Assembly: GCA_035533875.1 (NCBI GenBank)
Contig: DATLSZ010000033.1
Span: forward strand, 1 to 58,519
Source: Candidatus Acidiferrales bacterium
GTDB lineage: Bacteria > Patescibacteriota > Microgenomatia > Levybacterales > UBA12049
Length of the DNA: 58,519 nucleotides
Direction of reading: 5' to 3'
The notes under the pieces were generated by a model. It did no database searches and was not told where the DNA came from. It worked only from the letters and a program-made list of their open reading frames with translations. This document shows positions 1 to 58,519 of the stretch, one piece after another; within the stretch, counting starts at the first letter, position 1, and each line of letters opens with the position of its first letter. The translations under genes and the position numbers were made by a program.

Positions 1-140
<140 letters not shown>

Positions 141-316
141 AAGAAGTGATCCTCTGTAATAAATTACAGAATTGACTTCCGGATTCAGGTTTCTTTATTT
201 ACTCTTCATCATCTTTTGGATGAATCGGGGATTTAGGAATAACCTGAAAAATTCCTACCACATCTTGATCTTCGAGCGCTTTCGCGTGAAACGCGCTCGA
301 AAAGTGTACTGTCAAT

Positions 317-329
317 TTGTCAAAGAGCT
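317..329 (-). promoter_or_regulatory. boxA-like rRNA antitermination element
   Basis: Minus strand AGCTCTTTGACAA in the rrn leader, close to the boxA consensus (T)GCTCTTTAACA. Confidence 0.65.
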
Positions 330-408
330 TTCTGCAAAACTAAAGCTCTGCAGACCCCACGCAGCTTTATGCGTAGTGGGGTAAAATATGTAATGGCCCC
401 CAAAGATG

Positions 409-431
409 AAAAAACCCCGCCGCAGGCGAGG
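409..431 (-). terminator. Intrinsic terminator-like hairpin
   Basis: Minus strand CCTCGCC-TGC-GGCGGGG (7-bp stem, one G:U) followed by TTTTTT. Confidence 0.55.
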
Positions 432-477
432 TGAACTCGAAAAATCCTTGGCGAAAGACTTTACATACTGTCTACAC

Positions 478-505
478 ATTATAGACTATTTTAGCTTCAT
501 GTCAA
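478..505 (-). promoter_or_regulatory. Sigma70 promoter, probable rrn promoter
   Basis: TTGACA (505-500), 16-nt spacer, TATAAT (483-478), pointing to the 16S gene. A 16-bp spacer is typical of rRNA promoters. Confidence 0.75.
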
Positions 506-514
506 GCTGGAACT

Positions 515-1069
515 TTACCGCAGAAATTTTTTTAATTTCTCAAAATCTTCCTGCAGCAGAGGTTTATATTTATTTGGAAACCTGAGAGCCGCAGCAGGAT
601 GGAAGGTCAAAAAGTATTTTATTCCATCTTTTTCTTCAATAATTTGTCCATGCTCTTTGGCGACAGCTACTTTTTTTTCTAAAACACCTTCAGCTGCAAC
701 TCTACCTAGAAGCATGACAACCTTGGGTCGAATAACGGCAAATTGCTTCATCAGATGAATTCTGCCATGCGCGATATCTTGTGATGTCGGCGTTCCGCGG
801 TCAGGCAAATATTTCACCGGACTGGTGATATAGACGTCGTCCTCTTGTAAACCAATCCCACGGATCAGACTCCTCAGGAGCTGTCCTGATCTGCCGATAA
901 ACGGCCGGCCTGTCGCTGCTTCTTGTTTCCCCGGTGCCTCACCGATAAAAATAACCGAGGAATCAGAATTGCCTTCTCCCGGTACAGCCATGCCACTCTT
1001 GCGTTCTTTACAAATTTTGCAGTTCTCAATTTCTCGAGCGATTTTATCCAGTTCTTTTTGCTTATTCAT
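515..1069 (-). CDS. udg: Uracil-DNA glycosylase, family 4-like
   Basis: CxxC, GEG, FIGEAPG, PFIGRSG and HPAA motifs. Confidence 0.9.
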   Translation of the reverse strand: MNKQKELDKIAREIENCKICKERKSGMAVPGEGNSDSSVIFIGEAPGKQEAATGRPFIGRSGQLLRSLIRGIGLQEDDVYITSPVKYLPDRGTPTSQDIAHGRIHLMKQFAVIRPKVVMLLGRVAAEGVLEKKVAVAKEHGQIIEEKDGIKYFLTFHPAAALRFPNKYKPLLQEDFEKLKKFLR

Positions 1070-1076
1070 AAAATCT

Positions 1077-1610
1077 TTAATCTTTTCTAAACTCCATCAC
1101 TTTATACAGCATAATCCCCAAACTCACCATAACATTGAGACTAATATTGATTCCCCACATCGGCATTTCGGCAATATAATCAGACGCCTCCATAGCTTCT
1201 TTGGAAACCCCATCCGTCTCATGACCAATAATTAGTGCCATTGGAAACGTATAGGGAATCGTGTCATAGGGAACACTCCTATCATTTTGTTCAACGGAAA
1301 TAATTTGAATATCTTTAATCTTCAATCGTAAATCGTTAATCGCGTCAACAGCAGTGGGTCTGTACTCCCACGGTACCCATTCTGTCGTATTAATTGAAGC
1401 CTTTTTTATCCGGTGATGCGGCGGCGTTTCAGTCCCACCGCAGAGGTAAACTTTCTCAACAGCGACAGCATCAGCAAGCCGGAAGATCGCGCCGATATTG
1501 TACGTGTCGAGCACGTTGTCTACTATTATATAGATCGGATTGCGCTTGATCTTCTTCAACGCTTCCGGGTCATGTTCGCTTAAACGTAATTTCTTAGCAT
1601 CCAGTTTCAT
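1077..1610 (-). CDS. SpoU/TrmH-family RNA methyltransferase
   Basis: DNVLDTYNIGAIFR, IIGHETDG and SLNV SPOUT motifs. Start placed at ATG 1610 because TATAAT lies 6 nt upstream. Confidence 0.88.
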   Translation of the reverse strand: MKLDAKKLRLSEHDPEALKKIKRNPIYIIVDNVLDTYNIGAIFRLADAVAVEKVYLCGGTETPPHHRIKKASINTTEWVPWEYRPTAVDAINDLRLKIKDIQIISVEQNDRSVPYDTIPYTFPMALIIGHETDGVSKEAMEASDYIAEMPMWGINISLNVMVSLGIMLYKVMEFRKD

Positions 1611-1667
1611 AAAGATATTATACAACAGCTTATAAAAATAGCCACTGATCTGCTACAATCAGAACTA

Positions 1668-2573
1668 TTGATGCAATCTAAATTCAGTGATAAACAACTG
1701 GCACTTTTTACGATAATCGATGCGATCATTCTCGGTGGAGCGCTTGCTCCGTCAACAAAGATTTCTTTACAAAGTATTCCCGTGTTCAGCTATAATTTGA
1801 TTCGTTTTACCGGGGCAACACTTGTGCTTTTCCCCTTTTTTCTTAAGCATGCACCAAAAACGAGCAAACATTTTTATAAAGTTCTCTTTCTGTCTCTTTT
1901 TCTTACCGGCAATGTGATGCTTGCCCCAATCGGCATCGCATTAACAACAGCAACAATTTCACAGATGATCTATGTCTTCGTACCGATTATCGTTGCTGTT
2001 ATTTCCTATTTTATTGGGGTAGAAGTATTCAACATGAGAAAAATAACAGGGCTTATCATCGGGTTTCTCGGTGCAATCGTCATCATCATACTTCCTGAGA
2101 TTGAACATTTTTCACCATTCTCCGGCAATATTCAAGGCAATCTTATTATTTTTGCAGCAGCAATCACAATGGCTTTATACACAGTATTTTCAAAAAAGTA
2201 TCATACCCACTATACGCCGCTGCAACTGACATCATTTTTTGTATTTATCACCTTTGCCATAACGCTTCCTTTTGCAGTGAGTGATATTGTGTATCATCCG
2301 CTTTGGTGGCATCATGTTACTTCCGCTGCACTTATCGCTGCTCTTTATAATGGTATCTTGGGGACTACAGGATACTATCTTCTCTATCAGTATGCCATCA
2401 AACACGGCTCTCCGGTCATCGCGTCTATGCTGCTTTATTTACAACCAGCAGCGACTTTTGTCTGGGCATCACTGCTGCTCGGCGAACAAATAACCGCGGG
2501 ATTCTTGATTGGGACAACACTCGCCTTCATCGGAGTCTATCTGACAATAAACGCACGTATAACCCGCAAATAA
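1668..2573 (+). CDS. EamA/DMT-family transporter
   Basis: About 10 hydrophobic segments in two EamA-like repeats. Confidence 0.85.
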   Translation: MMQSKFSDKQLALFTIIDAIILGGALAPSTKISLQSIPVFSYNLIRFTGATLVLFPFFLKHAPKTSKHFYKVLFLSLFLTGNVMLAPIGIALTTATISQMIYVFVPIIVAVISYFIGVEVFNMRKITGLIIGFLGAIVIIILPEIEHFSPFSGNIQGNLIIFAAAITMALYTVFSKKYHTHYTPLQLTSFFVFITFAITLPFAVSDIVYHPLWWHHVTSAALIAALYNGILGTTGYYLLYQYAIKHGSPVIASMLLYLQPAATFVWASLLLGEQITAGFLIGTTLAFIGVYLTINARITRK

Positions 2574-2575
2574 CC

Positions 2576-4693
2576 TCATTTCGAAGGACGATACGATCTC
2601 CGCACAACCTTCTTCACCATATTCCTCTTTTTGGTAGCCTTCAAACTTGTCCCAGCTGTTTTCTTTTTGGGATCGGCAACCCCGCTTGTTTTGATATCAT
2701 CAAGCTTCCATGCGGCGAAGTTACAATTGGGATAATTGGAACAACCATAAAACTTGCGGCCTTTTCGGGTCTTTTTGATGATGATCTTCCCATTGTCTTT
2801 CGGACAAAGCACATTGGTTTCCTCAACAAACGGTTTGGTAAAATTGCAGTCGGGAAATGTGCTGCATGAAAAAAACTTTCCGAATCTACCGGTCCGGACA
2901 ACGAGGTTACCTTTACCACATTGCGGACAAACCTCATCGGTTTCTTCAACAGGGATCTTTACCCGCTCTGCATTTTCAACTTCTGCAATCGATTTTTCAA
3001 ATGGCTTGTAAAAATCTTTCATCATTGCCTTCCAGTCTTTTTCTCCATTTGCAATTGCATCCAATTCGTATTCCATAGAAGCGGTAAATGGAACATCATC
3101 AATCGTCGCAAAATTCTTGACGAGAAAATCATTAACGGCCATGCCGACAGAAGTCGGAAGAAACTTCCGCTCAACCCGTTCCACATATCCCCTGTCGGTA
3201 ATTGTAGAGATAATTGACGCATACGTTGATGGTCTACCAATTTCTTTTTCTTCAAGGGTTTTGATGAGGGATGCGTCATTATACCGCGGCGGTGGTGTTG
3301 TTTCATGTTCTTCAGAACGCACCTCAACGAATGATAATGACTCACCGGTTGTGAACTTAGGCAGCCGGGTATCCTCAAGTGCCTGTGGTGTTAGTTTTAA
3401 GAATCCATCAAATAACAAAACTGATCCGTTTGCCTTTAACCGGTAGACTTGCTTGGCATCATTGGGGGTATCCACAAGTACCGTCGTTGATTCAACAAGC
3501 GCATCGCTCATCTGTGACGCGATTGCACGCCGCCAGATCATGTCATATAATTTCGCGTACGCATCTCCCAAATCCGCTTTGACCCGATCCGCCATATGGG
3601 CAATTTTTGTAGGACGGATGGCTTCATGCGCTTCCTGCGCGTTTTTTTGTTTGGTGAAATAGGACCGGGGCGCTTGAGGAATATATGTGTCGCCGTATTG
3701 CTTTTGTACATATTCACGGATCTGTACAATCGCTGTTTGGGATATGATCACTGAATCGGTTCTGTGATACGTAATATACCCTTCCTCATATAATTTTTGC
3801 GCAAGACTCATGGTCCGTTTGCCGGGCAAACCAAACCGCTGCGCAGCCTGCTGCTGAAGCGTTGATGTGGTAAATGGTGGATACGGACTCCTTTTTGCCT
3901 GTCTAGTTATGACATCACTAACGATATATGTATGACCACGCAAATCGATGACTATTTTCTCTCCCTTTGCCAGAGTATCAATTGTTGTTTTGGCAAAGGT
4001 ATACTCACCATCATAAAGATTGAGCGTTTTTTTAATTTCTATTTTTTCTTTATTTATTTCAATCAGTTCAAATTCCGTATCTTGTCCTTTATTCGAAAGG
4101 ATAACATGAATGGTAAAGTACGGCTCTTTGCCGAATTTTTCAATCTCACGCTCCCTTTCAACCAAAAGTCTGAGTGCCACACTTTGCACCCGTCCGGCTG
4201 ATAATCCCCGTCTTACTTTCTTCCATAGAACCGGCGACAGCTGATAGCCAACGAGCCGATCCAGAACTCGTCTGGCTGTCTGCGCACTGACCAAATTATG
4301 ATCGACACCACGCGGATGTGATAAGGCGTCTTTTATCGCGCCTTCAGTAATTTCATGAAAGACAATCCGTTTGAATTTATCCTTACCAATCTTCTTATCA
4401 AGCAGCACCTCTTGGATATTTGCCGATATTGCTTCTCCTTCCCGATCAGGGTCGGTTGCAAGAAGAATAGCGTCAGCTCCTTTGGCCGCAGCTCGTAATT
4501 CTGCTATCAGCTTTTTTTTATCTTCGATGATTTCATACTGCGGTGCGAAATCATGTTCGATATCAATTGCCAACTTATTTTTGGGAAGATCAATAATATG
4601 CCCCATGGAAAATTTGATATCATAATCTTTTCCTAAGAACCGTGAGATTGTCTTTGCTTTGGTTGGTGATTCAACAATAACTAAGTTTTTCAT
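2576..4693 (-). CDS. topA: DNA topoisomerase I
   Basis: LVIVESPTKAK, ATDPDREGE, SAGRVQS, GYITYHRTD (catalytic Tyr) and C-terminal Zn ribbons. Confidence 0.98.
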   Translation of the reverse strand: MKNLVIVESPTKAKTISRFLGKDYDIKFSMGHIIDLPKNKLAIDIEHDFAPQYEIIEDKKKLIAELRAAAKGADAILLATDPDREGEAISANIQEVLLDKKIGKDKFKRIVFHEITEGAIKDALSHPRGVDHNLVSAQTARRVLDRLVGYQLSPVLWKKVRRGLSAGRVQSVALRLLVEREREIEKFGKEPYFTIHVILSNKGQDTEFELIEINKEKIEIKKTLNLYDGEYTFAKTTIDTLAKGEKIVIDLRGHTYIVSDVITRQAKRSPYPPFTTSTLQQQAAQRFGLPGKRTMSLAQKLYEEGYITYHRTDSVIISQTAIVQIREYVQKQYGDTYIPQAPRSYFTKQKNAQEAHEAIRPTKIAHMADRVKADLGDAYAKLYDMIWRRAIASQMSDALVESTTVLVDTPNDAKQVYRLKANGSVLLFDGFLKLTPQALEDTRLPKFTTGESLSFVEVRSEEHETTPPPRYNDASLIKTLEEKEIGRPSTYASIISTITDRGYVERVERKFLPTSVGMAVNDFLVKNFATIDDVPFTASMEYELDAIANGEKDWKAMMKDFYKPFEKSIAEVENAERVKIPVEETDEVCPQCGKGNLVVRTGRFGKFFSCSTFPDCNFTKPFVEETNVLCPKDNGKIIIKKTRKGRKFYGCSNYPNCNFAAWKLDDIKTSGVADPKKKTAGTSLKATKKRNMVKKVVRRSYRPSK

Positions 4694-4799
4694 ATGTATT
4701 TCATTCAAATACGTTAACGCGTTAACAAATAATAACTACGATTGTAGTCTACATTATACAAGGTGTGTCAAGGGGGTAGTTATTATAGTATACTTTATG

Positions 4800-5816
4800 T
4801 TATTGTAAGCTACTTCCAACTAATGCAATCATTGCAGTATCAATTTCGTCAGTTCTACCTTGCCATCGCCACCTATTTACATCAATGATACGATTAACAC
4901 CAGTTCTGTCTATTATACAATTATAACCGTTTCCAGCATCATCGGCTGGCAGAAGTGATGTTTCTGTACGGACTTGTTCCAAGAGAGAGGGAAGTGAAGG
5001 ACCACTTGATGACCCATATCCTTCATCAATATTTGCAACAACTAATGAAACTCTCCCATCCGGATTAACAATGAGCGCTTGAGGAATTTCAACAGGTATC
5101 CCATCTCTGTGTAACTCTGTTAACATTGCTGCCTCCCAAAATGTTTGCACCTCGACAAGCGGATCATGTATTGTCACAGGTTTAACTCCTGATCTATTCC
5201 CCTGCCACCAATATTGTCCTCTGGCAAGATCAGCTCTACTAGTAGTAAACCTTCTTTCTCCCTCTTTAACAACTATTTTAGGATTTTCTCCGGTAGATAA
5301 TTCATCGACTGTATAAACAGGTCGCTGATTACCCATTCCTGTTCTTCTTGCCCACCGCGTAACATCTAAACTTTCTTCTGAAACAGTTCTGCTCGGTAGT
5401 AACAATACCTGATGTCCTTCTGCAGTTTCTCTTACCTCTATCGGACCATATGCAGTGATAGCCTCCAAAGGACCACGCACAAAAGGAGAGTCTATCTTAA
5501 TAGATGAGTGTACATGATCTACTCCAACTTCTGCTGTTGCTGCTACAACCAGATCAGTAGTGACCCTTCGAAATCCATCTACTTGGACAGTCTCATCCGC
5601 TCCAGTTCTTGATAATGCTGAATGAAGTCCTCGTGGCATTACAGAACGGCCTACATTACCTCCTGTCCCTGTTCTTACAGCAACTGATGGACGTACTCGT
5701 GTTCTTGCATCAGATTTTTGTCTTTCAGATCCAGACAAGCCTGCAGAACCATGAATACTACTCGCTTCACCTGAAGCGAATGCCGAGCTTGAAATAGCTT
5801 TTGAATGTTCAGCCAT
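4800..5816 (-). CDS. Orphan protein; disordered N-terminus and putative protein-kinase-like C-terminal domain
   Basis: 338-aa ORF with its own intergenic space; motifs KIVVKE, WEAAMLTELHRDGIPVEIP, DDAGNGYN, IIDV. Confidence 0.7.
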   Translation of the reverse strand: MAEHSKAISSSAFASGEASSIHGSAGLSGSERQKSDARTRVRPSVAVRTGTGGNVGRSVMPRGLHSALSRTGADETVQVDGFRRVTTDLVVAATAEVGVDHVHSSIKIDSPFVRGPLEAITAYGPIEVRETAEGHQVLLLPSRTVSEESLDVTRWARRTGMGNQRPVYTVDELSTGENPKIVVKEGERRFTTSRADLARGQYWWQGNRSGVKPVTIHDPLVEVQTFWEAAMLTELHRDGIPVEIPQALIVNPDGRVSLVVANIDEGYGSSSGPSLPSLLEQVRTETSLLPADDAGNGYNCIIDRTGVNRIIDVNRWRWQGRTDEIDTAMIALVGSSLQ

Positions 5817-5873
5817 ATAAATCCATTCTTAAAACAAAAAAAACCTCCGCAATAGAGACGATTTTTTATAAAA

Positions 5874-6347
5874 TTAATTCTCTAACGTATTTACTGCAAA
5901 ATGCTGATGAAAAATTTTTTCCAGATATTCTTTATCAACATCATCAAATGAATCTTTCTCGGTACTATCCACATCAAATACGGCAATCAATTCTTTCTTA
6001 CTATTAAAAACTGGCACAACTATCTCAGATTGTGATCTACTGTCACAGGCAATGTGACCGGGGAATTTGTTTACGTCTTTTACGATCTGTGTCTTTTTTT
6101 CTTGTGCCGACGTTCCACAAACGCCCTTACCAAACGCAATATGCAGACAGCCAAGTGTCCCTTGATATGGGCCGACAATAAGCTCTCCGTTGTGAACGAG
6201 ATAAAATCCTGTCCAGAAATAATATGATAAGGTTTCCCGCAAAATACAATTTATCGTCGCCATCTTTACAATGATATGTGACTCACCTTCCAATACAGAA
6301 TCAATTTGCTTGAGTGCAAGTTGATACTTTATTGTTTTATCTTTCAT
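5874..6347 (-). CDS. msrC: GAF-domain free methionine-(R)-sulfoxide reductase
   Basis: FWTGFY, GPYQG, GKGVCG, FPGHIACD and SEIVVP motifs. Start at ATG 6347 behind a GGAGG. Confidence 0.85.
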   Translation of the reverse strand: MKDKTIKYQLALKQIDSVLEGESHIIVKMATINCILRETLSYYFWTGFYLVHNGELIVGPYQGTLGCLHIAFGKGVCGTSAQEKKTQIVKDVNKFPGHIACDSRSQSEIVVPVFNSKKELIAVFDVDSTEKDSFDDVDKEYLEKIFHQHFAVNTLEN

Positions 6348-6353
6348 AACAAC

Positions 6354-6377
6354 AAAAAAACCTCCCGGAAAGGAGGT
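6354..6377 (-). terminator. Riboswitch expression-platform terminator that also contains the SD of msrC
   Basis: ACCTCC-TTTCCG-GGAGGT followed by a T-tract. Confidence 0.75.
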
Positions 6378-6422
6378 CTTAAACAAAAAAATTGTTTTCC
6401 GTTTCTGCTCTCGCAGTTGGGA

Positions 6423-6535
6423 CTAATCCTCCCCCGTAGGGATTGGGTGGAGCACCCATCTCGGAAGCTTCAAACTAACCGAAGGGTTGCTGGATGGGTC
6501 ATCGAACCAATTCTCTCGCCATCTCTCTTGATTAA
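6423..6535 (-). promoter_or_regulatory. SAM-I-like (S-box) riboswitch, copy 1
   Basis: ATCAAGAG...GAGAGAATTGGTTCGATGA...CAGCAACC...GGTGCT; P1 TTAATC/GATTAG; upstream of a Met-related gene. Confidence 0.85.
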
Positions 6536-6548
6536 TTACATTATATCA

Positions 6549-7694
6549 CTAAATAAACTGCTCAGCAAGACGAGTGCCGCGTGTTTGGTTGACCAATTTT
6601 TGATGAGCGATATCCCATGTCCGTGTCCGCAAGCCGCAGTCAGGAGAAGGATTCACTAGTGCCGGATCACCAAGGACATTCACAGCATAAAGAATCCTGT
6701 CGCGGATCAGCTCAGGTGATTCGATAAAATCACTATGGATATCGGTAACTCCCAACCCGATACGTGATGGAATCTTATACTTTCGGAACCATTTCAAAAT
6801 TTCATACCCCGGACGAGTCCCTTCTTTTGTCCCAAGTTCTTTTGAATCACGGTTTGAGAGTTCCAGATCGTACTGGCTACACTGCTCCATCTTCTGAATA
6901 TGCGGAAAAAGGAGCGTATAGTCTGAAAAACAAATATGCACGCTGAATTCCCCTTTCAGACCTTTTACGGATTCATTAAATGACTCAACAAAAAGCGGCA
7001 CTTCAGATGGAATTGTCGTTGCTGCAGGCTCATCAATCTGTATCCACTGCGCGCCATTCTCAATAAGTTTTTGGATATTCGGCCGGAGTAAATTGCGCGC
7101 CACATCAAGGATAAACTGCCTTCGTGCTTTCTCACGGGATGCAAGTGATTTGACACTCCCGAGTTCCTGCACATTCTTTGCGTAATATTCATCAAAAGAC
7201 CACGCGGCGATTGTATACGCGCCGGTAATCGGTATTTTTATTTTCCGGTTGGTCAATTTCTGCAGGTTGAGGAACTCCTCGACATGCCAGGGTTTCTTGA
7301 GTTTTGGCTTGCTGACACAAGCGGCTTTTTGGTAGTATTTATTATCAAATGATCGAACAAGTCCTCGAAAAACAAAGCCGTCCGAAAGATTCACCGCATG
7401 CTGATACATCTCACTTCTGTTCTGCTCGCCGTCATAGACAACATCAACACCCGCATGCTCAATAAGCCGCAGCGCATACCGTGATGACCAGAGCATCACT
7501 TCTTCTTTTTCTTTTTGCGTCAGCGTCTTTTTCTTAAGAAGCGCAAGAAGCGGTTCATGATAGAGCCCGATGCGCTTGCCCCAATAGATCGCGTCATCAA
7601 TATCTCTTTGCGTGAATGGCTTGCCACGACCGACCTTCACCCGCCATTCGGGTTTGGCAAGACTTCCTATTTCATGTGTCAATAAATATGCCAT
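6549..7694 (-). CDS. metE: Cobalamin-independent methionine synthase, catalytic (C-terminal-half) subunit
   Basis: THEIGSL, DGEQNR, RSFDN, WIQIDEPA and Zn ligands HIC...E...PDCGL; only 381 aa. Confidence 0.85.
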   Translation of the reverse strand: MAYLLTHEIGSLAKPEWRVKVGRGKPFTQRDIDDAIYWGKRIGLYHEPLLALLKKKTLTQKEKEEVMLWSSRYALRLIEHAGVDVVYDGEQNRSEMYQHAVNLSDGFVFRGLVRSFDNKYYQKAACVSKPKLKKPWHVEEFLNLQKLTNRKIKIPITGAYTIAAWSFDEYYAKNVQELGSVKSLASREKARRQFILDVARNLLRPNIQKLIENGAQWIQIDEPAATTIPSEVPLFVESFNESVKGLKGEFSVHICFSDYTLLFPHIQKMEQCSQYDLELSNRDSKELGTKEGTRPGYEILKWFRKYKIPSRIGLGVTDIHSDFIESPELIRDRILYAVNVLGDPALVNPSPDCGLRTRTWDIAHQKLVNQTRGTRLAEQFI

Positions 7695-7698
7695 AATT

Positions 7699-8649
7699 TT
7701 ATTTAAAACTCTTTGTAACGTCTCCCAAAAGTCGTACTTTTTCTTTTGCGACAGGTTCCGGCAATAAATCCAGATCAGAATTATTACTCAGATAAATGTC
7801 GGTATCACCGAAATGCTTTTTTGCATTAGTAACAAAACGGGTAATCACCGTTTTTTCTTCAATAAGCGAATTCCTTCCGTCAACAACGCCGGCAATAATA
7901 GCATGTGGCAATTTTTTGGGCAAAGCAGCAAGCGGTGTAAAAACAAAATCGATACCAAGAACGTCCACTGCCTTATTACCGGCAAGTGCTGTTACGAGAT
8001 CAGTCGTATCGCCAAAATACCCATTCACTGCAAGGGCCGCTTTCCCTTTGGCTTTTTTCAATTGCAATAATGCTTTCCCGAGAAGCGCTATCTCTGATTT
8101 CTTAACTTTGTGATACGGAATAAACGGCTCATTCAATTGGATGAACGAAACGTTCTTTGCTGCAAGATAGATAAACAATTCTTCATAAAGTTTCGTTATC
8201 GCAGCCAGTGTTTTTTCAAATGAAGTTGTCGTAGTATCGTCAAGCAACTTTGCAAAAGTAAATGGCGATGCAAGTGTCACTTTCCACCGACCGGAAGTGG
8301 GTTTGATAAAATAGTCATCAAGCTTCTTTACCGATAGCTTCAATTTTCCGGTAATAATTGGCTGTCGGTAAAACGAATTGTTATCAAACCACCTTGTCAG
8401 TGAACCAACTTCCATGCCACTTGTTGCCGTAACAACCGGTCTAAAGATATCCTGCCAGTTAAGTTTACCATCTTCAAGAAATGCAAAGTTTGCCGTTTTC
8501 TGCACTGCCAATAATGCCGCACTATCTTTTGCTTGTTCTTTTTCTAATTCGGAAACCGTAACTCTCTTGCGGTCAAAGTCACGCGTTGTCTGGGCAAGAG
8601 ATCGTGACCGCGGATAGACACCATGGATAAATGCAGAAACTTTAGACAT
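7699..8649 (-). CDS. MetE N-terminal-half-like (folate-binding) subunit of a split MetE
   Basis: GVYPR, TRWFDNNSFYRQP, IQLNEP, AGVVDGRN; lacks Zn ligands; adjacent to the catalytic half; ATG 8649 overlaps the upstream stop. Confidence 0.75.
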   Translation of the reverse strand: MSKVSAFIHGVYPRSRSLAQTTRDFDRKRVTVSELEKEQAKDSAALLAVQKTANFAFLEDGKLNWQDIFRPVVTATSGMEVGSLTRWFDNNSFYRQPIITGKLKLSVKKLDDYFIKPTSGRWKVTLASPFTFAKLLDDTTTTSFEKTLAAITKLYEELFIYLAAKNVSFIQLNEPFIPYHKVKKSEIALLGKALLQLKKAKGKAALAVNGYFGDTTDLVTALAGNKAVDVLGIDFVFTPLAALPKKLPHAIIAGVVDGRNSLIEEKTVITRFVTNAKKHFGDTDIYLSNNSDLDLLPEPVAKEKVRLLGDVTKSFK

Positions 8650-9607
8650 ACAATGCTTGTCTCCTTTCTGCAGAGGCAGATTTTTCATACAGTGTCGTCA
8701 GTCTTTCAAGCAATGAAAAAGATGATTCGTAATTGTGTCTGTTGATATGTTCAACATTCAGACCGATTGGAATTCCGATATGCCCTTTTTCAACGAAACC
8801 CAGAATGTCTTCAAGAATATCCTGGCAGATCTGCAGCGACCGCCAACCGAGTCCGAGCCAACCGGTAGTCAATAATTCTTGTGTTTCATTTGGGATTTCA
8901 ACACCAAGCCACTTCAAAAGCTTGAGATCTGCGGCTGTCGTAAGCGGAGCAAAACTTAGAAAGATCATCTTTGGATCCACCTGTTCTTTCCGGCAGAGGT
9001 CCCAATAATCCTGTAAAAACTGCTTAGTTGACTGCGACTCATAGATAATTTGTGTTGTAAAGAATGTAACACCTGATAAGGATTTTCGCAAGACTCTTTT
9101 TTCTTCATGTAGTCTTGTAGGAATTACTATGCCACCCAAAACATCTCTCGGATATGCTGTACCCAGTGCTTTCGCCGTTTCTATGACGGACAAGCCAGGA
9201 TATGTAACCTTACTTGATTCTCCGCCGACGAGAATAAAATTATGAATACCAAACTTCTGTTGTGTCTCTTCAAACCACTCTTTTTGTTCATCCCATGGAA
9301 GATATACAACTGGCCGGTTAATGATAAGTTCACAATCGGTATATTTCTGTAAATATGTACACACAGTACGAGGTTCTAATTTTTCAATTGCCGCATCCCG
9401 CGTACCGCTTCTTGTTTCTTCCCTGACTTCTGGAATATTCACCGCATCAACCGGAAAGTGTTTGATCGTTGCCGAGAAGAGTGAAAAAGAACTATGCAGA
9501 TCTTCTTCGGGCAATGATTTCGGTAACGGTAGCAGTTCATACAAAATAGTCTTTTCGCCCCGTTCTATTTTCTGTTTTAACGTTAATTGTTTACTCTTTT
9601 TTTTCAT
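8642..9607 (-). CDS. metF: Methylenetetrahydrofolate reductase-like FAD oxidoreductase
   Basis: YELLP, DAVNIPE, LVGGE and FFTTQIIY resemble MTHFR barrel motifs; first gene of a SAM-riboswitch operon. Confidence 0.7.
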   Translation of the reverse strand: MKKKSKQLTLKQKIERGEKTILYELLPLPKSLPEEDLHSSFSLFSATIKHFPVDAVNIPEVREETRSGTRDAAIEKLEPRTVCTYLQKYTDCELIINRPVVYLPWDEQKEWFEETQQKFGIHNFILVGGESSKVTYPGLSVIETAKALGTAYPRDVLGGIVIPTRLHEEKRVLRKSLSGVTFFTTQIIYESQSTKQFLQDYWDLCRKEQVDPKMIFLSFAPLTTAADLKLLKWLGVEIPNETQELLTTGWLGLGWRSLQICQDILEDILGFVEKGHIGIPIGLNVEHINRHNYESSFSLLERLTTLYEKSASAERRQALYV

Positions 9608-9631
9608 AAAAAAACCTCCCTGGAAGGAGGT
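9608..9631 (-). terminator. Riboswitch terminator whose 3' arm is the SD of metF
   Basis: ACCTCC-TTCCAG-GGAGG-TTTTTTT-ATG. Confidence 0.75.
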
Positions 9632-9666
9632 TCAGTAATGTATTTCCATCTGCCAACTGGCAATGG

Positions 9667-9782
9667 CTAATCCTCCCCCGTAGGGATTGGGTGGAGCACC
9701 CATCTCGGAAGTTTCAAACTAACCGAAGGGTTGCTGGATGGGTCATCGGAGCCAATTCTCCATTCGCCATCACTCTTGATTA
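9667..9782 (-). promoter_or_regulatory. SAM-I-like (S-box) riboswitch, copy 2
   Basis: Same conserved core as copy 1; 9667-9748 matches 6423-6504 at 81 of 82 nt. Confidence 0.87.
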
Positions 9783-9799
9783 TTTTTAATAATACTCCT

Positions 9800-10900
9800 C
9801 TATTCTTTTGCTGTCAAGCCGAAAAAACCAGCATCCAAACTCTTCACAATTCCTTTCATCTCCATCAGTGACAACAATGTCCCCAGTTTGGCGGAATCCA
9901 AACCCGACTTCTTCACTATCTCGTCAAAATGTAATCTCTGATTCTGTAATAAATCAACAACCTTCGTTTCTTCCTTTGTTAAGCCTTTGATACTCCTAAT
10001 ACCTTTAATACCCTTGATATTGTAACTATTAATTCTTAATTCGCTGATAATATCTCCGGCTGTCGTTACCATTTTCGCACCGTTAGCAATGAGCGCAATC
10101 GGTCCTCTTGAAACTGATGAAGTGATCGGTCCTGGCACTGCAAAAACTTTTCGATTGTTATCAAATCCATCTTTTGCCGTAATCAAGCTTCCGCTATCCT
10201 GTGCCCCTTCGGTAACCAATACTCCGAGAGACAATCCAGCGATTATCCTGTTTCGTGCGGGAAAAGAGCCTTTCATAGGCATCATTCCAAGTGGCGTTTC
10301 AGAGACAATAGCACCTCCACTTTCCAAAATCTGATTGTACAAACTTGTATTTTCCTGCGGAGTACACACATCAACACCGCTTCCGAGAACTGCGATAGTC
10401 TTGCCTCCTGCTGAAATCGTCGCCCGATGTGCGCATGCGTCCACTCCTATCGCGAGTCCCGACACGATAACACAACCCGCTTGAACTAAGTCAGAAACGA
10501 GTAGTCCTGTTACCTCCTTCCCATAATCTGTAATCTTTCTTGTTCCGACAACAGAAACTAAGTTGTCATTTTCGTTAAATATATATGTTCCCTTTTTATA
10601 CAATACAACTGGTGGTTTTTTGATCTTTTTTAAAAGAGTTGGATAATCGACGTCTTGTAACGTAAAAAAGGTAACCTGTAGTCGATGTAATCGCTCTTCA
10701 TACTCCTCCAAAACAAACTTCTTTTTAAAATTCTCTACATCCTGGGCGAGCTTTTCTCCAATCCCCGACTCCTTGAGTTCACCCAGAGACGCATCCCACG
10801 CACGCTTTGCCGATCCGAAATATCGCAGTAACAGCTGAAACCGCACCGGCCCGATACCATTACATACAGACAACGCCAACCAATATCTTCGCTCATCCAT
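9800..10900 (-). CDS. dprA: DNA-processing protein A
   Basis: VSVVGTR, IVSGLAIGVD, SFPARNRIIAGLS, SGSLITA and C-terminal winged helix. Confidence 0.96.
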   Translation of the reverse strand: MDERRYWLALSVCNGIGPVRFQLLLRYFGSAKRAWDASLGELKESGIGEKLAQDVENFKKKFVLEEYEERLHRLQVTFFTLQDVDYPTLLKKIKKPPVVLYKKGTYIFNENDNLVSVVGTRKITDYGKEVTGLLVSDLVQAGCVIVSGLAIGVDACAHRATISAGGKTIAVLGSGVDVCTPQENTSLYNQILESGGAIVSETPLGMMPMKGSFPARNRIIAGLSLGVLVTEGAQDSGSLITAKDGFDNNRKVFAVPGPITSSVSRGPIALIANGAKMVTTAGDIISELRINSYNIKGIKGIRSIKGLTKEETKVVDLLQNQRLHFDEIVKKSGLDSAKLGTLLSLMEMKGIVKSLDAGFFGLTAKE

Positions 10901-10945
10901 AATCTCATCATACTTGGTTTTTATAAAATCTGCTACAATAATTAT

Positions 10946-11206
10946 ATGGGTAATAAAGTCACCAAACCAATCCTCCTCGTTAAAAAATCAGACTCTAAAA
11001 AAGGCAGTCTCTGGAACGACCTTACCAACAATCGGATCATAAAACAGCACGGTGGCCTTGATATTCCTGAAGGAGATCTCCATGCAATTAAGAGATTTGA
11101 TGGTCCGGTTATTATTCCCGAAACATCCCCTGAAGAAACAAAAGAGGCCCTCTCGCATTTGGAAGAAGAGATCCAATCTCTTAAGGAAAAAATAACGATA
11201 AGGTAA
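10946..11206 (+). CDS. Hypothetical protein (86 aa)
   Basis: ORF with TGCTACAAT 6 nt upstream of ATG; C-terminal coiled-coil-like end. Confidence 0.65.
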   Translation: MGNKVTKPILLVKKSDSKKGSLWNDLTNNRIIKQHGGLDIPEGDLHAIKRFDGPVIIPETSPEETKEALSHLEEEIQSLKEKITIR

Positions 11207-11227
11207 TTTCCGACAAGTCAAACTCTG

Positions 11228-11800
11228 ATGATAACTAAACAAAGCTACTTCACTCGACTATTTTCCGGACGGCTTAATCGGCAAAACTATATCATCGGGT
11301 CGACATTGTTATCCATACCGCCGCTGATCTGCTTCATGATCGTCATTTTCACCATTATGCTTTCTCCCTCTGCGCTTGCCATGCCGGCACTTGATAATCC
11401 TGCAAATCCAACCTCGATAATCATTCCGCAGGTATCTTTGACTTCCCTCCTGTTAACACCTGCCAATGAATTCTGGATAGCACTCGGGATATTTTTTATC
11501 ATTCTTTCAGTCCCCTATCTTTTTTCCCTGCAGATCCGCCGTCTCCACGATCTGGGTCTCAATGGATGGCTATGGATGATTAATTTCGTACCACTTATTT
11601 CTTTTTATACAACACCGATTCCGGGAATATATAATCCTCAACCAAACAGCTGGTTTCTTCTTTTAAATGTAATAGCGCTTCTTGCTACACTTTTTACTTT
11701 CTTTGTCACACTCTGGTCGGGAACAAACGGCCCGAATACCTATGGACCACAACCGCTTCCTCGTACCAGTCTTATGCATGACATTTTTGCGGCAAGATGA
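11228..11800 (+). CDS. DUF805-family membrane protein
   Basis: FSGRLNR..Y, IRRLHDLG..GW and G..GPNTYGP motifs. Confidence 0.85.
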   Translation: MITKQSYFTRLFSGRLNRQNYIIGSTLLSIPPLICFMIVIFTIMLSPSALAMPALDNPANPTSIIIPQVSLTSLLLTPANEFWIALGIFFIILSVPYLFSLQIRRLHDLGLNGWLWMINFVPLISFYTTPIPGIYNPQPNSWFLLLNVIALLATLFTFFVTLWSGTNGPNTYGPQPLPRTSLMHDIFAAR

Positions 11801-11853
11801 CTGAGGAGAACTATTTATTGGCTTTTGCTTATTGATTTGCTATAAATAATCCT

Positions 11854-12435
11854 ATGATAAAAGCGATTATTTTTGATTTTTTTGATGTGGTCAGAAATGA
11901 TACCTATAATGCATGGCTGAAATCACGCGGATACGTGCGTACCGGTGAATTCCATAAAGTTACACAACGGCTGGATGCAGGCAAAATTACATTTGATGAA
12001 TTCATGCAGACACTCACTCGGCTCAGCGGAGAAGAAATGACTCTTGAAAAACTTGAGGCGAACGCCAAAGTGAATTATGAGGTAATTGATATTATCAATG
12101 AACTGAGAAAAAAGTATCGAGTCGCTTTGCTTTCAAATGCTCCATCGGCATTCTTCCGTGATATCCTGAAAAAAAACAATCTTGAAAAATATTTTGATGA
12201 AATTGTCGTTTCAAGTGAAGTTGGCCATATAAAACCAAGCAGTGAAATCTTTGCAATAATGCTCAATCGGCTCGGGTTTGATGCGTCTGAAACCCTCTTT
12301 ACCGATGATAATATCCACAATATCCATGGAGCTGAAAAAGCAGGTATTAAAGGCATTCACTTTACATCAGCTGCTAAATTACGACAGGATCTGAAAGAAT
12401 TGGGAGTACAAATCACCGTACCCAAATCAATCTAA
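11854..12435 (+). CDS. HAD-superfamily phosphatase
   Basis: AIIFDFFDV, LLSN, KP, FTDD..N.GA..AG motifs. Confidence 0.9.
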   Translation: MIKAIIFDFFDVVRNDTYNAWLKSRGYVRTGEFHKVTQRLDAGKITFDEFMQTLTRLSGEEMTLEKLEANAKVNYEVIDIINELRKKYRVALLSNAPSAFFRDILKKNNLEKYFDEIVVSSEVGHIKPSSEIFAIMLNRLGFDASETLFTDDNIHNIHGAEKAGIKGIHFTSAAKLRQDLKELGVQITVPKSI

Positions 12436-12513
12436 ATTTAGATTACTTTATCTTTCACACTCGGTGCTCTCACGACGATAATTTCCAACTTCATATTTCC
12501 CTTATTGTTCATC

Positions 12514-13200
12514 TCAAACCTCTTTCGTGACAAATAATATATTATTTGCTTTATACACTGTGAGAACAAAATCGAATTTACTATATTCCAGCGCTAAATG
12601 AAAATCATCTTCACGGAATTCCGGCTGTAACGTATCAAAAAATTTCAAACCATGACTGTAGCTTCTCAAATGAGAGATAACTTTGGCAAAATCTATCTTA
12701 TTTCCAAGAAGCAGATCTTTTATCGCCTGTGCGCACATCTCATCTTCATCGGTTTTTTCTAGCCCATTATCACCCATCGCTACGAGTGTAACAACTGGTG
12801 GATTTTTTTTCTTTATATGATTAACAATCGCCTGAAGACAGACAAAACTCCCAAGGATTATTTCGTCGGCACCTGTTGCGTTAACAACACCTTGCGTTCC
12901 TGCTGATGTTGTTTGGATTACCGTTTTATTTGAAAAATCAACATGCTCAACTTCAGCGGGAGAGTTGCCATAGTCAAACCCTTCAATTTTTATTCCATTC
13001 CTTTCCCCTATTAAAATATAGTCAAGATTTTCTCTTTTTAACTGGCGTGCTTCTTCCACAGATCCGACAGGAATAATTTTTTCCGCTCCATTATGCATGA
13101 TATATGCTGCTGTGGAAAATGCACGGAAAACATCAATAATGACGACAACGCCTTTTGCTTTTTTTGAACCTTCAATGAGATGTTCAATTCTGATCTCCAT
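12514..13200 (-). CDS. 2-phosphosulfolactate phosphatase (ComB)-family protein
   Basis: VVIIDVFRAFST, GER, GFDYGNSP, TTSAGT and EDEMCA motifs. Confidence 0.88.
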   Translation of the reverse strand: MEIRIEHLIEGSKKAKGVVVIIDVFRAFSTAAYIMHNGAEKIIPVGSVEEARQLKRENLDYILIGERNGIKIEGFDYGNSPAEVEHVDFSNKTVIQTTSAGTQGVVNATGADEIILGSFVCLQAIVNHIKKKNPPVVTLVAMGDNGLEKTDEDEMCAQAIKDLLLGNKIDFAKVISHLRSYSHGLKFFDTLQPEFREDDFHLALEYSKFDFVLTVYKANNILFVTKEV

Positions 13201-13207
13201 AAATAAT

Positions 13208-13885
13208 TTATAAAATCCTATCCGGATAGTCGCTGAATACCCCGTCAACGCCCATATCTTTCATTTTTGCAATTTCACTTTTATTATTTACTGTGTAAGC
13301 AAAGAGTTTTAAACCGTACTTGTGAGCTTTCTCTACAGCCGACTTTCTCACCAGCTTTGACCAGATATTGACTGAGTGAGCACCCAGAGCAACATATTTA
13401 TCAAACTGAAGAATGATTCCTATAATAAGTACGCCGATTCTCACTTTGGGCAATAACTTTTTAAACACGAGTAATTCATGGAGATTAAAAGAAGAAACCA
13501 TAAAGTCACTATACTTCCAGTTCTTCTTGCGGACATATTCATTTATCAATATCGATACGGGAAATGCGGTATTTTTCCCTTTTAATTCAATATTGACCTG
13601 CACCTTTCTGTTCACGAGATCCAGTACTTCCTGAAGCGTCGGTATTTTTTCTCCATTTCCGGCATCTAGTAATTTTATTTCCTCGATCGTTTTTTTCGAT
13701 ATATATCCATAACCGTTTGTGGTTCTGTTGACTTTCTTGTCATGGATGACTACCAGCGTTCCGTCTTTCAACGAATGCACATCAAGCTCTATTGCATCAA
13801 CGCCCAGCTCGATTGCTTTTTTAAAAGATGCCAAGGTATTCTCCGGTTCATATCCCCCGGCACCCCGGTGACCAAACTTTTTCAT
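13208..13885 (-). CDS. Glycerophosphodiester phosphodiesterase
   Basis: GHRGA, PENT, IELDVH, HD, NIELK, YTVN and GVDGVFSDYP motifs. Confidence 0.92.
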   Translation of the reverse strand: MKKFGHRGAGGYEPENTLASFKKAIELGVDAIELDVHSLKDGTLVVIHDKKVNRTTNGYGYISKKTIEEIKLLDAGNGEKIPTLQEVLDLVNRKVQVNIELKGKNTAFPVSILINEYVRKKNWKYSDFMVSSFNLHELLVFKKLLPKVRIGVLIIGIILQFDKYVALGAHSVNIWSKLVRKSAVEKAHKYGLKLFAYTVNNKSEIAKMKDMGVDGVFSDYPDRIL

Positions 13886-13923
13886 ACCTTAATTATATCA
13901 GGTGATAACTATAGAGGACTAAT

Positions 13924-15717
13924 TTACTTCCCAAAATAGTTCTCCAGTATTTCCTTTGCTATCGGGCCTGCGATATTGGAGCCTTCACCTGATGACTCGT
14001 CAAGAACGGTTACGACAATCTGCGGCTTATAGGCGGGAGCAAACAGCGTAATCCACGCATGCGGCAATGTATCATTTCCCCCATGCTGCGCAGTGCCGGT
14101 TTTGCAGGCAATGGCAACATGCCGCATATCAGCAGAAACGGATGAAACTTGTGTAATATTCTTCCCGTCGATTGATAATTTCGGATTTTTTACCGCAAAG
14201 TTAAAGAGCGGCCATGCTACACCTCCGGTACTACACGCATCAATCATCCCCTGACGGATCAAATCTACCGTCTTCGCATCCAAAATGTCTTTTTCTTTCA
14301 TGACCGGATCATTTGTCATCAAGAGATGCGGCGCATACAGCGAGCCACCATTGGCAACTATTTGCGTCCATGCGTTGACCTGCAGGGGTGTCGTCAGCAA
14401 ATACCCCTGACCGATACCGTAATGGTATGTATCGCCCAAGTACCATTCCTGACCGAGCGTCTTTTGCTTCCATTGCGTTGTTGGTACCGTTCCCGAAGCC
14501 TCTCCTGCCAAATCGATCCCAAGGGGTACTCCAAGTCCCATCTTTTGCGCGAATGCGGATAATTTATCAACAGATATTTTTTCGGCAAGTTTGTAGAAAA
14601 AAATATCATTGGACCTGGCAAGCGCACTGATCACATTCAATGGCTTGGGTTCTTTGCGTCCGTAATCGGTGAAATACCAATTCGCGAATGTAAAATCACC
14701 GACCTTCAGTACTCCGGTATCTTCGACTGTATAATTCTGGTCTATGATATTATCTTGCAGACCTGCTGCCGCCGCGACTATCTTGAAGGTCGATCCGGGC
14801 GGATACAGTCCGCCTATCGCCCGGTCCAAAAGCGGCTGATTTTGCGAATCGGTCAGAATTGCCGATACCGATGTATAGGCACTGTCTGTCGCAGGTTTAT
14901 AGGTATTATCCAGCGTAAATAAATTCGGGTCATACGAGGGCTTGGAGACCATTGCGAGAATTTCACCGTCCGGTTTGGATACAATAACCGCACCTTTTTG
15001 AATTCCTTTCGCAGCAAGGTAGACTGCCTGCTGCAATTTCTGATCGATTGTCAGTGTGATATTTTGTCCCGGCACCGGATCCGTCTGACCGAGCGAGCGG
15101 ACTTTTTGCCCCATCGCGTTTACTTCAATCAGCGCCTTACCGTTCTGACCATGTAATACCTGCTCATATTCCCGCTCAATGCCGCTTTGACCCACCCACT
15201 CATCGGGTTGATATCCGGCATATTGTCCCGATGCCATTTCATCTAACGAAATTTGGCCGATATACCCGATAACATGGCTTAATTCATCATTGTACGGATA
15301 TTCCCGAAGCGAGTCCACCTGAACATTTTTGTCGCCTTTGGCAAGGAGACTCAGTGCTTCATCACGAGAAAGATGCGTAGTCTTGCATTTCGTCGGATCA
15401 CCATTTGCACAATTTTGCACCAAACGGAATCCCGGGATGTTATAGACAAGCGGTGTACCGTTCCGGTCAAAAATTACTCCGCGCTGGGCAGGAATGATTT
15501 GGGTCCGGATACGGTTTGAGTCGGATAATTGCTGAAAATAATTGCCTTGAACAATTTGTATGAAGAAAAGATTGAAGAATAACACAGCTCCTACCAAAAC
15601 AAGCACAACTGGAAGTAAATACCAGCGTAATTGAAGCGGTTTCGCATCTTCTTCATAATGCCGCCGCTTTATTTTCTCAGTCTTTATGTGGTCACCAAAT
15701 GCAAATCCAACTTTCAT
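13924..15717 (-). CDS. mrdA: Penicillin-binding protein 2
   Basis: N-terminal TM, RGVIFDRNG, STFK, SND and KTG motifs; follows mreD. Confidence 0.93.
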   Translation of the reverse strand: MKVGFAFGDHIKTEKIKRRHYEEDAKPLQLRWYLLPVVLVLVGAVLFFNLFFIQIVQGNYFQQLSDSNRIRTQIIPAQRGVIFDRNGTPLVYNIPGFRLVQNCANGDPTKCKTTHLSRDEALSLLAKGDKNVQVDSLREYPYNDELSHVIGYIGQISLDEMASGQYAGYQPDEWVGQSGIEREYEQVLHGQNGKALIEVNAMGQKVRSLGQTDPVPGQNITLTIDQKLQQAVYLAAKGIQKGAVIVSKPDGEILAMVSKPSYDPNLFTLDNTYKPATDSAYTSVSAILTDSQNQPLLDRAIGGLYPPGSTFKIVAAAAGLQDNIIDQNYTVEDTGVLKVGDFTFANWYFTDYGRKEPKPLNVISALARSNDIFFYKLAEKISVDKLSAFAQKMGLGVPLGIDLAGEASGTVPTTQWKQKTLGQEWYLGDTYHYGIGQGYLLTTPLQVNAWTQIVANGGSLYAPHLLMTNDPVMKEKDILDAKTVDLIRQGMIDACSTGGVAWPLFNFAVKNPKLSIDGKNITQVSSVSADMRHVAIACKTGTAQHGGNDTLPHAWITLFAPAYKPQIVVTVLDESSGEGSNIAGPIAKEILENYFGK

Positions 15718-15762
15718 TGATAAGAGTGTAAACAGAATCTGCAAAACCCACAGCGATAGCCT

Positions 15763-16197
15763 CTATAAGGCTTTAAATTGTAGATTCGCATTCTGGGTTT
15801 GACGGCTTGTCATTCTGCTTACTGAATAAATGAGCACCGAAAAAACCGAAGAAATACCTGCTTGAACTATCACAGCTTGATAGCCAAACACAATCAAATA
15901 AACAATCGATCCAATAAATGAAGCGATGAAAACAAACGGATAGGTATTGATCTCATATTTCCTCTGGTAAAGCAGCACCAACAAAATCGAGACAAGAAAA
16001 AAGATACTCGTTCCACCAATCGGACGAAGCGCAAAAGCATCCAGCAGAACGCCCGTAAGAAAGGCAAGGGAAAAAACAAACGGGTTTCTCATAAGTATTG
16101 TCAGACAAAGAAGACAAACGAAGACTAAGGGCAGCGCAGTAACCGTGCCCTCGAGGAATAAGGAAATAAATAAAAGAAAAAGTAAAAAGAAAAGCAT
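15763..16197 (-). CDS. mreD: Rod shape-determining protein MreD-like
   Basis: Very hydrophobic 144 aa with GVLLD motif, between mreC and mrdA. Confidence 0.7.
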   Translation of the reverse strand: MLFFLLFLLFISLFLEGTVTALPLVFVCLLCLTILMRNPFVFSLAFLTGVLLDAFALRPIGGTSIFFLVSILLVLLYQRKYEINTYPFVFIASFIGSIVYLIVFGYQAVIVQAGISSVFSVLIYSVSRMTSRQTQNANLQFKAL

Positions 16198-16238
16198 ATA
16201 AATGATATTCTAAGATCTAAAATCTGCGCTCTTTAGCA

Positions 16239-17000
16239 TTAATTCGCTCCTGTCATCACAAACACCATCCGCAGCTGCCCAACAGAAACAAGACTCTGCA
16301 CCTTTGCCGATTGGAAAAGACTGCTTGCTTGTTTGTCGATTGAAATAATTTTCCCGACAATCAGCTCTGGCGGAAATCCATTTCCTTGCATGTCGAGATT
16401 ACCCTTTGTTATGACAATATCATTTTTCTCGAGTTTGTCTGTCAAAACGACATTATCAAGAACAATGCTTCCTCCGTCCTGCGCTTTGACAATGCCAGAT
16501 GCGGAAGTCTTGACTGTTTCTGCGGTAAAAGATGTTGACGGATCGGTCAAAAGAGTCACGAGAGAAATATGTGGTGTTGTGCTGGCAACTTTACCGACAA
16601 TATTATTTTTATACACTACGACATCACCCTTATGGATGGCGTCCTGATCTCCTTTATCAATAAGAAGAGCGTTTTGTTGTGTTCCGACAACATTCGCTGG
16701 TAATAATTTTTGAGGCGTTGGTGTCGTTGTCTGGAATTGGTCATGCAGCGCCTGGTTATCTTTCTGCACTTCCTGCATCTGAGCAAGCTGCACACGCAGC
16801 TGACTGTTTTCTTCTTGGAGCTGCTGCTGTGATGCTGGTATATCTGTTGGTTTTGAACGTATACCGAACGTCCACTGTTGGATCGGCAAGGTAATCATTT
16901 GCAAACCTGCAGTCAATGGATTTTGAAAAAAGAAAAGGATGAGGATAGAAAGAAAGAGAAAAATTGAAAAAATTGGAAAAACAGCCTTGACACCTTTCAT
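16239..17000 (-). CDS. mreC: Rod shape-determining protein MreC
   Basis: TM, coiled coil (LQEENSQLR), IDKG..D.I.KGD.V and FPPELIVGKI; start ATG 17000 with TACAAT 7 nt upstream. Confidence 0.9.
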   Translation of the reverse strand: MKGVKAVFPIFSIFLFLSILILFFFQNPLTAGLQMITLPIQQWTFGIRSKPTDIPASQQQLQEENSQLRVQLAQMQEVQKDNQALHDQFQTTTPTPQKLLPANVVGTQQNALLIDKGDQDAIHKGDVVVYKNNIVGKVASTTPHISLVTLLTDPSTSFTAETVKTSASGIVKAQDGGSIVLDNVVLTDKLEKNDIVITKGNLDMQGNGFPPELIVGKIISIDKQASSLFQSAKVQSLVSVGQLRMVFVMTGAN

Positions 17001-17049
17001 ACCTGCTATTGTAGCCGCTTTGGATCCAAGAGGCAACCCACCGATGGTA

Positions 17050-18009
17050 TTAATAAGCCATCGAATAATTAAATACCTTTGAAGAATGAGTAAGCGCCCC
17101 AATAGAAATGACATCAACTCCTGTTGCTGCCCAATCGGTAAGGTTGGTCTGATTAATTTCCCCCGATGCTTCAATGAGAACGAGATCATAAATCGGAAGT
17201 TTCCGCAGAGACTCTACAAAGTTTTGAGCTGCTGCCGGCTTAAAATTATCAAGTAAGATGGCCATCATTTTTGGCTTTTGTTGTTTTGCATTCTCCCGAG
17301 TAAAAGTATGAAGAACTGCATTCGCCTGAGAAAGGGTATCAACTTCAATTTCAAAATAATCCATCGCCGAACGCATACATCGTGTCACTGCTTCTGCTGC
17401 TGCCTTTTCACTAGATTCTAACCCTAATTCTTTTTGCAGCATGCCGAGATGATTGTCTTTTATAAGAATTTCATCAGCCAAACTCAACCGGTGCGTCAAT
17501 CCCCCGCCGACTGCTACAGCTTTTTTATCAACAAACATCAGAGGTGTTTTTCTAAGCGTTGCGATGAAAGGAGCTCCCGGAATGTTTTTAATAGAAGCAA
17601 TAAGATTATTCGTTCCGGTCGCGATGCCGGACATTCTGCCGAGAATATTTAGAATCGTTCTTTCATATGCAAGTATTTCTGTATTCTCTCCTGAAACTTC
17701 TGCGAGGACATCATCTTGGACAAGATGCGCGCCGTCGATAACTTTTGGTTTGAAAACCAAAGTGGTATGTTTGGCAAGCAACTCGGTGAGTTCTTCTATC
17801 CCTGCTGCAATGCCCTCTTGTCTGCTGACAATTTTTGTTCTGCCTTTCCCTTTAAGTGCGAGTGTCTGTGAGGTGATATCATCATGCACTGCGTCAGCCT
17901 GTATCATCCAAAGAAAAAGTTCGGTGATATGATCTCGATAGAATGTTTTTGAGACAGACAGCTCGCCGGATTTTTGAAAATATTTCTGTATTGCGTCAAT
18001 TCTTTTCAT
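17050..18009 (-). CDS. nadC: Quinolinate phosphoribosyltransferase
   Basis: ER..LN, TLRKTP, THRLSL, ILIKDNH, EIEVD, LLDNF and IEASG motifs. Confidence 0.93.
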   Translation of the reverse strand: MKRIDAIQKYFQKSGELSVSKTFYRDHITELFLWMIQADAVHDDITSQTLALKGKGRTKIVSRQEGIAAGIEELTELLAKHTTLVFKPKVIDGAHLVQDDVLAEVSGENTEILAYERTILNILGRMSGIATGTNNLIASIKNIPGAPFIATLRKTPLMFVDKKAVAVGGGLTHRLSLADEILIKDNHLGMLQKELGLESSEKAAAEAVTRCMRSAMDYFEIEVDTLSQANAVLHTFTRENAKQQKPKMMAILLDNFKPAAAQNFVESLRKLPIYDLVLIEASGEINQTNLTDWAATGVDVISIGALTHSSKVFNYSMAY

Positions 18010-18010
18010 G

Positions 18011-19009
18011 TTAACTAATAGCAAACATCCGCTCAATCGGAAGCCTTGCCCTGTCTGCGATTTCTTTCTCAACTTTCACTTCGTATTCTAGATTGATCAA
18101 ACTATTGAGCAGTTTCTCTGTTGTTATCATCTTCATATACTCACATACCATATCTTTTCTCAATGGATAAAATTTCTTCTTGGGATTTTGCTTTTTTAAT
18201 TGATGGATAATTCCAGTCTCAGTCGCAACAACAAACGAATCTTTGGGAGATTCTTTTGCGTGCTTGAGCATACCACTTGTTGAAAGAATATGAGTTTTCT
18301 CCTCGGGGATCTGTTTTGTCGCGACGTAATGCATGCAATCCGAGACACACCCGCATTCCGGATGGATCAGAAATTCTGCAGCCGGATACCTGCCTAATTT
18401 CTTTATAACATCTTGTGCTTTGACCCGTGCATGCACGTGGCACTCGCCAGGATAGACATAAAAATTCTTCCGTCCTGTTTTGCGAGCAACGTAATCTCCC
18501 AAAAAAAGATCGGGAAGGAAAATAATCTCCCGGTCATCAGGAATTGACTGGACCACCTGTACGGCATTTGTTGATGTGACGCAATAATCGCTTTCCGCTT
18601 TGACTTCTGCAGTTGTGTTGACATAACTGACGACAAGCGCCTTTGGATAACGGCGTTTCCACTTCCTCAGTTCATCCGCGTCAATTGATGCAGCCAGACT
18701 GCAGCCCGCATTGGGATCGGGGATCAATACTGTTTTTTCAGGCGAGAAAATCGCGGCACTTTCCGCCATAAAATGCACACCACAAAAGACAATCAATTTT
18801 TGAGGAGCTTGGGCTGCTTTTTTGGCGATACCCAATGAATCTCCGACAAAATCTGCAATATCCTGAATATCCGGTATTTGATAATTGTGTGCGATGATCA
18901 AGGCGTTACGTTTTTCTTTCCATGCGAGGATTTGCTTCATCAGTTCGCGGCGTCTTTTTGGCGATGGTTCTTCAGGCTGAGCTCCCGGTACTTGCATTAT
19001 CGCTTGCAT
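18011..19009 (-). CDS. nadA: Quinolinate synthase A
   Basis: AHNYQ, FCGVHFMAE, GCSLA, YVNT, ECHVH, HPEC and CEYMK motifs. Confidence 0.96.
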   Translation of the reverse strand: MQAIMQVPGAQPEEPSPKRRRELMKQILAWKEKRNALIIAHNYQIPDIQDIADFVGDSLGIAKKAAQAPQKLIVFCGVHFMAESAAIFSPEKTVLIPDPNAGCSLAASIDADELRKWKRRYPKALVVSYVNTTAEVKAESDYCVTSTNAVQVVQSIPDDREIIFLPDLFLGDYVARKTGRKNFYVYPGECHVHARVKAQDVIKKLGRYPAAEFLIHPECGCVSDCMHYVATKQIPEEKTHILSTSGMLKHAKESPKDSFVVATETGIIHQLKKQNPKKKFYPLRKDMVCEYMKMITTEKLLNSLINLEYEVKVEKEIADRARLPIERMFAIS

Positions 19010-19014
19010 GTAGT

Positions 19015-19033
19015 TAGTGTATAATATACACCA
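19015..19033. promoter_or_regulatory. NrtR-type operator palindrome overlapping divergent nadA/nadB promoters
   Basis: TAGTGT-ATAATAT-ACACCA fits the GT-N7-AC NrtR core; an NrtR domain is encoded in the adjacent gene. Confidence 0.7.
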
Positions 19034-19038
19034 TCAAC

Positions 19039-21126
19039 ATGCAACCCACAAAAACAGTTGATTTTATTGTCATTGGCTCAGGTATCGCAGGGCTCAACAC
19101 GGCTCGTATTCTCTCTTCATATGGCAATGTTCTCATCGTTACTAAAAGTAACATAACTGATTCCTCAACTTCTCTTGCACAGGGAGGAATTGCCGCTGTT
19201 GTAAAGAATGATGACTCAGCAGCATCTCATATACAAGACACCCTCGATGCCGGATATCAGCATAATAATAAACGTGCGGTAGAATTTTTGGTGAAAGGCG
19301 GCAGACAGGCGGTTACGACGCTAACAAAACTTGGTGTGCAGTTTGACCGGAACTCGCAAGGTGATTTCATCTCGTCTTTTGAAGCCGCTCATTCCTCCCC
19401 TCGTATTCTTCACGCAACAGATTTCACCGGACAGGAAATAGAAAAAGTTCTTGTTGCCGATGTTTTAAAAAAACAATCAATAGAAGTCTGGACAAATACT
19501 TCGGCAGTTGATCTTATCGTACAAGATAACATTTGTTATGGCATACAAGTTCTCAAAAACGGAATTTTCTCTTCAATTTTTGCAAGAGCAGTAGTTATCG
19601 CGACAGGCGGCGTCGGATACCTCTATCAATGGACAGCTAATCCGAGTGTCGCAACAGGAGACGGTATCGCTATTGCCCTTCGAGCTGGAGCAGCAATGAA
19701 AGATCTGGAATTTATCCAGTTCCACCCCACAGCGCTTGCGGAAAACGCATCACCGCTCCTGCTTCTCTCAGAAGCGCTCAGAGGCGACGGTGCGGTGTTG
19801 ATAAATGCCAAACACGAACGCTTTATGCCACAGATCCATCCGCTTGCCGAACTCGCACCGCGAGATGTTGTCGCACGCGCAATTTTCCAAGAACAGAAAA
19901 ATGGCACTGTTTATCTGGACATCAGCCACCGAAAAAAAGATTTTATTATGATGCGTTTTCCCAATATCACCAAAGAACTGAAAAAAAGAGGCTGGGATCT
20001 TACCCGTGAACCCATCCCGGTAACTCCTGCTGCTCATTTTCTTTGCGGCGGCATTAAAACCGATCGGCATGGACGAACATCAATTAAAAATCTTTTTGCA
20101 TATGGCGAGACCGCCGCAACAGGAGTGCACGGAGCAAACCGCCTTGCTTCAAATTCCCTATTGGAAGGCATGGTATTTTCGGATCAAATTCAGTATTGTA
20201 TCGCTGATTTACCACAAACACCACACATAATCCCGGTACAAAAAGTCAGTATTACCAAACAAAACCGTGAAGATATCGACAAGCAAGTCCGGAAAATTAT
20301 GTGGCAATATGTGGGAATCATACGAACTTCTCAAGGATTGGCAATTGCTCGTAAAAAACTTGAAGCGTTACAATTGGAAATGCACCAAGTGGATGGAATA
20401 AATGCATCGATCATGCAGACAAAAAATATACTGGCTACAGCTCTTCTTATAACAAAAGCTGCTCAAAAACGGAAAAAAAGTCTTGGTACACATTTTATAA
20501 CGAATTCTCAAACTGATTTGCTACAATACACTGGAGTTATGCAACAGATCTCTATAAAAGTATCACTCGTTATTTTCCGGATTGAATCGGATTCTCTCTG
20601 TGTATATATACCCAACGGCAAACTTCCTTCTGAAAATATTTCACAGACAGTATCCCTGGATGATCAGGTAAAAGAAATTTTTCATGCTAGTCTCGGATTC
20701 CTGCTTGGCACTAATTATGCCGAACAGCTTTATACGGTTTCAGAAAAGAAAAATGAGATAACAATCGCGTATTATATTTTGCTATCTGATAGTGACAAAG
20801 TGAAAGCAAGAACAGAGCATTGGAAAAAAATTTCAGGCAAAGATCAACAGCAAATCATTGCATACGCAATCCAGCGGTTGCGATGGAAAATAGAATATAC
20901 CAATGTCGTATACAGTCTGCTCCCAAAAACGTTTACTTTAGGTGATCTGCAAAAGACGTATGAAATTATCCTTGGCAAAAAACTTGATAAACGGAATTTC
21001 AGGAAAAAAATTCTTTCGCTGCAATTTCTCAAGCAAACCGGAGAAAAAAGGACAGACAATGCCCGTCCTGCGCAGATGTATACCTTCACCAAACGCTCCC
21101 CGATGCTTGTCAAAGTGTTTTCTTAA
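19039..21126 (+). CDS. nadB: L-aspartate oxidase fused in frame to an NrtR-like Nudix/winged-HTH regulator
   Basis: IGSGIAG, AQGGI, EAAHS..RILHA, EFIQFHPT, SEALRG, PRDVVAR, GVHGANRLASNSLLEG; then wHTH FTL.DLQKTYEIILGKKLDKRNFRKKI...RPAQMY; no stop between. Confidence 0.9.
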   Translation: MQPTKTVDFIVIGSGIAGLNTARILSSYGNVLIVTKSNITDSSTSLAQGGIAAVVKNDDSAASHIQDTLDAGYQHNNKRAVEFLVKGGRQAVTTLTKLGVQFDRNSQGDFISSFEAAHSSPRILHATDFTGQEIEKVLVADVLKKQSIEVWTNTSAVDLIVQDNICYGIQVLKNGIFSSIFARAVVIATGGVGYLYQWTANPSVATGDGIAIALRAGAAMKDLEFIQFHPTALAENASPLLLLSEALRGDGAVLINAKHERFMPQIHPLAELAPRDVVARAIFQEQKNGTVYLDISHRKKDFIMMRFPNITKELKKRGWDLTREPIPVTPAAHFLCGGIKTDRHGRTSIKNLFAYGETAATGVHGANRLASNSLLEGMVFSDQIQYCIADLPQTPHIIPVQKVSITKQNREDIDKQVRKIMWQYVGIIRTSQGLAIARKKLEALQLEMHQVDGINASIMQTKNILATALLITKAAQKRKKSLGTHFITNSQTDLLQYTGVMQQISIKVSLVIFRIESDSLCVYIPNGKLPSENISQTVSLDDQVKEIFHASLGFLLGTNYAEQLYTVSEKKNEITIAYYILLSDSDKVKARTEHWKKISGKDQQQIIAYAIQRLRWKIEYTNVVYSLLPKTFTLGDLQKTYEIILGKKLDKRNFRKKILSLQFLKQTGEKRTDNARPAQMYTFTKRSPMLVKVFS

Positions 21127-21133
21127 AGAATTA

Positions 21134-22306
21134 TTACCGCAGTCCACCGATTACCTTAACCCGTTCAAGGAGTAAATCATCTTCAAGAACTTTTCCTGTA
21201 CCGCGGACAACTGACGTCAAAGAATCGTTGGAAACAACCACCGGCATATGGATACGTTCTGCCAACAATAAATCCAAACCGGAAAGCTGTGCTCCTCCTC
21301 CGGTTAATAAAACTCCCTGTTCCAAGATATCGGGGAGCAGTTCCGGCGGTGTCTCTTCCAGAACGTCAGCAACTGTTTGGGTAATCTGCGTAAGAATTGG
21401 TGATAACGCTTCGCGAATCTCAGCTTCGGTAATCTTAAGACTTCGCGGCAAACCGGTCTCAATATCCCGTCCCCGGATTATCATCATTTTCTCAAGATGC
21501 GGATTGCCTTCAATAACTTTATCTTTTTCATCTTTGCTATCAATCTGTTCCTTCAATTTTGAATTTTGTCGCGAGGATTCCCCTTGAGGGGAAACTTTGA
21601 ACTTTACATTTTTTTTATACGCACTGCCAATTCTCATTTTTATTTCCTCTGATGTTCTCTCTCCAATAATCAAGCCATGCCGCAGGCGGATATAATGCAG
21701 GATTGATTGATCCATATCATCTCCGGCGAGCTTGATTGACCGGCCGACAACAATACCGCCGAGTGAGATAACTGCGATTTCGGTTGTTCCTCCGCCAATA
21801 TCAACGACCATTGAACCTTTTGACTGAAATATCGAGACGCCTTCCCCAATCGCAGCTGCCATAGGCTCTTCGATAAGGTATGCTTCCCGTGCTCCTGCGG
21901 AAAGCGCAGCTTCCCATACCGCCCGCCTTTCGACTTCAGTGACAGCGGAAGGAATACCGATCACGACTTTAGGTCTTGCCAAAAGACGCGGCAGCGCACT
22001 TCCCATCTCATGAACTTGCTTTATATAATGGGCTATCATCGCTTCGGTCGCGTCAAAATCAGCGATCACACCGCCGCGGAGCGGCCTGATGGTCAGAATT
22101 GATGCCGGCGTTTTGCCAAGCATCTTTTTTGCATCAGTACCAATTGCGATAATCCGCTTTGTTTTTTTGTGTTTGGCAACAACAGACGGTTCGCGTATCA
22201 CGATTCCTTTATCTTTGACAAACACTAGTGTATTGGCTGTCCCCAAATCAATGCCGATGTCATGGGAGAAGAGACTGAAGAATTTATTGACGGGAGAAAA
22301 GTTCAT
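21134..22306 (-). CDS. mreB: Rod shape-determining protein MreB
   Basis: IGIDLGTANT, EPMAAAIG, DIGGGTTE and LTGGGA motifs; carries a low-complexity insertion. Confidence 0.96.
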   Translation of the reverse strand: MNFSPVNKFFSLFSHDIGIDLGTANTLVFVKDKGIVIREPSVVAKHKKTKRIIAIGTDAKKMLGKTPASILTIRPLRGGVIADFDATEAMIAHYIKQVHEMGSALPRLLARPKVVIGIPSAVTEVERRAVWEAALSAGAREAYLIEEPMAAAIGEGVSIFQSKGSMVVDIGGGTTEIAVISLGGIVVGRSIKLAGDDMDQSILHYIRLRHGLIIGERTSEEIKMRIGSAYKKNVKFKVSPQGESSRQNSKLKEQIDSKDEKDKVIEGNPHLEKMMIIRGRDIETGLPRSLKITEAEIREALSPILTQITQTVADVLEETPPELLPDILEQGVLLTGGGAQLSGLDLLLAERIHMPVVVSNDSLTSVVRGTGKVLEDDLLLERVKVIGGLR

Positions 22307-22463
22307 ACTTAATGAGCGTTTAGCGTCTAGCTGCTAGCGTTTAGTAAAAAAATTTATTTTAAACATAAAAACTAGATGCTCGATGCTATACCCTAGACGC
22401 TTCCGTCATTCTACCAGCTTGCTCAAGTTTTGCCAATATGATAGGATGAAAAAGAGTTAAAAA

Positions 22464-24737
22464 ATGAAGCTGCTGACTTACTGCAATAAGGTTATCGAGT
22501 ATTCCTTCTATGCTCTTTTCTTCCTCGTACCGCTTGTGTTCTCAGGCGATACGTCGGAACTCTTTGAACTGAACAAAATGTGGCTGACTTTCGCCATAAC
22601 GGCAATTATTGGAGCTGCGTGGGCCTCAAAAATGGTTCTTCAGAAAAAGATGGTAATCCAACGGACGCCAATAGATATCCTGCTGCTGCTGTTTCTTGTA
22701 TCGCAAATCATCTCCAGTATTTTTTCACTTGATCAGTATGTATCCTGGTGGGGGTATTATTCAAGGTTTAACGGCGGACTGCTTTCAACAATCTGTTATA
22801 TCATCCTGTACTATGCCTTTGTCAGCAACATGGAAGCCAAACAAGTCTTCAGGACAATACTTGTCAGCCTTATCTCCGGACTGTTTGTTTCGCTCTGGGG
22901 ATTTCCTTCCCATTTTGGTGCCGATCCGACTTGTCTTGTGTTCCGTGGGACGCTAGATACTTCCTGCTGGACCGATGCATTCAAACCCACGATTCGCGCC
23001 TTTTCAACATTGGGACAACCGGCATGGCTTGCAGCATATATGGCATTTCTTATACCAGTATCAATGGCCTATACAGTGAAGAATAGTACAAACAAAGTCA
23101 CATATATCAGTTATTTGCTCTTAACAATCTTCTTTTATCTCCTGCTTCTTTTTTCCGATACAAGAGCCGGTTATATAGCGTTTTGGGCGGCAAATATTTT
23201 ATTTTGGGCAGCGATCTTCTTCAAAAAAATGTACCCCAAGAAACAATTCTTCAAGCAGCTGCTTATCATCAATATTTTCCTAATTCTCTCAAGTTTCGTT
23301 TTCGGTCATGGGCTTGATTCATTTAGAAATTATGCCAGTCCGTTGTTCCCCAAACCCGCACCCACTGCAGCTCCCGCGCAAACACAAACTGCCCAAACCG
23401 GAAGCAACACCACGGCACCGGCATCTACTGCATCAATTCCCAATAGTATAAATATAACTGATTCCGGAAAAATCCGGCTTCTGGTTTGGAAAGGAGCCAT
23501 CAACGCATGGGAAAATAATCCTCTTTTTGGTACTGGTGTTGAGACATATGCGTTTGCGTACTATAAATACAAACTCCCTGCGCACAATCTCACATCCGAA
23601 TGGGATTATCTGTATAACAAAGCACACAACGAATATCTTAATTACCTCGCGACAACCGGAATTTTCGGTTTGGGAACCTATCTTGGATTCATCGGGGTCT
23701 TTCTATTTATGACAGGTAAGTGGTACATCAATAAAAGCTCCCAGAAAGATAAAGAGGCGTTTAAGGAAATTGATAAGCCCCTGGCGACTACATTGCTCGT
23801 CATCAGTATGATCGCAGGATATTTCACAATACTCATTTCCAACTTCTTTGGATTCTCTGTTGTTATTATTAATCTGTATGTCTTTTTGGTGCCGGGATTT
23901 GTTTTTATCCTTTTAGGAATGTTAAAGAGTAGACACCCACTCGTATTACCCGCAAGCGCAGCGCATGAGAAGACAACGCAGCATGTTGAAAAAATAAAAC
24001 CGTTTCAATGGACAATGATTGTAATTTTTGTCGGTATTGCCTGCTGGATGATTATCGGACTGATTTGGTTCCGTCAAGCAGATATCTCATATGCACTTGG
24101 AAATAATCTTGACAAAGTTGGAGATTACAAACAAGCATATCCTCAGTTATTGCAAGCGGTACAAATGGAACCAAACGAACCAACCTATAAAGATGAACTT
24201 GCAATTAATCTTGCAGCACTAGGTGCTATACTTTATAGTCAAAATGATGCTGCACAAGCATCGCAAGTGGCACAAAACGCGGTCGGTTTAAGTACCGATG
24301 TCGTAACCAATCATCCAAATAATGTTGTCTTTTGGAAAGACCGAGTACGAGTCTTTTATACACTCTCTGCAGGAGATACCAAAGACGCAGGAACGTATCT
24401 TCACGGTGCTGTCCAAGCGATCGATATAGCTCAAAACTTAGCACCAACTGATGCAAAAATTGCTTACAATCAAGGTGTCTTGTATGGGCAGATTGGAGAA
24501 TTACCACAGGCAATTCAAATGCTGAATAATACCATCAAACTCAGACCATACTATCTTGATGCCTATATTGCGCTTGGATTGTTCTATCATGAAGCTGCAA
24601 TTGATAAAAACGGTAAAGTCATCAATCCTGATATGCAGCAAAAAGCAATCGATGCATATAATTTTATTCTCCAGCACCTTGACCCGAATAACGCTACCGC
24701 TAAAAAAAGCTTAGAACAGTGGCGCACTGGCAAATAA
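22464..24737 (+). CDS. O-antigen ligase/O-oligosaccharyltransferase-like membrane protein with C-terminal TPRs
   Basis: Multi-TM, STLGQP..LA, TRAG, R..VW, GTG.ET, KAHNEYL...TTGIFG, then TPR-like helices. Confidence 0.85.
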   Translation: MKLLTYCNKVIEYSFYALFFLVPLVFSGDTSELFELNKMWLTFAITAIIGAAWASKMVLQKKMVIQRTPIDILLLLFLVSQIISSIFSLDQYVSWWGYYSRFNGGLLSTICYIILYYAFVSNMEAKQVFRTILVSLISGLFVSLWGFPSHFGADPTCLVFRGTLDTSCWTDAFKPTIRAFSTLGQPAWLAAYMAFLIPVSMAYTVKNSTNKVTYISYLLLTIFFYLLLLFSDTRAGYIAFWAANILFWAAIFFKKMYPKKQFFKQLLIINIFLILSSFVFGHGLDSFRNYASPLFPKPAPTAAPAQTQTAQTGSNTTAPASTASIPNSINITDSGKIRLLVWKGAINAWENNPLFGTGVETYAFAYYKYKLPAHNLTSEWDYLYNKAHNEYLNYLATTGIFGLGTYLGFIGVFLFMTGKWYINKSSQKDKEAFKEIDKPLATTLLVISMIAGYFTILISNFFGFSVVIINLYVFLVPGFVFILLGMLKSRHPLVLPASAAHEKTTQHVEKIKPFQWTMIVIFVGIACWMIIGLIWFRQADISYALGNNLDKVGDYKQAYPQLLQAVQMEPNEPTYKDELAINLAALGAILYSQNDAAQASQVAQNAVGLSTDVVTNHPNNVVFWKDRVRVFYTLSAGDTKDAGTYLHGAVQAIDIAQNLAPTDAKIAYNQGVLYGQIGELPQAIQMLNNTIKLRPYYLDAYIALGLFYHEAAIDKNGKVINPDMQQKAIDAYNFILQHLDPNNATAKKSLEQWRTGK

Positions 24738-24783
24738 GTCAAGTATTTTATTTCACGTACCAGATGAGGTATAATAGGCAGCA

Positions 24784-25374
24784 ATGAAGATTGTTCAAGC
24801 ACCCGATCAAGTACTTTCACAAGTTGCAAAACCTGTCGAAAGAGTAGATAAAACAATAAAAAAACTGCTGAAAGATATGGAACAAACATTGACCAGCCAA
24901 ACCGACCCTGAAGGCGTTGGTCTGGCAGCACCGCAAGTCGGTATATCGTCTCAGATTTTTATTGTCAAACAAGAACCCGATTCCCCTTTTATGACCTTTA
25001 TCAATCCAGTCATTGAAAAAACATTTGAAAAACCGGTCGAAAAATCAACAGCTATAAAACAAAGCATAAAAACAACAGCCGCAAAAAAGAAAGCAAAAAT
25101 AGATAAAGGAGTCCAACTAGAAGGCTGCCTCTCACTTAAAGATGTCTGGGGCGTTGTCAAACGTCCTTATGGAGTCATCCTTTCCTATGTGGATGAACAG
25201 GGAGTCAAACACAAAAAAACATTTGATGGTTTTCTTGCGACTATTATACAACATGAAGTTGACCATCTGCAGGGAATTCTGTTCCCAAAAAGAGTACTTG
25301 AACAACATAATCACCTCTACCACTCAGTAAAAAATAAGAAGGGTGAAGTGGAATTTGAGGAAATAGAAATCTAA
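24784..25374 (+). CDS. def: Peptide deformylase
   Basis: GVGLAAPQVG, EGCLS and QHEVDHLQG motifs. Confidence 0.97.
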   Translation: MKIVQAPDQVLSQVAKPVERVDKTIKKLLKDMEQTLTSQTDPEGVGLAAPQVGISSQIFIVKQEPDSPFMTFINPVIEKTFEKPVEKSTAIKQSIKTTAAKKKAKIDKGVQLEGCLSLKDVWGVVKRPYGVILSYVDEQGVKHKKTFDGFLATIIQHEVDHLQGILFPKRVLEQHNHLYHSVKNKKGEVEFEEIEI

Positions 25375-25377
25375 ACG

Positions 25378-25442
25378 AGATGTAAGATATAAGATTTAGG
25401 ATTAAAGAATACTTAAATCTTCAATCTTTAATCTTTAATCTA
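25378..25442. repeat. Inverted array of degenerate heptamers (AAGATTT / AAATCTT type)
   Basis: GAGATGT AAGATAT AAGATTT AGGATTA ... AAATCTT CAATCTT TAATCTT TAATCT. Confidence 0.8.
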
Positions 25443-25447
25443 ATTAC

Positions 25448-26320
25448 ATGAAAGTCATATTCTTTGGTACTCCAAAAGAAGTTGTTCCGGTCTTAGAAAA
25501 TATATCCAAACAGTATGACGTTATCGCCGTAGTCACAGCTCCAGACCAAAAAGCAGGACGCAAACAGCTACTGACAGCACCCCCTGTCAAAACCGCAGCG
25601 CAAAAGTTAGGAATTCCAGTCATCCAACCCGAAAATAATAATTCTCTTAAATCTTCACTCTTTAATCTTACATCTGATTTATATGTTGTCGCAGCATACG
25701 GAGCGATAATCTCGGATTCGATTTTGCATCTGCCAAAATATGGTGCGATAAATATTCACCCGTCGCTTCTTCCAAAATATCGGGGCCCAACACCGATCCA
25801 GACTACCTTACTTAATGGTGATCAAACATCAGGTGTTACGTTTATCAAAATGGATAAACAAATGGATCACGGTCCGATTTTACATCAAATTCCATTTACT
25901 TTGGAAAAAACAGATACATTTGACTGGCTCATGCAGAGCATGTTTGCCCAAGCTGCGGTAATCTTGCCGAATGTGATTCACGACTTTGTCTCCGGTAAAA
26001 TCACACCTCAGCAGCAAGATGAAACCAAAGCAACATATACAAAAATAATCACCAAACAAGATGGATATATTGATCTATCAGATTTAGAAACTCTTAAACC
26101 AGTGGAAATTGAAAATTGGAAATTGAAAAATGAGCGAAAAATTCGCGCCTATTATCCATGGCCGACAGTATGGACAAAAGCGAAAATAAACGACCGGGAG
26201 ACGCGAATTAATTTTCTTCCACAAAAAAAACTACAGGTCGAAGGAAAAAATCCGATAAGTCTTAAAGACTTTCTTAACGGCTATCCGTATATGGAAAAAT
26301 CCGTAGGGAAACTTTATTAA
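25448..26320 (+). CDS. fmt: Methionyl-tRNA formyltransferase
   Basis: VIFFGT, VVAAYG, NIHPSLLPKYRGPTP and MDHGPI motifs; follows def. Confidence 0.95.
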   Translation: MKVIFFGTPKEVVPVLENISKQYDVIAVVTAPDQKAGRKQLLTAPPVKTAAQKLGIPVIQPENNNSLKSSLFNLTSDLYVVAAYGAIISDSILHLPKYGAINIHPSLLPKYRGPTPIQTTLLNGDQTSGVTFIKMDKQMDHGPILHQIPFTLEKTDTFDWLMQSMFAQAAVILPNVIHDFVSGKITPQQQDETKATYTKIITKQDGYIDLSDLETLKPVEIENWKLKNERKIRAYYPWPTVWTKAKINDRETRINFLPQKKLQVEGKNPISLKDFLNGYPYMEKSVGKLY

Positions 26321-26345
26321 TATTTTAACTACAGGCCTAAATATA

Positions 26346-26374
26346 TTGACAAGTTCCTTGTTTTTTGCTATGAT
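26346..26374 (+). promoter_or_regulatory. Sigma70 promoter
   Basis: TTGACA-N17-TATGAT with TG extension, 10 nt before ATG 26385. Confidence 0.75.
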
Positions 26375-26384
26375 ATAGCAACTT

Positions 26385-26603
26385 ATGAGTGACCCATTTA
26401 CCGGCGCAACAGGTGATGCCATGGCCGACGCGATAGGCGGACTATTTGAGCTCCCTGAAGTAGATCTTGACAACCAACTTGTAGAAATTGCTAGTGGAGA
26501 AGGCTCTACAAGTGATTCAAGTTCTGATACTGAAGATACCAATGCTATAGAGGGCGATGGCAGCCTCGATGCTGCCCTTATTGACTTAATCCCTACACCG
26601 TAA
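26385..26603 (+). CDS. Small, highly acidic hypothetical protein (72 aa)
   Basis: ORF behind a consensus promoter; 17 D/E and no K/R/H. Confidence 0.7.
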   Translation: MSDPFTGATGDAMADAIGGLFELPEVDLDNQLVEIASGEGSTSDSSSDTEDTNAIEGDGSLDAALIDLIPTP

Positions 26604-26704
26604 GAATAATACCGCACAAGACACCCTTACGCAAGACTGTCTTTTAGATTGATCTTTTAAGAGAATACTTAGAAACTAATCTTACTGTTCTTTCCTTAAT
26701 TTTA

Positions 26705-26941
26705 TTACGCGGCTGTCTGTGGAACTGTTTCTGTGGGAATTTCAACAGGCTCTTCTACCCGAATTTTCTTAAGTGTTCGCAGACATTTTGTGCACAGCTT
26801 AAGACGGACAAAACCGGTCGTGGTTTTGACGCGTGCACTGTGCAAATTTGGTTTGAATACTCGTGGTGTGCGGCGTTTGGAATGAGACACATTGTGCCCA
26901 TACATTACACCTTTGCCGCAATACATACATTTCATTGCCAT
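26705..26941 (-). CDS. rpmB: 50S ribosomal protein L28
   Basis: CxxCGKG...G.NVSHS.RRT.R.FKPNL...CTKCLR. Confidence 0.95.
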   Translation of the reverse strand: MAMKCMYCGKGVMYGHNVSHSKRRTPRVFKPNLHSARVKTTTGFVRLKLCTKCLRTLKKIRVEEPVEIPTETVPQTAA

Positions 26942-27076
26942 AGAATAGTATGATATCATATAACCGAGCTTATCTCAAGCCCAGAAAACTCAGACAACTC
27001 AGTTGACCAGAATTTTTGATAATCAGATTTTCTGAAATTCAGACATTCCGGCTCTCCGAGTTTTCCGAAATTATAT

Positions 27077-27706
27077 ATGGATATTATTTTAGTTCTATTC
27101 ATTCTTCTCTACTCAGCAATCCTTCATGAAATCATGCATGGATTTATTGCCTATCGTTTGGGAGATCCTACCGCAAAATTGTTAGGGAGGCTTACATTAA
27201 ATCCCGTCAAACATCTTGATATCTTCTATAGTTTACTTCTCCCGCTTGGGTTATTCCTCAGTCATTTACCGATTATCGGAGGCGCCAAACCAGTTCCTGT
27301 AGATCCATTCAATCTCCGCGACGGAATGAAAGATTTCGCGCTTGTCTCTGTTGCTGGCCCTCTGACCAATATCTCTTTGGCGATCATCGCAAGTCTTATC
27401 GCCCATCTCGTTTTTCCGCATATGTCGTTTGCAGAATTAGGCACAGTAAATTTTTTTGGTGTAATTCTTTACTACGTTATTCAAATTAATCTTGCGTTAG
27501 GAATCTTTAATTTAGTTCCGATCCCGCCGCTTGACGGTTCCAAACTCGTTGCGCTGCTGCTTCCGGAAAGAATTGCAGCATCGTATCTTGCGCTTGGTAA
27601 TGGTGGATTGGGGCTAATCTTAATTGTTGTACTCTTCTACATGCTGGGGTTTGGCAGTCTTCTTTATTCCCTTATATATGGCGCGATCAGGATTCTCGGG
27701 TTCTAA
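27077..27706 (+). CDS. Site-2 protease (M50) family protein
   Basis: LHEIMH (HExxH), GDPTAK..GRLTLNP, AGP and NLVPIPPLDG motifs. Confidence 0.92.
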   Translation: MDIILVLFILLYSAILHEIMHGFIAYRLGDPTAKLLGRLTLNPVKHLDIFYSLLLPLGLFLSHLPIIGGAKPVPVDPFNLRDGMKDFALVSVAGPLTNISLAIIASLIAHLVFPHMSFAELGTVNFFGVILYYVIQINLALGIFNLVPIPPLDGSKLVALLLPERIAASYLALGNGGLGLILIVVLFYMLGFGSLLYSLIYGAIRILGF

Positions 27707-27754
27707 TAAATTATTTACTAGCTTCACAGAGCATCTGTCTCTTTTGTCAAGATC

Positions 27755-27783
27755 TTGACTTTTCACAAGTCCGGAAATATACT
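27755..27783 (+). promoter_or_regulatory. Sigma70 promoter
   Basis: TTGACT-N17-TATACT, with no credible ORF downstream before the tRNAs. Confidence 0.7.
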
Positions 27784-27789
27784 GTATTT

Positions 27790-28051
27790 GCTCTTTGATA
27801 TTGGATATTGGTTGTCTTAATTTTTCTCTACTTCTACATTCCTGAGGTACTGTCTGGAGTGTGAACTCTTGATGGGACGAGGTCGTTTTTGTAGCTTACT
27901 GAGGTAAGATGCATAACCTTCCTAATTGTAACTTTGGGAAAAATGCCAACCAAGTCCGTATCTAAGAGCACTGAACTTATCTTTTTTATCTCGTTAACTT
28001 TTTGGAAACTGATAAAAAATCTCCTTTGCCCGGAGCGGCAAATTGTTTCTT
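27790..28051 (+). ncRNA. Candidate structured ncRNA (possibly 6S-like rod)
   Basis: Bounded by a promoter and a TTTGCC/GGCAAA hairpin plus T-rich tail; by-eye rod-like pairing 27858-27972. Confidence 0.3.
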
Positions 28052-28125
28052 CGTAAGTAAGCCTTGCTCAAGTTCCTCCACTTTGATAAAATTGCATATA
28101 CCTTTTCCATTCTGCTATGCAGAAT

Positions 28126-28197
28126 GCCGTCTTAGCTCAGTGGTAGAGCAGCTGTTTTGTAAACAGCAGGTCGTCGGTCCGAATCCGACAGACGGCT
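28126..28197 (+). tRNA. trnT: tRNA-Thr(UGU)
   Basis: Acceptor GCCGTCT/AGACGGC; anticodon arm GCTGT-TTTGTAA-ACAGC. Confidence 0.95.
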
Positions 28198-28370
28198 CAG
28201 AGAACTGCACGAACGTGCAGAGTTAAGAGATAACGATTCGAGTTATAATAGAAGTTGATAGCAGAATAAAATAATTGCGCGTCGCGGCGACGCAACACGA
28301 TCAAATGCCGCCGCGCTTCTCTAAAGGGAAAATCGTTGGGACAAAACCGTGAGGTTTTGTCCCATAGACC

Positions 28371-28455
28371 GCTGGGTTGGCGGAGTAGTCAATCGCACCT
28401 CGCTGTAGACGAGGCGGCCGTACGGCCTACGGGAGTGCAAATCTCTCACCCAGCA
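28371..28455 (+). tRNA. trnY: tRNA-Tyr(GUA)
   Basis: Acceptor GCTGGGT/ACCCAGC; anticodon arm CCTCG-CTGTAGA-CGAGG; long variable arm. Confidence 0.95.
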
Positions 28456-28499
28456 CAAGAATAGCTTTTAGCTAACTGCCAAAAGCCAACAGCTAAGTT

Positions 28500-28571
28500 G
28501 CCGACATGGCTCAGTGGTAGAGCAAGTCATTGGTAATGACTAGATCATGGGTCCGATTCCCATTGTCGGCT
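28500..28571 (+). tRNA. trnT: tRNA-Thr(GGU)
   Basis: Acceptor GCCGACA/TGTCGGC; anticodon arm AGTCA-TTGGTAA-TGACT. Confidence 0.95.
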
Positions 28572-28690
28572 CAGAAAATAAACGGTTAATACATCAACTC
28601 TTCCCTTCACGGCTCTTATATGATAAAATATGTGGACGTTATGAGCTTTGATCTATAAACTAGACGCTCAGTGATAAACGCTAAAAAGAT

Positions 28691-28867
28691 ATGGCAAAAA
28701 AAGGAGAACATCGCATAACAATCGGACTCGTGTGCCAGGTTTGCAAAAACCGGAATTATGTTACACAAAAAAATAAAATGGAAACACCTGAGAAATTGGT
28801 ACTGAAGAAATTCTGCAAACACTGCCGCAAAGTAACTGATCACAAAGAAGTAGAGAAATTGAAATAG
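28691..28867 (+). CDS. rpmG: 50S ribosomal protein L33 (below the ORF-track cutoff)
   Basis: 58 aa MAKKGEHRITIGLVCQVCKNRNYVTQKNK...LVLKKFCKHCRKVTDHKE. Confidence 0.96.
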   Translation: MAKKGEHRITIGLVCQVCKNRNYVTQKNKMETPEKLVLKKFCKHCRKVTDHKEVEKLK

Positions 28868-28966
28868 ATATATTTTCAAACTTTTTACTGAGGCGTATGG
28901 TAAGATAGCTTACGATACGCTTTTTTTGTATAATACGAAGGCAATTAGTTATTACTAATTGCGCCT

Positions 28967-29037
28967 AGGGGTATCGGTTAACGGTAAACCAGCGGTCTCC
29001 AAAACCGCGACTGGGGGTTCGATTCCCTCTACCCCTG
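28967..29037 (+). tRNA. trnW: tRNA-Trp(CCA)
   Basis: Acceptor AGGGGTA/TACCCCT; anticodon arm GCGGT-CTCCAAA-ACCGC; canonical TTCGA T-loop. Confidence 0.96.
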
Positions 29038-29058
29038 CTGCACAGACTCGAACCTTTT

Positions 29059-29916
29059 TTATTTTATAAAGTATTGGAGAATTTCAAGAAGTCCATTTTC
29101 ATCTACGGAACCCTTACTTACAAAATATTTTCCTTCACCTTTTGATTTTATATTTTCTTTTAATTCCTCCGTTCCATTTGAAAGGGTTGCACCGTAACCG
29201 CATAACTGGATAAAATTCCAATCACTCGTGCTGTCACCGATACCCAAAACATCATCGAAAGAAATTCCTAGACTTTTAACGATCGCTTCTGCTCCTTCTT
29301 TTTTCGAACTTTCGGGCGCTGTAATGATGCCAAATTGCAGCGGCAACGCGACCGGATGCACTCCCCAACTGATTGATGCTTTTGCGTTAAACTTCTCCAA
29401 AACATCTGAAATCCGCTTTTTATCCTCGTTATCAGCCCCAATTGGCATGATCTTCGTAATCTCGTAATCGCCACTTTCTTCAACAATATCGGTAAGCAAA
29501 ACCGGATCTCGCTGGAGAATGTGTGTATGCTTTATTGTTGTTTCTGATACACTATCTTTTTGAATAAAGTAATCTTCTACTGTGTAGAACTCCACATAAA
29601 CATCTGCCTCCCGCAATGTGTGTAAAATTTCTTTGACCAAGCCTTTATCAAGCACATGTTTCTCAACGATGATCTTATCGATCGGATCAATAATTACGGC
29701 TCCTGCATCTGCAATATGCGGGTTATGCAAATTCGGCTGATTTATTTCTTCTGCTATCGAATAGTGAGGCTTCGCAGTACAAAGACAGACGGCAATTCCT
29801 TTTTCTCTGACCTTTTTTAAGGCCACGACTACATCTGGATGTGGATGAGGAGAATTGTATCCGATCTTTTCACCTATAATAACGCCGTCGACATCAAGAA
29901 TTATTGCTTTTATCAT
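29059..29916 (-). CDS. Cof-type HAD-IIB hydrolase
   Basis: AIILDVDG, CTAK and GIGDSTSD motifs. Confidence 0.85.
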   Translation of the reverse strand: MIKAIILDVDGVIIGEKIGYNSPHPHPDVVVALKKVREKGIAVCLCTAKPHYSIAEEINQPNLHNPHIADAGAVIIDPIDKIIVEKHVLDKGLVKEILHTLREADVYVEFYTVEDYFIQKDSVSETTIKHTHILQRDPVLLTDIVEESGDYEITKIMPIGADNEDKKRISDVLEKFNAKASISWGVHPVALPLQFGIITAPESSKKEGAEAIVKSLGISFDDVLGIGDSTSDWNFIQLCGYGATLSNGTEELKENIKSKGEGKYFVSKGSVDENGLLEILQYFIK

Positions 29917-29951
29917 TACATGAGTATTTTATCAAAGATCAGGCAAAAGAT

Positions 29952-30030
29952 GGAATATAAAACTCACCATTTCGTGCGTAAAAAGTTCTAACGTTGTACC
30001 CAAGCCTCTGCAGATAACTTTTTTCTTCAA
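29952..30030 (+). repeat. att-like repeat R1
   Basis: GGAATATAAAACTCACCATTTCGTGCGTAAAAAGTTCTAACG...GCCTCTGCAGA; 61/70 nt identical to R2. Confidence 0.9.
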
Positions 30031-30072
30031 ACTAAAAAATACGCCAGCAAACACATATCAGTATAAGAAGAT

Positions 30073-30432
30073 TTATTTGAAAAACAGCATTTTAATTGCA
30101 ATCAGTAAAACCGAAAAGCCGAAAATTCTCTCCAGCCATAATGAAGATAAGTTAGTAGCAAACTTAGCACCCAACCATCCTCCGACCAGAAAACCAATAG
30201 CTAAAAACAAAGCTATCTTAATATCAACATACCCTTGCTTATAATAAGCTAATACGGCAAGTAAGCCCACAGGTGGTAAAAGAAGAGCTAGTGTAGTTCC
30301 CTGCGCAACTTTTTGAGTGAGACCGAAAAGATAAATTAGAGCCGGTACAATAATAATGCCTCCACCGATTCCTACTAACCCACTAGCTACACCTGCAAGT
30401 AATCCTAAAAGTAAAATGCCAACGATAACCAT
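30073..30432 (-). CDS. TauE/SafE (TSUP) half-size membrane protein
   Basis: GLVGIGGG..IVP and AQGTTL motifs; 119 aa. Confidence 0.85.
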   Translation of the reverse strand: MVIVGILLLGLLAGVASGLVGIGGGIIIVPALIYLFGLTQKVAQGTTLALLLPPVGLLAVLAYYKQGYVDIKIALFLAIGFLVGGWLGAKFATNLSSLWLERIFGFSVLLIAIKMLFFK

Positions 30433-30483
30433 AGTATGTATACTTTACCTGAAACAGAAGATACTGTATAATTATCGTCGGAT

Positions 30484-31305
30484 ATGTCCGATAAATTAGA
30501 TAAAATTCAGCATAGATTAGCAGAAAAACTTAGTGCTTTTGGACTAAGTGATGTTGAAGCAAAAATTTATCTTCATTTACTCAATAAAGAGCCGAAAACA
30601 ACAACTGAGATTGCAAAAGAGCTTGAGCTTCCGCGAACATCCGTCTATGATAATTCACAAAAATTGCTAACAAAAGGTCTTGTTACGAGTGTTAAAAAAT
30701 ATAAAAGTCAGAAGTTGCAAGCTTTGTCTATCGATATATTGCAGACAATTATCACAAAAGAAAAAGAGAATATTGAACGTTTGGAAGAGAACTTCATTCA
30801 GTTAAAAGAAAACATCCAGCTTTCTTTTAACCCTTCATACAATACAGAAATCAAGTATTATCATGGCAAGCAAGGACTTATGCAAATGATGTGGAATACC
30901 CTTTCAGCTAAAGATGAAATTGTCCGGTATCCTGAATACGGCAGAATTGAAGTTGTAGGGAAAAAATTTTTCTTATCATGGGCTCATGAAATAATTGAAA
31001 AAAAGATTATTGAGAAAGCACTTATTAACCCAAAACCTGAATCACTTCGTCATTTTTTAGAAACAGATCAACATGCTTTAAGAATGGTCTATCAATATAC
31101 CCGAACATTGCCCGAGGATACGTTATATGTCTCTGGAGACACAACGATTTATAATAATACCTTTGCAGTTAGTTATTGGAAACAAGGAGAAATAGTAGGT
31201 GTGGAGATAGAGAATCCCGAACTGGTAAAAACACAAAAATCTATTTTTGAAACATTATGGAAAATCTCAAAACCCGTCGATTATTCCAATTTTGGAACAA
31301 ATTGA
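30484..31305 (+). CDS. TrmB-like transcriptional regulator
   Basis: GLS..EAKIYL.LL, IAKEL.LPRTSVY...KLL.KGLV HTH; C-terminal PLD-like effector (IYNNTFA...). Confidence 0.85.
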   Translation: MSDKLDKIQHRLAEKLSAFGLSDVEAKIYLHLLNKEPKTTTEIAKELELPRTSVYDNSQKLLTKGLVTSVKKYKSQKLQALSIDILQTIITKEKENIERLEENFIQLKENIQLSFNPSYNTEIKYYHGKQGLMQMMWNTLSAKDEIVRYPEYGRIEVVGKKFFLSWAHEIIEKKIIEKALINPKPESLRHFLETDQHALRMVYQYTRTLPEDTLYVSGDTTIYNNTFAVSYWKQGEIVGVEIENPELVKTQKSIFETLWKISKPVDYSNFGTN

Positions 31306-31320
31306 GAAAATAAAAAATTT

Positions 31321-31400
31321 GGAATATAAAACTTACCATTTTGTGCGTAAAAGGTTCTAACGTCGTACACGAGCCCCTGCTGATGACTTTTTAGCTTCAA
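31321..31400 (+). repeat. att-like repeat R2
   Basis: GGAATATAAAACTTACCATTTTGTGCGTAAAAGGTTCTAACGTCGTACACGAGCCCCTGCTGATGACTTTTTAGCTTCAA. Confidence 0.9.
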
Positions 31401-31461
31401 TTTGTGCCTAAAAAATCCCCTATCCACAACTATACGTTAGCACCTCTGGTATAATTCTCTT

Positions 31462-32226
31462 ATGAAACTCATGTCCTACAATATCCTTGATGGCGGAGTT
31501 GATCGCCTCCCTCTCATTATTGATGCTATTAAAAAAGAAGCTCCTGATTATCTCACCATAAACGAAGCAAATACGTTTGCGCAAGATGATAATAAGATTT
31601 TGAAAGAATTGACTCAACAGATTGATCTTCCCTATTTCGATGTTGCTTTATCAGAGGAATATGATTACCATGTTGCCGCTTTTTCTAAATATCCTTTTAA
31701 GCATACCACCAAACCCCACCCGTTGACGAGAGCTTGCCTAATAACGCTCATTGATACAGACTTGGGAGAGCTTTCGGTCGCCAGTCTACATCTTACTCCT
31801 TATGCAGAAGATCTACGACACCCAGAAATAGACTTAATTATCAAAGCCCAAAAACAATATGAAAACCGAATTTTAATGGGAGATATGAATTCTCTTTCAC
31901 AAAGTGACAACTATGATTCGCAAATAATACAACAGTTTACTGTGGCTCAGCTTAAAAAATTTACAACCGACACACAAATACGTTTTGATGCGATAAATAA
32001 AATACTCTCAGTTGGTTATTATGACGTTGCAAAGGAACTGGAGAAAAATAAAGAAAATACTGTTCCTACACCTACTAGTAAAGATACTTCTCATTCTCAG
32101 ATGAGATTGGATTACATATTTATTTCTGACTCACTTCTTCCTCATCTGAAAGATTATTCAGTAGTAAAAAATAAAATAACTGATAAAGCATCAGATCACT
32201 ATCCAATCATCGCAGAATTGAAGTAA
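31462..32226 (+). CDS. Endonuclease/exonuclease/phosphatase (EEP) family protein
   Basis: MSYNI, INE, LHL, MGDMNS, RLDYIF and SDHYP motifs. Confidence 0.9.
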   Translation: MKLMSYNILDGGVDRLPLIIDAIKKEAPDYLTINEANTFAQDDNKILKELTQQIDLPYFDVALSEEYDYHVAAFSKYPFKHTTKPHPLTRACLITLIDTDLGELSVASLHLTPYAEDLRHPEIDLIIKAQKQYENRILMGDMNSLSQSDNYDSQIIQQFTVAQLKKFTTDTQIRFDAINKILSVGYYDVAKELEKNKENTVPTPTSKDTSHSQMRLDYIFISDSLLPHLKDYSVVKNKITDKASDHYPIIAELK

Positions 32227-32234
32227 TAGATCCC

Positions 32235-32277
32235 ATTCGCTACGACTTATCCCCTGCTGACAATTTTTAGCTTTGAA
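32235..32277 (+). repeat. att-like repeat R3
   Basis: TTCGCTACGACTTATCCCCTGCTGACAATTTTTAGCTTTGAA. Confidence 0.75.
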
Positions 32278-32344
32278 TACCCTACTCTACGTGATTCGTA
32301 TCATTGTAAAATTATTCTTATTGAATTACCATTGGTATACATTT

Positions 32345-32866
32345 ATGCAATATAAATTGCTCAGGCAGAGTCATCTAATACTCGTAGCACGCTTAATAGG
32401 GTTGGATATAATAATAACCATTCTTTATCTTTTTTTCAGAATTTCCATTACTGTCCTTCAGTTGTTACAGGTAAGTACTGCGGGTTTTTATGGAGTCAGC
32501 ATCATCGATATTGTTTATTTTATCATTATAACTGTTGCTGAATTAACTTTAGGCACCTGGATTGTGCTTTCATGGGCTAATGAAGAATGGGAAATTAAAG
32601 AAGGGGTAATCTTTCATCGAAGAGGAATTTTTCATATGAAAGAAGATGCTTACTCTCTCAAACAGATTGGTTCAACGACATTAAATCAAGGTTTATTAGG
32701 TAAATTATTTAATTATGGCACCATTAAGATCTTTAGCCCCCTTTTAAAACAAGATTATTATCTGATGAATATTCATAATCCAAGAGAGATTGCCAAAACA
32801 CTTGAAGATGAGGTTGCTGGTACAAACCAAAAACATGGAACAAATATTTTCTTTAAAAAAAGCTGA
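32345..32866 (+). CDS. Bacterial PH-domain membrane protein
   Basis: Two TM segments, then RRGIF...QGLLGKLFNYGTIKI...NIHNP. Confidence 0.75.
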   Translation: MQYKLLRQSHLILVARLIGLDIIITILYLFFRISITVLQLLQVSTAGFYGVSIIDIVYFIIITVAELTLGTWIVLSWANEEWEIKEGVIFHRRGIFHMKEDAYSLKQIGSTTLNQGLLGKLFNYGTIKIFSPLLKQDYYLMNIHNPREIAKTLEDEVAGTNQKHGTNIFFKKS

Positions 32867-32933
32867 TTATCAAAATATATTAACCCTCTACTGTGCATCA
32901 GAATTTCTGTTATAATTTATTTGGGAGGTCATC

Positions 32934-33323
32934 ATGAAATCTCAACACCTTATCACTTGGATTAGCTTAGCAGGAATAATAGGAGCACTCTTTGGTATCT
33001 TTTATGCATTCTTCGGACTTAATGGCCTACCGGTGTATCAAAAATTAGTACCTGCTACTGTCTATACATCTTGGAGCAACGGACTTTACGGAGCTGTTTT
33101 TATCGGTTTTAGTGTGTTGCTTTTCTTAATCGGCAGACATGCATTCAAGAATAAGGATAAATTTCTTATGAAAGCACTTCTTTATGGATTGGCATCTTGG
33201 TTGATTGTTGAAGCATCCTTTTCTTTCTATTATGGTATTTATTTCAATATAGGTGTCGACGTATTTCTCATGATTTTCATAGGCTTCCCACTCGTAGTTG
33301 GCATACGTTCAAAAAAAACCTAA
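32934..33323 (+). CDS. Hypothetical membrane protein
   Basis: 129-aa ORF with about 4 TM segments and a GGAGG SD. Confidence 0.75.
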   Translation: MKSQHLITWISLAGIIGALFGIFYAFFGLNGLPVYQKLVPATVYTSWSNGLYGAVFIGFSVLLFLIGRHAFKNKDKFLMKALLYGLASWLIVEASFSFYYGIYFNIGVDVFLMIFIGFPLVVGIRSKKT

Positions 33324-33390
33324 CTATAGTGGAACTTCTTGAAAGAAGAAATAGGTTCCTACAAAGTTGTCCTTCGATACTTCAGGACCC

Positions 33391-33428
33391 TCGACTTAGC
33401 CCCTGCAGATATTTTAACTGGATTCGAA
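33391..33428 (+). repeat. att-like repeat R4
   Basis: TCGACTTAGCCCCTGCAGATATTTTAAC; shares CGACTTA-CCCCTGC-GA with R3. Confidence 0.65.
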
Positions 33429-33481
33429 TTTTCTAGTAGAATAGGTGCTATGACGAAACGAGATCAAAATATATCTGAAGT

Positions 33482-34450
33482 CTACATTAAAGAAGTAAGG
33501 TGGTCCAGTACTTCCTGATAATCACACATTGCAAGACATATTCCTTGGTCGCCTGATCCGTAGTATACATAAAGGTTTTCTCCAAATACCACAGCTCCTT
33601 CCGGGAAAGCAACATGATTTACCACCCCGTGCCTTTCACGTTCTGTTTCAGGTCTGAGAACATGGTCAACATTTGCCAGGATCTTTCGTGGGTCATGCAG
33701 ATCAAGAAGCGCTGCGCTGATTGACCACTCTGTATGGTCATTGACCGTACTGAGCGCGCTATAAATAAAAAGCCATCCATGAGGCGTCTTGATAGGCACC
33801 GCTCCTACTTCATTTCCCCTGCCATCACTTGGCCGGAATACTACTTGATCCTCATATTCTTCATTCACGATCCGGTTCATTTTTTCTTGTGAGGGATAAA
33901 ACAAGTCATAAAGATCATCAAATTGAGCCATCATAATGGTCGCTTTTGGACTTTCCAGCTCAAAGGTAAAGAGCATTGTGTATTTCCCATTAATCTTTTC
34001 AGGAAAAAGGCATGCTGCTTTTGAAAAAAGATCCGGTCCTACTATTCCGTGTTTGTTCCAGTGAATAAAATCCTTACTGGTGGCCAAAGCAATTCTCACC
34101 TTTTGTTCATGTCCCGAGCCTCCCACAGCTGTATAATAGCAGTAATATACTCCATCAATTTTGGTTATCCGGGGATCTTCACATCCCATACCGTTCTCAT
34201 AACTTTCTGTAGGGGCAATAAGGGGTTCTTCAAATCTTTCAAAATGCATACCATCAACACTTTCCGCATATCCGAGAGACGATATATATGCGCCTTCCTG
34301 GTCAGGATGGACGTCATTGGTTGCTCGATACATCATTCGAAAAAATCCATTTTCATAAATTACCCCAGGATTCAGAACAGATCCTCTTTCCCAATCATGG
34401 TTGGGATTCAATTCAAGAATTGGATCCCCCCGAAAACGTTTTAGTTTCAT
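33482..34450 (-). CDS. GH130-like glycosidase/phosphorylase (5-bladed beta-propeller)
   Basis: NPIL, LNPGV, M.YRA, GCEDPRIT, K.A.LFPEKINGKY, FPEGAV and YVYYG motifs. Confidence 0.85.
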   Translation of the reverse strand: MKLKRFRGDPILELNPNHDWERGSVLNPGVIYENGFFRMMYRATNDVHPDQEGAYISSLGYAESVDGMHFERFEEPLIAPTESYENGMGCEDPRITKIDGVYYCYYTAVGGSGHEQKVRIALATSKDFIHWNKHGIVGPDLFSKAACLFPEKINGKYTMLFTFELESPKATIMMAQFDDLYDLFYPSQEKMNRIVNEEYEDQVVFRPSDGRGNEVGAVPIKTPHGWLFIYSALSTVNDHTEWSISAALLDLHDPRKILANVDHVLRPETERERHGVVNHVAFPEGAVVFGENLYVYYGSGDQGICLAMCDYQEVLDHLTSLM

Positions 34451-34586
34451 ATAATTATTGTAACACTATCACTAATTTAATTGTCAAGTAAATAAAGTAC
34501 CACTTGATTCCTTATTCCTCTGAGAAAGAATATATATAGTGATCTTAATCACACTTTTTCTTATGATAAAATTGTATCATGAACAT

Positions 34587-35108
34587 ATGAAGAAAAGTCG
34601 TTTTTTTATTATTATTTTCACAATACTTCTTATTGGTGCAGCCAGCATTGCATTTATCCTCTATAACAGGGTGCAAGCTCAACAAAAAATCCATTATCAT
34701 GCTGGTTTTGTGGTGTTTAAGAACAATACAAAGCTTAGTTTTTCCGATAAGAAATACATGTATACGAAACCTTGCACGCTTAATGGAAAAGAAGATACGA
34801 CAAATGAAAATGACCAACTGGAAAAAGCACATTTGCACGATAATGTCGGGGATGTCGTCCATATTGAAAGAAGTGGTGCAGTTTGGCAAGATTTATTCAC
34901 AAACATTAAATTCCCTCTTGATTACAGCAAAACTGAAGGATTTATCAACGGACAAAAAGTAACAAACTATCAAACACAACCGATCAAACCAGATGATAGT
35001 CTTGTTGTTTTTATGGGAAATAATGATATTACAAAAGACTTAAAACAAGCTCCTACAAAAGATTACATGGAGCGAATGGCAAAGAAAAGTGGTACTTGTA
35101 GTGACTGA
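34587..35108 (+). CDS. Membrane-anchored hypothetical protein with His motifs
   Basis: N-terminal TM; HYH, HLHD and VVH motifs; start 34587 is 6 nt after TATCAT. Confidence 0.7.
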   Translation: MKKSRFFIIIFTILLIGAASIAFILYNRVQAQQKIHYHAGFVVFKNNTKLSFSDKKYMYTKPCTLNGKEDTTNENDQLEKAHLHDNVGDVVHIERSGAVWQDLFTNIKFPLDYSKTEGFINGQKVTNYQTQPIKPDDSLVVFMGNNDITKDLKQAPTKDYMERMAKKSGTCSD

Positions 35109-35121
35109 TTACCTATAAATT

Positions 35122-35199
35122 GGAATATAAAATCAGCATTTTGTGCGTAATAAGTTCTAACGTCATACACGAGCCCCTTCATTAAAACTTAGTTTCAAA
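35122..35199 (+). repeat. att-like repeat R5
   Basis: GGAATATAAAATCAGCATTTTGTGCGTAATAAGTTCTAACGTCATACACGAGCCCCTTC, clearly homologous to R1 and R2. Confidence 0.88.
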
Positions 35200-35254
35200 T
35201 AACTATATCAAACTATACTACCCTGAGCCGATTCGAACTTTAACCTCAGAAATC

Positions 35255-35284
35255 TTGACAATAGCACTTCCCTCGTGAGATAAT
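35255..35284 (+). promoter_or_regulatory. Sigma70 promoter
   Basis: TTGACA-N18-GATAAT just upstream of the riboswitch. Confidence 0.6.
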
Positions 35285-35292
35285 TTACCTAC

Positions 35293-35340
35293 AAGCGATG
35301 AAGTTCGCTTCTAAATGCCTCAAAAGCTAATGACTTCTAC
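35293..35340 (+). promoter_or_regulatory. Fluoride (crcB) riboswitch
   Basis: AAGCGATGAAGTTCGCTT-CTAAATGC...GCTAATGACTTCTAC matches the crcB motif GATG..GTTC.CC...GCT.ATGAC..CTAC. Confidence 0.82.
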
Positions 35341-35362
35341 CATACGTGGTAGGAGTTTTTTT
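35333..35362 (+). terminator. Riboswitch terminator overlapping the aptamer 3' end
   Basis: ACTTCTACCA-TACG-TGGTAGGAGT followed by a T-tract. Confidence 0.78.
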
Positions 35363-35384
35363 ATTTTTAACTCCCATCTATTTT

Positions 35385-36536
35385 ATGTCAATTTTCTTAG
35401 TTGCGACTATTTTTTTTGGTTTAGTTTTCTTTGCCAGTCTCATCTCAATTGAGTACGGAATTGCGGCGGCAATATCGGAAATTTTCTTTGGTGTTATTGC
35501 TGGGAATTTTCTTCATGTACCAACACATCTTGCTGTTCTTTCATTCCTTGCCTCTTTTGGCAGTATTTATCTTACCTTTCAAGCTGGAACAGAAGTTGAT
35601 GTTAAGCTATTCAAAAAGCATTGGATGGAGGCGTTTCTCATTGGTGGAGGTTCTTTTGTTGTTCCTTTTATCGCAGAATTTTTAGCTGCTTACTATTGGC
35701 TTCACTGGACGTTCGGTGCATCGGAGATCGCTGCTCTTGCTCTTTCAACAACATCACTTGCGGTAGTATACTCGGTTCTTGTCGAAACTGGACTGTCATC
35801 AACCAATTTTGGTAAGAGATTAATGGCTGCAACCTTTGTAGAAGATGCTTTAACGGCTGTATTCTTAACGCTTCTTTTCCTTCATGTGAATTGGTATACG
35901 TTTTTCTTCATCATTGCATCAATCGTTATTTTGATCGGGTTGCCAAAATTATATCCGATGATTGTGAAGAAATTTGGTAACAAAGTGGTTGAGCCAGAGT
36001 TGAAATTTTTATTCTTTTGTCTTTTTATTCTGTTGTGGCTTGGAAGTGCAGGTAATAATCAGCCGGGACTTCCAGTATTTTTCTTGGGTCTTTTGCTTTC
36101 GCCTTTCCTAACAAAAAATGAAGCATTACGAAAAAAGATGAGAACCATTGCCTTTGCAATGATAACACCCTTCTTTTTCTTTCAAGGTGGACTGAATGTT
36201 GATTTACGTTTTGTCTTAGCAGGCTTAGGAGTTTTTATCGCACTTCTTCTTATAAAGCTTATAACGAAATTTATCGGTGTCTGGCCATTTGCCAAAAAGT
36301 ATCATGGAGCAAATAGCATGTTTACCACACTGCTTATGAGTACCGGGCTTACCTTTGGAACGATTTCTTCATTGTATGGATTAAATAATCATATTATTTC
36401 TGTCCAACAATTCTCCCTTTTGATTACTGCCGTTATTATATCTGCTATTCTTCCTACTATTGTTGCTTTGAAATTCTATCCACCGAAAACAGAAAAATTA
36501 AAAGATATTATTACAACTGAAGGCGCAGAGGGATAA
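35385..36536 (+). CDS. Cation:proton antiporter (CPA2-like)
   Basis: About 12 TM segments; LTFQAGTEVD, STTS.AVV, AATFVED and FFF..GL.VD motifs. Confidence 0.85.
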   Translation: MSIFLVATIFFGLVFFASLISIEYGIAAAISEIFFGVIAGNFLHVPTHLAVLSFLASFGSIYLTFQAGTEVDVKLFKKHWMEAFLIGGGSFVVPFIAEFLAAYYWLHWTFGASEIAALALSTTSLAVVYSVLVETGLSSTNFGKRLMAATFVEDALTAVFLTLLFLHVNWYTFFFIIASIVILIGLPKLYPMIVKKFGNKVVEPELKFLFFCLFILLWLGSAGNNQPGLPVFFLGLLLSPFLTKNEALRKKMRTIAFAMITPFFFFQGGLNVDLRFVLAGLGVFIALLLIKLITKFIGVWPFAKKYHGANSMFTTLLMSTGLTFGTISSLYGLNNHIISVQQFSLLITAVIISAILPTIVALKFYPPKTEKLKDIITTEGAEG

Positions 36537-36574
36537 TGATAACTAATTATAAATTATAAAAATACGTCCATCCA

Positions 36575-36610
36575 ATTCACTCTGCCCCTGCTGATCACTT
36601 TTATATTCAA
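36575..36610 (+). repeat. att-like repeat R6
   Basis: TTCACTCTGCCCCTGCTGATCACTTTTATATTCAA. Confidence 0.7.
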
Positions 36611-36676
36611 ATTCTCTTTTTCTTAACCTCGACGGCGGAAGGACTCTAACCTTATATCTGATGCTATAATGATAAA

Positions 36677-37237
36677 GTGCAAGCACTGTTGGGTTTTTCA
36701 GCTTTAGTTTTAAACGTAATAGGATATATTCCCTATATTCGCGATATCTTTCGAAAAAAAGTAAAACCTCATCCATATACCTGGGTTATTTGGACAATTC
36801 TTACAACTATTTTAGCATTTAACCAAATAATAAATGGAGGAGGTTATTCTTCACTTTTCTTTATTAGTACAGCTATTCTGGTAGGATTTGTTTTTATCCT
36901 CTCACTCCATTTTGGCATGGGAGATACTTCAAAAATTGATCGCATTTGCCTTATCTTAGCCTCCATTCTTTTATTTTATTGGTTAACTACTCATGATACA
37001 CGGATTAGCACGATTTATGCAGTCATCATTGATGGAATTGGAGCTGTACCTACTCTGATAAAAACATATAATCATCCAACGAGTGAAACATATATTCAAT
37101 GGGTATTATCATCACTTGCCGGTTTATTAACCTTGCTCTCGGTGCCTATGTCTGATTGGATACTGTTAATCTATCCTTTCTATGTCTTTTTAATGGATGG
37201 TGCTATTGTAAGTATCAAATATTTCCGAGAACGATGA
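36677..37237 (+). CDS. Hypothetical membrane protein, PQ-loop-like internal duplication
   Basis: IPYIRDI..K..KP..YTW and VPTLIKTY..P..E..IQW repeats; GTG start 6 nt after TGCTATAAT. Confidence 0.7.
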   Translation: MQALLGFSALVLNVIGYIPYIRDIFRKKVKPHPYTWVIWTILTTILAFNQIINGGGYSSLFFISTAILVGFVFILSLHFGMGDTSKIDRICLILASILLFYWLTTHDTRISTIYAVIIDGIGAVPTLIKTYNHPTSETYIQWVLSSLAGLLTLLSVPMSDWILLIYPFYVFLMDGAIVSIKYFRER

Positions 37238-37267
37238 AACTAACTTTTAAATGTATTTCAAAAAAAA

Positions 37268-37330
37268 CGTTCTGACAACGTTGTTCATCTCCTGCTGCAT
37301 TTTTTAGCCTCAATTTATGCCCTAAAACCC
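37268..37330 (+). repeat. att-like repeat R7
   Basis: CTCCTGCTGCATTTTTTAGCCTCAATTTATGCCCTAAAA, homologous to the right flank of R2. Confidence 0.75.
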
Positions 37331-37372
37331 TCGCCCGCAATAGTACGTCCGCACTTCTGATATAATTACGTT

Positions 37373-37744
37373 ATGGGAAGTTTTGTTGAACTTAACGATA
37401 CTCTTCAAATAACAAAAGAACAGGGATTCCCCCCTGAACTCGATTTAGAGAAACATGTACAGACTCCTTTTACTGCAGAAGATTTCAAAGATACCATTTT
37501 TGAATTTCATGACAAACCCGGAGTGAGGATATATCATTTGCCTCCTGTACGAAATTTCTTTGCAGAAAATAGAGATGGAAAGTGGATTTATTGGGGTCTT
37601 GTCCATATCGTGGAGACGACGTGTGATTATATTGCAAAGACAACTTCAGGGAAATTTAAAATAATCTATATCAATACACCAGATGAAATGAAAAAAGCTC
37701 ACGAGCTTATCGATAGAAGATCTGAAACACAATACTTCAAATAA
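37373..37744 (+). CDS. Hypothetical protein (123 aa)
   Basis: Clean ORF, ATG 6 nt after TGATATAAT. Confidence 0.75.
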   Translation: MGSFVELNDTLQITKEQGFPPELDLEKHVQTPFTAEDFKDTIFEFHDKPGVRIYHLPPVRNFFAENRDGKWIYWGLVHIVETTCDYIAKTTSGKFKIIYINTPDEMKKAHELIDRRSETQYFK

Positions 37745-37781
37745 AATTCTTTTCGGTAAATTCTCCTGATATAATAAATAC

Positions 37782-38363
37782 GTGTTCAAAAATCGTATCG
37801 AATCATTTGCCAAATACGCTGGCGTAGCAACAGTCTGTGTCGAATGGCTGGCCTTACTTCTCTACTACCTCCAAATGCCGGCATACTTTGGTGGGCAATA
37901 TCCCATCAGTTATTTTGCTTCATTGCCACAGACTCGACTTGTGTTCAACATCTGCTACACGCTCGCAGGGATCTTTTTCTGGATCTTTATCAGACACCAT
38001 CTTCATAAGTTCTATCCGGCACCTATTAAAATTATCGGTTTGTCTATGATCCTATTTATTGGATTGGCATTGGTACCGTTCAATCCGAACAATCCTACCA
38101 GCGATCACATTCATAGTACTTTGGGATTGACATCGGCTATTCTGCTCACCGTTGGTTTATACGTTATGGCAAAAAAATCCCATAACCGCTCGGTTTATCG
38201 TACAACGATTTTTGCACTCATTGTGAGCTTATTACTTTTTATTGCGTTTGTCGTATCACCCAAAAACAGCCATCTGATTTTCACTTTTGAGGCAAGTTCT
38301 TGGCTTGTTATACAAGCATGGGTACTCTGGATATCATTTTACAGTTATAAAAATGCTCGTTAA
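37782..38363 (+). CDS. Hypothetical membrane protein (DUF998-like)
   Basis: About 5 TM segments; PISYFA...T..VFN and H motif; GTG 6 nt after TGATATAAT. Confidence 0.65.
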   Translation: MFKNRIESFAKYAGVATVCVEWLALLLYYLQMPAYFGGQYPISYFASLPQTRLVFNICYTLAGIFFWIFIRHHLHKFYPAPIKIIGLSMILFIGLALVPFNPNNPTSDHIHSTLGLTSAILLTVGLYVMAKKSHNRSVYRTTIFALIVSLLLFIAFVVSPKNSHLIFTFEASSWLVIQAWVLWISFYSYKNAR

Positions 38364-38401
38364 AAAAGGTTCCAGCACCTGTCCTGAGCATGCTGAAGGA
38401 A

Positions 38402-38420
38402 CGCAGCTTATCCCCTTCTT
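38402..38420 (+). repeat. Possible weak att-like repeat R8
   Basis: CGCAGCTTATCCCCTTC resembles R3 (CGACTTATCCCCTGC) and R5 (GCCCCTTC). Confidence 0.35.
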
Positions 38421-38453
38421 TACTTTTTCATATATCTCTTATACGCTTTAAGA

Positions 38454-39119
38454 GTGGATATCGTGCCCGTAGAAGCATCTGTTTGGTCAAGACTCAGGCA
38501 TCATGAAAAATGGGCGGCTTTCATGGTCAGTCTTGAAGGAATCCTTACGGTTCTTCTTCTTGCAAATATTGTCTATTTGAATCTCTATATCTTTGATAAT
38601 GGGCTATTTGCAAAATCAGCTGATAATAAAAGTATACAATCCCCTGTTGGGGCTTCTCCTTCACCCACAGCGCTTCCTACAACCTGTCCAAGCTGCGTAA
38701 CGGCAAGTATCACGCCAAAAAGCACAGCACAGACCGCAACTGTTATACAGGATTCTGTAAAAGATTTTTACGTTTCACTCGGATCAGGGACAAATCAGAC
38801 AAGTGACTGGACTGATGTACCGGGAGTGCAGGCTGTTATCGATTTTGGTCAGTATCCGCGTATCAAAGAAATCCATTTTGAAGTATCTCTTTATGTGCCA
38901 AGTGCAAACGAATGGGTATCTGTCAGACTTTACAACGTAACAGACAAACATCCGGTATGGTATTCGGAAATGACGATGAACGCAAACACCACTGCGTATC
39001 TGACTTCACCGGCACTCAGTTATGATACCGGCTCCAAGTTATATCAAGTCCAGATGAAGACCCAGCTGCAGGCTCCCGCGACGCTCGTTCAAGCAAGAAT
39101 CCATATAGCACTGCAATAA
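38454..39119 (+). CDS. Membrane-anchored hypothetical protein with P/S/T linker and beta-rich C-terminal domain
   Basis: TM, SPSPTALPTTCPSC linker, soluble C-terminal domain. Confidence 0.7.
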   Translation: MDIVPVEASVWSRLRHHEKWAAFMVSLEGILTVLLLANIVYLNLYIFDNGLFAKSADNKSIQSPVGASPSPTALPTTCPSCVTASITPKSTAQTATVIQDSVKDFYVSLGSGTNQTSDWTDVPGVQAVIDFGQYPRIKEIHFEVSLYVPSANEWVSVRLYNVTDKHPVWYSEMTMNANTTAYLTSPALSYDTGSKLYQVQMKTQLQAPATLVQARIHIALQ

Positions 39120-39169
39120 AATCATTTAAAATATTGCAATACTATGAGTTCTTTGTTAGAATACACGCT

Positions 39170-41614
39170 ATGTCGACCCCATTTAGAGAAATTCCAAGTA
39201 GAGGTGGTTTGGGTAATGAGGCTGGGAATAGTCGCCTTCCAATAGGAGGACCCATTGAGCCTAGACTCTCAACCTCAGTCCATGTCCGTAGGCCTGCTCA
39301 GGATCTAGGAGGAGTTTCGTTCCCTACCTTAACGGGGATTGTCCGAAGAGGTCTCACTGGTATCGCAACACCGATTACAGACGGACAGGCTGCCATTACT
39401 GCTGCACGCAGGGTAGCTGCCCTTCCCGGTGCAAATCAACATGGACATGATGAGAGAGGCCGCTCTTCTCTTGCACAAGTAAGAACTGCAAACAGTGGTG
39501 TTGCTGATAGCGACGGGAGAGATCTCCCTTCGGCAACACACGCTCTGGTTAATGAAGCTCATACTATGTTAGGCCCGTATACCGAGCTCCCAAGAACGCA
39601 TGGACTAACTGAAGACGATAGATATTCCACAGATCCTGAACGGTCAAGACTTTATTTACTCCATAACACTGCAAAGCTTCTGCAACATGTTGTGGATCGT
39701 GCTCAGCAGTTCCGCTCACAATTGCCAGAAAATATCAGAGCTGTTTTGAGAACAGGTAGATTAGCTTCTGGGACAATCGTAGAAACATATTTTGGAATGA
39801 TAACAAGTGATATCCCACCTCATCAGGAGCAACTCGGGGATGCGATATCGGAAGTGAGCGATATCATGACGACAAAAGGATTTCAAGATCCACAGTTTGT
39901 ACTTACCCCACGCGAACATGAACAAATCCACAGCAGCGGATTTGCCGGTATTTATGCAGAGACAGACCCTGATGTACCGGTCCCTGTCCTCCGCGCTCAG
40001 TTAATAAGAGATGGACTGATTGAACCTGACCGTGGGGCGACTCTTACCTTGGAAGAGGCTGACCGTGCCCGCAGGCTTTTGGGAAAGACCCGGCTTGACT
40101 TAAATACAGGGAGAGTTACTGACGAAAGAGACGAGGCAGCAGCCAGAGACTCCTATCATTTTCTCTCAGCGGAAGAGGAAAATATTGTGAGAGATCGAGA
40201 ACAGCGTGTCCTTGCGGAGATTGATGCTATTGCCGCATCATCTGTCTCGGAACTTCCACAAGCAGCCCTTTTTGTATCTGCGCTTGATCAATATAGCAGA
40301 GGGGAATTATCGCTGGAAGCATTACAGGAAACTCGTCAAAGTATGATTAATTTGATAGGACAAAGAAGTAACATTGATTGGAACACATATATTCAAGAAA
40401 TGCGAACGATAGCTTTCCAATCCGGTGCCTGGGACCGCATACTTTCACCGCAAGAAATCCTGTTAAGAGACAACGTTACTCCTGACGATTTGGATCCGCG
40501 GTATCGAGAACATCCATATACGCCTCTTGCTATTCAAGACGGAGAGCCAATCGAAGCTATTGCACGTCTCAGAGAAAGCGAAGGGTATATGGATGTATCA
40601 ACTGGAATTTTACAATATAGACCGCTATGGCGGTTTGGGCTAGCATCACTAAATCCTGAAGGATCTACTGAACACAGCCCGGCTATTCTGGACCAAAGAA
40701 GTAATGAACCTATTGGGGAAGATGTCAGAGAATATTTTGGTCCGAGAATTGATGTGCCATTTGCCCGACGAGGTGAATGGTATTTTAAGGAACATTGGGA
40801 ACGAGAGTTGCCTGGCCTGGATACGTCCTTGGAAAGATACCTGGAAAATCAAAGAGGAGAAAGTGGGCTTTTCGGAACAGCACTTGATCTCCAGACCCCC
40901 TACTCGGCACTTGTTGCAACACTTGGGAGAGAGGTGCTCCATGCACGAGAACCTGAGCCCAAAAGTGTTATCTGTATGGACGGCGGTGTTGAGTCACCTA
41001 CCGATATGGCAGTCCGCGTGGCAGGACCGGTGACGCTTTTTCAACGGACGCTTGCAATACTTACGCAGCGGATTGCCAACGGCGAATTAACTGTCAGTCA
41101 AGTCTGCAATCATAAAGGCTGCGGCGCATTGGGATTGGATTTGGAAGCGAGAGACATGGCACATGCAGATAAGGTCAGTATCGGAGAAAAACAAACAAAG
41201 AGATTTGCAAACAATTTGCCAGGTAACGTTCCTTATGGAGGAGCACTCGAACTTACGCGACGTCCTGAAGATCTTCATTCCGAACAAATCATTATTGTTG
41301 ACGGCAGAGCAAATGGACTCGATCCGTCCCGATTCCTGCCGCCTTCAGTACCGGCATTTGGCATCACTGACTTGGACCGGGATGCGACGAGAGAATATAC
41401 AGGTGTTGCGATAGCTATTGCATTCGGTGGACATGGACTTGGTGAGCAATTAACAAAAGACAATCCGCTGCATTTGGTGGGTATTGCCGAAAACGAAGCT
41501 GCAAGGGCGGATCTTGAAAGAAGACTTGAGACTATCAGAACAGCAAGCGGTGAAGAATTTAAAGACCGGATAAAGGTAACCGTTATTACAGATGCTGGTG
41601 GCCCCACCAACTAA
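39170..41614 (+). CDS. Large orphan protein (814 aa) with C-terminal beta/zeta-carbonic-anhydrase-like Cys/His motif
   Basis: CMDGG...HKGCGA; start 39170 is 7 nt after TGTTAGAAT. Confidence 0.7.
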   Translation: MSTPFREIPSRGGLGNEAGNSRLPIGGPIEPRLSTSVHVRRPAQDLGGVSFPTLTGIVRRGLTGIATPITDGQAAITAARRVAALPGANQHGHDERGRSSLAQVRTANSGVADSDGRDLPSATHALVNEAHTMLGPYTELPRTHGLTEDDRYSTDPERSRLYLLHNTAKLLQHVVDRAQQFRSQLPENIRAVLRTGRLASGTIVETYFGMITSDIPPHQEQLGDAISEVSDIMTTKGFQDPQFVLTPREHEQIHSSGFAGIYAETDPDVPVPVLRAQLIRDGLIEPDRGATLTLEEADRARRLLGKTRLDLNTGRVTDERDEAAARDSYHFLSAEEENIVRDREQRVLAEIDAIAASSVSELPQAALFVSALDQYSRGELSLEALQETRQSMINLIGQRSNIDWNTYIQEMRTIAFQSGAWDRILSPQEILLRDNVTPDDLDPRYREHPYTPLAIQDGEPIEAIARLRESEGYMDVSTGILQYRPLWRFGLASLNPEGSTEHSPAILDQRSNEPIGEDVREYFGPRIDVPFARRGEWYFKEHWERELPGLDTSLERYLENQRGESGLFGTALDLQTPYSALVATLGREVLHAREPEPKSVICMDGGVESPTDMAVRVAGPVTLFQRTLAILTQRIANGELTVSQVCNHKGCGALGLDLEARDMAHADKVSIGEKQTKRFANNLPGNVPYGGALELTRRPEDLHSEQIIIVDGRANGLDPSRFLPPSVPAFGITDLDRDATREYTGVAIAIAFGGHGLGEQLTKDNPLHLVGIAENEAARADLERRLETIRTASGEEFKDRIKVTVITDAGGPTN

Positions 41615-41752
41615 AACCCCCATCACTGCTGCAGTAAAAAACCAACGCCTCTAATATAATGACGGCATGAAGATAAAAGGATTTGCAGATACCGTTGCAT
41701 GGTAGAATCAGCATTCAGAGACCAATGCCAATCAGGGGAATATCATTACCAA

Positions 41753-43039
41753 CTACTTACCCAACCGCTTCAATAGTATCTTCTTTATAGAACCGTAATC
41801 ACTTGACGAGTTGACAACTCGCTTCTCTTTCTTCCGTAGAGTATTGAGTACTTCCCTATTATCAACAGCAAGTCCTGTCTCCTCTTTCATTTCTTTGGCA
41901 AACTTCACCGGTGAGGCTGTCGAAACAATAATTGTTTCTAACCCAGAAACGTGAAGTTTTTCTGCGGCACAATACGCAACAGCCGTATGAAAATCCATGA
42001 GATACGTTCCTTCTCCGTAAACTTTTTTAATAGTCTCTCTTGTTTCTGTATCGGTTACTTTCACAGCTGTAATCAACTTACAGAACTCATCATGGTTGTT
42101 TTGAAAGAGTTCCAAAATCCGCTCGAAATTACTTGGATTACCGATATCCATGGCTGTTGAAAGTGTCTGAACCGACTGTTTGCTTTGATATATTCCGGTC
42201 TTGTAATACTGCACGGCGACATCATTCTCATTTGTCGCAATGATAAGTGACGCAATCGGTATTCCCATTCTTTGTGCAAGAAGTGCAGCAGTCGCATTCC
42301 CCATATTCCCGGATGGTACTACAAAACGCAATGTTTTTTCCCTCGACTGTACATATGCCCAAACATAATAAATTACTTGCGGAAGGAGACGCCCGATATT
42401 GATTGAATTCGCGGTTGTCAGATGAAATTTCTCCAGATCAGGTTCACGGAATGCGTGTTTGACAAACGATTGGCAATCATCATATGCGCCGTCAATTGCG
42501 ATTGATAATACATTTTCATCAACCCGTGTCAGTTGATCTTCCTGGAGTTCACTTACTTTCCCGGTAGGATACAACACCACTACTCTCACCCGTGATATGC
42601 CTGAAAATGCCTGCGCGATCGCTCCCCCCGTATCACCTGAGGTTGAGACCAAAATCGTTATGTTTTTCTTTTCTTTCTCCAGATAGAATTCAAACAATCT
42701 CGCCAGCATTCGTGCCGGTATATCTTTGAATGCCATTGTCGGCCCATGGAACAGTTCAAGAATCGAATAATCGCCGACACGGACAAGAGGGATTGGAAAG
42801 GTAAAAGCCTCTTGAATAAGAGGCTTTAAATTATCATTAGATATATCATCGGAATCCATCCACTTCCGCATGACCATACAAGCAACATCTTCCAATGTTG
42901 CCGCAGTTGCTAATTCTTTTTGAGAAAACTGAGGTATCATTCGTGGCATATAGAGCCCGCCGTCTGGAGCAAGGCCTTGAAAGATAGCGGTTTTGAAATC
43001 AACCTCCGGCGTTTTTTTTCTGGTACTATAGAATTTCAT
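41753..43039 (-). CDS. thrC: Threonine synthase
   Basis: GLAPDGGLY.P, ELFHGPT.AFKD (PLP Lys), STSGDTG, ANSINIGRL and VPSGN.GN motifs. Confidence 0.95.
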   Translation of the reverse strand: MKFYSTRKKTPEVDFKTAIFQGLAPDGGLYMPRMIPQFSQKELATAATLEDVACMVMRKWMDSDDISNDNLKPLIQEAFTFPIPLVRVGDYSILELFHGPTMAFKDIPARMLARLFEFYLEKEKKNITILVSTSGDTGGAIAQAFSGISRVRVVVLYPTGKVSELQEDQLTRVDENVLSIAIDGAYDDCQSFVKHAFREPDLEKFHLTTANSINIGRLLPQVIYYVWAYVQSREKTLRFVVPSGNMGNATAALLAQRMGIPIASLIIATNENDVAVQYYKTGIYQSKQSVQTLSTAMDIGNPSNFERILELFQNNHDEFCKLITAVKVTDTETRETIKKVYGEGTYLMDFHTAVAYCAAEKLHVSGLETIIVSTASPVKFAKEMKEETGLAVDNREVLNTLRKKEKRVVNSSSDYGSIKKILLKRLGK

Positions 43040-43085
43040 AACCAAGGTATTTTATCAGATCAGCTATATATGATAAAGTGGAGAT

Positions 43086-43541
43086 ATGAAGATCGATTCA
43101 CTCGCAGAAATTAAAGAGCAATTTCCCCCGCTACACAACACCAATCAAACGCACAGAAGCCGCCTGTCACCACTTGAAAAATTGGGACTACTTGTGACCG
43201 ATCACGTCGGGACAATGGGATTCTTTTTTATTATCTTGCTGTGGACTATTCTTTGGCTCGGATGGAATATCGCGGCTCCGCAAAAACTCAGATTTGATCC
43301 GTATCCGGCATTTGTCCTATGGCTATTTATCTCAAATCTTATCCAACTGCATTTACTGCCGCTTCTTATGGTCGGACAAAATATTCAAAGCAAACATGCT
43401 GAGCTTCGTTCAGACCATGACTATCAAACCAACAGAAAAGCGGAAAAAGAAATAGAGACGATTATTCTACATTTGGAAAATCAAAAAGAGCTTATGAATG
43501 AACTATTAAAACGCGTTGAAAATTTGGAGAAGAAAAAATAA
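43086..43541 (+). CDS. DUF1003-family membrane protein
   Basis: VGTM.FF, W..WN, FDPYP.F.L and P.LMVGQN motifs. Confidence 0.85.
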   Translation: MKIDSLAEIKEQFPPLHNTNQTHRSRLSPLEKLGLLVTDHVGTMGFFFIILLWTILWLGWNIAAPQKLRFDPYPAFVLWLFISNLIQLHLLPLLMVGQNIQSKHAELRSDHDYQTNRKAEKEIETIILHLENQKELMNELLKRVENLEKKK

Positions 43542-43549
43542 CAGCAAAC

Positions 43550-43969
43550 TCACTTTTTCGCTTTGTAGAGTCCCCAACCGTAGGAGATAAATGCGAGGAT
43601 AAAAGCAACTGCCATAATATACGAATAGACATCTTGTTGCGTCGGGACAAACCGAGCTCCTGCAATACCTGCTACAAGCATACTAAACAATCCCACACTT
43701 GCAGCAATAATCCACTGTTTATCCTTTCTCCGAATTGTACGGATAAGAAATACAATGCCACCGATAACTAATAATGCCCCAAGGATAATATGTGTCATAA
43801 CCGGCCATTGACCTTTGGCAAACTCCCAAAGCTTTACCTCATTGGTTGTATCGGGAAACTGCACAAACATATTGGCAAACATGCCCAACAGATATTGCAA
43901 AATCAAAAAACCAAGAAGAAAATGTGAATGTATTCGTATTGGATCTTTTTTCATAAAAGACAAAGACAT
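43550..43969 (-). CDS. Hypothetical 4-TM membrane protein
   Basis: Hydrophobic ORF filling the intergenic space. Confidence 0.7.
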   Translation of the reverse strand: MSLSFMKKDPIRIHSHFLLGFLILQYLLGMFANMFVQFPDTTNEVKLWEFAKGQWPVMTHIILGALLVIGGIVFLIRTIRRKDKQWIIAASVGLFSMLVAGIAGARFVPTQQDVYSYIMAVAFILAFISYGWGLYKAKK

Positions 43970-44041
43970 TGCAACCCTAATAACTACAAATTATATACTA
44001 ATCATTTCAAATAAATCGTAAATATTTTGTAAAAATTTGCA

Positions 44042-44293
44042 TTAACTTTTTGCGTGTTTCTTCAACACAGCAAGCCTCTTCTCGTACTCTTTTTCATCAA
44101 TCTCCCCGTGTGCAAAACGATCTGCCAATACTTCTTCAGCTGTCATATCTTTTCGCGAGTCGTTGTGATATCTGTCCCATCGGTGGTGGCGTCCCCAACG
44201 ACCGAAAATCAAAAAAATAATGATAAGCCAAAAAGCTACCCAAATGAGTGGTTCGAAAGGAAATCCCCACCCGCCAAATCCGTAATGATACAT
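44042..44293 (-). CDS. SHOCT-domain membrane protein
   Basis: TM followed by AEEVLADRFAHGEIDEKEYEKR..VL. Confidence 0.85.
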   Translation of the reverse strand: MYHYGFGGWGFPFEPLIWVAFWLIIIFLIFGRWGRHHRWDRYHNDSRKDMTAEEVLADRFAHGEIDEKEYEKRLAVLKKHAKS

Positions 44294-44373
44294 AATTTGT
44301 CACCTGCCTCTCTTTGTCATCTTACACCTATACATACCTTTAGACAAGTGCATTTGCTATACTCATAAGGAAT

Positions 44374-45579
44374 ATGTTTGGTATCATAGCATCTTGGAAA
44401 AAAATTCCCCGTACGGTAATTTTCTTAGGTCTGGTCAGCTGCTTTAATGACCTTTCATCCGAGATGATCTATCCGATCGTCCCGATCTTCCTCACCTCGG
44501 TTCTTCATGCATCTGTTCCTATCTTAGGACTCATCGAAGGCATCGCTGAAGCAACCGCTGCGGTCGGCAAATTCGTCTTCGGATCGTATTCGGATTATCT
44601 CCAGAAAAGAAAACCATTTGTTGTCGCAGGCTATTCCTTTGGCGCAGCCTCCAAACTTTTGATCGGGCTTGCGGCAACGTGGCACTTTGTCCTCTTCGCA
44701 CGCTTCATCGACCGGCTCGGTAAAGGACTGCGGACATCAGCCCGCGATAGTATTCTCCTTGAAAATACAGAATCCAGAAATAAAGGCTTTATCTTCGGAT
44801 TCCACCGCGCGTTTGACAGTCTCGGTGCAGTACTCGGCCCACTTGTCGCATTATTCTTTATCGCGGTCATGCATGATAATCTCCGGCTCGTATTCATTAT
44901 CGCGTTTGTTCCCTCGGTGGTTGCCGTCCTGCTACTCTATTTTTTTGTGAAAGAGCAAAAACGACACAATGTCGTCAAAAAATTCCGCTTGCAATCCCTT
45001 CGCTGGAGTATGATAAATTCCAAACTCAAACTCTTTATCCTCATCAGTTTTCTTTTTTCCGCGGGCAATAGTTCTGATGCTTTTCTGTTGTTGCGGGCAA
45101 AATATCTAGGCTTGTCGGTAGCGCTGGTCATCATTGTCTATGTTCTCTATAATCTGATGCAGACGGTTTTTGCAACACCCTTGGGCAAACTCGCAGACAG
45201 GATAGGAGCCAAACACGTCTTTTCGCTCGGACTTGTTATCTTTGCAGTTGTCTATTTCTTCTTTGGATTAACGCAAACATCGTTCTGGCTTTGGTTGCTG
45301 TTCCCTATCTACGGCATCTACATCGCCGCAACGGACGGTGTATCCAAAGCGTACATCGGTGAATTTATATCGCATGATATATCGGGAACTTTTTATGGCT
45401 TTTATTATTTCATCACGGCAATCGGGACATTTCTTGCATCTTTCATCGGCGGACTGTTGTGGCAAATGATAAATCCCTCCGCGACATTCTATTTCGGCAG
45501 CATCATGGCATTTGCGGCATTCCTGATCTTTACGATGTTCCCAAAAAAGCTGCCTTCTACAATGCAATCAAAGCACTAA
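44374..45579 (+). CDS. MFS transporter
   Basis: 12 TM segments; ND.SSEM.YP, G..SD..KRKP, RF.DR.GKG.R..ARD and G.LADRIG motifs. Confidence 0.92.
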   Translation: MFGIIASWKKIPRTVIFLGLVSCFNDLSSEMIYPIVPIFLTSVLHASVPILGLIEGIAEATAAVGKFVFGSYSDYLQKRKPFVVAGYSFGAASKLLIGLAATWHFVLFARFIDRLGKGLRTSARDSILLENTESRNKGFIFGFHRAFDSLGAVLGPLVALFFIAVMHDNLRLVFIIAFVPSVVAVLLLYFFVKEQKRHNVVKKFRLQSLRWSMINSKLKLFILISFLFSAGNSSDAFLLLRAKYLGLSVALVIIVYVLYNLMQTVFATPLGKLADRIGAKHVFSLGLVIFAVVYFFFGLTQTSFWLWLLFPIYGIYIAATDGVSKAYIGEFISHDISGTFYGFYYFITAIGTFLASFIGGLLWQMINPSATFYFGSIMAFAAFLIFTMFPKKLPSTMQSKH

Positions 45580-45613
45580 GCATCCATTATTTATATAAGC
45601 CTACCGGTAAAAC

Positions 45614-45680
45614 GAGGAACAAATTTTTTCGCAGAATGGATGACGAAGTATGTATTCAAGAAAAAATTTCGTTCCGAGCG
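45614..45680. repeat. Paired palindromic element, copy A (upstream of guaB)
   Basis: GAGGAACAAATTTTTTCGCAG...TTCAAGAAAAAATTTCGTTCCGAGCG. Confidence 0.8.
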
Positions 45681-45729
45681 ATTTATGTGAAATGAGAGTT
45701 TTTTAACATAAACCTTATGCTGGAATATC

Positions 45730-45758
45730 TTGACAAAAACGCACTTTTCAGGTAAAGT
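45730..45758 (+). promoter_or_regulatory. guaB promoter (leaderless)
   Basis: TTGACA-N17-TAAAGT, 5 nt before the ATG. Confidence 0.65.
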
Positions 45759-45763
45759 GAATT

Positions 45764-46903
45764 ATGGACGCGCATATTTTCCCTACGGGCATCACCTTTG
45801 ACGACGTTCTATTAATCCCCGGTTATTCTGGTTTTTCTCGTTCCGATATTGACCTTTCAACACAGCTTACAAAAAAAATAAAACTCACACTTCCATTGAT
45901 TTCGGCACCCATGGACACAGTAACGGAAAGCAGACTTGCTATCCAGCTTGCCGAGCAAGGTGGCATCGGCATCATCCATAGAAATTTAACAATCGAAGAC
46001 CAAGCAGATCACGTCGCGGAAGTAGTGAAACACAATCTCTTGGTCGGCGCAGCAATTGGAGCAAACGTCGGATTTGAAGACCGAGCCAAAGCGCTGGTGT
46101 CGGCAGGTGTATCGGTTATCGTTATTGATTCCGCCCACGGCAATGCCAAACCTATCATAGATACGATTCATTATGTTAAAAGTACCTTCCCCGATGTGGA
46201 AGTTATCGCCGGCAATATCGCCACAAAAGAAGGTGCCGAGAACTTGATAAAGGCCGGTGCTGATGGTCTCCGGGTTGGTATGGGACCGGGTGCTATTTGT
46301 ACAACCAGAATTATATCGGGCATGGGTGTCCCCCAACTCACCGCGATTATGGATACATTTTCAGTTGCGAAAAAACACAATGTCCCCGTTATCGCCGACG
46401 GCGGGATTAAATATTCGGGAGATATGGTCAAAGCATTTGCCGCCGGCGCATCAAGTGTCATGATGGGAAGTTATTTTGCAGGAGCTTTGGAAGCGCCGGG
46501 CAGAGTGCACGAATTAACACCAGAACAAGTTCCTTCACGATTCAAGAGTATCTTGAGTAAAAAGCAAGATACATATACCTTTAAAGAATATCGTGGTATG
46601 GGATCTGTCGCAGCGATGCAGGAAGGAGCACGGATCAAATCCGAAGACGAATTCCACGGTAAAAGTTACAAAGACCGCGTGTTGGTCGCCGAAGGCGTTG
46701 AATCATTAACGCCTGTCAAAGGGACACTGAAACAAATTGTCGATCAAACTGTCGGCGGCATCCGCTCGGGACTCTACTATGTCGGTGTACGAACGATACA
46801 TGAGCTCCAGGAAAAAGGCAGATTTATCCAGATCACCCAAGCATCACTCACCGAGAGTCACCCGCATGATATCCTCATCACCAACCCCGGAGAAAACTAC
46901 TAA
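45764..46903 (+). CDS. guaB: IMP dehydrogenase (no CBS domains)
   Basis: [39 protein letters not shown] and YRGMGS motifs. Confidence 0.95.
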
Positions 46904-46924
46904 TCCTTTAGTCACAAATATGTT

Positions 46925-48361
46925 CTATTCAAGCCGTGGCCGGTTGCGCTGTCCAAGAGACTCTCTATGGGACGGCAGTGCTGACTCTCTTCTTGAAGGA
47001 GTCCACGTGATAAGTGGTCTCCCGGGATCATGCATTGCCGGATAGTGTGTTGGCTGGACGGCTCTGGGATCATAGAGAACGCGAACAGTACGCCGATCCT
47101 GCGATTGACGATAAAGATCGGGACGATGCGCGCGCAGCGTCCGCGTTGCTCTGAGAAAGGCGTCTGCATAACGTTCTGAAATGTAATCTGACCGATCATC
47201 ATATCCTAATACTGTCGCTTTTCCTGCAGATAAGGGTAAATGAAAGACAGCTGCAAACCGTACGTCATTTGCGATCTGAACCGGAAGTGGCGCTGTAAGA
47301 GAATAATCTTTTCCCAGTCGATCCCACAACGTTACTTCTGCCATAAATTTTGCCCATTGTCTTTCGATATATGGACCCATCCTATTTCCGTATGGGTACT
47401 GCGTTGGTGCAAAATTAGCATTGGCAAAAGCGACGATAGCTTCACGTGACATCGTTTGTGCTTGATCTGCGCCTTGTGCAATACCGGTTCCAAATATGCT
47501 ATATTTTGCTTTCAGGAGATTATTACCCTGAATAGATACGGCATACAGCTCTTCTACTGTAGGTGTTCCGGCAGCTGTATTTGCGCATGCTCGCTCAAAC
47601 CACTCACCACCAAGTCGTCTGCTCGCAACTTCTCGTACTGTTCTATATGCCCTTTGCTCCTGTTGAAATACATCATAGCCTGCTTCGTTTTTGGAAATAT
47701 ATGCTGCGGCTTGGGCGCGCAAACTCCACGCCATCCAAATTCCGGCTAGTTGATCATCTGTCGTGAATGAAGAATATAGAATATGAGGAGTCAAAGCCTT
47801 ATCAGAACTTAGTGCATCTTCTACTGATGCAGGGAGTTTTTCCCGAACAAATTCAGGTCCTGTCCCTGCCATTTCACGAGGTGATCGACGCACAACACTT
47901 CCATCTGTAGCCACTTCAAATACTTCTGCTCTTTCGCTTACTCTTCTTGCTAATGCTCGTGATGGTACTTCTGCGCCTGATGCCGCTACATCAGTATGCC
48001 CACTGCGGCCTGGAGCACTTTGGTCACTTTGTCTACCATCGTTGCCTGCGCCTGGCAGCGAGCTACTTACTGTACTTCTTCCCCTCTCTTGGTCAGATGC
48101 AGGCGTGGTTCCTGCCAAAGGAGCGCTTTGCCTTTCCGGTGTACCCATCGCTCCTCTTACTCTCGCAATAATAGCTGCTATACCCCTTGTATGTACTCCC
48201 CTATTCCCTGGATTATGATCGCTAGAAGAGGCACTTTCTCTGACAACTACCGAATCTGAAGCTCTTTCAGACCTTCCACCAATAGGCAGAGAAAGGGCGC
48301 GTAGTTTATCACTCAGGGAACGCCCTTTTCCATTTTCACCGCCAGCCTCTCTCGGTTGCAT
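46925..48361 (-). CDS. Large orphan protein (478 aa) with disordered G/S/R-rich N-terminus
   Basis: Long ORF; ATG 48361 lies 9 nt after TGTTATAAT. Confidence 0.7.
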   Translation of the reverse strand: MQPREAGGENGKGRSLSDKLRALSLPIGGRSERASDSVVVRESASSSDHNPGNRGVHTRGIAAIIARVRGAMGTPERQSAPLAGTTPASDQERGRSTVSSSLPGAGNDGRQSDQSAPGRSGHTDVAASGAEVPSRALARRVSERAEVFEVATDGSVVRRSPREMAGTGPEFVREKLPASVEDALSSDKALTPHILYSSFTTDDQLAGIWMAWSLRAQAAAYISKNEAGYDVFQQEQRAYRTVREVASRRLGGEWFERACANTAAGTPTVEELYAVSIQGNNLLKAKYSIFGTGIAQGADQAQTMSREAIVAFANANFAPTQYPYGNRMGPYIERQWAKFMAEVTLWDRLGKDYSLTAPLPVQIANDVRFAAVFHLPLSAGKATVLGYDDRSDYISERYADAFLRATRTLRAHRPDLYRQSQDRRTVRVLYDPRAVQPTHYPAMHDPGRPLITWTPSRRESALPSHRESLGQRNRPRLE

Positions 48362-48370
48362 ACTTATAGG

Positions 48371-48401
48371 ATTATAACACAACTATAAGTTGTGTTATAA
48401 T
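48371..48401. repeat. Perfect 14-bp inverted repeat containing TGTTATAAT on both strands
   Basis: ATTATAACACAACT-ATA-AGTTGTGTTATAAT. Confidence 0.85.
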
Positions 48402-48482
48402 TGTTCTCTGCAGGGATAATGACTTACATTATATCTTTTTAGTGCAATACATACTTCACACCAATCAATGCTCTATGTAGAA

Positions 48483-48620
48483 TCACTCACAGCAGGGGTC
48501 TTTGAAACCGCAGTTATGGCAGACAGCATCGCGACTCCCCGGCATATCGCCCATCGGCTCGCCGCATACAGGACAGTTCTGTGTCCGGAGCATTATATAG
48601 ATAAACTCCTCTTTTGCCAT
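48483..48620 (-). CDS. Small Cys-rich zinc-ribbon-like protein (45 aa; not in the ORF track)
   Basis: MAKEEFIYIMLRTQNCPVCGEPMGDMPGSRDAVCHNCGFKDPCCE; TGCTATACT 6 nt upstream of ATG. Confidence 0.72.
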   Translation of the reverse strand: MAKEEFIYIMLRTQNCPVCGEPMGDMPGSRDAVCHNCGFKDPCCE

Positions 48621-48756
48621 AATCCAAGTATAGCAATTCTCTCAATATCAAACTACTAGAAAGCATCTGATACCCTTGATACTCCTGATACTTTTGACAC
48701 TTTTAAATTTCCTCCTTGTATTCTGCTCACCCACTCTTTATAATGAAAACCGTTTT

Positions 48757-50094
48757 ATGCGTGCCTCGTTCATCATAGGCTCTCAATGGGGCGATGAAGG
48801 AAAAGGAAAGATTATTGATTTCCTTTCTGACAAAGCAGACTACGTCGTACGCTTCAATGGAGGCAACAACGCAGGTCACACCGTCATCAACAAATACGGC
48901 AAATTCCCTCTTCATCTTATCCCGTCCGGTATTTTTTCAAACGCTACCGCATGTATAGCCAACGGTACCGTCCTTGATCTGGAAGTGCTTGCTGATGAAA
49001 TAGCCCTTCTTGAAAAAGCCGGGATCCAGCTCAAAGGCCGCCTTTTTATCTCTCCCCGCTGCCATGTCATCATGCCGTATCACAAAATTCTGGAAAGCCT
49101 GCATGAAAAAGCAAAGGGGAAAAATAAGATCGGCACAACGGGACGTGGGATCAGTCCTGTGTATGCAGATAAAGTGATGCATGACGGGATCCGACTCTTT
49201 GATCTCATGGATAAAAAACAACTATCGGAAAAACTTGCCGTGCAGCTTTTGGTAAAAAATAAGATCATCACCGCACTCAGTGACACTGAAAATCTTTTTC
49301 CTTACCGCAAGCATGCCGGTGTTAAAAACAAAGTCATGAAAGCAATTGCCGCAAAACCGCTTGATCAGAAAGAAATTGAAAAAAATCTGCTAAAAGCCTT
49401 CGCAAAAATAAAACCGTTCATCAAAGAACCCCATCCGGTACTGATGCAAGCGATAAAATCCAATAAATATATTTTATTCGAAGGAGCACAAGCGGTATTT
49501 CTTGACAATGATTGGGGTACCTATCCCTTCGTCACCAGCTCGACTATCTTAACCGGCGGCATCAATGCCGGCGCGAGTGTGCCGGTTGGGGGTCTGACGG
49601 ATGTTATCGGTGTTGTAAAAGCATATACGACTAGAGTCGGCGCAGGACCTTTTCCGACAGAACTTTTTGATAAAGACGGCGATACACTACGGAATGAAGG
49701 TGGCGAATACGGCACAACAACCGGCAGACCGAGACGATGCGGATGGTTTGATGCCGAGCTGATCAAATTTGCCGCTGAGCTCAACGGATTTTCAAGCATC
49801 GCGATCACCAAACTTGATGTCCTGGATACGTTCAAAACAATAAAAATCTGTACCGGCTACACCTATAAAGGCAAAGCGGTAAGATATTATGATGGTGGCG
49901 CGGAATTTTTGAGCAAGGTAAAACCGGTGTACAAAACGCTACCCGGTTGGCAGAAATCAACCAAAGGAGTTACATCATTTGCCAAACTTCCTGCAAATGC
50001 GCAGAAATATATCAAAGAAATGGAGCGGCTCACCGGAGTTAAAGCATCTCTCATCTCAACCGGACCCGAACGCGAAGCAACAATCAGTAGATAA
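48757..50094 (+). CDS. purA: Adenylosuccinate synthetase
   Basis: QWGDEGKGK, GGNNAGHT, IGTTGRGI.P, EGAQ, GTYPFVTSS and EYGTTTGRPRRCGW motifs. Confidence 0.97.
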   Translation: MRASFIIGSQWGDEGKGKIIDFLSDKADYVVRFNGGNNAGHTVINKYGKFPLHLIPSGIFSNATACIANGTVLDLEVLADEIALLEKAGIQLKGRLFISPRCHVIMPYHKILESLHEKAKGKNKIGTTGRGISPVYADKVMHDGIRLFDLMDKKQLSEKLAVQLLVKNKIITALSDTENLFPYRKHAGVKNKVMKAIAAKPLDQKEIEKNLLKAFAKIKPFIKEPHPVLMQAIKSNKYILFEGAQAVFLDNDWGTYPFVTSSTILTGGINAGASVPVGGLTDVIGVVKAYTTRVGAGPFPTELFDKDGDTLRNEGGEYGTTTGRPRRCGWFDAELIKFAAELNGFSSIAITKLDVLDTFKTIKICTGYTYKGKAVRYYDGGAEFLSKVKPVYKTLPGWQKSTKGVTSFAKLPANAQKYIKEMERLTGVKASLISTGPEREATISR

Positions 50095-50111
50095 CAATTA
50101 GTCTAAAAATT

Positions 50112-52643
50112 TCAGCTGTCATTCTTCAATTTTCCAAGTAGGTCATGAATCATTGCTCTCATACCGGAATGAGCGCCTGAAGAGTCACTGCTTATTGTAC
50201 CTAACACATCAAAAAGCATAACTGTCGTTTGTGCTTTTAATTCTGGGGTTAATAGATCATACTGTTTGGCTATCGTATGAATTGCTGAAGAGATAAATGC
50301 GGTGCTTGTTGCTGTATTCGCAATCGAGATAAGTACTGGAATCCCTTCCGGATGCTGACCTAACTGTGCGTAATAATTATGCTGAAAATAGTGCGCCCAA
50401 GCAAAACTTCCTTTTCCTTCAAGCAGTGATACTAATTGTTTAATCTGACCGATCGTCGGTTCTTGCCCTTCCGGTGTTTTCATCGCCTGTGCCACAGCAA
50501 AGCCAAATGCGTCTCCCATTACATATTCTTCAATTATTCTCTCTGACAAAATCTCAGCTTTCTTCCTTGCTGCCTTAAAATCTTCATCTTGAAAATGGAA
50601 CATTGTGCTTCTTGTTGCAACGGCTCCCAGTGCACTTCTAATCGCCAATAATTCTTCTTGTGTCATCGTACTATGATGCATATATAAAATAAGTTCTGTT
50701 GTGTTGATACTCGATAAAACATCTTTAAACCTAAATAACGCGCCATCCGGTGTGCCTGAAATAACCTGTAAGAGCGCTGGCAACGCCTCTTTCGGATACA
50801 TACGCACTATCTCGTACAGAGTAAAATAAGAAATACTGGCATCAATCTGGTTTGCAAAATCTGCTACCAATTGCGCTTGTTCTTCCTGAAATGCCTGAGT
50901 AATCCCACTTGGCTCGATACCAATATATCTCCCCAACCATCTCGATTGCTCAAAAGGAACCACTTGCAACAGCGCTTCAGCTTTTCCTTCAGTTATCTCT
51001 TCTCCAACAACAGGTTCTCCATTCAACTTAGCGGTAAGCCAGTTCGTTTCCTGTCTTCTAAGATTTGCTGCTAGCCATTGATATACTCTCACTTGACCTA
51101 AATATTTCGCAAAAGCATCCTTATAGACTCCATAGACTGCTGCTTTATCCTCTGGTGACATAACAACAGCATCTACTTCTTGAAGATAATCCTTTATAGC
51201 CGTTAAATCTCCAAGAAAATATTTACCACCCAAATGCGTTATGGGATGACGGTAATATTCACTTTTCACTCCGTGACCAAATAAATAAGCGAGCGCTTCG
51301 TTTTTTGCACGATCAGTAAATTGCTCGAGCAATTCTCTTGCATGCTGCCGATGCCCTCGCAAATCCAGCTTCTGTCCTCTTTCGCCGGAAGCTGCTTGAG
51401 CTTGTATCTCACCTACTCTTTTTACTACTTCTTTCGCCGCAACTAAACTTTCTCTCCCTTGAAATGCATGCGAGAAGAGCATATGTCTCTCTTCATGAGC
51501 TCTTAAATCTCTTAACCAAAACGGATCAAACCCATTTGCTCCTCTATTAACAACACCTATACGATCATCTAACTCAGGCCTTGATTGCAGACTTATGACG
51601 CTACCACTTGACTCTTTGTTTAATGTTGCTTTGTAATCTCTATCACTGAGATAAAACATAAGACCGTAAGGGGTCGCTTCTCCATATACAGGCATGGCAA
51701 AACTTCTTTGGAAGATTGCTTGTGCAATACCATCTCTTACGTCAGGATTAAATTGATTTACATACGAAGTAACGATTGCCTGTCCTTCGATAAAATTAGA
51801 AATCCCTAATTTTACTCCTCTTCGTAGCTCTCTTGAATATCTTTGTTCTATCTCATCTTGTTCACTTGTTCCAAAAGCAACATGGATCAGTCTTTGATAC
51901 ATATCCTCAGGCGGCAACTGCCAAAACGCATCTTGACGTTTTGCAGCTATTTCAGCAGGTGATAAATCCCCGAATTCATGTTTGCCAACCGAGCGACTTG
52001 CTATAAATCTTGTTAATTTATATACAATATCTGCTGATGCATCTATTTCATCTCGTTTGACTCGCAACCTGTCGCCACGAGAAAGTTGCCGTATGTGCCT
52101 ATCGCGTTCACCAGCAGGCTCTGCAAGGATAACTGCCCTCGCAATAGCTGGAGTATATTCATGACGAGGAGAATATGCTGTAAACGCTTGTCTTGCGTGA
52201 GGAGAATATGGATTCGCGAGCATTGTTCTAAAAACTTGTTGGTCTATGTTTGCAAGTGCTTCTCCAGCCCTTATAAGCTTATCTGTTGAAGTACGCAACA
52301 GACCTGGATGACGAGCAAGAACTCTCTCTCTTGGTGTTAAACTGAGTGTTTGTCTGGGACGTTTTGCCAAAGCGCCATCACGTCTCCTCGAACCAACTGT
52401 ATCATCTCTTGTAATAAGCGTTTGGTCAGCACCCCTGGGTCGCAACTGTGGTGCTGTTGGGGTAAGTGAGCCACCAGGAGTACTCCTTACATTAACGCTT
52501 CTTCGTACAGGAGTTGTACGAAGAACAGGCACGGTCCGCCCTTCACTCGTAAATTCTCCTAAAATCTTTCTTCTTATTACAGAAGGTCGCTCACCTTGGG
52601 GTAATCCTCCCCCACTTGATTCGCCATGTTCTGAGGGTTTCAT
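50112..52643 (-). CDS. Large orphan protein (843 aa) with HExxH motif and helical C-terminus
   Basis: AHEERH...KNEALAY; ATG 52643 lies 9 nt after TGTTATAAT. Confidence 0.72.
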   Translation of the reverse strand: MKPSEHGESSGGGLPQGERPSVIRRKILGEFTSEGRTVPVLRTTPVRRSVNVRSTPGGSLTPTAPQLRPRGADQTLITRDDTVGSRRRDGALAKRPRQTLSLTPRERVLARHPGLLRTSTDKLIRAGEALANIDQQVFRTMLANPYSPHARQAFTAYSPRHEYTPAIARAVILAEPAGERDRHIRQLSRGDRLRVKRDEIDASADIVYKLTRFIASRSVGKHEFGDLSPAEIAAKRQDAFWQLPPEDMYQRLIHVAFGTSEQDEIEQRYSRELRRGVKLGISNFIEGQAIVTSYVNQFNPDVRDGIAQAIFQRSFAMPVYGEATPYGLMFYLSDRDYKATLNKESSGSVISLQSRPELDDRIGVVNRGANGFDPFWLRDLRAHEERHMLFSHAFQGRESLVAAKEVVKRVGEIQAQAASGERGQKLDLRGHRQHARELLEQFTDRAKNEALAYLFGHGVKSEYYRHPITHLGGKYFLGDLTAIKDYLQEVDAVVMSPEDKAAVYGVYKDAFAKYLGQVRVYQWLAANLRRQETNWLTAKLNGEPVVGEEITEGKAEALLQVVPFEQSRWLGRYIGIEPSGITQAFQEEQAQLVADFANQIDASISYFTLYEIVRMYPKEALPALLQVISGTPDGALFRFKDVLSSINTTELILYMHHSTMTQEELLAIRSALGAVATRSTMFHFQDEDFKAARKKAEILSERIIEEYVMGDAFGFAVAQAMKTPEGQEPTIGQIKQLVSLLEGKGSFAWAHYFQHNYYAQLGQHPEGIPVLISIANTATSTAFISSAIHTIAKQYDLLTPELKAQTTVMLFDVLGTISSDSSGAHSGMRAMIHDLLGKLKNDS

Positions 52644-52726
52644 TAAGAAAAGATTATAACAAAAAAAACGAAAATCAACTATAGGCCAATTCAAGCCTTA
52701 ATTCATTCCTTATGAAGAGAAAAAAA

Positions 52727-52990
52727 TTAGAGGTAGACTTCATCGACATAGCACCACGTGAATTCCTCCCCAGGAGTAACTGATTTCATAATCGGATGTC
52801 CGGTCTCTTTAAAATGCTTGGTCGCGTGCTTATTCTTCGAATCGTCACAACAACCAACATGGCCGCATGTCAGGCATTGCCTAAGCATTACCCAATCATC
52901 TCCGATTTTTATACAATCTTCACAGACAGTGGTATCATGTGGTGGAAAATCTTTAATCTGCTCCCGATGTGTACAAACTTTATCCGCCAT
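52727..52990 (-). CDS. UBP-type zinc-finger protein
   Basis: C.H...CEDC...W..LR.CLTCGHVGCCD.SKNKHATKHF..TGHPIM.S..PGE...WCY.DE. Confidence 0.9.
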   Translation of the reverse strand: MADKVCTHREQIKDFPPHDTTVCEDCIKIGDDWVMLRQCLTCGHVGCCDDSKNKHATKHFKETGHPIMKSVTPGEEFTWCYVDEVYL

Positions 52991-53030
52991 ATCTAGACTA
53001 TACCATTTTTTATGCGGTTTGTTAAACTAT

Positions 53031-54863
53031 CTATCCCCACAATCCGTCTTTATTTTTTGCGGCTATGGCGTCCAGATCCAAGCGCTTTGTTTTGGACCTT
53101 GTCCTGGCATCGAAACGATAGCGGATCAATTTGGCCGGCACACCACCAACAATCGCATAGGGCTTTACATCTTTGGTCACGACAGCTCCTGCCGCAACCA
53201 TCGATCCACGTCCTATTGTTACCCCGCCGAGAACCGTCACATTGGCACCGATCCAGACATCATCCTCAATGGTAATTGGTGATTCGGAAACCGGTTGAAA
53301 GATCATCGGCTTTTTCCAATCGGCAAATCCATGATGCACTGTTGCAAAAAGACAATATGGCCCAATCATCACATAACTACCGATCTTCATCCCGTGCGGT
53401 GTAGAAAAGACCGTATTGTGATTGATAAAAATGTATTTACCAAACTGCATATCCCGGACATTTTCAAATTTGCACCCAGGCATAAGATAAATTTTTCTCT
53501 GGTAATTTTTTATATTAAACCCAATCAGTACCGACCGGAGCCGCGCAAAAAAATATTTTGACCCAACATAAGTATCAATCAATTTAGTAAGAACCACCCT
53601 TTTAGTAGAAGCTCCTCCGATTGCGATAATATACAGAATATTTTTCGCAAGATGCCCAATGAGCCACGCAAACCCGATACCTGTCAGCGCATAATTCCGC
53701 AGTACATAACTCAGACCCAAAATAATGATCGTACCGACGATGTTAATAGCAAACAATGCCTTCATCCGACGCTGGACGTTCATGATTGTCAGACCAAGAT
53801 AATTAATCGAAACAGGAATCCCCGCAAGAGCCAGTAACTGAAGGAATTGCACTCCTTCATCCGAATAACTTTTTCCGAAAAAGATGAGCACGTATTTTCC
53901 TATCAACGCAAGAACAAAAATCGAAGGAATAAGCAGCATAAAGATAAACCGCAACGACTTCCAAACGCTTTGCCAGAAATTTTTGATGTCATGGGATCCT
54001 TCGGCAAAGAGCGACTGTGAAGTCGCGTACGGAATCGTATAGAGCAGATTGGCGATCATAAATGAGACATAAAAATACGCAGAAGTTTGCGGATTGATTG
54101 TATTGGTAATCAGAACCGGCAGGAACAATCCTGGTGCAATACCCAAAAGTCCGACCAAAAAATTGATCATTGAAAAGCTCATCATCATCGAGAGTTTGTC
54201 ACGGGGAAAAATCGAAGAGAACCGAAAAGAAAATCTCGTCATCAAGATATACGCACTTACGGTCAGCGCACTCGCGATCGCTAGTGCCCACGCGCTGAAA
54301 ATGCCAACCGCGCCAAGTCCCACAAAAAATACCGGAAGCACTATCTTGCATACAGACACCAGAGTATTTTTCAAAAAAATGTATTTTCCTGAGCGTAGTG
54401 CGAGAAAAAGACCTTCGGTAAAAAAATCAGCAGAAATTGCTATCGTAAAGATGAGAAACAACCACCCGCTTGCTCCTTCGCGCAGAAATAGCAACCGGGG
54501 TGAAAAATATGGAAGGAATAATAAGAAGGTACCTGCACAGATTGCCGCTGCAGCACTAATAACAATCAAACTCCCCGAGATAACCTGATTTTTGTCTTTC
54601 ATGCGGGTGTATTTAGGTAGAAAGCGGATGATACTGTAATTGAGCCCCAATATACTCAAATTCATAATGAAGGTCGCAACGGAGATAATTGCTGTTGCCA
54701 AACCGACCTGCACATCATGATAGAGATGCGCAACAATCAGCCAAAAGAAAAAGCCGCTGCCGGTGACAAGTGCGGTACTTGCCATCATAAAGAAGGAATT
54801 TTGATAGAGTAAGTCACGTCTCAGTGACCAAATATGTGATGTAACAGATCGTAATTTTTGCAT
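53031..54863 (-). CDS. Wzx-like polysaccharide flippase fused to a hexapeptide-repeat O-acyltransferase
   Basis: About 12 TM segments ([25 protein letters not shown]), then [43 protein letters not shown]. Confidence 0.85.
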
Positions 54864-54995
54864 GTATTCCTCGGATGAGCAGAGGCAGAAGTGAGGAACT
54901 TTAGTATACCATATTTTTTTGTCGCTCAAATGGGAATTTCGGATTTTCGCTTGACAGCATCCTGCCTTTTTCTCTACTGTTAATATAGGGATTGT

Positions 54996-57647
54996 ATGGC
55001 ACAAAAACTGCTTTCTAAAAAATATGTTTTTATCGGGTTAGGATTGATCGCGCTATTCGGCATTGCCTTTATCAGTTACAATGGCGCACAAATCAGCAAG
55101 ACTCCTCCCACTGCTCCTTCATCAAGAACATTTCAACCAAAAACGGCTACAATGCCCAAACCGGTTAAAGACAAACCCGTCACCGGACAGATTATTGTAA
55201 AATTTAAGCCGCAATATACGTCAGCGCAAATCAATGATCACCTCAAGCAATATCACGCGAGTATCATCAAGACAATTGAAGGCATCAATCAGACCGTTGT
55301 GAAAGTTCCTGCAGGGCAAGAAGATACAATAATACAACAGTTGGCATCCGATCCGTATGTACAGACTTCTCAGCGGGATTATACCACTCATGCATTTTTT
55401 GTGCCCAATGATCCGCAATTTGGGACGCAATACGCATTTAACAATAATGGTCAATCAGTGCAGGGACAAAATGGATCGCCGCATGCAGACATTGGTATTG
55501 AATCTGCATGGGATGTTACCCGCGGCAACGGGGTAAAAGTCGCCATTCTTGATACCGGCATCAATCTCAATCATCCCGATCTTGCCGGCAAAGTAATCGT
55601 ACAAAAATCATTTATCTCATCAAGTGTTGAAGACGGCAATGGACATGGTACCCATGTCGCAGGTATCCTTGCAGCGGATACAAATAATGGTATCGGCGTT
55701 GCTGGCACCTGCCCCGGATGCAAATTGATTATCGGAAAAATCCTCGATGATACCGGTACCGGGACAACATCAGACGCGACCGCAGGCATCACATGGGCAG
55801 CGGATCAGGGAGCAAAAATAATCAATTTGAGCCTCGGAACAAATGATGTCCAAACCGCATCCCTTTACAATCAAGCAGTTGCGTATGCAATGCAGAAAGG
55901 AGCTGTTGTCGTTGCTGCCGCGGGAAACGATGGTTCAACGCAGTTCTCCTACCCCGCCGCTGCCAATGGTGTGGTATCAGTTGCCGGAACAGATAATAAC
56001 GACAAAAAAGCCAGCTGGTCTGATTTCGGCTCGTGGGTAAAGATTGCCGCTCCTGGGAAAAATATTCTTTCAACAGCCCCAACTCATACGTTTCAGCTTG
56101 AACCGTTTGGCTATAACACCTCAGTGCCCTATATGTATCTTTCAGGAACTTCAATGTCCGGACCGTATGTCGCAGGCGTAGCCGCACTTGTTTCAACAAC
56201 ACAATATGGAACAACTCCTCAAGCAATTATCAATCGCTTATACGCAACTGCAGATAAAATAGGCGGCACCGGCACATTCTGGGTAAATGGAAGGGTCGAC
56301 GCAGCAAAAGCAGTAGGGCCTGCTCCTACCGCGGTTCCAAACACCAGTACGCTTATCACACCCACCCTTTTTTGTGTCGGCGGAGCCGGCGTACCACCTT
56401 GTGCAACAATCCCACCAGGAGTATCAACAGTACCTCCTGCCTCAGGAGGTAGCGGTGGGACAAACCCTTCGGGCACAGCTGCTTCTCCCGCAGTCAGCGG
56501 TGGAGCCAATCCGTCAGCATCACCGTTTCCTGAAACGAATACAAGCCCCAGTCCCGCAGTAAGCGGCACTCCAAGTAATGGCAGTAATCTCGCTTGTACA
56601 AATATCCAAATCAAAAATGCATTTTATAATCTTGCCAATCAACAGACAAAATCCAAAACCAAAAGCGCAGAAAAGGTACATATAAAATGTCACTCCGGCA
56701 GCAAGAAAGGCAAAGGCGGAGGCGGCGACAATGACGATAATCCAAATCCCAATGGAGGATGGCTAAGTAAATTTATTGGCTTCCTGCTCCAGCTTCTGCA
56801 GCAGCTCCTGCAGTTGATCCAGCAGTGCACGGGGCAAACGCCAGGAGGTACCCCAGCACCATCAGTAAGTCCATCGGTGTCGAACTCACCGTCTGGGGTT
56901 TCTCCATCAGTGGCGGTACCGTCGGTCTCTCAAACCCCTTCTACAAACCCTTCAAATCCTGCACCGACGAGCTCAACGACTTCTTCTTCCTGTACGAATC
57001 CCACTCATGTCATCCCGATGAATCCATCCAATCCGCAGGACGGCATCACCATCGGTAATTTTTATCTCACGAATGATACCTGGAATGCATCAAAATATCA
57101 GGTCTCGCAAACGCTCTCTATCTGTAACTATAATAACTGGTATGTGACTGCTACGATGAACAATAACAGTGGTGACGGAGCGGTCAAAACATATCCGAAT
57201 GTCCACGAAGACTTTAACAATTCTCCCAAGATTAGTTCGTTCCACACAATAGCAAGTAGTTTTGCAGAAAGCGGTCCCCACGTCGGTATCTATGAATTCG
57301 CCTACGATATGTGGCTCAACGGCGTTGCGGGCGGCGGTTCAACAGAAGTCATGATATGGAATGATAACTTCGGACAAACCCCCAGTGGATCGCAACAGGC
57401 AACATTTACGGACAGCGGACAAACATATAAAGTATATAAATCAGGCAGTTATATTGCATTCGTTGATAACTCGAACGTTACTTCAGGAACGGTCAATCTT
57501 CTGAACTTTTTTAACTTTATCATCTCAAAGGGATGGATTCCTTCAACATCGACTATCGGGCAAATAGACTATGGCGCAGAACTGGTATCTACGAACAATA
57601 CCCCTGCTACATTCAAAGTCACCAACTTCTCCCTCACTGCTAACTAA
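54996..57647 (+). CDS. Membrane-anchored S8 subtilase - P/S/T linker - GH12-like glycoside hydrolase fusion
   Basis: Triad D186 (ILDTG), H217 (HGTHVAG), S386 (GTSMS); GH12 motifs ND.WN, VKTYPN, YD.W, EVMIW (E784) and GAE (E862). Confidence 0.85.
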
Positions 57648-57674
57648 AACAAACATATAAGCATATGAAAAAGT

Positions 57675-57743
57675 GAGGAACAAATTTTTTTCGCAGGAAG
57701 AAAGGCCGGGTCCGGTTTCAAGAAAAAATTTTGTTCTGAACGC
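57675..57743. repeat. Paired palindromic element, copy B (upstream of guaA)
   Basis: GAGGAACAAATTTTTTTCGCAG...TTCAAGAAAAAATTTTGTTCTGAACG. Confidence 0.8.
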
Positions 57744-57809
57744 TTTCAAACCCCGAATTGTTACACAAACGTATTGACGAAATGCATTTTGCCTCTATAA
57801 TATAAGTAC

Positions 57810-58519
57810 ATGATCCTCATAGTCGATTTTGGTTCGCAGACTGCTCACCTCATCGGCAGACGATTGCGGCAAATTGGCGCAAAAACAGCATACACAAACC
57901 CTGAAGACGCACTTTCCGAAATAAAGAAGCAAAAACCAAATGGTATCGTCTTATCCGGCGGACCGGATTCAGTATACGCAGAAGGCGCACCAACGGTCTC
58001 AAAAGATATTTTTAGCCTCGGTATCCCGATACTCGGTATCTGCTATGGCTGGCAGTTAATGGCGAAGCTTCTCGGTGCAAGTGTTAAAAATACCGCAAAA
58101 GAATACGGACCGGAAAAAGTTACTGTTGTAAAACCCCTCGGTATCCTGAGCAAACTCCCCAAAAAACAATTTACTGCCATCGTTTCTCACGGAGATACTG
58201 TTATGTCATTGCCTGAGGGATTTGTCAAAACCGCAACAACGCAGCAGGTCGAGTTTACTGGGGTACAAAATATTGCAAAACATTTATATGGCATTCAATT
58301 TCATCCGGAAGCACATCATACAGAATGTGGACTTTCGGTTTTACAAAACTTCGCAGCAATTTGTAAAGAAGAACTTGAACCAACAGTTCTCGATCCGGAA
58401 AAAATTATTGCGGATATTAAAAAAACTGTCGGCAATAAGAAAGTAATCTGCGCAGTTTCCGGCGGGGTTGATTCAACAGTCGCCGCTTTTCTTATCGGAA
58501 AAGCTATAGGGAAAAATCT
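57810..58519 (+). CDS. guaA: GMP synthase (glutamine-hydrolysing), 5' part; runs off the window end
   Basis: ILIVDFGSQ, LSGGP.SVY, LGICYG.Q, SHGD, QFHPE..HT and AVSGGVDSTV motifs. Confidence 0.95.
   Translation, partial: MILIVDFGSQTAHLIGRRLRQIGAKTAYTNPEDALSEIKKQKPNGIVLSGGPDSVYAEGAPTVSKDIFSLGIPILGICYGWQLMAKLLGASVKNTAKEYGPEKVTVVKPLGILSKLPKKQFTAIVSHGDTVMSLPEGFVKTATTQQVEFTGVQNIAKHLYGIQFHPEAHHTECGLSVLQNFAAICKEELEPTVLDPEKIIADIKKTVGNKKVICAVSGGVDSTVAAFLIGKAIGKN

Follow-up and report, generated by a model that had tools for sequence, protein, structure and literature searches.

A GH12 domain joined to other modules by Pro/Thr-rich linkers is found in the secreted GuxA of Acidothermus cellulolyticus (GH12 domain 7MKS, among the fold matches obtained here). 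In GuxA-like multi-domain cellulolytic enzymes, the partners are other glycanases and CBMs. The characterised GH12 relatives all cut beta-1,4-glucan backbones (xyloglucan, cellulose, mixed-linkage glucan) and not S-layer glycans (PMC7303141; fold matches), in agreement with the statement, in an earlier reading of the present DNA (the original prediction), that GH12 enzymes cleave beta-1,4-glucans and xyloglucan. In NopAA, a member of the family, the nucleophile and the acid/base are numbered Glu117 and Glu216 (PMC7303141).

Here, we describe a gene in which, contrary to the GuxA type, the partner of the GH12 domain is a protease and the connector is a Cys/basic/amphipathic-helix module, with no CBM. 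The gene comes from the CPR/Patescibacteria, bacteria with tiny genomes that are commonly seen as dependent epibionts and credited with little means of influencing their environment.

Results

An S8 protease and a GH12 domain in one polypeptide

The window (the whole stretch of DNA that was analysed) is 58,519 nucleotides long and contains the gene outlined in Table 1. As judged from its sequence, this gene encodes a two-enzyme protein of an ultra-small soil Levyibacteriota (CPR/Patescibacteria) bacterium, and export of the product is predicted. The original prediction had placed the open reading frame correctly, and its numbering of D186, H217, S386, E784 (in EVMIW) and E862 (in GAE) is exact. 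It had also described an N-terminal TM segment, a propeptide-like segment, an S8 domain with an intact triad, P/S/T/G linkers with a basic-acidic patch and an amphipathic helix, and a GH12-like jelly-roll with both catalytic Glu residues, all of which are borne out by the analyses below.

Table 1. Features of the fusion gene and its product, with positions in the window.
Feature	Residues	Nucleotides	Strand	Evidence
Whole gene, S8 protease, tether module and GH12 fusion (predicted exported)	883 aa	54996..57647 (stop TAA 57645-57647)	+	
N-terminal hydrophobic segment (signal anchor or long signal peptide)	10-28	55023..55079	+	hydropathy, model
Fervidolysin-type N-terminal prodomain	52-129	55149..55382	+	PF22148, model
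Thermitase-like S8 catalytic domain	135-441	55398..56318	+	PF00082, 1THM
S8 triad, Asp	D186	55551-55553	+	motif DTG
S8 triad, His	H217	55644-55646	+	motif HGTH
Conserved CPGC (S8 domain)	239-242		+	
Oxyanion Asn (S8 domain)	N311	55926-55928	+	
S8 triad, Ser	S386	56151-56153	+	motif GTSM
Cys-loop element of tether module	454-474	56355..56417	+	conservation
Pro/Ser/Thr/Gly linker 1	475-533	56418..56594	+	composition, model
Tether module core	534-611	56595..56828	+	module HMM/profile, model
Core, first Cys	C534			
Core, short helix	539-553			
Core, basic patch (includes C565)	551-577			
Core, acidic patch (DNDDN)	578-586			
Amphipathic Leu/Gln helix (22 residues)	589-610	56760-56825	+	hydrophobic moment, model
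Core, last Cys	C611			
Pro/Ser/Thr linker 2	612-665	56829..56990	+	composition, model
GH12 catalytic domain	666-883	56991..57644	+	model, fold matches, conserved residues
Probable disulfide (GH12 domain)	C666-C710			
GH12 supporting Asp	D771	57306-57308	+	
GH12 nucleophile	E784	57345-57347	+	
GH12 acid/base	E862	57579-57581	+	

Continuous orthologous reading frames are present in about 10 independent assemblies, one of which (L001) also conserves the synteny; the fusion is thus not an assembly artefact. The order of the elements is identical in all 10 fusions. The pairing of S8 and GH12 is rare: of 5.8 billion clusters, about 10 contain it, and every one of these comes from a single Levyibacteriota genus. 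Our literature searches returned nothing relevant on an S8-GH12 fusion or on comparable CPR surface glycanases, in line with the original prediction, to which the pairing was not known as a described architecture.

The N-terminal segment has a mean Kyte-Doolittle value of 2.16 over 19 residues and is the sole TM-grade segment of the protein; it is modelled as a helix (residues 8-32) and kept in all orthologues. The full-length AlphaFold2 model, built from an alignment of 14 sequences that is too shallow, has a pLDDT of 57 and resembles beads on a string, and is uninformative on helix contacts. Within this layout, two heads predicted to be catalytically intact are carried on long flexible linkers in one exported protein. 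Base composition gives no signal of a recent horizontal transfer of the GH12 part (GC3 of 0.36-0.49 across the parts, against 0.36-0.46 in the neighbouring genes).

The S8 domain and its prodomain

Residues 52-123 match the PF22148 prodomain with 37.8 bits (cut-off 21), and the full-length model gives the prodomain a beta-alpha-beta fold with pLDDT values of 79-85. The catalytic domain that follows matches PF00082 with 175.8 bits (cut-off 21.8) and thermitase (1THM) with an E-value of 3.9e-69. Its assignment to peptidase family S8 is based on the triad order Asp-His-Ser, the oxyanion Asn and a profile score above threshold, and D186, H217, N311 and S386 are invariant in 10 orthologues. The PNDP motif at residue 137 resembles the mature N-terminus of thermitase; this motif, along with general knowledge of subtilases, leads us to infer that the prodomain would be removed autocatalytically.

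The C-terminal domain models as GH12

Whether the C-terminal domain models as GH12, a point on which the original prediction could have been refuted, was answered positively by AlphaFold2, which produced a model with a pLDDT of 93.2 and a pTM of 0.90. Searching the PDB with Foldseek, the top 48 matches are all GH12 structures, with TM-scores of 0.70-0.84 and E-values down to 9e-16. The domain has the beta-jelly-roll with a long cleft of clan GH-C and both catalytic motifs of the family, E-[ILV]-M-[ILV]-W and G-x-E; its EVMIW (E784) and GAE (E862) align with the EIMLW nucleophile and GVE acid/base motifs of NopAA. E784, E862, D771 and the Trp/Met residues of the cleft are invariant in 25 relatives.

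A Pfam scan of the C-terminal domain alone yielded no match of the window's own sequence to PF01670 even at an E-value of 10. The family is present in orthologues at 62-65% identity, the same-genus protein L082 reaching 49.7 bits against a cut-off of 27. Given the missing Pfam match, membership in GH12 was established by a sequence search of the PDB, a family profile and the fold: phmmer against solved GH12 enzymes found NopAA at 1.9e-11 and Cel12A at 8e-8 to 5e-6, and the GH12 family profile matches NopAA at 9.3e-44. Taken together, sequence and model identify the domain as a GH12 enzyme of the endo-beta-1,4-glucanase or xyloglucanase type, predicted to be catalytically intact.

A portable tether module between the two heads

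The two enzymes are connected by segments rich in P/S/T/G/A (74% of residues 446-533 and 80% of residues 616-665). Both linkers are predicted to be disordered, linker 1 with pLDDT values below 30, and a Pfam scan of the linker region alone gave no matches. In the original prediction, the basic patch and the helix were treated as interruptions of these linkers. They are in fact the most distinctive conserved element of the protein, portable and found on at least 8 exported proteins of the genome. From sequence comparison, we define the tether module as a lineage-specific conserved unit made of a Cys loop, a PST linker, a Cys-bracketed basic patch, a helix and a second PST linker.

P456, C460, G462 and C534 are invariant across 14 proteins comprising the protease-bearing form and short forms, and the Cys-loop motif recurs behind the signal peptide of the genome's other module proteins and of the short GH12 forms. 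The module HMM/profile matches the core at 65-75 bits. The helix, predicted as isolated in the full-length model (residues 589-611), has a hydrophobic moment of 0.53, a value reached by 0.1% of shuffles, and is likewise amphipathic in 13 homologues; over the 14 copies tested, all amphipathic, the moment is 0.48-0.89 and at most 0.4% of shuffles reach it. In almost every copy, the patch that precedes the helix has a net basic charge or is rich in His.

Several known modes of attachment were considered and rejected. The Kyte-Doolittle values of the helix (1.0-1.6), a polar residue every 3-4 positions and basic residues on the wrong side speak against a true transmembrane segment. There is no LPxT[GAS] motif anywhere for sortase anchoring, and the protein ends inside the GH12 fold; no lipobox lies next to the signal peptide, as lipoprotein anchoring would imply. 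No match to dockerin (PF00404) was obtained with the full-length protein or with the linker region scanned by itself, and the module has one helix and no Ca-binding loops.

Eight copies of the module are present in this genome, all on proteins predicted to be exported. Besides the fusion, at least seven proteins bear it; they carry a GH5 domain, two unassigned GH-like domains, ricin lectins, an FN3/Cys-rich region, a PQQ-propeller with Spherulin4, and a phosphoesterase. The module is found in 12 of the 13 species of the genus, with 3-8 copies each, and in 25 of 194 genomes of the family; it is almost absent elsewhere in the phylum, where a sample of 401 genomes gave only this genome and one marginal match. 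Worldwide, 71 clusters among 1.84 billion contain it, with glycanases, proteases, phosphatases and lectins as heads, phytase and acid phosphatase included. A search for anchoring machinery in the module gene clusters of one genome (G148) showed only further module proteins between ribosomal-protein genes.

A conserved chassis with exchangeable heads

Comparison of the orthologues indicates that protease and module together form a chassis that is conserved, present in single copy and found at a conserved locus, and that the C-terminal head is exchangeable. Besides GH12, the chassis bears a second GH12 type (L090), GH16 (P0033), GH5 (L006) or tyrosinase (L003), or no head at all in L007, which ends directly after the helix. 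Conversely, GH12 sits on the module without a protease in three proteins of sister species (L082, L085, L087). The protease of the window is nearest to that of the GH16-bearing P0033 (79% identity), which nests within the GH12-bearing clade of the protease tree with support of 96/98. In the GH12 tree, heads from fused proteins, from short ones and from other phyla are intermingled (e.g. 100/100, 97/87), forcing at least four label changes. The protease and GH12 trees are thus incongruent, the pairings differing between them, which demonstrates repeated exchange of heads.

The locus is a conserved purine-gene neighbourhood. In L001, the flanking genes match those of the window, namely a flippase (73% identity) and guaA (75%); the GH16 variant is preceded, like the gene of the window, by guaB, an aminotransferase gene and purA, and the second-GH12 variant adjoins guaA. 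The downstream guaA has its own promoter (TTGACG-16-TATAAT at 57774-57801), so the fusion gene is probably monocistronic. Upstream of the fusion gene, the promoter scan found only candidates, namely TTGACA at 54951, whose -10 element is weak, and an AGGGA Shine-Dalgarno sequence.

Discussion

We consider it probable that the protein is not a dedicated protease-glycanase machine but one of several combinations in which exported enzymes are mixed and matched on a shared tether, with surface-retained scavenging as the most likely role. The working that we propose builds on what the sequences and models above show (the domains and their catalytic residues, the fold, the recurrence of the module, the swapping of heads and the synteny); how the protein is exported, the removal of its prodomain, its retention through the helix and its substrates are deduced. 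The protein would be exported through its N-terminal hydrophobic segment; the prodomain would fold the protease and then be cut off autocatalytically, the N-terminal anchor being lost with it. The sole TM segment of the chassis lies upstream of the prodomain, and the module of the short forms comes immediately after a canonical signal peptide, which in either case leaves the module as the only candidate retention element of the mature protein. The module may thus keep the two-headed protein near the cell, either with its basic patch and its amphipathic helix lying against the membrane or the wall, or through bundling of the helix with other module copies. Each head, on a flexible tether of 50-90 residues, could then cut proteins (the protease) and beta-glucans (the glucanase) of environmental or neighbour-derived origin, and the cuts of both heads would release products next to a cell of very limited biosynthesis.

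A more far-reaching proposal, which we put forward tentatively, is that the module may be an undescribed surface-display or docking system of this Levyibacteriota clade. Its 22-residue, genome-typed helices would hold glycanases, proteases, phosphatases and lectins at the surface or in bundles; the S8 chassis would be a founding and possibly a processing member, heads would be shuffled by linker recombination, and in the S8-GH12 protein a two-headed member would have been recognised for the first time.

How the helix works bears on the first alternative, a docking hub with no membrane anchor, in which self-associating helices zip the protease, glucanases, lectins and phosphatases that bear the module into bundles locked by disulfides, functionally an analogue of dockerin and cohesin that needs no scaffold. 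Helix blocks are 54.8% identical within genomes and 36.2% between genomes, a difference reached in 0 of 2000 permutations. The polar face is genome-specific, of the Gln type or the charged type, regardless of the head, and three G148 proteins with unrelated heads bear identical modules. Bundling of the helices, or a receptor common to them, would account for this likeness within genomes no less well than simple anchoring in lipid, and the LLQLLQQ heptad pattern of the helix and the Cys residues flanking it in most copies are compatible with such bundles. However, neutral gene conversion or recent duplication can also give likeness within genomes, and the Gln-type and charged-type genomes may be just two subclades. 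The basic patch before the helix, moreover, is unneeded for bundling and typical of binding to anionic surfaces, and the helix, with its wide hydrophobic face and an aromatic residue at its start, resembles interfacial membrane helices. On balance, we regard the docking hub as possible but rather unlikely.

The original prediction had gone further than the architecture, proposing that protease and GH12 domain were fused to act jointly on one glycoprotein, such as a host S-layer or a biofilm matrix, for attachment or feeding. Both heads are indeed intact on one polypeptide, CPR bacteria are often epibionts, and the fusion gene, at about 60% identity against 73-75% for its neighbours, evolves faster, as surface-interaction proteins often do. 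A purpose-built enzyme of this kind is nonetheless hard to reconcile with heads that are swapped freely on the chassis, with incongruent trees and with a GH12 domain that occurs without the protease in sister species. In addition, known GH12 substrates are beta-1,4-glucans and not S-layer glycans, and the heads of the module family, from phytase to lectins, form a general set of hydrolases and lectins. What stands of the original interpretation is an exported protein with two intact heads in a rare, undescribed pairing; the cooperation of protease and glycanase on S-layer glycoproteins we now find improbable.

We give similarly little credence to the S8 chassis being a dedicated processing protease for module proteins, following the logic of a sortase and its substrates, with the module co-localising it and the GH12 head as a passenger. 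Such a role would agree with the presence of a single-copy chassis orthologue in exactly the module-positive genomes of the genus (12 of 13). In the family, the chassis is found in 22 of 25 module-positive and 5 of 169 module-negative genomes (Fisher 3e-21, uncorrected for shared ancestry), and five genomes of other genera show a module match directly downstream of the S8 domain (214-280 nt), probably in the same protein. Chassis and module, however, both mark one subclade; thermitase-like S8 enzymes are usually degradative with broad specificity, no conserved cleavage motif was identified, and one genome (G156) has five S8 paralogues. Finally, it is very improbable that the C-terminal domain is a catalytically dead GH12 fold that merely binds carbohydrate and so directs the protease to its target: although the window's sequence falls below the Pfam GH12 model and jelly-roll folds are common as binding modules, its catalytic and cleft residues are those kept throughout the 25 relatives, and GH12 is the only catalytic domain in many relatives.

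On the reading that we favour, enzymes on a shared tether, a noticeable share of a genome of 1.3-1.6 Mb is given to exported hydrolases whose heads move from gene to gene and from species to species. Should the tether retain or bundle these enzymes, an ultra-small cell could digest material outside itself and still keep the products, by a simple alternative to dockerin/cohesin or sortase display. The protease-GH12 pairing itself widens the known architectures of both families and represents a compact natural two-enzyme scaffold.

Comparison with known systems

The GH12 domain shares the beta-jelly-roll of NopAA/GunA (6SDU), Aspergillus XEG (3VL8), Bacillus licheniformis XG12 (2JEM) and Rhodothermus Cel12A (1H0B), with TM-scores of 0.80-0.84, as well as their E-[IV]-M-I-W nucleophile and G-x-E acid/base motifs; identity to these enzymes is only 22-25%, too low to read substrate specificity within GH12. 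Unlike them, it belongs to a subfamily that starts with a conserved C-T-N-P and has a second Cys. This subfamily, spread across soil phyla and without a characterised member, almost always stands at the C-terminus, after PT-rich linkers.

The protease resembles thermitase (1THM) and fervidolysin (1R6V) of S8A, with an end-to-end catalytic alignment to thermitase, the D-H-S triad, the oxyanion Asn and the fervidolysin-type N-prodomain. It differs from both in a 14-residue insertion after PNDP, the conserved CPGC, the N-terminal membrane segment and a C-terminal extension of 440 residues bearing the module and the second enzyme. Mycosins, the T7SS subtilases with a C-terminal membrane anchor, are the best NCBIfam match of the S8 domain (TIGR03921), and the head-less L007 has a mycosin-like layout of subtilase, linker and single hydrophobic helix. 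A mycosin identity was rejected, with 208.4 bits falling below the equivalog cut-off of 278.75; in contrast to mycosins, the helix is amphipathic and not TM-grade (Kyte-Doolittle 1.36), and the basic residues come before rather than after it.

The module itself is most reminiscent of the dockerins of cellulosomal enzymes, being likewise a short, portable, non-catalytic unit that is flanked by linkers and carried by many unrelated exo-enzymes of one organism. Unlike dockerins, it has no sequence relation to them, no Ca-binding repeats and no known cohesin-like partner, and its position in the protein may be N-terminal, internal or C-terminal.

Domain composition of the fusion protein

The reading frame encodes an S8 protease joined through a tether module to a C-terminal GH12 domain. 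The residues proposed as catalytic in the original prediction (D186, H217 and S386 in the protease, E784 in EVMIW and E862 in GAE) are all numbered exactly, and the predicted transmembrane and propeptide-like parts were both recovered at the N-terminus. Thermitase is the best solved relative of the S8 domain (E = 3.9e-69), with an alignment that covers the whole catalytic domain. A CPGC motif inside this domain corresponds to APKA in thermitase, and every chassis orthologue (single-copy S8 protease plus module) keeps Cys-Pro-x-Cys, as do L003, L005, L006 and L007. It could form a structural or redox-sensitive disulfide near the substrate-binding strand.

Features of the fusion gene, its surroundings and the other module-bearing ORFs of the same genome (window positions unless a contig, C, is named)
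Feature	Nucleotides (strand)	Residues	Description
Fusion gene	54996-57647 (+)		883 aa; sole long reading frame there
TM-grade segment		10-28	Only one; Kyte-Doolittle mean 2.16
Prodomain		52-123	Fervidolysin-type (Pfam)
Peptidase_S8		177-422	175.8 bits (Pfam)
CPGC motif	55710-55721	239-242	
First linker		475-533	P/S/T/G/A 74% in 446-533
Basic patch		551-577	
Acidic patch		578-586	DNDDN
Amphipathic helix		589-610	
Second linker		612-665	P/S/T/G/A 80% in 616-665
Flippase-acetyltransferase gene	53031-55004 (-)		Wzx-like polysaccharide flippase (PF01943) fused to hexapeptide acetyltransferase (PF00132)
ORF between purA and fusion gene	50112-52694 (-)		860 aa; no Pfam match
Module ORF	C38:59853		Signal peptide, module, GH5
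Module ORF	C38:6740-8671		Signal peptide, module, GNEP-motif domain
Module ORF	C16:26689-28239		Signal peptide, module, WHEPEN-motif domain
Module ORF	C15:6017		Signal peptide, module, ricin-B lectins, FN3
Module ORF	C15:4301		Signal peptide, module, FN3, Cys-rich tail
Module ORF	C31:8087		PQQ propeller, module, Spherulin4
Module ORF	C38:51296		Phosphoesterase, module C-terminal

The isolated C-terminal domain has no match in Pfam. Against PDB sequences, phmmer returned GH12 enzymes only (NopAA, 6SDU, 1.9e-11; Cel12A-type, 8e-8 to 5e-6), and a profile built from 25 relatives matches NopAA at 9.3e-44 across its whole catalytic domain. The AlphaFold2 model of the domain displays high confidence (pLDDT 93.2, pTM 0.90), and a Foldseek comparison with the PDB gave GH12 structures for all of the best 48 matches (TM 0.70-0.84), with xyloglucan-specific endoglucanases at the top. 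E784 and E862 line up with the NopAA motifs EIMLW and GVE, NopAA having Glu117 as nucleophile and Glu216 as acid/base (PMC7303141). Both residues, together with D771 and the Trp/Met residues of the cleft, are invariant in 25/25 relatives. Taken together, the sequence matches, profile, fold model and invariant residues place the domain in GH12, as originally proposed, with a predicted intact catalytic apparatus. The substrate is probably a beta-1,4-glucan backbone, the 22-25% identity to characterised GH12 enzymes being too low for an assignment.

With the GH12 part as query, a search of 5.8 billion protein clusters revealed about 10 proteins that combine S8 and GH12, 830-910 aa long, and no paper describing this pairing was found in the literature search. 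The fusion is real, and its architecture is rare and undescribed in the literature searched.

A recurrent tether module

The linkers, broken by a basic-acidic patch and an amphipathic helix as first read, were all located, and the stalk that they form is a module that recurs in several differently built kinds of protein. Its elements come in one order in every fusion, starting with ITPTLFC-x-GG-x(3)-PPC and a PST linker; next are a Cys, a patch that is basic or rich in His, Gly residues and the amphipathic helix, and a second PST linker comes last. Another Cys follows the helix in 7/10 fusions. Across 14 copies the hydrophobic moment of the helix is 0.48-0.89, the observed value being matched by at most 0.4% of shuffles, and its Kyte-Doolittle mean, 1.0-1.6, is under TM grade. 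P0002, a near-identical copy of the window protein found in a different sample, shares its GH12 part completely (100% identity). The two are distinguished only by the basic patch (QQKKTKTKNTEK at residues 549-560 versus a different 12-residue stretch) and by the second linker (one additional Ser and a Val/Ile change). Module and linker are where the microdiversity is concentrated.

The module is present in 12 of the 13 species of the genus, with 3-8 copies each that are often clustered, and in 25 of 194 family genomes (9 of 89 genera). In a phylum sample of 401 genomes from 320 genera, only the window's genome (1.28 Mb, 39 contigs) and one marginal match were found. Family genomes with the module are mostly larger (about 1.2-2.2 Mb versus 0.5-1.2 Mb for most without), which hints at a link between the exo-enzyme set and a less reduced lifestyle. 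Related records bear the label Candidatus Levyibacteriota or Patescibacteria. Several MAGs with close orthologues (L001, L004, L007, L002) are filed under 'uncultured Gammaproteobacteria' or 'Candidatus Sulfotelmatobacter'; they group in the same genus as the Levyibacteriota-labelled MAGs, and these labels are probably wrong.

Among 1.84 billion representative proteins, 71 clusters contain the module at E up to 1e-3. Their heads, the domains that accompany the module, are ricin lectins (6), GH16 (5), S8 and GH12 (4 each), GH114, peptidase A4 and GH5 (2 each), and GH10, phytase, Spherulin4, phosphoesterase, purple acid phosphatase and BSP peptidase (1 each), a general hydrolase and lectin repertoire. 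Seven more ORFs of the window's genome, all for exported proteins, bear the module; the C-terminal GNEP- and WHEPEN-motif domains, of about 320-400 aa and with no Pfam match, may be unclassified clan GH-A-like hydrolases. In G148, another genome, four adjacent module-bearing exoprotein genes (L110, C2:35000-46000) have GH10-like, GH16-like, beta-helix and DPBB-like heads by sequence motifs; they are flanked by ribosomal-protein genes, apparently rplJ and rplA from translations read by eye.

Protease and module occur together. A single-copy protease orthologue (at least 58% identity) is found in exactly the 12 module-bearing genus genomes and is absent from the module-less one. In the family, 22 genomes have both chassis and module, 3 the module only, 5 the chassis only and 164 neither (Fisher p = 3e-21, kinship ignored). 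Five genomes from other genera have a module match 214-280 nt downstream of their S8 domain, on its strand, so both are probably in one protein. The older form of the module may be a helix-tailed protease, a look that L007 retains.

Exchange of the C-terminal enzyme

On the chassis, the head is a tyrosinase in L003, GH5 in L006, GH16 in P0033 and a second, divergent GH12 type in L090; P0034 has a PST tail only, and L007 stops after the helix. In sister species, L082, L085 and L087 are protease-less short forms (signal peptide, module and GH12). In the protease tree, GH16-bearing P0033 is nearest to the window protein (79% identity), and P0033 and P0034 are nested within the GH12-bearing clade (support 96/98). 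In the GH12 tree, fused, short and other-phylum domains are intermixed: fused P0004 pairs with short L087 (100/100) and fused P0030 with short L082 (97/87), the latter pair lying beside an actinobacterial group (96/97), and the starred branches require at least four switches of the S8-fused label. The trees are also incongruent for P0015, which groups with P0022 by protease and with P0020 by GH12.

The locus itself is conserved. The GH16 variant follows guaB, an aminotransferase and purA, as in the window, and the second-GH12 variant adjoins guaA. The L001 locus is syntenic with the window, with 73% identity for the divergent upstream flippase/acetyltransferase gene and 75% for downstream guaA, while the fusion gene itself is only about 60% identical. 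The annotated TTG start of the flippase gene overlaps the start of the fusion gene; its true start is probably the Met at residue 48, aligned with the L001 orthologue start. The 860-aa ORF is missing from the otherwise syntenic GH16-variant locus.

Incongruent trees and a conserved locus thus show that the C-terminal enzyme was exchanged repeatedly within one gene neighbourhood, which argues against an obligatory functional coupling of protease and GH12. The original suggestion of an enzyme that attacks glycoproteins, read as a specialised machine for that purpose, is not supported.

Possible roles of the helix

The basic patch and helix are candidates for an anchor holding the mature protein at the membrane or surface. 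Short forms have the module immediately after a canonical signal peptide, and the sole TM segment of the chassis sits upstream of the prodomain, which subtilases normally remove; in either layout, nothing but the module is a candidate for retaining the mature protein. Interfacial membrane binding typically involves such a combination, a basic patch and then an amphipathic helix that begins with an aromatic residue, and linkers of 50-90 residues could span a cell wall.

Helices of module proteins may instead associate with one another. Helix blocks are 54.8% identical within genomes versus 36.2% between them (0/2000 permutations), their polar face is Gln-type or charged by genome irrespective of the head, and three of the four G148 proteins carry one and the same module sequence although their heads are unrelated. 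Cys residues on both sides of the helix and an LLQLLQQ heptad pattern also fit such a docking hub. Gene conversion and shared ancestry could yield these patterns as well. In the full-length model, the helix is isolated between disordered linkers, and docking onto either enzyme is not seen.

What stands of the proposed surface protease-glycanase is the fusion; its meaning changes. The protein belongs to a family of tethered exo-enzymes that is lineage-specific and recombines, and its most plausible use is to digest proteins and beta-glucans near the surface of a cell that has little biosynthesis of its own.
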